Positions 1 through 18,304 of a stretch of 18,304 nt of DNA are shown here, one piece after another (within the stretch, counting starts at the first letter, position 1; each line of letters starts with the position of its first letter). Both the position numbers and the translations under genes were made by a program. Under the pieces are notes generated by a model. The model had not been told where the DNA came from. It worked only from the letters and a program-made list of their open reading frames with translations, and ran no database searches. The DNA comes from a virus (taxonomy: Duplodnaviria; Heunggongvirae; Uroviricota; Caudoviricetes), in the IMG/VR virus record IMGVR_UViG_2874933748_000006; one strand, 5' to 3'.

Positions 1-7759: not shown

Positions 7760-9151
7760 ATGGACTTACCTTCTTTACCTTCTCTTTCTTCACTCTTTTC
7801 TGCATCTTCAGGTATCAATTGGCGCGATAATCTTTACGACGCTTCATTTCGTGGCGTTCCGTTTTCGGTGGAGAGCGACGAGGGTTCGTTCGGACGCCGC
7901 GTTCAGGTCCATGAATACCCAAACCGTGACAAACCGTACACGGAAGATCTCGGGCGTGCCACGCGACGGCTGACGATTAATGCGTATCTCGTTGGTGATG
8001 ATTACGCAGAGCAGCGCGACAGGCTGATTACAGCGATTGAAACCGCCGGGCCGGGGACGCTGATCCATCCGCAGTTCGGTGAAATGCAGGGCTGTATTGA
8101 CGGGCAGGTGACCGTTTCTCACTCCGGCACTGAAGGCCGTATGTGCCGGGTTTCATTTCAGTTTGTTGAGAGCGGGGAACTGTCATTTCCGGTCGCCGGA
8201 GCTGCAACCGCCAGAAAACTGGAGGAGTCGTCCGTATTCCTGGATGAGTTGATTGAAGACATGTTCGGCGATTTTGATCTCGCGGGAATACCGGACTTTA
8301 TTCAGAACGATGTTATTGCCCGGACGACCGATATGCTGGGAACCGTTCAGACAGCTTTCAAAATGGTTAATTCGGCTGTTTCTGCCGGAGCGAGACTACT
8401 GCAGGGCGATTTATCCGTCATTCTGATGCCGCCGTCGGTTGCCAGTGATTTTGTGCATACGTTGCAGGATACCTGGCGGGCCGGAACCCGGCTGGTGGAT
8501 AACACACAGGATCTGGTGCAGTCCATAACGACAATGTCCGGCATTACGCTGGACCCAGGACTGGCACCGCGTGCGGTGTGGCCCACAGATTCCGCATCGG
8601 TTATCAGGCAAAAACAGCAGACAAACCTTGTGGCTGCTGTCATCCGGACGACGGCAATCAGCGAAGCCACAAGGGCGGTCACTTCACTGCCACAACCCGG
8701 AAGCCTGGTGAAAAATCAGCAGGCGGTTGTGGCTGTTGGTGGTTCCACTGAACGTCAGTCCGATATTATTCACGTTTCTCATCCGGCACTTGACAGCGTG
8801 GCAGCCAGCACAGGACAGGATGAGAGAGCGCAACCACCCACGCGGGAAAATCTCACCATCATACGCAAATCGCTGAACGCGGCGATTGAACAGGAGCTCA
8901 GGCGTACGGCGGATGACAGGCTGTTTTTTCAGCTGACGTCATTACGTACAGAACTGAACCGGGATATTCAGGCGCGTCTGGTTCAGACGGAGGAAACCGC
9001 AGAGCGAACGCCAGCGGAAGTTCTGCCTGCGCTTGTTCTGGCTGCGTCATGGTACGACGATGCGTCCCGTGAAACTGATATCCTGGATCGAAATGCCATC
9101 TCTCATCCGGGCTTTGTTCCGGTCAGGGCATTAAGGGTACCCGTCAGATGA
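7760..9151 (+). CDS. Phage DNA circulation protein (Mu gpN-like)
   Basis: ATG at 7760 preceded by GGAG. The N-terminal region (FRGVPFSVESDEGSFGRRVQVHEYPNRDKPYTEDLGRATRRLTINAYLVGDDY) matches the DNA circularisation protein family. Position after the tape measure fits. Confidence 0.8.
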   Translation: MDLPSLPSLSSLFSASSGINWRDNLYDASFRGVPFSVESDEGSFGRRVQVHEYPNRDKPYTEDLGRATRRLTINAYLVGDDYAEQRDRLITAIETAGPGTLIHPQFGEMQGCIDGQVTVSHSGTEGRMCRVSFQFVESGELSFPVAGAATARKLEESSVFLDELIEDMFGDFDLAGIPDFIQNDVIARTTDMLGTVQTAFKMVNSAVSAGARLLQGDLSVILMPPSVASDFVHTLQDTWRAGTRLVDNTQDLVQSITTMSGITLDPGLAPRAVWPTDSASVIRQKQQTNLVAAVIRTTAISEATRAVTSLPQPGSLVKNQQAVVAVGGSTERQSDIIHVSHPALDSVAASTGQDERAQPPTRENLTIIRKSLNAAIEQELRRTADDRLFFQLTSLRTELNRDIQARLVQTEETAERTPAEVLPALVLAASWYDDASRETDILDRNAISHPGFVPVRALRVPVR

Positions 9152-10236
9152 ATGATACCGTTTTACTTCGGGTTTCCGGTCGCGAATGGGGCGGCTGGAC
9201 ATCCGTCCGTATCAGTGCGGGCATTAACCGTATTGCCCGGGATTTTAATGTTGCCATTACCACCCGCTGGCCCGGAAGCCGGGATTATCAACCCCGGATA
9301 AAAAATGGTGAGCTGGTTGAAGTGCTTATCGGGGATGAGCCTGTGCTCACCGGATATGTGGAGGCACTACCGCTTCGTTATGACGCCAGCAGCGTCAGCA
9401 TGGGAATTGTCGGGCGAAGCAAAACAGCCGATCTGGTTGACTGCTCTGCTTTGCCACTCCAGCAGAGCGGAAAAAACCTGCTCAGAATAGTCAGTGAACT
9501 GGCTGCGCCATTTGGCATCACCGTTGTTGATGCTGGCGTGCCGCAGACAGCGGTGATTGATGCCCAGCCGGAACACGGCGAAACCGTTGCCGATTGTCTT
9601 AACCGGTTACTGGGGCAGGTTCAGACGCTGGCTTATGACGATGAATGCGGGCGACTGGTTCTGGGAAAACCCGGAACAGGTAAAGCGGCGACGGCGCTGG
9701 TGCTGGTGCTGGTGCTGGGAGAGAATATTCTTTCCTGTGACACGGAAAGAAGCATCAGAGAGCGGTTTTCTGAATATCAGGTCAGTGGGCAGCGCCCGGG
9801 CAACGACGATGATTTTGGTGAGGCCACCATTGCCGCAATACGTCAGACCATTCAGGACAGTGGCGTGACCCGTTATCGCCCTTTGTTGATTCAGCAGTCA
9901 GGCACAGCAACGACAGCAACCTGTAAGGCCCGTTGTGAATTTGAAGCGCGCCAACGGGCTGCGCTTACCCGTGAGACAACATATACGGTTCAGGGCTGGC
10001 GGCAGGGCAGTGGCGCGTTATGGCGTCCGGGGTTATCTGTCATCGTTTTCGACCCGCTGAATAATTTTGATAATGATGAACTGGTGATCGCAGAAGTTAC
10101 CTATAACCAGGACGACCGGGGCACGACGACTGAATTACGGGTTGGCCCGGCAGATGCTTATCTCCCCGAGCCTGTTACCGCCAGGAAGAAAAAAATGTTG
10201 AGGAGGATTTCTGATGAACGGGTTTTCTCTTCGTAA
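9148..10236 (+). CDS. Mu gpP-like tail/baseplate hub protein
   Basis: A 362-aa ORF whose start overlaps the previous stop (ATGA), in the gene-P position between the N-like gene and the baseplate V-like gene. Confidence 0.7.
   Translation: MNDTVLLRVSGREWGGWTSVRISAGINRIARDFNVAITTRWPGSRDYQPRIKNGELVEVLIGDEPVLTGYVEALPLRYDASSVSMGIVGRSKTADLVDCSALPLQQSGKNLLRIVSELAAPFGITVVDAGVPQTAVIDAQPEHGETVADCLNRLLGQVQTLAYDDECGRLVLGKPGTGKAATALVLVLVLGENILSCDTERSIRERFSEYQVSGQRPGNDDDFGEATIAAIRQTIQDSGVTRYRPLLIQQSGTATTATCKARCEFEARQRAALTRETTYTVQGWRQGSGALWRPGLSVIVFDPLNNFDNDELVIAEVTYNQDDRGTTTELRVGPADAYLPEPVTARKKKMLRRISDERVFSS
9696..9718. repeat. In-frame hexanucleotide tandem repeat (GCTGGT)x3 plus GCTGG inside the gpP-like gene
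   Basis: Direct reading of gctggtgctggtgctggtgctgg. It encodes the LVLVLVL stretch in ATALVLVLVLGENIL. Confidence 0.9.
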
Positions 10237-10747
10237 TCTGATTTCCCGGGCTGTCATCACGGCGGTGGATTCCGCCAGAAAGTGTCAGTCTGTAGGGTTG
10301 AAAATGATAGCCGGAGATCAGAAACAACACGTTGAGCACCTTGAACCTTATGGTTTTACATCTGCCGCACAGAACGGTGCTGAGGGCGTTGCTTTATTTC
10401 CGGCGGGCGATCGTTCTCATGGTGTGGTTGTGGTCGTGGCTGACAGACGTTACCGGCTGAAAGGACTGAAACGTGGGGAAGTGGCGCTTTATGACGATCT
10501 GGGACAGTCCGTTGTCCTGACCCGTTCCGGTATTGTGGTGGACGGGGCCGGGAAGGCCATAATTTTTAAAAACGCGCCTAAAGCGCGCTTTGAAATGCCA
10601 GTCGAATCCACCGCCGATATTACTGACAATTGCGACAGTGGCGGACTCAGCATGCAGCAAATGCGGCAGGCCTACAATGCCCACAAACATACCGAAAATG
10701 GTGATGGTGGCGGGATCACTGACACGCCGGATCAACCGATGGGCTGA
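10214..10747 (+). CDS. Phage baseplate assembly protein V (Mu gp45-like)
   Basis: ATG at 10214 preceded by GAGGAGG. The motifs AVITAVDSA, VEHLEPYGFTS and ALFPAGDRSHGVVVVVADRRYRL are characteristic of the baseplate V / gp45 family. Confidence 0.8.
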   Translation: MNGFSLRNLISRAVITAVDSARKCQSVGLKMIAGDQKQHVEHLEPYGFTSAAQNGAEGVALFPAGDRSHGVVVVVADRRYRLKGLKRGEVALYDDLGQSVVLTRSGIVVDGAGKAIIFKNAPKARFEMPVESTADITDNCDSGGLSMQQMRQAYNAHKHTENGDGGGITDTPDQPMG

Positions 10748-10752
10748 AAATC

Positions 10753-11163
10753 ATGATGATTAATGTTAACGGGCGACCCGTGTCGACCGGGGCTTCGATC
10801 GACCTTCTGACGCGTGCTGTGATTATTTCGCTTTTTACATGGCGGCGTGCCGGGCGTGATGATGCACCACGGATATTTGGATGGTGGGGGGATACCTGGC
10901 CTGCGGTTCAGAATGATCGCACGGGGTCGCGTTTGTATCTGTTGCGACGCAGCAAGCTGACAAATAAAACCCCGCAGCTTGCCAGAGATTATGTCCGTGA
11001 GGCGCTGGCGTGGATGGTGGAGGATGGTGTTGCTTCCCGTCTTGATATTAACGCTGTCCGGACCGGGACAGACTCGCTGGCACTTGCCATTACCATTTAC
11101 CAGCGTGACGGCAATATTCACAACATTATTTTTGATGATATCTGGAGTGAACTGAATGGCTGA
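10753..11163 (+). CDS. Mu gp46-like baseplate protein
   Basis: A 136-aa ORF with the GWWGD and SRLYLL motifs typical of the phage GP46 family, in the expected position between V and J. Confidence 0.75.
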   Translation: MMINVNGRPVSTGASIDLLTRAVIISLFTWRRAGRDDAPRIFGWWGDTWPAVQNDRTGSRLYLLRRSKLTNKTPQLARDYVREALAWMVEDGVASRLDINAVRTGTDSLALAITIYQRDGNIHNIIFDDIWSELNG

Positions 11164-11740
11164 CAGTCAGTTTTATCGCCCCGGCCTCCCGCAACTTATT
11201 TCTATGATCCGGAGCGATTTATTAACCCGCTTTGAGCAGGATACGCTGCTTCGTCGTATGGATGCGGAAGTGTATGCCCGTGTACAGGCTGCAGCCGTAC
11301 ACACGTTGTACGGGTATATCGATTATCTTGCCAGAAATCTGTTACCGGACGTGTGTGATGAAGACTGGCTGTACCGGCACGCCAGAATCAAACGCTGCCC
11401 GCGAAAAGAAGCGGTGGCAGCCCGGGGATTTGTGCGCTGGGATGGCGTAGAGGGGACGCCGGTATTGCCAGCGGGAACGCAGATCCAGCGTGATAATCAG
11501 GTGACCTTTACCACGACGGCGACGGTGACCGCAGCCGATGGTCTTCTCCGGGTGCCTGTTGTGGCAGACGAACCGGGATCGGCGGGGAATACGGATGATG
11601 GTATTGCCATGCAACTGGGAACACCCGTCAGTGGTCTGCCGTCCACAGGGTACGCTGACACCATTACAGACGGTGAAGATATTGAAAATCTGGAAATATG
11701 GCGTGCCCGCGTTATGGAACGTTATTACTACATTCCACAG

Positions 11741-11749
11741 GGGGGCGCA
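11741..11749. repeat. IS1 target-site duplication (GGGGGCGCA), left copy
   Basis: A 9-bp direct repeat identical to 12518-12526, flanking IS1 copy 2. Confidence 0.9.
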
Positions 11750-11764
11750 GGTAATGACTCCAAC

Positions 11765-12268
11765 TTATTGATAGTGTTTTATGTTCAGATAATGCCCGAT
11801 GACTTTGTCATGCAGCTCCACCGATTTTGAGAACGACAGCGACTTCCGTCCCAGCCGTGCCAGGTGCTGCCTCAGATTCAGGTTATGCCGCTCAATTCGC
11901 TGCGTATATCGCTTGCTGATTACGTGCAGCTTTCCCTTCAGGCGGGATTCATACAGCGGCCAGCCATCCGTCATCCATATCACCACGTCAAAGGGTGACA
12001 GCAGGCTCATAAGACGCCCCAGCGTCGCCATAGTGCGTTCACCGAATACGTGCGCAACAACCGTCTTCCGGAGACTGTCATACGCGTAAAACAGCCAGCG
12101 CTGGCGCGATTTAGCCCCGACATAGCCCCACTGTTCGTCCATTTCCGCGCAGACGATGACGTCACTGCCCGGCTGTATGCGCGAGGTTACCGACTGCGGC
12201 CTGAGTTTTTTAAGTGACGTAAAATCGTGTTGAGGCCAACGCCCATAATGCGTGCAGTTGCCCGGCAT
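11765..12268 (-). CDS. insB: IS1 InsB frame (expressed as InsAB' by -1 frameshift at 12205-12211)
   Basis: An intact 167-aa ORF in the -1 frame relative to insA, overlapping its 3' end, as in canonical IS1. Confidence 0.9.
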
Positions 12269-12462
12269 CCAACGCCATTCATGGCCATATCAATGATTTT
12301 CTGGTGCGTACCGGGTTGAGAAGCGGTGTAAGTGAACTGCAGTTGCCATGTTTTACGGCAGTGAGAGCAGAGATAGCGCTGATGTCCGGCAGTGCTTTTG
12401 CCGTTACGCACCACCCCGTCAGTAGCTGAACAGGAGGGACAGCTGATAGAAACAGAAGCCAC
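12187..12462 (-). CDS. insA: IS1 InsA
   Basis: A 91-aa ORF identical in translation to insA of copy 1. Confidence 0.95.
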
Positions 12463-12517
12463 TGGAGCACCTCAAAAACACCATCATACACTAAATCAGT
12501 AAGTTGGCAGCATCACC

Positions 12518-12526
12518 GGGGGCGCA
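12518..12526. repeat. IS1 target-site duplication (GGGGGCGCA), right copy
   Basis: Identical to 11741-11749. Confidence 0.9.
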
Positions 12527-13014
12527 GACCCTGATTATGTTATCTGGGCGAAAGAAGTTCAGGGTATTAACCGTGCATGGACTTTCAGACACTGGAAAGG
12601 CACTGGAACGGTTGGCGTGATGGTGGCGACAAACGATCCGGAACGCCCGGCCCCGGATGAAAGCGTGATTAACGCAGTCAGGGACCACATCCTTCCTCTG
12701 GCACCTGTTGCCGGAAGCGGATTGTATGTATTCGGTGCCACAGAAAAAGTCATCCCGATGACGATTGCATTATCGAAAGACACACCGCAGATCAGGACTG
12801 CAATAAAAGCAGAGCTGAATGCACTGATGTTACGGGATGGTGTGCCAGAGGGGCGTATGTATCTGTCCAGAATCAGTGAGGCCATCAGTTTGTCTGCTGG
12901 TGAAGTGGCCCACCGGTTAATCGTCCCTTCATCGGATATTGACCTGGGGGAGACCGAGCTTCCGGTGCTCGGCGAGATCACCTGGCAGGCTTATGACCCG
13001 GCAAGGAGTAAATA

Positions 13015-13605
13015 ATGGATTCGTTACAGGATGATTATACAAAGCTGCTGTACGGACTGATGCCGCCGGGGCCTGCATGGTCAGATACCGACGGTGTACT
13101 TGACGGTCTGGCACCATCGCTTGTGCGTGTTCACCAGCGGGCTGATGAACTGGTGATTGAAATCGATCCCGGTCAGTCCACAGAGCTGATTGAACGTTAT
13201 GAAGAATTGTATGGTTTACCTGATTCCTGTTCCCCTGTCGGAACCCAGACATTACGCCAGCGTCAGCAACGTCTTGAAGCAAAAGCCAATGTGGCTGGTG
13301 GCATAAATGAGCAGTTCTTCCTGGATCAGCTTGAGGCGCTGGGATATACCGGCGTAACGATCGAACAGTTCCAGCACTTGGATGCAAGCCCCGATCCGGA
13401 ATGGGGAGATCGCTGGCGTTATTTCTGGCGTGTGACGTTGCCGATGGATGCCGGTGCTCAGTGGCAGACATGCACGGACGCCTGCAACACACCGATCCGG
13501 ACGTGGGGGGATACGGTTGCGGAGTGCGTGATTAATAAATTATGTCCGTCACACACCGTCGTTTTATTTTCCTATCCAGATGAGGATGAAGATGCACAGG
13601 ATTGA
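13015..13605 (+). CDS. Mu gp48-like tail protein (DUF2313 / P2 gpI-like)
   Basis: A 196-aa ORF whose start overlaps the J stop (TAATG). The N-terminal LLYGLMPPGPAW motif and position after J fit the gp48 family. Confidence 0.7.
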   Translation: MDSLQDDYTKLLYGLMPPGPAWSDTDGVLDGLAPSLVRVHQRADELVIEIDPGQSTELIERYEELYGLPDSCSPVGTQTLRQRQQRLEAKANVAGGINEQFFLDQLEALGYTGVTIEQFQHLDASPDPEWGDRWRYFWRVTLPMDAGAQWQTCTDACNTPIRTWGDTVAECVINKLCPSHTVVLFSYPDEDEDAQD

Positions 13606-14632
13606 TACGCTGACTGCGGTAAAAGATAAGTTTGGTCCGGGTAAGAACGGATTTACTGACGGAAATCTTCGCACAGGACGTCTTGCTACCTGGCTGAACA
13701 GTGCCATGTGGAATGCCATTCAGGAGGAAATCTGTGGTGTCATTGAGAAGGCCGGGATAGAACTGAATAAAGAAGAACACGACCAGCTATATAAGGCTAT
13801 ATTATTGCTGGTGGGCGGTGCAATTAACGAAGAGGCATTGCTGATAAAAAATAACCTTTCGGATGTGGAAGACAGGGATGAGGCTGTTGAAAACCTCGGA
13901 TTAAAACCCACGGTGGATAAGGCAAAAAATGCCGTTCAGCGTGATGGCGACACCATGACCGGAGAGCTGAAAATCCGTGGTGTTAATGCGCTGAGGATTT
14001 TCAACGAAGCTTTTGGCCTGATTTTTCGTCGTTCGGAAGAGTGCCTGCACCTTATTCCCACCAGTGAAGGTCAGGGGGAAAATGGCGATATTGGTCCCCT
14101 GCGCCCGTTCACCATTAATCTGCGGACGGGTGAAATATCCATGTCGCATAAAGTGTCTGTTGGCGGTGGTTCGCAGGTCAATGGTGCGCTGGGTATCGGC
14201 GTTCAGAACGCCCTGGGGGGGAATTCAATTGTTCTTGGTGATAATGACACCGGATTCAAACAGAATGGTGATGGCCTGCTGGATGTTTATGCCAATAGCG
14301 TGCATGTGTTGCGTTTTCAGAGTGGCAGTATCCAGAGTAATAAAGCTGTAAACGTTACAGGACGGGTAACACCGTCAGACTACGGAAACTTTGATGCCCG
14401 TTACCAGCAGCGAAATGGTGGCGTGCAGGATGTGCGGTATGGTTATGAAATGTATTACACCCCCGGCAGTAACACCGTTTCGTGGACATTTCGCTCACCT
14501 TCGGGACACGGGCTGTCAGGGATATCGATATCGGATACCGGCCGTAACTCAGCGGATAACGTCAACGGCGTGTATTACCGACCGCTGCAAAAACTGATTA
14601 ATGGCACCTGGTATAACGTAGCGAGTATTTAA
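13592..14632 (+). CDS. Tail fibre protein with a P2 gpH-like C-terminal domain
   Basis: The motifs AVQRDGDTMTGEL, NALGGNSIVLGDNDTGFKQNGDGLLDVYANS and the C-terminal YRPLQKLINGTWYNVASI resemble the C-terminal part of P2 H-type tail fibres as I recall them. Start chosen at ATG 13592 (GAGGA upstream); in-frame ATGs also exist at 13580 and 13586. Confidence 0.75.
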   Translation: MHRIDTLTAVKDKFGPGKNGFTDGNLRTGRLATWLNSAMWNAIQEEICGVIEKAGIELNKEEHDQLYKAILLLVGGAINEEALLIKNNLSDVEDRDEAVENLGLKPTVDKAKNAVQRDGDTMTGELKIRGVNALRIFNEAFGLIFRRSEECLHLIPTSEGQGENGDIGPLRPFTINLRTGEISMSHKVSVGGGSQVNGALGIGVQNALGGNSIVLGDNDTGFKQNGDGLLDVYANSVHVLRFQSGSIQSNKAVNVTGRVTPSDYGNFDARYQQRNGGVQDVRYGYEMYYTPGSNTVSWTFRSPSGHGLSGISISDTGRNSADNVNGVYYRPLQKLINGTWYNVASI

Positions 14633-14634
14633 CA

Positions 14635-15180
14635 ATGTTGCATTTAAAAAATATTACGGCAGGTAATCCGAAAACCGCGGAATAATATCAGCTGACAAAA
14701 CAGTATGATGTCACCTGGCTTTTTTCGGAAGACGGCAAAAACTGGTATGAAGAACAGAAGAACTTTGCCAGTGACACCATAAAAATGGTTTACACCGGAG
14801 ACGGGCGCGTGGTGTGGGTCGGTAAGGATGTGACAGGCATTGAACCCCGTAACGCCAGTGTTATTGAAGTTCCTGATATTACCGCCAACCGCCGCATTAC
14901 CGCGCCGGGTTACTGGTTTTACCGCAATGATGAATTTGTCTTTGACTACAGACTCAAAGCGGAAGATGAGCGTGATGCCCTTCTGGCTCAGGTCAGTGCC
15001 CGGACAGGGGAATGGGAAGAAGACCTGCTGCTGGGGCTAATCAGCGACGAAGACCGGGAAAAACTGAAAGCGTACCGTATTTACGCGAAATCGCTGCAGG
15101 CGATGGATTTCAGCACCATCACTGATAAATCCTCATATAACGCCATTGAATGGTCCGTCTCTCCGGAAGGTTCTTCCTGA
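14635..15180 (+). pseudogene. Tail fibre assembly protein (Tfa) with an in-frame premature TAA at 14683-14685
   Basis: ATG at 14635 gives MLHLKNITAGNPKTAE, then TAA, then the frame continues YQLTKQYDVTWLFSEDGKNWYEEQ... to a C-terminus with the Tfa signature (KAYRIYAKSLQAMDFS...IEWSVSPE). The first in-frame ATG after the stop is at 14785. Confidence 0.7.
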
Positions 15181-15203
15181 TTTAATTTATCGCGAGAAAA
15201 ACT

Positions 15204-16472
15204 ATGTCTGTAGTGATATCAGGTGCGCTGACTGATGGCGCAGGCATCCCCATGTCCGGATGCCAGATTATTCTGAAATCCCGTGTAAACACCTCAGAAG
15301 TGGTGATGCGTACCAGGGCTGATGTAGTGACCGGAAATAACGGTGAATATTCGTTTGAGGCACAGGTCGGAAAATATTGCGTGTATCTGAAACGGGACTG
15401 GCGCGACGAGTACTGTGTTGGCGACATTGCTGTATACGACGACTCAAAGCCCGGCACGCTGAATGACTTTCTGATTGCTCCTGATGAGGGCGACCTGAAA
15501 CCGGATGTCGTCAAACGCTTTGAGGAAATGGTGGCGCAGGCGCAGCAGAGCGCCGGGGCCGCAGCCGGAAACGCACAGCAGACGGCGCAGGATGTGGCGG
15601 CAGCCGCAGGTTATGCCCGCGCAGCAGAGCAGGCCAAAAATGACATTGATGCTGCGCTGACCGGCACTCTGAAAACGGCTAACCATCTGTCTGAAATCGC
15701 AGCAGCAGGCGAAAAGGCACAACAGAAGTCCCGGGATAATCTGGGGCTGAAAAGTGCGGCCACGATGGAAGCACAGAGCGACATTTACGACCGGACAAAA
15801 GGCCGTCTGGCGATACCCGGCGCATTCGGCTTTGGGTGTGCTTTTCTGCCTGAAGATGTTATCCGTTTTGACACTAAGAGTGATTTCCTGGCCTGGGTAA
15901 GGAATGCGCTGCCAGGTGAATATTCCGTTGCTGGCCCCTACGACATCATCATACCCGACACACGGTTTGAAGGGGTGCTCAGCATCCGGTGGACTGATGC
16001 ACGCCCTGAGACAACAGAACCGAGGTACAGAGCCAAATCCCTTACTTTTTACGGCATTAACGGCCCCATTTATCACACCCGCTACTGCTACTGGCCCATA
16101 TCCAGACTGACTGGCTGGGTGAAAATAAATATAACCACAGAAGATATTATTTACAGAATCGTGGCGAGCTCTGTCTGCAACAGATGGGGAGACCCTGACA
16201 TTGGCGGGCTGATTATTGCTGCGTACCAGGGAGAAGCTGACGGTGATAAAGTCATCAGACTTGTCAGGGGGCAGTCATACAGAGGCTCACGACTGGGACC
16301 GGTGGGGATTTCAGTGCCCAGTACTCCCACCGGAACGTATATAGCATCCCCACAATTTTTCATTACGGGATGTTCAGAGCATTCATTACCGGGGTCATAT
16401 AGCGCCCTGTCCGGGGTGCCGGATGCTCATGTCTCTGGCGCAATGCCCGGGCTTTTTATTCGCACATCGTGA
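15204..16472 (+). CDS. Side tail fibre protein with a lambda Stf-like N-terminal domain
   Basis: The N-terminus (MSVVISGALTDGAGIPMSGCQIILKSRVNTSEVV...VYDDSKPGTLNDFL) closely matches the lambda Stf / prophage tail-fibre N-terminal domain as I recall it, followed by an Ala/Gln-rich segment and a distinct C-terminal domain. Confidence 0.75.
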   Translation: MSVVISGALTDGAGIPMSGCQIILKSRVNTSEVVMRTRADVVTGNNGEYSFEAQVGKYCVYLKRDWRDEYCVGDIAVYDDSKPGTLNDFLIAPDEGDLKPDVVKRFEEMVAQAQQSAGAAAGNAQQTAQDVAAAAGYARAAEQAKNDIDAALTGTLKTANHLSEIAAAGEKAQQKSRDNLGLKSAATMEAQSDIYDRTKGRLAIPGAFGFGCAFLPEDVIRFDTKSDFLAWVRNALPGEYSVAGPYDIIIPDTRFEGVLSIRWTDARPETTEPRYRAKSLTFYGINGPIYHTRYCYWPISRLTGWVKINITTEDIIYRIVASSVCNRWGDPDIGGLIIAAYQGEADGDKVIRLVRGQSYRGSRLGPVGISVPSTPTGTYIASPQFFITGCSEHSLPGSYSALSGVPDAHVSGAMPGLFIRTS

Positions 16473-16482
16473 GGAATGCACC

Positions 16483-17046
16483 GTGGAAATTAAAAAAATC
16501 ATTAATCCCCGTTATACCGAAAGTGGCGCAGTAGACTGTGACGTTTTTTTTGACGACAGGGACCAGGCAGTCCCCTACACAGCCACCGCTGATGATGTCG
16601 CACCGACGGGTCAGCGAATCTGGCAGGAACTGCAAAGTGGCAAATGGGGTGAGATAGCCCCATTCACTGTGACACCAGAAATGCTGGAAGCGGCCAGAGA
16701 GGCCAGACGTCAGGAAATTGAAGCATGGCGCACAGAACAGGAGGCGAAGCCGTTCACGTTTGAATGGAATGGTCGTATCTGGAATGCTGGCCCCGACTCA
16801 CTGGGCCGCCTGTCCCCGGTAGTCATGCTGGCAAAATCTGTCACAGCACAAACGCATATGGCGTGGGGTGATGCCGATAATCAGCAGGTGAAACTGTCGA
16901 TGCCGGAACTGGAAGAACTGGCGGCAGCAATGGTGCAGGCGCAGGTCGATCGCAACGATGAGATTTATCGCCGTCAGCGTGAAATGAAAGAGGAGCTGAG
17001 TGGTCTGGAGGATTTGGGAACAATTAGAGCGTTTGATGTTACGTAA
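16483..17046 (+). CDS. Putative tail fibre chaperone / assembly protein (DUF4376-like, family uncertain)
   Basis: GTG at 16483 is preceded by GAGGA (the upstream ATG at 16423 lies inside the fibre gene). The gene sits immediately downstream of the fibre gene and lacks the classical Tfa C-terminal motif. Family assignment is from memory and not verified. Confidence 0.45.
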   Translation: MEIKKIINPRYTESGAVDCDVFFDDRDQAVPYTATADDVAPTGQRIWQELQSGKWGEIAPFTVTPEMLEAAREARRQEIEAWRTEQEAKPFTFEWNGRIWNAGPDSLGRLSPVVMLAKSVTAQTHMAWGDADNQQVKLSMPELEELAAAMVQAQVDRNDEIYRRQREMKEELSGLEDLGTIRAFDVT

Positions 17047-17095
17047 TTGGTAAGCTGCATCGTGTTAAATTGTTACCCTTATTTACAACTAGAAA

Positions 17096-17126
17096 AGCCT
17101 CTGACTTCATAATCAGAGGCTTTTTT
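17096..17126 (+). terminator. Rho-independent terminator closing the tail-fibre operon (possibly bidirectional)
   Basis: Perfect 9-bp stem agcctctga (17096-17104), 8-nt loop, tcagaggct (17113-17121), then a T run to 17126. An A-rich tract on the other side would give a U-rich tail for transcripts arriving from ssrA. Confidence 0.8.
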
Positions 17127-17244
17127 GAAATGCACGTGCATTTTGCGTGTATATTTTTGTCTTTTTCTGGTCCGCTTACTGTCTGGTCAGTGTCCGTAAG
17201 TGACTGTTTTTATAGTCTCTGTCCGGTTGCAGTCCTGTCAAAAG

Positions 17245-17607
17245 TGGTGGAGCTGGCGGGAGTTGAACCCGCGTCCGAAATTCCTACATCCTCGGTACTA
17301 CATGCTTAGTCAGTCTTTACATTCGCTTGCCAGCTGCGGACGGACACGCCACTAACAAACTAGCCTGATTAAGTTTTAACGCTTCAACCCCAGGCAGGGC
17401 TTCCACGCGATCTCTTTTGGGTTTGACCTCTCTTGATCCCCGTCCTAAGAGCGGAGGCTAGGGAGAGAGGGCTCTAAGCAGGTTATTAAGCTGCTAAAGC
17501 GTAGTTTTCGTCGTTTGCGACTATTTTTTGCGGCTTTTTACGAGGCCAACCGCCCCTCGGCATGCACCTTGGGTTTCGCAAATCCCGTCGAATCCAGAAT
17601 CAGCCCC
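17245..17607 (-). ncRNA. ssrA: tmRNA (SsrA), 363 nt
   Basis: The reverse complement starts GGGGCTGATTCTGGATTCGACGGG and ends GGTTCAACTCCCGCCAGCTCCACCA. It contains the tag reading frame GCAAACGACGAAAACTACGCTTTAGCAGCTTAA (ANDENYALAA), matching E. coli tmRNA from memory. Confidence 0.95.
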
Positions 17608-17621
17608 AATGTGTAAAGGTA

Positions 17622-17651
17622 AGTATACCAGATTTATGAGCGCCATGACCA
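17622..17651 (-). promoter_or_regulatory. Candidate ssrA promoter (-10 TATACT; weak -35 TGGTCA)
   Basis: On the - strand TATACT lies 14 nt upstream of the mature tmRNA 5' end, consistent with a short leader removed by processing. The -35 match is poor. Confidence 0.3.
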
Positions 17652-17821
17652 GCCTCAATGGCGTTATCGTTAAAGATTTAGCACCCATGTAGCCTGATTT
17701 TTATTCGATTAAGCAATGGGATGGCAACATTTGTGTCGGATGTGATAGCCAATAAGATGTTCATTCGCGCCGCCGGAGAGGGAGGCGCGGTGAGGAACTG
17801 GTCAATAATTGGAGTGCAGGT

Positions 17822-18304
17822 TTAACGGTGGGCGTTTTTCATGATACGTGCTTTATCCACCTGCCATTCGCGTTCTTTGATATCTGAACGTTTATCGTGC
17901 TGTTTTTTACCTTTGGCGACGCCGATTTTCACTTTGCACCAGGCATTTTTCCAGTACAGGGAGAGCGCCACTACGGTATAGCCTTCTCGATTGACGCGAC
18001 CGTACAATGAGTCCAGTTCGCGCTGGTTGAGAAGTAACTTGCGGGTACGGGTAGGATCGCACACCACATGCGTGGAGGCCACGGCCATTGGCGTGATGTT
18101 AGCGCCAAACAGAAATGCCTCTCCGTCACGCAGAAGGACGTAGCTGTCGCTGATATTGGCTTTTCCTGCGCGCAGGGATTTAACTTCCCAGCCTTGCAGG
18201 GCAAGTCCCGCTTCGAACTCTTCTTCGATAAAGTATTCGTGACGGGCGCGCTTGTTAAGCGCGATGGTCGCTGAACCAGGTTTATGTGCTTTTTTCTTCG
18301 TCAT
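17822..18304 (-). CDS. smpB: SsrA-binding protein SmpB
   Basis: A 160-aa ORF beginning [72 protein letters not shown], matching enterobacterial SmpB. The start codon is the last three bases of the window. Confidence 0.95.

Follow-up and report, generated by a model that had tools for sequence, protein, structure and literature searches.

Three of the five insertion sequence (IS) families that have expanded in all Shigella are IS1, IS4, and IS600 (Hawkey et al. 2020, PMC7373316). In Shigella sonnei, where a chromosome holds about 300 IS sites, IS1 outnumbers every other IS (PMC7373316). The phiP27-like regions of S. sonnei are conserved among strains, and IS-laden prophages have been described, as in S. 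sonnei 75/02 and 866 (PMC5447701, PMC6128377). A damaged baseplate gene is also on record in the Salmonella prophage ST64B, where the baseplate J homologue, 77% identical in amino acids to the gene discussed here, is split into sb21 and sb22. Passages in two publications (PMC3853940; PMC7067206) give the SB21 frameshift as the reason that ST64B forms no infectious virions.

The window considered here is the whole stretch of DNA that was analyzed, 18,304 nt from IMG/VR record IMGVR_UViG_2874933748_000006. Within it, an IS1 interrupts a baseplate J gene, and it is close to certain that this came about by simple IS1 transposition into J, a routine product of IS1 expansion in Shigella. In the proposed mechanism, an IS1 that apparently is functional still would have moved once, by simple insertion between J codons 198 and 199, and would have duplicated its 9-bp target GGGGGCGCA. 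The target gene belongs to a phiP27-like myovirus prophage beside ssrA in the S. sonnei chromosome.

IS1 copy B and the interrupted baseplate J gene

The element within J, designated copy B, is 768 bp long and lies at 11750..12517 on the minus strand. It starts with GGTAATGACTCCAACTTATTGAT and finishes with the complement of GGTGATGCTGCCAACTTACTGAT, and its terminal inverted repeats (11750-11772 and 12495-12517; GGTAATGACTCCAACTTATTGAT / GGTGATGCTGCCAACTTACTGAT) match at 18 of 23 positions. The insA gene (12187..12462, minus strand) is intact and encodes 91 aa with zinc-ribbon and HTH domains (PF03811, E=1e-21; PF12759, E=5e-31). The insB' reading frame (11765..12268, minus strand) is open and matches the IS1 DDE domain over the entire profile (PF03400, E=6e-78, positions 1-131 of 131). 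Where insA and insB' overlap, an A6C motif (AAAAAAC) is found at IS positions 307-313 (12205..12211, minus strand), presumably the known site of the -1 frameshift by which IS1 makes its InsAB' transposase. Copy B and the IS1A annotated in E. coli K-12 MG1655 agree at 765 of 768 nt and differ at 3. The features that mark an element as IS1 are all present, i.e., the length, the inverted repeats, insA and insB' with the DDE domain, the A6C motif, the 9-bp duplication, and identity to the reference. Copy B is a canonical IS1 that, judged by its sequence, would still be competent.

The two copies of the target-site duplication, GGGGGCGCA, lie at 11741..11749 on the left and 12518..12526 on the right, as found both by direct reading and by a script. 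An earlier sequence-only reading of this DNA had described a perfect 9-bp duplication around a 768-bp IS1; this is what is found, and every coordinate and number given in that reading proved correct under the same two checks. The repeat stops at 9 bp, with G as the next outward base on the left and C on the right. Across both strands of the whole window, GGGGGCGCA occurs only these two times, against 0.28 occurrences expected by chance, and two occurrences are reached in 4 of 200 shuffles of the window. A chance match of 9 bases abutting both ends of the element has a probability of about 4^-9. IS1 is usually described as preferring A+T-rich targets, whereas GGGGGCGCA at the J site is G+C-rich and the surrounding 100 bp are 49% G+C.

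The insertion point falls exactly between codons 198 and 199 of a baseplate J (Mu gp47-type) gene and splits its Baseplate_J domain (residues 69-317). The 5' part of the gene, codons 1-198, lies at 11156..11749 on the plus strand, and the 3' part, codons 199-360 plus the stop, lies at 12527..13015 on the same strand without a start codon of its own. When the intact J protein of E. coli FDAARGOS_944 is compared with the window by tblastn, the 5' part covers aa 1-201 at 99%. Reading from the J start into the element gives a chimeric ORF of 224 aa (11156..11830, plus strand), made up of 198 J residues and 26 IS1-encoded residues followed by a stop. The longest ORF inside the 3' part has a GTG start and encodes 132 aa (12617..13015, plus strand); it is called as a Baseplate_J_C gene in some assemblies.

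In silico deletion of 11750..12526, which takes out IS1 and one copy of the repeat, joins 11156-11749 to 12527-13015 as a single 360-aa ORF, in agreement with the in-frame baseplate J-like protein of about 360 aa that had been predicted. The rejoined protein matches Pfam Baseplate_J over the full length of the model (PF04865, E=1.8e-54, profile 2-255 of 255) as well as phrog_6, 'baseplate wedge subunit' (E=4e-76). It also resembles, over residues 37-351, chain H of PDB entry 9ki1, 'Baseplate protein gp47' (E=4.4e-36), the closest solved structure, an entry that holds 12 gp47 chains. The neighbors of J match PF06890 (Phage_Mu_Gp45), PF07409 (GP46), and PF10076 (Phage_Mu_Gp48), and the gene order gp45, gp46, J, gp48/YmfQ, tail fibers is found also in phiP27 and in FDAARGOS_944. 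On these sequence matches, the J gene is a member of the Baseplate_J / Mu gp47-type wedge subunit family.

IS1 and one repeat add up to 777 bp, a whole number of codons (259), which nominally preserves the frame across the insertion, and nine stop codons are found in that frame from the junction to the J gene's own stop. The sequence-only reading spoke of an in-frame scar. This is right to the extent that the frame is restored on excision; such restoration follows from any clean excision and shows only that no later indel has occurred.

Two 'half-gene' families, phrog_2103 and phrog_1608, tile the rejoined J at residues 4-166 and 172-354, respectively. Split genes like sb21 and sb22 of ST64B presumably gave rise to both families, and with two such families available, automated annotation could show a broken J as two normal genes. 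A separate case is the 200-aa J protein MDM4956271.1 (P0015) on a 124-kb contig of E. coli, which diverges after about residue 182 and looks like an independent frameshift in the same gene.

Empty sites in relatives and spread in Shigella sonnei

The J gene is intact in E. coli FDAARGOS_944 (NZ_CP065613.1, locus L001), where it encodes the 360-aa protein WP_000785589.1. The gene for this protein differs from the rejoined gene at 2 nt, of which one is synonymous and the other causes R238H, the only amino acid difference. FDAARGOS_944 and the Stx2e phage phiP27 each have a single GGGGGCGCA in an otherwise identical 80-nt context. The empty site together with the duplication is direct evidence for simple transposition. 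The search for an empty site in related strains that had been proposed earlier was therefore successful, in silico, in both of these relatives. Among 5426 complete E. coli genomes there were only empty sites and no filled one. The J protein of phiP27 (P27p52, NP_543104.1) is 97.2% identical to the rejoined protein and of equal length. The repeats are identical and the rejoined ORF is in frame, as the sequence-only reading had held.

The FDAARGOS_944 prophage is of the same type and has lesions of its own. Its tail sheath gene is split by ISEc60 (L001 3491-6291), and a frameshifted ipaHe effector gene lies beside the tail-fiber end (L001 18459-20100). It is an ipaH-carrying relative at a different chromosomal site in which another tail gene was independently inactivated by an IS.

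A second IS1, copy A, lies in the window 4.4 kb upstream of copy B and is inverted relative to it (6565..7331, plus strand, 767 bp). The gene that copy A has broken is an accessory one of 160 aa (phrog_5586, function unknown) and is missing from phiP27. A 1-bp deletion in a G run of copy A (IS position ~400) shifts insB', so copy A cannot make transposase. The two copies are identical apart from this 1-bp indel and stand 4418 bp apart, and IS1 is known to build composite transposons. The pair could on these grounds be a composite transposon that brought the 4.4-kb segment along with the IS1 in J, or a product of recombination or inversion between the two IS1 copies, with no simple insertion into J. 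This is, however, extremely unlikely. Copies A and B are each flanked by a matched duplication of 9 bp, namely CGTTAAAAC (6556-6564 and 7332-7340) and GGGGGCGCA, respectively, whereas an inversion between the copies would swap the repeat halves. The outer flanks of copies A and B mismatch each other, so the single outer duplication of a composite transposon is lacking. In addition, the segment between the copies and both flanks are colinear, and in the same orientation, with phiP27 and FDAARGOS_944, both of which are without these IS1 copies, and the junctions are identical in 10 of 10 S. sonnei loci. The matched duplications and the colinearity led to the rejection of both the composite transposon and the inversion. 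Simple transposition of copy B, as the sequence-only reading had it, is what the anatomy supports, and the intact duplications and colinear flanks indicate that no local rearrangement followed.

The window is S. sonnei DNA, and its 224-aa chimeric ORF matches Q3YYR0_SHISS of S. sonnei Ss046 exactly. The interrupted gene is thus already known and has stood in public annotation from the Ss046 genome onward. Its name there misleads: Q3YYR0 is annotated as 'putative head assembly protein', likewise in several other records. The name is a misnomer, the protein being a truncated baseplate J plus 26 IS1-encoded residues, and the legacy annotation can be corrected to a baseplate J fragment fused to IS1-encoded residues.

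The chimeric ORF is recorded on 230 contigs in 226 index blocks, and the reading of its spread covered 24 of the 226 index blocks and 40 of 497 cluster members. Ten complete or near-complete S. sonnei loci (L002-L011) share at least 99.84% identity with the window, with all four IS1 junctions verbatim in every one. One of the ten is HE616528.1, presumably the 53G chromosome, to which HE616529.1 belongs as plasmid A. These loci sit on chromosomes or large contigs of 0.68-4.99 Mb that were independently assembled. From many short-read assemblies of S. sonnei come partial J proteins that break off within IS1; the contigs that carry them measure 4.4-4.6 kb. This contig size is that of the segment between the two IS1 copies (7332-11749, 4418 bp), and the longest carrying contig is in the 2-5 kb class for 186 of the 226 index blocks.

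Shigella genomes contain a great many copies of IS1, at which short-read assemblies are interrupted. A multi-copy IS1 might for this reason have been misplaced in a contig gap, with the real J gene intact. The chance of this is vanishingly small, below that of the composite transposon. Both junctions are exact in the ten independent assemblies, and the short-read contigs stop inside IS1 directly after J codon 198. A duplication that is absent from the empty site is, moreover, the signature of transposition and not of misassembly. The assembly artefact was rejected on the strength of the ten independent assemblies.

With the interruption real, its distribution in the species can be considered. 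A collection of about 15 billion proteins does not contain the exact uninterrupted J allele of S. sonnei. In the 90% cluster of intact J proteins, the members read (40 of 497) include intact ones from E. coli and E. marmotae, and the sole S. sonnei member among these 40 is a 196-aa fragment at a contig end. A usable lineage mapping of the site was sought in the supplements of Hawkey 2020 and in the paper on 15 reference strains and was not found there. Because the insertion is common to the ten loci and about 230 contigs and the uninterrupted allele is absent, the insertion is inherited and probably fixed in S. sonnei and not specific to a strain.

This bears on the earlier description of the transposition as recent. 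The word holds on an evolutionary scale, where the insertion is recent only insofar as S. sonnei is a young clone; it does not hold for an event at the level of a strain, given what the ten loci and about 230 contigs have in common. The J-IS1 junction could serve as a stable marker for S. sonnei, and it could account for the contigs of about 4.4 kb that keep recurring when genomes are assembled from short reads.

Other lesions in the phiP27-like remnant

The window is colinear with phiP27 from 2147 to about 17050, at 93-96% nucleotide identity through the first tail-fiber gene and 78-87% in the distal tail-fiber genes. It is also colinear with the FDAARGOS_944 locus at 97.6-100%. The tail module (2166..17046, plus strand) comprises genes for the sheath, tube, chaperone, tape measure, a gpN-like protein, a gp44-like hub, gp45, gp46, J, gp48/YmfQ, and two tail-fiber sets. 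The remnant adjoins ssrA, encoding tmRNA (17245-17607, minus strand), and smpB; ssrA is the only non-coding RNA found in the window by Rfam and ARAGORN scans, so that none accompanies the insertion. In one S. sonnei genome, CP044151.1 (L007, 16128 onward), similarity ends at window position 17282, within the 3' end of ssrA, and gives way to an integrase-bearing element. This points to another element having integrated at the same attachment core in ssrA.

Toward the left edge of the window, a partial IS4 (1 to ~438) is followed by a 132-aa fragment of a prohead serine protease (491..889, PF04586) and by IS600 (~887..2146). IS600 stands in the place of about 3.5 kb that in phiP27 and FDAARGOS_944 encode the protease C terminus, the major capsid protein, and the connector, neck, and tail-terminator proteins. 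The left end is an IS-associated deletion that removed head morphogenesis. Further damage is found within the tail module. The homopolymer at 10189-10195 in the hub gene is A7 here and A8 in intact relatives; the shorter run puts the final six codons of the gp44-like hub gene out of frame and adds 11 codons that extend into gp45. The called product of the hub gene varies from 350 to 362 aa among S. sonnei assemblies, and A7 may be a true polymorphism or a homopolymer sequencing error. In the tail-fiber assembly gene (14635-15180), codon 17 at 14683-14685 carries a CAA-to-TAA nonsense change that is present in 10 of 10 S. sonnei loci and absent from E. coli FDAARGOS_944. Counting the J insertion, the module carries at least five lesions, and this one is redundant with the others. 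The remaining tail genes, among them those for sheath, tube, tape measure, gpN-like protein, gp45, gp46, and gp48, are full-length and 93-100% identical to those of intact relatives, and this near identity indicates that the decay is young.

The number of lesions raises the question of what the J insertion contributed. With the anatomy unchanged, IS1 may have hit a prophage that was already dead, e.g., after the IS600-associated gene loss, and been carried along as a neutral passenger; the chance that it did is put at about even. The loss of the protease C terminus and of the capsid, connector, neck, and tail-terminator genes to IS600 fits such a sequence of events, as do the nonsense codon in the tail-fiber assembly gene and the frameshift at the end of the hub gene. 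In all ten loci the two IS1 copies, IS600, and the nonsense codon occur together, and nothing there marks the J insertion as the first. On the other side, the J insertion may just as well have come first, and the state of most tail genes shows all of the decay to be young. The J insertion is one candidate among these lesions for the hit that killed the phage.

A tailocin was also considered for this module. A dedicated tailocin locus was rejected, since a fragment of the prohead protease survives and the module is 93-96% identical in nucleotides to the complete phage phiP27. A complete functional tailocin set was rejected as well, with the tail-terminator region deleted and J, the tail-fiber assembly gene, and the hub gene damaged. 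The module is a decaying remnant of a complete phiP27-type phage and not a dedicated tailocin. Whatever label automated prophage finders give to such regions, the phiP27-like S. sonnei region seen here is a remnant with several crippling lesions.

Functional consequences and comparison with known systems

With simple transposition as the preferred reading, several consequences for the module would follow. The splitting of the Baseplate_J domain leaves the 224-aa chimeric N-terminal product and a C-terminal part that lacks a start. IS1 insertions are known to be polar, and polarity of copy B would be expected to lower expression of the downstream gp48/YmfQ and tail-fiber genes. The J function of the module would be lost. 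This loss is credible given that the family is a multi-copy structural component of the baseplate, as in the 12 gp47 chains of 9ki1, and the loss of tail function is well supported by analogy to ST64B, where disruption of the 77%-identical SB21 makes the prophage noninfectious. The insertion has been passed down in the sampled S. sonnei, in a prophage that could probably make neither heads nor tails in any case. Loss of baseplate assembly and polarity are inferred from a homologue and from the general behavior of IS1, and neutrality of the event is likewise an inference.

The sequence-only reading had concluded that the insertion abolishes baseplate assembly and that no functional tail or tailocin can be made from the module. 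The loss itself is credible by the analogies to ST64B SB21 and 9ki1. What does not stand is the attribution to one cause: with neither head nor neck genes left and with further tail genes damaged, i.e., at least five lesions in all, the absence of a tail or tailocin would not be due uniquely to the IS1 in J.

A use for the broken gene can be imagined, in which the 224-aa chimera is expressed as a dominant-negative wedge subunit against superinfecting phages of the phiP27/SfV type. If so, the interrupted J would be kept as phage defense instead of debris. The 5' J fragment is unmutated and is present in every S. sonnei genome sampled. An unmutated and universal 5' fragment is equally expected from the young age of the S. 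sonnei clone, and a defensive role is exceedingly improbable.

The closest comparisons for the gene are phiP27 and phage Mu. The J gene of phiP27 is intact, whereas that of the window is split by IS1, and the prophage around it is without stx and head genes and lies beside ssrA. The rejoined J shares with phiP27 gp47 its length, its gene order, and the full-length match to PF04865. The gp47 of phage Mu (9ki1) is a more distant relative of the window's J than is phiP27 J. For the element, copy B is like IS1A and the expanded IS1 of S. sonnei in length, in the 18 of 23 matching repeat positions, in insA, insB', A6C, and the DDE domain, and in the 9-bp duplication. It differs from IS1A by three point differences only, which amount to nothing substantial.

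ST64B offers the nearest likeness in outcome, its homologous J likewise being broken into two ORFs in a resident prophage. The lesions are of different kinds. In ST64B a revertible 1-bp frameshift is found in an otherwise complete prophage, whereas in the window a 777-bp IS1 insertion is accompanied by several further lesions, and because of these, reversion of J would not restore the phage.

The locus illustrates cleanly how IS1 duplicates its target, with an empty site available in nature; it has little significance beyond bookkeeping, and the J insertion opens no new biological question. Set against the IS-driven decay of prophages in Shigella, the window shows no difference; its IS elements (two IS1, one IS600, and one IS4) are of the types that expanded there, and all of them lie within a phiP27-like prophage region. 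It is an instance of the phenomenon. In element, target, mechanism, and outcome, there is no departure from known behavior.

Follow-up and report, generated by a model that had tools for sequence, protein, structure and literature searches.

Two unrelated tail fibre and chaperone cassettes at the right end of a decayed phiP27-like prophage at ssrA

We analysed an 18,304-nucleotide stretch of viral DNA (hereafter the window), in which four genes on the plus strand encode a tail fibre (fibre 1), a Tfa-type chaperone, a second fibre (fibre 2) and a DUF4376 protein. Homologues of the Mu-type baseplate genes gp44-48 lie upstream of fibre 1, as identified by domain and PHROG matches, and a contractile sheath gene is present at 2166-3662. 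An earlier note had described two co-directional sets of fibre and chaperone, unrelated to each other and following Mu-like baseplate genes, and this description was borne out by domain searches and by the lack of an invertible segment. The features discussed here are:

889..2146, plus strand: IS600 (transposase PHROG matches; IS600 at 99% identity; comparison with C311)
6565..7331, plus strand: a further IS1, flanked by the tape measure gene and a gpN-like gene
11750..12517, minus strand: IS1 in the baseplate gp47/J gene, a 777-bp insertion relative to C311
13015..13605, plus strand: Mu gp48/YmfQ-type baseplate wedge gene, the final baseplate gene upstream of the fibres
13592..14632, plus strand: fibre 1, a Mu S-like baseplate-anchored tail fibre of 346 aa, counted from the start codon used in relatives
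14635..15180, plus strand: Tfa-type tail fibre assembly chaperone of the lambda/Mu type, a pseudogene (Caudo_TAP PF02413, E 7.3e-21)
15204..16472, plus strand: fibre 2, an accessory side-fibre type protein of 422 aa with an StfN collar domain
16483..17046, plus strand: DUF4376 protein, the predicted chaperone of fibre 2 (PF14301, E 1.5e-16; phrog_1141, E 3.4e-88)
17090..17127, plus strand: intrinsic-terminator hairpin with a U-run, closing the late operon 3' of cassette 2
17245..17607, minus strand: ssrA (tmRNA), found with ARAGORN; its 3' end is the integration site of the prophage

The gp48 gene was identified by matches to PF10076 (E 2.3e-25) and phrog_203 (E 4.8e-73), and is 96-99.7% identical at the nucleotide level to its counterparts in phiP27, C311 and FDAARGOS_944. 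Only 23 nt separate the Tfa stop from the start of fibre 2, and the DUF4376 gene begins 10 nt past the fibre-2 stop. The longest open reading frame for the DUF4376 protein spans 16423-17046; the true start is likely the GTG at 16483, which follows GAGGAA and agrees with the N-termini of relatives. Its stop codon lies 199 nt from ssrA, and E. coli C311 has identical spacing at the same site. Folding of 17040-17135, which includes the terminator hairpin, gave -24.2 kcal/mol (z -3.85), and none of 200 shuffled sequences was as stable; this strong terminator comes only once cassette 2 has ended. A scan of 12900-17400 found no promoter-like sites, where 4.7 were expected by chance. Gene spacing and these consensus scans suggest that both cassettes may be co-transcribed in intact relatives.

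Fibre 1 matched phrog_6859 ('tail fiber protein'; E 1.6e-209) and, in both its N-terminal and C-terminal parts, the Mu S fibre (PDB 5yvq; E 2.5e-25). The N-terminal anchor extends from residue 1 to about 100, with an NLGLK motif at residue 101. The fibre had been proposed to be P2 H-like, but its N-terminal 110 residues are only 22% identical to a P2-like H, an unrelated protein, and Pfam gave no match to DUF3751 in fibre 1. As judged by these comparisons, fibre 1 is nearer to Mu S than to P2 H. Identity of the anchor was 97% on phiP27-type backbones, 46% in SfV and 22% on Rac-SA53-type and P2-type backbones, and by this measure the anchor tracks the baseplate type. The neighbouring Tfa gene does carry the premature stop reported previously: translation revealed a single in-frame TAA at codon 17 (14683-14685), a codon that is CAA in five intact relatives, pointing to a CAA-to-TAA change here. 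The identical pseudogene was found in 10 of 10 sampled genomes.

Fibre 2 has a different architecture. Its StfN collar domain (residues 1-131; nt 15204-15596) matched PF08400 with an E value of 2.4e-63, scoring 212.6 bits against a cut-off of 26.6, and the solved StfN collar domain of Ur-lambda (PDB 9e7m) with an E value of 4.6e-17. Weaker similarity was seen to gp40 of phage XM1 (PDB 7kjk; E 1.1e-6), which PF08400 itself matches only distantly (18.5 bits, under the family cut-off), and fibre 2 matched phrog_2636 (E 7.8e-205). An Ala/Gln-rich linker follows the StfN domain, with an NLGLK motif at residue 179, and leads to a putative C-terminal receptor-binding domain of about 240 residues (nt 15738-16472), members of whose family are also found on fibres with other anchors. 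Domain and structure-homologue searches of this C-domain found no match to the gp37/Stf tip. The downstream gene product scored 61.2 bits against PF14301 (cut-off 25). The PF08400, 9e7m and PF14301 matches thus uphold the earlier assignment of a lambda Stf-like N-terminus and a DUF4376 chaperone to this cassette.

Two fibre and chaperone pairs adjoining a Mu-type baseplate could represent mutually exclusive receptor-binding proteins for a single baseplate socket, in the manner of a fixed Mu S/S' or P1-style switch. Alternative fibres are indeed used by the related e14 and Mu systems. We consider this arrangement very unlikely here. The inverted repeats detected were short and imperfect (the best pairs, of 18 and 27 nt, being 89% and 74% complementary), of a kind flagged by the search tool as often chance matches, and the window contains no invertase gene, its recombinase reading frames being IS transposases only. 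The absence of both meaningful inverted repeats and an invertase gene indicates that there is no invertible segment in the window. The two anchors are, moreover, unrelated folds, one of the Mu S type and the other an StfN Ig-like collar domain; baseplate type co-varies with the fibre-1 anchor and not with the fibre-2 anchor; and a P2-like prophage carries cassette 2 at a distance of 6 kb from its H-G genes. The comparison with the alternative fibres of Mu and P1 made in the earlier note is therefore misleading, as two fibres with unrelated anchors presumably occupy different sites on the virion simultaneously.

We then considered how the two-cassette layout is distributed among relatives. The same four genes are found in phiP27 (L54-L57, before attR), in the intact E. 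coli C311 element, which also occupies ssrA, and in FDAARGOS_944, where integration is elsewhere; cassette 2 was also found at the uspF site. The tail genes of the window are 96% identical in nucleotide sequence to those of C311, and their order is that of phiP27 L44-L57, with the phiP27-like tail-module synteny of sheath, tube, TMP, gpN/P/45/46/47/48, fibre, Tfa, PF08400 fibre and DUF4376 protein. The StfN fibre was carried by 20 of the 22 informative IMG/VR loci with a gp48 that is 97-100% identical. In the group with gp48 at 93%, all 7 informative loci have only a 3' remnant of the DUF4376 gene after Tfa. In B7A, the opening 42 nt of fibre 2 are joined to this remnant, a deletion scar marking the sister lineage as one of secondary loss of cassette 2. 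Two close relatives, L025 and L041, have no cassette 2, showing that it is dispensable. Across 5426 complete E. coli genomes, the Tfa-to-StfN junction was present in 105 (85-99% nucleotide identity) and the gp48-to-fibre-1 junction in 27. By these comparisons, the four-gene order is ancestral to the phiP27-like lineage. The two-cassette ending is the normal phiP27-like layout; phiP27 was sequenced in 2002.

Lambdoid stf genes typically encode an StfN domain, and cassette 2 sits at the extreme end of the element, adjoining the attachment site, as might a leftover of another, lambdoid prophage that once occupied ssrA and was foreign to this phage. This origin is effectively refuted by the presence of cassette 2 within the phiP27 genome, before attR, and by its conservation at several sites (FDAARGOS_944 and uspF), and we assign it a negligible probability. 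The cassette also begins immediately after Tfa, at a junction kept in those 105 genomes, and is found in nearly all of the informative relatives.

Cassette 2 is not confined to Mu-type tails. It was found on four different tail backbones, three contractile and one of a lambdoid siphophage, and always as the final unit of the late operon. Among Mu-type, Rac-SA53-type and lambdoid tails, identity of its anchor is 85-90%, and it is 73% on a P2-like tail. By these comparisons, cassette 2 behaves as a portable accessory side-fibre unit. The proposal of modular acquisition in the earlier note thus stands as far as the portability of the cassette is concerned, but not for this prophage, which did not acquire it, the layout being ancestral.

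The distal part of fibre 1, Tfa, fibre 2 and the DUF4376 protein are the only structural proteins shared by phiP27 and Rac-SA53. A branched fibre, with fibre 2 docking on fibre 1 or on retained Tfa, would explain why these components travel together, and the conserved Tfa-to-StfN junction would fit such an arrangement. According to a passage in a 2021 Campylobacter paper that cites North et al. 2019, Mu Tfa remains bound to its fibre (PMC7882524). However, in the P2-like prophage OkiPb01704 cassette 2 follows gene D and is not adjacent to H-G, and H is unrelated; the solved lambda StfN domain binds tube-fold rings rather than a fibre; and the XM1 homologue binds neck proteins. A branched fibre therefore appears unlikely. 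A tentative alternative, which we regard as possible though still doubtful, is that the StfN fibre and its DUF4376 protein form a backbone-agnostic plug-in, whose collar may clamp any exposed tube-fold hexamer ring and which, by analogy, could be mounted at the neck of contractile tails.

The element itself is heavily decayed. IS600 stands in place of about 3.5 kb present in C311, beginning within the prohead protease gene, whose 3' part is lost, and including the major capsid, head-tail connector, head closure, tail terminator and DUF2635 genes. The first IS1 splits gp47 into fragments at 11156-11749 and 12518-13015, with a 9-bp target duplication (GGGGGCGCA), and its junctions were the same in all ten sampled genomes. 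With IS600, two IS1 copies and the Tfa nonsense codon, the window does not hold a complete, inducible phage genome. As read from its gene content, the element lacks the means to build capsids, necks or baseplates. It is a cryptic remnant fixed in a clonal Shigella lineage, probably of S. sonnei. The suggestion that the second cassette may be the functional one does not survive these observations, since with the capsid and neck genes lost and gp47 split, neither fibre could be mounted on a particle made from this element.

The exact fibre-2 protein is nevertheless listed in 723 index blocks, and showed 100% identity across the 10 sampled genomes. Some of these (L014, L015 and L021) carry additional lesions in fibre 1 and the DUF4376 gene, where the called genes are of 252 or 215 aa and of 121 aa. 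This could reflect selection on an intact cassette 2 in Shigella, either as a recombination reservoir for superinfecting phages or through use by another resident prophage or satellite. We find this highly improbable, as the genomes were sampled by exact fibre-2 sequence, which forces the 100% identity, and such identity would be expected anyway in a clonal lineage. In addition, some genomes already have a truncated DUF4376 partner, and the promoter scan of 12900-17400 was negative. The intactness of cassette 2 is best taken to mean that this DNA has yet to decay.

Taken together, the window probably represents the decayed right end of a phiP27-like temperate phage integrated at ssrA, with two non-equivalent fibre systems ending the tail operon. 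The parent phage would have combined an HK97-type head with a contractile tail of the Mu type. Cassette 1 encodes the Mu S-like baseplate fibre, dependent on the Tfa protein that is now a nonsense pseudogene, and cassette 2 an accessory-fibre unit combining a lambda Stf collar domain of about 130 residues with its own DUF4376 chaperone. In intact relatives, both fibres would be carried by one virion at different sites, fibre 1 on the baseplate wedge and fibre 2 held by StfN domains that encircle an exposed tube-fold ring, perhaps that of the neck as in XM1 gp40. The outcome would be two receptor specificities, comparable to lambda J plus Stf or the side fibres of T5. The sheath of a contractile tail generally covers its tube. 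Cryo-EM of Ur-lambda placed 12 StfN domains as a collar on the gpV/gpM rings (PMC12617516), and the N-terminal domain of XM1 gp40 binds the neck proteins gp4 and gp5 (PMC10457771). Lambda StfN, which binds the distal tube, is the closer homologue of fibre 2. Our literature search found no experiment or paper placing fibre 2 in virions of any phiP27-like phage.

If the plug-in reading, with mounting at the neck, is true, phiP27-, Rac-SA53- and P2-like temperate coliphages would carry undescribed neck-mounted receptor-binding fibres. The near-constant anchor across unrelated tails would be a natural, transferable route to a second receptor specificity. The pattern is of some use to structural biologists and to those engineering the host range of phages; the window itself is one more IS-degraded cryptic Shigella prophage and has little wider weight.

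Among the closest known systems is phiP27 (NC_003356), an Stx2e phage with the same order of gp48, Mu S-like fibre, Tfa, PF08400 fibre, DUF4376 protein and phage end. Nucleotide identity is 88.9% over 65% of the region, with gp48 at 97% and the StfN domain at 89%. phiP27 is complete, whereas the window has a Tfa pseudogene, gp47 split by IS1 and deleted head and neck genes. The shaft and receptor-binding domain of fibre 2 also differ (422 aa here and 490 aa in phiP27, with about 40% amino acid identity), as does integration, which is at ssrA in the window, while the phiP27 record has its own attR. Shigella phage SfV (orf21-orf22) shares the Mu-type baseplate, a homologous gp48, a fibre-1 anchor that is 46% identical and Tfa, but it has a single cassette, with O-antigen modification genes where cassette 2 would be.

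In Mu S-U, a homologue of fibre 1 is likewise followed by a Tfa-type chaperone and preceded by gp44-48. However, the S-U/S'-U' sets of the Mu G segment, and those of P1 and e14, are invertible, whereas the window is without a pair of inverted repeats, a Gin/Pin invertase or an opposite-strand set, and fibre 2 is not the equivalent of Mu S'. Fibre 2 resembles Stf of lambda (Ur-lambda) in its N-terminal collar domain (46% identity over 92 aa), in being a trimeric fibre and in having a dedicated chaperone downstream. The two differ in that the chaperone of lambda Stf is a Caudo_TAP protein, and the distal domain of fibre 2 bears no relation to the OmpC-binding gp37/Stf tip. The tail of the window is also contractile, so that the equivalent of lambda's junction between tube and distal tail protein would be sheathed. 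Stf has an accessory, dispensable role in lambda (PMC12617516).

The Ig-like N-terminal domain and coiled coil of gp40 from the Vibrio myophage XM1 (PDB 7KJK) align with residues 1-198 of fibre 2, and XM1 and phiP27-like phages both have contractile tails with separate baseplate receptor-binding proteins. The C-terminus of gp40 is, however, a tailspike, its gene number places it away from the tail genes gp5-gp18, and docking at the neck has been shown for XM1 only. Finally, a DUF4376 protein is also encoded 3' of the fibre gene in Alteromonas V22 (gp26/gp27) and after the H-fibre of Campylobacter CJIE1, whose fibres have other anchors (DUF3751 in CJIE1) and no StfN domain. In phage V22 and in the CJIE1 prophages, the DUF4376 proteins have been found experimentally to be required for a functional fibre (PMC7289586, PMC10579305, PMC7882524).

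Domain searches placed four co-directional genes behind the Mu-type baseplate genes gp46 (PF07409), gp47/Baseplate_J and gp48 (PF10076):

13592-14632, fibre 1, 346 aa, full-length match to phrog_6859 (E 1.6e-209)
14635-15180, Caudo_TAP chaperone, Tfa (PF02413, E 7e-21)
15204-16472, fibre 2, 422 aa, starting 23 nt after the Tfa gene
last of the four, DUF4376 protein gene (PF14301, E 1.5e-16), probably starting at the GTG at 16483, behind GAGGAA, over the upstream ATG at 16423

These searches bore out the earlier note's description of two unrelated, modular fibre and chaperone cassettes following Mu-like baseplate genes. The note had called the first a P2 H-like fibre with a Tfa-type chaperone; the chaperone is of that type, but the fibre is Mu S-like, with an anchor (the N-terminal attachment part) 22% identical to the P2 type. 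Both the N-terminal and the C-terminal parts of fibre 1 are homologous to the solved Mu S fibre (5yvq, E 2.5e-25). Mu S binds the LPS core, and the resemblance of the fibre 1 tip to Mu S makes an LPS receptor plausible. Translation of the Tfa gene showed a single in-frame TAA at codon 17, the premature stop seen previously. This codon is CAA in five intact relatives, indicating that the stop arose by one C-to-T change at 14683. Fibre 2 likewise proved to have the lambda Stf-like N-terminus and DUF4376-like partner ascribed to it. Residues 1-131 comprise a 'prophage tail fibre N-terminal' (StfN) domain (PF08400, E 2.4e-63) with 46% identity to the solved Ur-lambda Stf collar domain (9e7m, E 4.6e-17). 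In Alteromonas phage V22 and Campylobacter CJIE1 prophages, DUF4376 proteins are fibre chaperones that are experimentally required.

The C-domain of fibre 2 (∼240 aa) belongs to a family also carried on other anchors, including one member with a DUF3751 anchor (P0031) and others in lytic phages such as Av-05 (34% identity). The motif NLGLK occurs in both fibres at the boundary between the anchor or shaft and the distal domain (window 13892-13906 and 15738-15752; aa 101 of fibre 1 and aa 179 of fibre 2). Alignment of fibre 2 C-domain homologues with other N-termini (alignment A2) begins exactly at NLGLK, and the motif looks like a shared recombination joint. A search for repeats found only short and imperfect inverted repeats, none of them meaningful, and no invertase. 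An invertible segment was therefore rejected, in line with the earlier reading. We also rejected a single fibre gene split by mutation, because the same four separate ORFs are present in intact relatives.

We then asked how the two cassettes are distributed among IMG/VR contigs encoding gp48 at 97-100% identity, where 22 loci reach past Tfa. The StfN fibre was present in 20 of these, along with the DUF4376 gene wherever the contig reaches that far. One exception, L041, is a broken copy whose sequence continues into host DNA; in the other, L025, an IpaH-like NEL effector comes after the only cassette. Genes for type III effectors of the IpaH/NEL type directly adjoin the fibre genes on the downstream side in two relatives, after the single cassette in L025 (11386-13689, minus strand) and after cassette 2 in L002 (10392-12033). 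A sister group (gp48 93% identity, e.g. E. coli B7A) lacks fibre 2; directly after Tfa, the first 42 nt of the fibre 2 gene are joined to the final ∼115 nt of its DUF4376 partner (10657-10804 in the B7A locus, L007; also L048, L049, L053, L054, L057, L058 and L060). This fusion is a deletion scar. Between gp48 and fibre 1, the sister lineage carries an additional 349-aa ORF of unassigned function. Taken together, the presence of the StfN fibre in most loci and the scar in the sister group indicate that the four-gene state is ancestral in the lineage and was secondarily lost. The more distant SfV, with a Mu-type tail, carries cassette 1 only. Cassette 2 as a remnant of a foreign prophage at ssrA was rejected, since it is present in phiP27 and conserved at several integration sites.

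A comparison of phiP27 with prophage Rac-SA53, on which a literature search found nothing useful, showed that the distal part of fibre 1, Tfa, fibre 2 and the DUF4376 protein are shared, while protein similarity was undetectable in head, neck, sheath, tube and baseplate. We compared the two anchors separately across tail backbones.

Identity of fibre anchors to those of the window
Fibre 1, phiP27-type backbone: 97%
Fibre 1, SfV: 46%
Fibre 1, Rac-SA53-type and P2-type: 22% (unrelated)
Fibre 2, phiP27-type: 85-90%
Fibre 2, Rac-SA53-type: 85-90%
Fibre 2, lambdoid siphophage prophage EC21Z-048: 85-90%
Fibre 2, intact P2-like prophage OkiPb01704: 73%

On these alignments, the fibre 1 anchor follows the backbone, whereas the fibre 2 anchor does not. 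In the lambdoid EC21Z-048, cassette 2 comes after gpJ, Lom, stf and a tfa remnant, in that order. Its locus (L063, 3776-9387) thus holds two StfN-domain fibres in tandem; its own stf is a pseudogene with an anchor 34% identical to that of the window, and the second fibre (88%) is followed by the DUF4376 gene. In the P2-like OkiPb01704, cassette 2 lies after late gene D, 6 kb from H-G, and encodes a 757-aa StfN-domain fibre and a DUF4376 chaperone (L065, 9001-11876). In this prophage, as in a second P2-like one (L064), the StfN cassette is additional to the normal H-G fibre cassette upstream. Among 5426 complete E. coli genomes, 105 have the Tfa-to-StfN junction and only 27 the gp48-to-fibre-1 junction. 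Cassette 2 closed the late operon in every context examined, with the prophage end or cargo genes following it. The lack of backbone dependence and the recurrence in several contexts show that cassette 2 is a portable accessory-fibre unit. The proposal of modular acquisition of a second determinant thus holds as to modularity, but the acquisition is not recent. Nor does the likeness drawn to the alternative fibres of Mu and P1 hold: the two anchors differ in backbone dependence, and the cassettes are not alternatives.

A scan of 12900-17400 turned up no promoter-like site, against a chance expectation of 4.7. A hairpin at 17090-17127, after cassette 2, was the sole strong terminator; a consensus terminator scan overlooked it and folding confirmed it (z -3.85). 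Together with the tight gene spacing, these results point to co-transcription of the cassettes with the tail genes in intact relatives.

Several features of the window bear on the state of the element:

889-2146, IS600, replacing ∼3.5 kb by comparison with E. coli C311
6565-7331, an IS1 after the tape measure gene and before a gpN-like gene, opposite in orientation to the next
11750-12517, an IS1 splitting the baseplate gp47/J gene
17245-17607, minus strand, tmRNA (ssrA), then smpB, 199 nt beyond the last phage gene

The window covers the right end of a prophage inserted at ssrA. E. coli C311 has an intact prophage there too, with tail genes 96% identical to those of the window; the window's fibre region is 88.9% identical to phage phiP27 across 65% of the region length. 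With C311 as reference, IS600 has removed the 3' part of the prohead protease gene and the genes for the major capsid, head-tail connector, head closure, tail terminator and DUF2635 proteins, leaving the prophage without capsid or neck genes. The IS1 in gp47 is flanked by a 9-bp target duplication, GGGGGCGCA (11741-11749 and 12518-12526). A small ORF (7318-7713, phrog_5586) adjoins the other IS1 (window 6378-7755) and is also found in the intact prophage of E. coli FDAARGOS_944. The two inverted IS1 copies are 4.4 kb apart and could invert the baseplate block. The exact fibre 2 protein was found in 723 blocks of a public index, source records of identical proteins name Shigella sonnei, and the Tfa pseudogene and gp47 IS1 junctions were identical in all ten sampled genomes. 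The element is a cryptic prophage that has become fixed in a clonal lineage of Shigella. Two of the ten genomes (L013 and L017, 11927-14693) differ downstream of the DUF4376 gene, where two unannotated ORFs resembling IS600 in size (272 and 82 aa), a phage integrase and early genes take the place of ssrA/smpB. This arrangement suggests that IS elements have rearranged the locus in some strains. A literature search on S. sonnei with ssrA and prophage found nothing useful. With its head and neck genes and an intact gp47 lost, the element is unable to assemble a particle, so the second cassette is not functional here, contrary to the earlier suggestion.

In intact relatives, fibre 1 would attach to the Mu-type baseplate wedge and fibre 2 via a ring of StfN domains. 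In contractile tails, the sheath generally covers the tube. In Ur-lambda, the gpV/gpM junction is encircled by a collar of 12 StfN domains, which carries four trimeric fibres that are non-essential and speed adsorption (PMC12617516). Mounting of fibre 2 at the neck is offered here as a hypothesis, not a result. The main alternative is that StfN docks on fibre 1 or on Tfa to give a branched fibre, a reading weakened by the P2-like arrangement, where cassette 2 lies 6 kb from H-G. PDB sequence searches with phiP27 L42 and L43, aimed at finding the docking partner through solved neck proteins, gave no meaningful match, and a literature search on PF08400 gave one paper, on collagen-like proteins.

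The architecture described here is the one seen in phiP27 (sequenced in 2002), where L54-L57 have exactly the same gene order just before attR, and is routinely annotated in E. coli and Shigella; the window itself is not new. The wider interest lies in the backbone-independent StfN anchor and its docking on contractile tails. The Ig-like N-terminal domain and coiled coil of XM1 gp40 align with aa 1-198 of fibre 2 (E 1.1e-6), a distant relationship, with gp40 scoring only 18.5 bits against PF08400. Six trimers of gp40 are bound to the head-completion and tail-terminator rings of the XM1 neck (PMC10457771), the only structural precedent in a myophage.

Follow-up and report, generated by a model that had tools for sequence, protein, structure and literature searches.

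An ochre codon in the tail fibre assembly gene of a prophage remnant in Shigella sonnei

Does a stop at codon 17 of a tail fibre assembly (tfa) gene reflect a sequencing mistake, a gene that naturally begins further downstream, a gene that still works by some other route, or a gene that has been lost? The question is raised by an 18,304-nucleotide stretch of DNA from a virus record assigned to the Caudoviricetes (IMGVR_UViG_2874933748_000006), to which we refer in its full length as the window and the features of which are collected in Table 1. We consider it very probable that a vertically inherited Gln17-to-ochre mutation made tfa a pseudogene in an already defective prophage remnant of Shigella sonnei, and that the mutation was neutral. 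Below we set out the evidence for the mutation and its ancestral state, the candidates for a downstream start, and the condition of the surrounding prophage, weighing the alternative explanations where the relevant evidence arises.

Table 1. Coordinates of the features of the window, with the evidence for each
Feature	Position	Strand	Evidence or remark
End of IS4-family element (transposase C-terminus)	1..436	+	DDE_Tnp_1 and NF033592 matches
Remnant of portal 3' end and prohead protease 5' part	437..888	+	Peptidase_S78 match; matches L048 501-952
IS3-family element	889..2146	+	Pfam and NCBIfam matches; replaces about 3.5 kb of head/neck genes
IS1 copy, 767 bp, target duplication CGTTAAAAC	6565..7331	+	Interrupts a hypothetical gene (160 aa) that lies after the tape-measure gene and before the DNA-circularisation gene
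Baseplate J/gp47 gene in two parts, 11156-11749 and 12518-13015, with IS1 between them	11156..13015	+	Intact 360-aa homologues in L001, L040 and L048
IS1, 768 bp, in baseplate J/gp47, 9-bp duplication GGGGGCGCA	11750..12517	-	Gap relative to L001 and L048; InsA/InsB Pfam matches
Tail fibre 1, 346 aa, intact; presumed client of Tfa	13592..14632	+	ORF; weak gp37_trimer match
Apparent tfa pseudogene, 181-codon frame, Mu gpU-like Tfa	14635..15180	+	Interrupted at codon 17; translation, Pfam, PDB match, intact allele P0122
TAA ochre codon replacing CAA (Gln17)	14683..14685	+	Followed by T (TAAT)
162-aa CDS of the public S. sonnei annotation, CTG start 6 nt (two sense codons) past the TAA	14692..15180	+	Gene calls
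131-aa ORF from the first in-frame ATG past the TAA	14785..15180	+	ORF; 16 Logan contigs have a gene call for it
Tail fibre 2, 422 aa, prophage tail fibre N-terminal domain, intact	15204..16472	+	Pfam PF08400, E 2.4e-63; P0135 named S. sonnei
DUF4376 protein, 207 aa, likely partner of fibre 2	16423..17046	+	Pfam PF14301, E 1.5e-16
ssrA (tmRNA, tag ANDENYALAA), chromosomal flank, probable attachment site	17245..17607	-	ARAGORN
smpB	17822..18304	-	Pfam SmpB, E 1.5e-57

The interrupted frame and its ancestral codon

The tfa frame starts with the ATG at 14635-14637, two bases past the TAA stop of the first fibre gene (14630-14632), and its first 16 codons are all sense codons, reading MLHLKNITAGNPKTAE, before the second TAA is reached. 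Past that codon the frame continues unbroken for 164 sense codons (YQLTKQYDVTWLF...) to a TGA at 15178-15180. An uninterrupted Tfa frame of roughly 175-200 codons is not present here, the TAA at codon 17 breaking it, and the stop is flanked on both sides by homology to the intact gene, which rules out a chance ORF boundary. The sequence and its translation thus bear out an earlier note on this DNA, which had described a TAA at codon 17 of a Tfa gene with Tfa-like sequence on either side.

When codon 17 is read as glutamine, the restored 181-aa protein matches the Pfam family Caudo_TAP (PF02413) with an E value of 9.4e-25 and a score of 87.7 bits against a curated cut-off of 22.1, the match beginning at residue 40. 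The restored protein also aligns from its first residue with gpU, the Tfa of phage Mu (PDB 5YVQ_B; E 8e-39), and shares 98% identity with 181-aa Tfa proteins of Shigella boydii, while no NCBIfam model matches Tfa or either of the two fibres. Gene order points the same way: tfa lies directly downstream of its fibre gene, an arrangement common to loci L001, L002, L003 and L040, and the 346-aa fibre itself is also called in the intact relative L040 and in S. sonnei genomes. The likeness to Mu covers residues 1-158 of gpU/gp50 (TfaMu, 5YVQ chain B), including the KT.EQYQLTK motif that contains Q17, and the placement of tfa directly 3' of a fibre gene in a Mu-type baseplate module with gp45, gp46, gp47 and gp48. 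In this comparison the ochre codon at position 17 belongs to the window only, and whereas Mu has an invertible G segment, the window has none and carries instead a second, unrelated fibre/DUF4376 pair in tandem. The gene is a member of the Caudo_TAP family by descent, but apparently a pseudogene in its present state.

The ancestral sense codon is readily identified in close relatives, as CAA occupies position 17 in every other copy examined. The closest E. coli copy (FDAARGOS_944) departs from the window at a single one of the 201 columns of a DNA alignment, having C in place of the T at 14683. CAA is likewise found in all three comparators of the DNA alignment (E. coli FDAARGOS_944, E. coli RMDEC332 and phage pPE4), in 6/6 matches within GTDB species-representative genomes, in 18 further loci (8 S. 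boydii contigs and 10 loci whose allele equals the window protein except for Gln17), and in 66 of 69 IMG/VR contigs, the remaining three having TAA and representing the same locus as the window. At the protein level, Q17 is invariant in all 108 full-length 181-aa proteins that serve as cluster representatives among the 120 best database matches. One public allele, P0122, is the exact window protein with Gln17; its record lists 18 contigs, 21 were read on look-up, and some of its sources are named S. sonnei. The expectation in the earlier note that this codon had been CAA and had undergone a single C-to-T change is upheld by the alignment with intact Tfa homologues, and a single CAA-to-TAA transition appears to have turned tfa into a pseudogene. 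A Dcm (CCWGG) hotspot was considered as the source of the transition and ruled out, since the context GAACAAT contains no such site.

The earlier note had also allowed for a sequencing error at 14683, and this suspicion is not borne out. The same T was reproduced in 23 independently made assemblies, all from one locus, comprising 10 Logan short-read assemblies from several sequencing-run series (L004-L013), 10 complete NCBI chromosomes (L020-L029) that are 99.85-99.99% identical to window positions 5200-18304, and three IMG/VR contigs (L055, L093 and L107). The NCBI chromosomes were retrieved through the neighbouring 422-aa fibre gene and are therefore independent of the tfa allele, and individual accessions throughout are assigned to S. 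sonnei by the names that their protein clusters carry. The TAA allele was also sought among JGI metagenome contigs, with no match. Although only one base differs from the closest E. coli copy and the exact CAA allele does occur in some assemblies, as would be expected if the true base were C, we reject a sequencing or assembly error on the strength of the 23 concordant assemblies and regard its probability as vanishingly small; position 14683 also lies outside any homopolymer.

Some of the TAA-bearing assemblies have a different far flank. In L004 and L093 the fibre module is joined at window position 17047 to DNA other than ssrA/smpB; the joined DNA in L004 (2758-3716) encodes an ipaH-type NEL-domain protein, and that in L093 (1-2155) differs too. 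They were considered as a second, independent context in which TAA might have recurred and were rejected as such, because L004 has its mismatches to the window concentrated within the final 280 bp ahead of the 17047 junction. Both contigs resemble products of recombination between paralogous prophage copies, or of joins between such copies made in assembly. In L021 and L025, the DNA joined beyond about 12080 consists of an integrase and other genes of another prophage.

Downstream starts and the annotated product

Homologues that naturally start at the ATG at 14785 would have undone the reading of a truncated gene, and the earlier note had named them as such; they were looked for and none was found among the family representatives of 160-240 aa. 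With clustering at 50% identity, these make up 97 of the 150 best representatives, and not one of the 97 is without the N-terminal segment, as judged by the offset between query start and protein start, which is 8 or less in all of them. The idea that the short form is the natural one, such that relatives would begin at the ATG at 14785 and the 16 codons ahead of the stop would be noncoding, could draw on the fact that the Caudo_TAP match starts only at residue 40. However, 108 of the 120 best matches are 181 aa long with M1-I7 invariant, residue 51 is V, I or L and not M in 24 of these 108 close relatives, and Mu gpU aligns from residue 1, so that together with the 97 representatives we find this account scarcely credible. 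A group of 141-154-aa proteins does exist that matches the C-terminal domain only, behind a different, shorter N-terminal domain; this group fits a modular architecture and does not reflect truncation.

In the truncated gene, translation from the native ATG would end after 16 residues. As the earlier note had stated, the next in-frame ATG is the one at 14785, and the ORF listing confirms both this and the 131-aa ORF that follows; it is in fact the earliest in-frame ATG, GTG or TTG past the TAA, the CTG at 14692 being the sole near-cognate codon nearer to the stop. As a restart site, though, it has competitors in the CTG at 14692, which RefSeq uses, and the GTG at 14809, which some gene callers prefer. 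The predicted duplex with the anti-Shine-Dalgarno sequence is -3.5 kcal/mol for the CTG, close to the window median, and -0.2 kcal/mol for the ATG, which has essentially no Shine-Dalgarno sequence; the GTG has a moderate one at -6.6 kcal/mol, which explains the 123-aa calls made in some assemblies. Initiation at CTG is very inefficient in E. coli. A promoter scan of 13000-17300 found no sigma-70-like promoter able to drive a separate downstream transcript. Any restart product, whether of 162 aa (CTG 14692), 131 aa (ATG 14785) or 123 aa (GTG 14809), would probably be made inefficiently, and it would be without part of the N-terminal domain.

The public annotation gives a different impression. 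A 162-aa gene is called at 9489-9977 in L020, L021, L024, L026 and L027, and the corresponding RefSeq protein (P0121, "tail fiber assembly protein") is found on at least 1000 contigs. The RefSeq call from CTG 14692 hides the nonsense codon. A 162-aa start is also called (P0111) on S. boydii contigs (L030-L037, at about position 2019) that have an intact ATG and a CAA-containing 181-aa ORF, and the call therefore provides no evidence of a real start; it reflects a propagated start site, an annotation convention, and not biology. These S. boydii annotations were examined as possible further nonsense alleles and rejected, since the contigs keep both the ATG and the CAA. The locus thus illustrates how homology-driven annotation can mask a nonsense mutation, with the CTG start then spreading to genomes in which the 181-aa ORF is intact.

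A gene that still works would need a shortened Tfa with chaperone or surface-binding activity left to it, arising by reinitiation at CTG 14692 or from a start at GTG 14809 or ATG 14785. North et al. 2019, as summarised in PMC9608196, assign contact with the fibre to the N-terminal domain of Mu Tfa and trimerisation to conserved C-terminal helices. In the AlphaFold2 model of a close homologue (P0001), the C-terminal helices (residues 105-155) have pLDDT values of 87-95, while those of the N-terminal domain are only 40-59, and its secondary structure is a weak indication. A shortened Tfa would thus be predicted to retain the conserved C-terminal helical domain, and the short distance of 6 nt between the TAA and the CTG, the Shine-Dalgarno sequence of the GTG and the wide distribution of the 162-aa product could all be enlisted for residual function. 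Yet residues 1-19 hardly vary among the 108 relatives and are still conserved in Mu gpU, which argues that the N-terminus is needed; the CTG is a poor initiator, the ATG is without a Shine-Dalgarno sequence, the 162-aa call has been placed on intact S. boydii ORFs as well, and the fibre has no virion to become part of. We accordingly rate a working gene as improbable, and rate lower still the more specific proposal that termination-reinitiation at CTG 14692 yields a 162-aa Tfa with some activity (binding to the cell surface, as reported for Tfa proteins, being one example), which S. sonnei would retain for a role in the host that has nothing to do with virions.

Full-length Tfa might in principle also be obtained by programmed readthrough, suppression or recoding of the TAA, in keeping with the intact frame beyond it; nothing specific points in this direction. 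All relatives encode the glutamine by CAA, with TAA confined to this degraded locus, ssrA is the sole tRNA-like gene in the window and no suppressor tRNA was found in it, and UAAU (TAAT in DNA) is an efficient termination context in E. coli. We assign readthrough almost no likelihood. Loss of the product through the Gln17-to-ochre mutation is the reading that we carry forward.

Codon 20, the site of the CTG at 14692, divides the close relatives roughly in two: 54 of 108 proteins and 45 of 69 IMG/VR contigs have ATG (Met) there, and the others have CTG (Leu), as does the window. On an ATG-20 background, the same nonsense mutation would still be followed, 6 nt on, by an efficient restart codon.

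The surrounding prophage and the order of events

The window holds the tail half of a phiP27-like prophage, now a remnant, whose tail is Mu-like and which adjoins ssrA/smpB in S. sonnei. The Stx2e phage phiP27 and several E. coli prophages (AST215, STEC308 and FDAARGOS_944) share 94-99% DNA identity with it over most of the tail module and have the same gene order, and some of these phiP27-type relatives are also integrated next to ssrA/smpB. They have an intact 181-aa tfa and an intact baseplate J gene, and AST215 has a complete head module as well, whereas the window has the nonsense codon, a 3.5-kb deletion, three complete IS elements and the terminal part of one more.

The decay can be read directly from these comparisons. 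The approximately 3.5 kb replaced by the IS3-family element, as defined by the intact E. coli AST215 relative (L048 953-4461), has no counterpart in the window and in that relative carries the prohead protease gene's 3' part and the genes for the major capsid protein, a head-tail connector, a head closure protein, the tail terminator and a DUF2635 protein. The ends of both IS1 copies and their 9-bp target duplications were read directly, and the split baseplate gene gives rise to separate Baseplate_J and Baseplate_J_C calls in S. sonnei genomes. Essential virion genes are therefore both missing, from capsid through terminator, and disrupted, by IS1 in baseplate J. The deletion of the head block at the IS3-family element, together with IS1 in baseplate J, leads us to conclude that the element was already unable to make virions, and the locus is incapable of doing so whatever the state of tfa. 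Where the earlier note had supposed that the stop probably disables assembly of the first fibre, the point is moot because the capsid gene has already been lost and IS1 interrupts baseplate J. For the same reasons, it would be wrong to score the tail module as a working phage or tailocin locus.

The relative timing of the lesions is suggested by two loci, L045 and L047, that begin inside the same IS1 and cross the identical IS1/baseplate-J junction, yet read CAA at codon 17. Across 3.2 kb, L045 has three differences from the window and L047 has two, one in each case being the C at 14683, so that each carries one or two other nearby differences. The presence of the same IS1 junction with CAA in both loci suggests that TAA arose after the death of the prophage. 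We infer that IS1 most likely entered baseplate J first and that the CAA-to-TAA change came later, as neutral decay in a dead prophage; this order assumes that L045 and L047 are not revertants or products of gene conversion from a paralogous prophage copy. In an element already without virion capacity, the tfa mutation would have been selectively neutral, and the neutral TAA allele would then have spread through the lineage by descent.

The nonsense mutation is thus ordinary gene decay of a kind already known, a late lesion in a defunct S. sonnei prophage remnant. Inactivation by point mutation or IS insertion of prophage genes that are no longer under selection is familiar from the IS-ridden genomes of Shigella and from the tfa remnants of cryptic prophages in E. 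coli K-12, from which the window tfa does not differ in substance. The biological weight of the mutation is accordingly very small, as it adds one more neutral lesion to a dead prophage in an IS-rich Shigella genome. It has a minor practical use in the C/T difference at 14683, which provides a clean single-nucleotide marker separating most S. sonnei assemblies from the minority that keep CAA.

Several smaller features of the locus deserve mention. The transposase frame of the IS1 at 6565-7331 is broken into short ORFs, and this copy may itself be defective. The roughly 200 bp (17047-17244) that separate the last prophage gene from the ssrA 3' end contain a terminator-like hairpin at 17130-17152; the attachment-site repeat and the integrase lie beyond the window. 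The segment 13015-17046 holds two fibre/chaperone pairs in tandem on one strand, one consisting of the 346-aa fibre and the Caudo_TAP Tfa and the other of the 422-aa phage_tail_N fibre and the DUF4376 protein, unlike the invertible segment of Mu. Finally, the junction between tfa and the second fibre gene recurs behind different baseplate modules (L042-L044), and the tfa/second-fibre region thus behaves as a mobile cassette.

Follow-up and report, generated by a model that had tools for sequence, protein, structure and literature searches.

The window analysed here, a stretch of 18,304 nucleotides that is 99.9% identical to Shigella sonnei Ss046 (CP000038), carries the tail and tail-fibre genes of a prophage, followed by a complete ssrA gene and its native upstream neighbour. 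Two callers, ARAGORN and Rfam (RF00023), agree on a tmRNA gene at 17245–17607 on the minus strand; the Rfam match scores 295.8 bits, spans model positions 1–374 of 374 and is not truncated, and the encoded tag peptide is ANDENYALAA. Over the stretch compared, the gene is identical to ssrA of Escherichia coli STEC308 (90 of 90 positions). The smpB gene was called at 17822–18304, also on the minus strand. The 3′ end of the tmRNA (CCA), at 17245, points to the prophage side, where 198 bp (17047–17244) separate it from the stop codon of the last phage open reading frame (ORF). The first gene beyond this spacer is a convergent gene of the tail-fibre module. The first-pass annotation had placed an intact ssrA about 200 bp from the last tail-fibre-module gene with no integrase between the two, and both statements hold: the gap is too short to leave room for an integrase, and neither an integrase ORF nor the remnant of an integrase reading frame was found in the spacer. 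The arrangement of P4 and CP4-57-type elements, with an integrase gene (int) a few hundred base pairs downstream of the intact tDNA and in the same orientation, is therefore not what is found at this junction. No second copy of the ssrA 3′ end was detected in the whole window.

The last prophage gene (16423–17046, plus strand) encodes a tail-fibre-associated protein that matches Pfam DUF4376 (E = 1.5e-16) and PHROG 1141, 'tail fiber protein' (E = 3e-88). The record of the Stx2e phage phiP27 labels its homologue a putative tail fibre assembly protein, and the label 'chaperone' for the product is a matter of annotation only. Directly ahead of it lies a phage_tail_N tail-fibre gene (15204–16472; 422 amino acids), the last of a group of tail-fibre genes at 13580–16472 on the plus strand that also encodes a 350-amino-acid fibre protein and a Caudo_TAP assembly protein (14785–15180); these assignments draw on Pfam, PHROG and identity to phiP27. 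The contractile-tail and baseplate module precedes this group (2147–13605, plus strand). It was delimited by Pfam matches and by 97% nucleotide identity to a prophage at ssrA in STEC308, and encodes a sheath, a tube, a tape measure, a DNA-circularisation protein and homologues of gpP, gp45, gp46, baseplate J and gp48. Sheath, tube, tape measure, circularisation protein, a Mu gp44–48-like baseplate and fibres are collinear, as in a phiP27-like contractile-tail module.

Two IS1 copies interrupt the tail and baseplate module. The first, at 6564–7331, was recognized by Pfam IS1 domains and by a 9-bp overlap of the flanking phage blocks, that is, a target duplication (37800–37808 in L001, the STEC308 locus). 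The second, at 11750–12518, lies in the baseplate J gene, where the flanking blocks overlap by about 10 bp, again a target duplication. It cuts the gene into two parts, 11156–11830 and 12617–13015. With baseplate J split in this way the tail module cannot be functional, and a functional tailocin, which we had considered as a candidate, was rejected on these grounds. From 12518 to 17244, the tail-fibre region contains no further insertion sequence. Within the baseplate gpP-like gene, a perfect hexanucleotide repeat, GCTGGT × 3.8 (9696–9718), encodes LVLVLV. The product of this gene is 362, 360 or 350 amino acids long across S. sonnei assemblies, suggesting slippage in repeat number.

The head-proximal side of the prophage is bounded by further insertion sequences. 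Flank comparison identified positions 1–436 (plus strand) as the right end of an IS4 copy inserted in the portal gene, the other side of which is the bamD terminator in S. sonnei. The left-most phage DNA in the window, at 437–888 (plus strand), consists of the portal 3′ end and the 5′ part of the prohead-protease gene (PHROG 80). An IS600 (889–2146, plus strand) then joins the cut protease gene to the start of the sheath gene, at a point 19 bp upstream of it, as mapped against STEC308. Missing at the IS600 relative to STEC308 are about 3.5 kb, comprising the rest of the protease gene and the genes for the major capsid, connector and tail-terminator proteins, a loss consistent with an IS-associated adjacent deletion. 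The 452 bp at 437–888 share 99.8% identity with the e14-like prophage that E. coli RM7190 carries at icd and 83% with STEC308, whereas the adjoining tail module is 97% identical to STEC308 and only 63–76% identical to the e14-like phage of RM7190. Either the original phage was a mosaic or the fragment is of separate origin, and this piece of head-gene DNA may thus not belong to the same original prophage as the tail module.

At the other end of the prophage, the terminal 26 nucleotides of the tmRNA (17245–17270) have the sequence TGGTGGAGCTGGCGGGAGTTGAACCC and comprise the CCA, the discriminator, the 3′ strand of the acceptor stem, the 3′ strand of the T-stem, the T-loop and part of the 5′ strand of the T-stem. 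This 26-bp core, which is present once in the window, has exactly the sequence of the 26-bp attP annotated in the Cronobacter phage phiES15 and of the 25-bp attP published for phage phiNP, and a copy lies by the integrase gene in STEC308. Homology to phage DNA extends beyond the core. In a megablast search of the tail-fibre end against phage genomes, positions 17131–17244 aligned at 91% identity with the final 114 bp of the phiES15 record, which is circular and starts with attP; these 114 bp directly precede the attP core. With the core as anchor, the left arm aligns without gaps up to the first core base and agrees with phiES15 at 121 and with STEC308 at 141 of 150 positions. The window thus has a homologous phage arm adjoining the core on the late-gene side, as in the integration modules of the phiES15 and phiNP type. 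Because the arm is in register with the phage attP arm up to the core, the spacer is an attachment-site arm (P′ arm) that was joined by recombination within the core, and not a secondary junction. The same junction between arm and ssrA was found in 516 of 5,426 complete E. coli genomes (about 9.5%), counted with a 240-bp probe across arm and ssrA that had to be covered to at least 80%; the full 198-bp spacer was found in 47 E. coli genomes.

The P′ arm carries a GTGCATTTTGCGTGTATATT block, which also occurs in the int-side arm, together with several GTCC motifs. A block of about 24 bp, GTGCAYTTTRCGTRYATATT, stands in direct orientation in both attachment-site arms of three phages (window 17133–17160; L001 6245–6275; L010 88–115), and in the reconstructed attP each arm shows GTGCAYTTTRCGTRYATATT followed by GTCC motifs. 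Judged by sequence, these blocks and motifs are plausible candidates for arm-type integrase-binding sites.

Elements integrated into tRNA or tmRNA genes have a recognized signature, with the intact target gene at one end, a displaced 3′ fragment in direct orientation at the other and the integrase inside (Islander; PMC4383910). The window holds the first part of it, a regenerated, full-length tmRNA gene abutting phage DNA, and an intact relative shows the whole. E. coli STEC308 harbours an intact, 41.8-kb Stx2e prophage at ssrA in the same orientation, with the order smpB, ssrA, 198-bp arm, DUF4376 gene, tail fibres, baseplate, tail, head, terminase, lysis, stx2e, early genes, xis and int. Its int and xis lie 41.8 kb from the intact ssrA, by the displaced fragment, a 27-nucleotide repeat of the ssrA 3′ end located 132 bp past the int stop codon. 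The integrase consists of Arm-DNA-bind_2 (DUF3596) and Phage_integrase domains, and the excisionase is encoded by a small ORF that overlaps the int start; both proteins are 87% identical to their phiES15 counterparts. The STEC308 locus also holds a P4-type integrase (Arm-DNA-bind_3 and Phage_int_M; L001 4762–6184), which begins 167 bp past the displaced ssrA fragment and is transcribed away from it, so that two elements with opposite int placement stand in tandem at one ssrA. In the Stx2e operon of this otherwise intact prophage, an IS2 is inserted between stxA2 and stxB2 (L001 19044–21620).

To place this arrangement in its family, we surveyed 66 loci that encode integrases of the STEC308 type, one genome per species, from Enterobacterales, Pasteurellaceae, Aeromonas and Gilliamella, and searched them for the tmRNA 3′ 26-mer with up to six mismatches. 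The 26-mer was found downstream of int and on the same strand at all 66 loci, at a distance of 65–182 bp in 55 of them and 1.5–3 kb in the other 11. An intact tmRNA gene within the 3-kb flanks, as called by ARAGORN, was absent at 65 of the 66 loci; the sole exception, L069, has an int without the N-terminal 150 residues. Transcription of int towards the core, on the side away from the intact gene, was seen in STEC308, phiES15, phiNP, the 66 loci and a second prophage in the S. sonnei-like strain CP032523.1. On which side of attP int is found depends on the family and is not universal. About 12 of the 66 displaced ssrA fragments (L013, L015, L016, L024, L026, L028, L038, L040, L041, L043, L053 and L073) carry GCCAGCCCACCAA in place of GCCAGCTCCACCA and so lack one base close to the 3′ end. 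The Islander study mentions that a deletion located 3 bp upstream of the discriminator recurs in displaced tDNA fragments (PMC4383910), and the deletion in GCCAGCCCACCAA may be the same one.

Taken together, positions 17047–17270 very probably represent a native recombinant junction, still intact, that formed when a temperate phage integrated site-specifically into the ssrA 3′ end. We are likewise highly confident that this phage combined a phiP27-like contractile tail with an integrase that has a DUF3596 (Arm-DNA-bind_2) N-terminal domain. A tail-fibre end next to an intact ssrA is an ordinary attachment junction and no anomaly. In phiES15/STEC308-type phages, attP sits between the end of the late operon, with its tail-fibre genes, and the xis–int pair, int is transcribed towards attP in a lambda-like manner, and the ssrA-like core in attP points to the tail-fibre side. 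Recombination in the 26-bp core then joins the 5′ body of the bacterial ssrA to the phage copy of the core, behind which come the P′ arm, the terminator of the late operon and the tail-fibre genes. A complete ssrA is thereby rebuilt, and the original 3′ end is displaced by about 40 kb, to a position directly downstream of int. Later decay in S. sonnei comprised the two IS1 insertions in the tail module, the IS600-associated deletion of head genes, and a rearrangement, joined by the IS4 in the portal gene, that moved portal′–tail–ssrA–smpB–ratA–yfjF, inverted, to the bamD–raiA spacer.

These results revise several expectations of the first-pass annotation. That an integrase usually lies next to the reconstituted gene is correct for islands of the P4/CP4-57 type but does not apply to lambda-organised phages such as this prophage. 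The annotation had also suggested an integrase at the far end combined with an unusual attP position; a far-end integrase is indeed the rule in this common family, part of which has been studied by experiment (STEC308, phiES15, phiNP and the 66 loci), but the position of attP is classical. A loss of the integrase-proximal part was correctly anticipated insofar as the int half has been lost or separated here, but this occurred at the head end, with IS4 and IS600, and not at ssrA. The view of the layout as anomalous falls away, because close relatives carry, in a known configuration, a distal partial repeat of the ssrA 3′ end with an integrase adjacent to it.

The gene order in S. sonnei is clpB, yfiH, rluD, bamD, IS4, the window, ratA, yfjF, IS4, raiA, pheL and pheA. 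By comparison, bamD and raiA are adjacent in E. coli and lie 18.5 kb from ssrA on its smpB side. The two IS4 copies of S. sonnei are direct repeats (L009 6842–8267; L083 14017–15442). Their outer flanks, left of copy one and right of copy two, both carry the 14-bp bamD-terminator sequence CAGCCCTTGAGCTG, and their inner flanks are the portal gene and the 3′ end of yfjF, respectively. From the direct orientation of the copies, the split CAGCCCTTGAGCTG and the inner flanks it follows that a 20.6-kb block including one IS4 (portal′, tail module, ssrA, smpB, ratA and yfjF) was relocated, inverted, into an old IS4 site in the bamD–raiA spacer. Recombination among three IS4 copies is the most likely route. 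A single inversion between bamD–raiA and the portal gene, which we also considered, is disproved by the right flank, as the block is bounded by two direct IS4 copies with a split target duplication. The junction between ssrA and the tail-fibre end travelled unchanged inside the relocated block.

The displaced ssrA fragment and the int end of the S. sonnei prophage were found neither in the window nor in the matching S. sonnei loci, which reach about 8–10 kb beyond it. In these loci, precomputed Pfam calls over about 8–10 kb on each side included no tyrosine-recombinase domain, with the exception of CP032523.1. Among the members listed for the three closest clusters of STEC308 integrase homologues (40 of 192 for the main cluster), none bears a Shigella name. 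We infer that the S. sonnei prophage once had the same int end; the half with the integrase either has been deleted or is expected next to bamE, on the far side of a third IS4. A PHAST table for S. sonnei 75/02 contains three phiP27-like regions (PMC5447701).

CP032523.1 shares the IS1 sites of the window, to which it is 99.9% identical as far as position 17282. In this strain (L084 12042–14860), what comes after the arm and core is not the body of ssrA but the int-side arm, two small ORFs, and the int and xis genes of a second phage of the same family. In the resulting tandem array, a displaced ssrA fragment and the int gene of the new phage now stand next to the old tail-fibre end, indicating that a later integration at ssrA pushed the old remnant outward. 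CP032523.1 is a natural confirmation that both the site and the orientation rule still operate.

Among the alternatives to a native junction from a phage with its own integrase, the one that survives best accepts the junction as native but holds that the prophage never encoded an integrase, being either a tail-only, tailocin-like element or a satellite that used the integrase of another phage. The window does hold only tail genes and the 452-bp head fragment, whose closest relative differs from that of the tail module. However, a complete prophage with its own int and xis has a tail module 97% identical to this one, the truncation points coincide with the ends of IS600 and IS4, and the split of baseplate J by IS1 shows that the module is not maintained as a functional unit. 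We therefore regard this explanation as very unlikely. A second explanation, already raised in the first-pass annotation, is that an IS-mediated or other illegitimate event placed an unrelated tail module beside ssrA, which would make the junction secondary. The window does hold four insertion sequences (IS4, IS600 and two IS1), and IS4 and IS600 have clearly rearranged the prophage on its head-proximal side. Yet the nearest insertion sequence ends at 12518, 4.7 kb from ssrA, and STEC308 and other E. coli prophages at ssrA are collinear with the window across the 198-bp spacer. The inner 114 bp of the spacer agree with the attP arm of phiES15, exactly in register with the core, and the junction stayed intact when the segment that extends from the tail module through yfjF moved as a single block, all of which makes such an event exceedingly improbable. 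There is next to no chance that int originally stood between ssrA and the tail-fibre genes, as in CP4-57 or P4-like elements, and was then deleted: P4-type integrases do lie directly downstream of tDNA, as does the one 167 bp past the displaced fragment in STEC308, and a tRNA-then-int layout is frequent (Panis et al., PMC2951348), but intact relatives have the same arm and DUF4376 gene at ssrA with int at the far end, 65 of the 66 loci of the cognate family lack an intact tmRNA near int, and the spacer holds no remnant of an integrase reading frame.

Returning to the spacer of the native junction, its outer part contains a stem–loop followed by a run of T residues (17093–17126, plus strand). 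Folding of the spacer predicts a 14-bp stem for this hairpin, and the z-score of the whole 198 nucleotides is −4.0; a simple terminator scan did not list it, and the assignment relies on sequence and fold. The hairpin is most simply explained as the intrinsic terminator of the late (tail-fibre) operon, and it may also stop ssrA transcripts arriving from the other strand. Because int is transcribed towards attP and the stem–loop lies just past the core on the late-gene side, the hairpin could act like lambda sib. The phage arm might then serve two functions, as a sib-like element for int in the circular phage and as the 3′ trailer and terminator of the host ssrA precursor in the lysogen, a proposal that we consider unlikely on present evidence. 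Speculatively, a sib-like hairpin would terminate int transcripts or make them unstable while the phage genome is circular, and would lose its coupling to int once the phage has integrated. If the dual function were real, tmRNA maturation in about 10% of E. coli strains would depend on a sequence supplied by a phage.

The relevance of these observations is mostly limited to annotation. In lambda-organised phages, the absence of an integrase beside a tRNA or tmRNA gene is no sign of rearrangement, and the far end is where prophage-boundary calling should look for an integrase and a displaced piece of the gene. The segment 17131–17270 can serve as a marker for this attachment-site family, which occurs at ssrA in about one in ten complete E. 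coli genomes. In S. sonnei, the locus adds one more IS4-bounded relocation, in which ssrA and smpB were moved together with a dead prophage tail module, and this is relevant to synteny-based comparisons.

The organisation of this prophage family resembles that of phage lambda, in which attP separates int from the tail-fibre end of the late operon, and xis and int are transcribed towards attP. In the lambda prophage, int and the tail fibres occupy opposite ends (attL–int–xis … J–stf–tfa–b region–attR). Lambda differs in that it integrates between gal and bio and not into an RNA gene, and in that its integrase has a different arm-binding domain. In E. coli K-12, CP4-57 carries intA next to ssrA. 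Islands of the CP4-57/P4 type likewise use the ssrA 3′ end as attB and restore the gene, but their integrase (Arm-DNA-bind_3 and Phage_int_M) begins 167–200 bp downstream of the tDNA or its fragment and is transcribed away from it, an arrangement absent at the window junction. This order of tRNA followed by int is a frequent one among tRNA-adjacent integrases and has been contrasted with that of lambda (Panis et al., PMC2951348).

Among individual phages, phiP27 (AJ298298) has a tail and tail-fibre module that is about 89% identical to that of the window at the nucleotide level, and its record ends shortly past the tail-fibre assembly gene. It inserts at yecE (reviewed in PMC8065619), which means that its integration module differs. 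Compared with phiP27-like Stx2e prophages, the S. sonnei remnant lacks stx, lysis, replication and integration genes in the window. The Citrobacter rodentium phage phiNP (OR565852; Magaziner et al. 2019, PMC6456863) shares a contractile tail, a DUF3596-type integrase and the same core sequence, and experiments in E. coli K-12 demonstrated its integration into the last 25 bp of ssrA, at the 3′ end (PMC6456863). In its record, a first core is followed by four cargo genes, the tail-fibre assembly gene, the remainder of the genome, xis, int, an ATPase gene and a second core, which gives a prophage ordered as in STEC308: intact ssrA, late/tail-fibre end, rest of the genome, xis, int and displaced core. 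The differences are an integrase that is 67% identical to that of STEC308, the four cargo genes (ddi, hicAB and sat) between the core and the tail-fibre assembly gene, and the ATPase gene between int and the core. In phiES15 of Cronobacter sakazakii (NC_018454), which is recorded as UV-induced, attP likewise lies between the tail-fibre end and int, with int transcribed towards attP. Its structural genes, by contrast, are unrelated to those of the window and annotated as non-contractile, with a major tail protein, a long tape measure and no annotated sheath. The window and phiES15 share the integration module only, which is ordinary phage mosaicism, and the layout itself is already known from phiNP, phiES15 and the lambda type of organisation.
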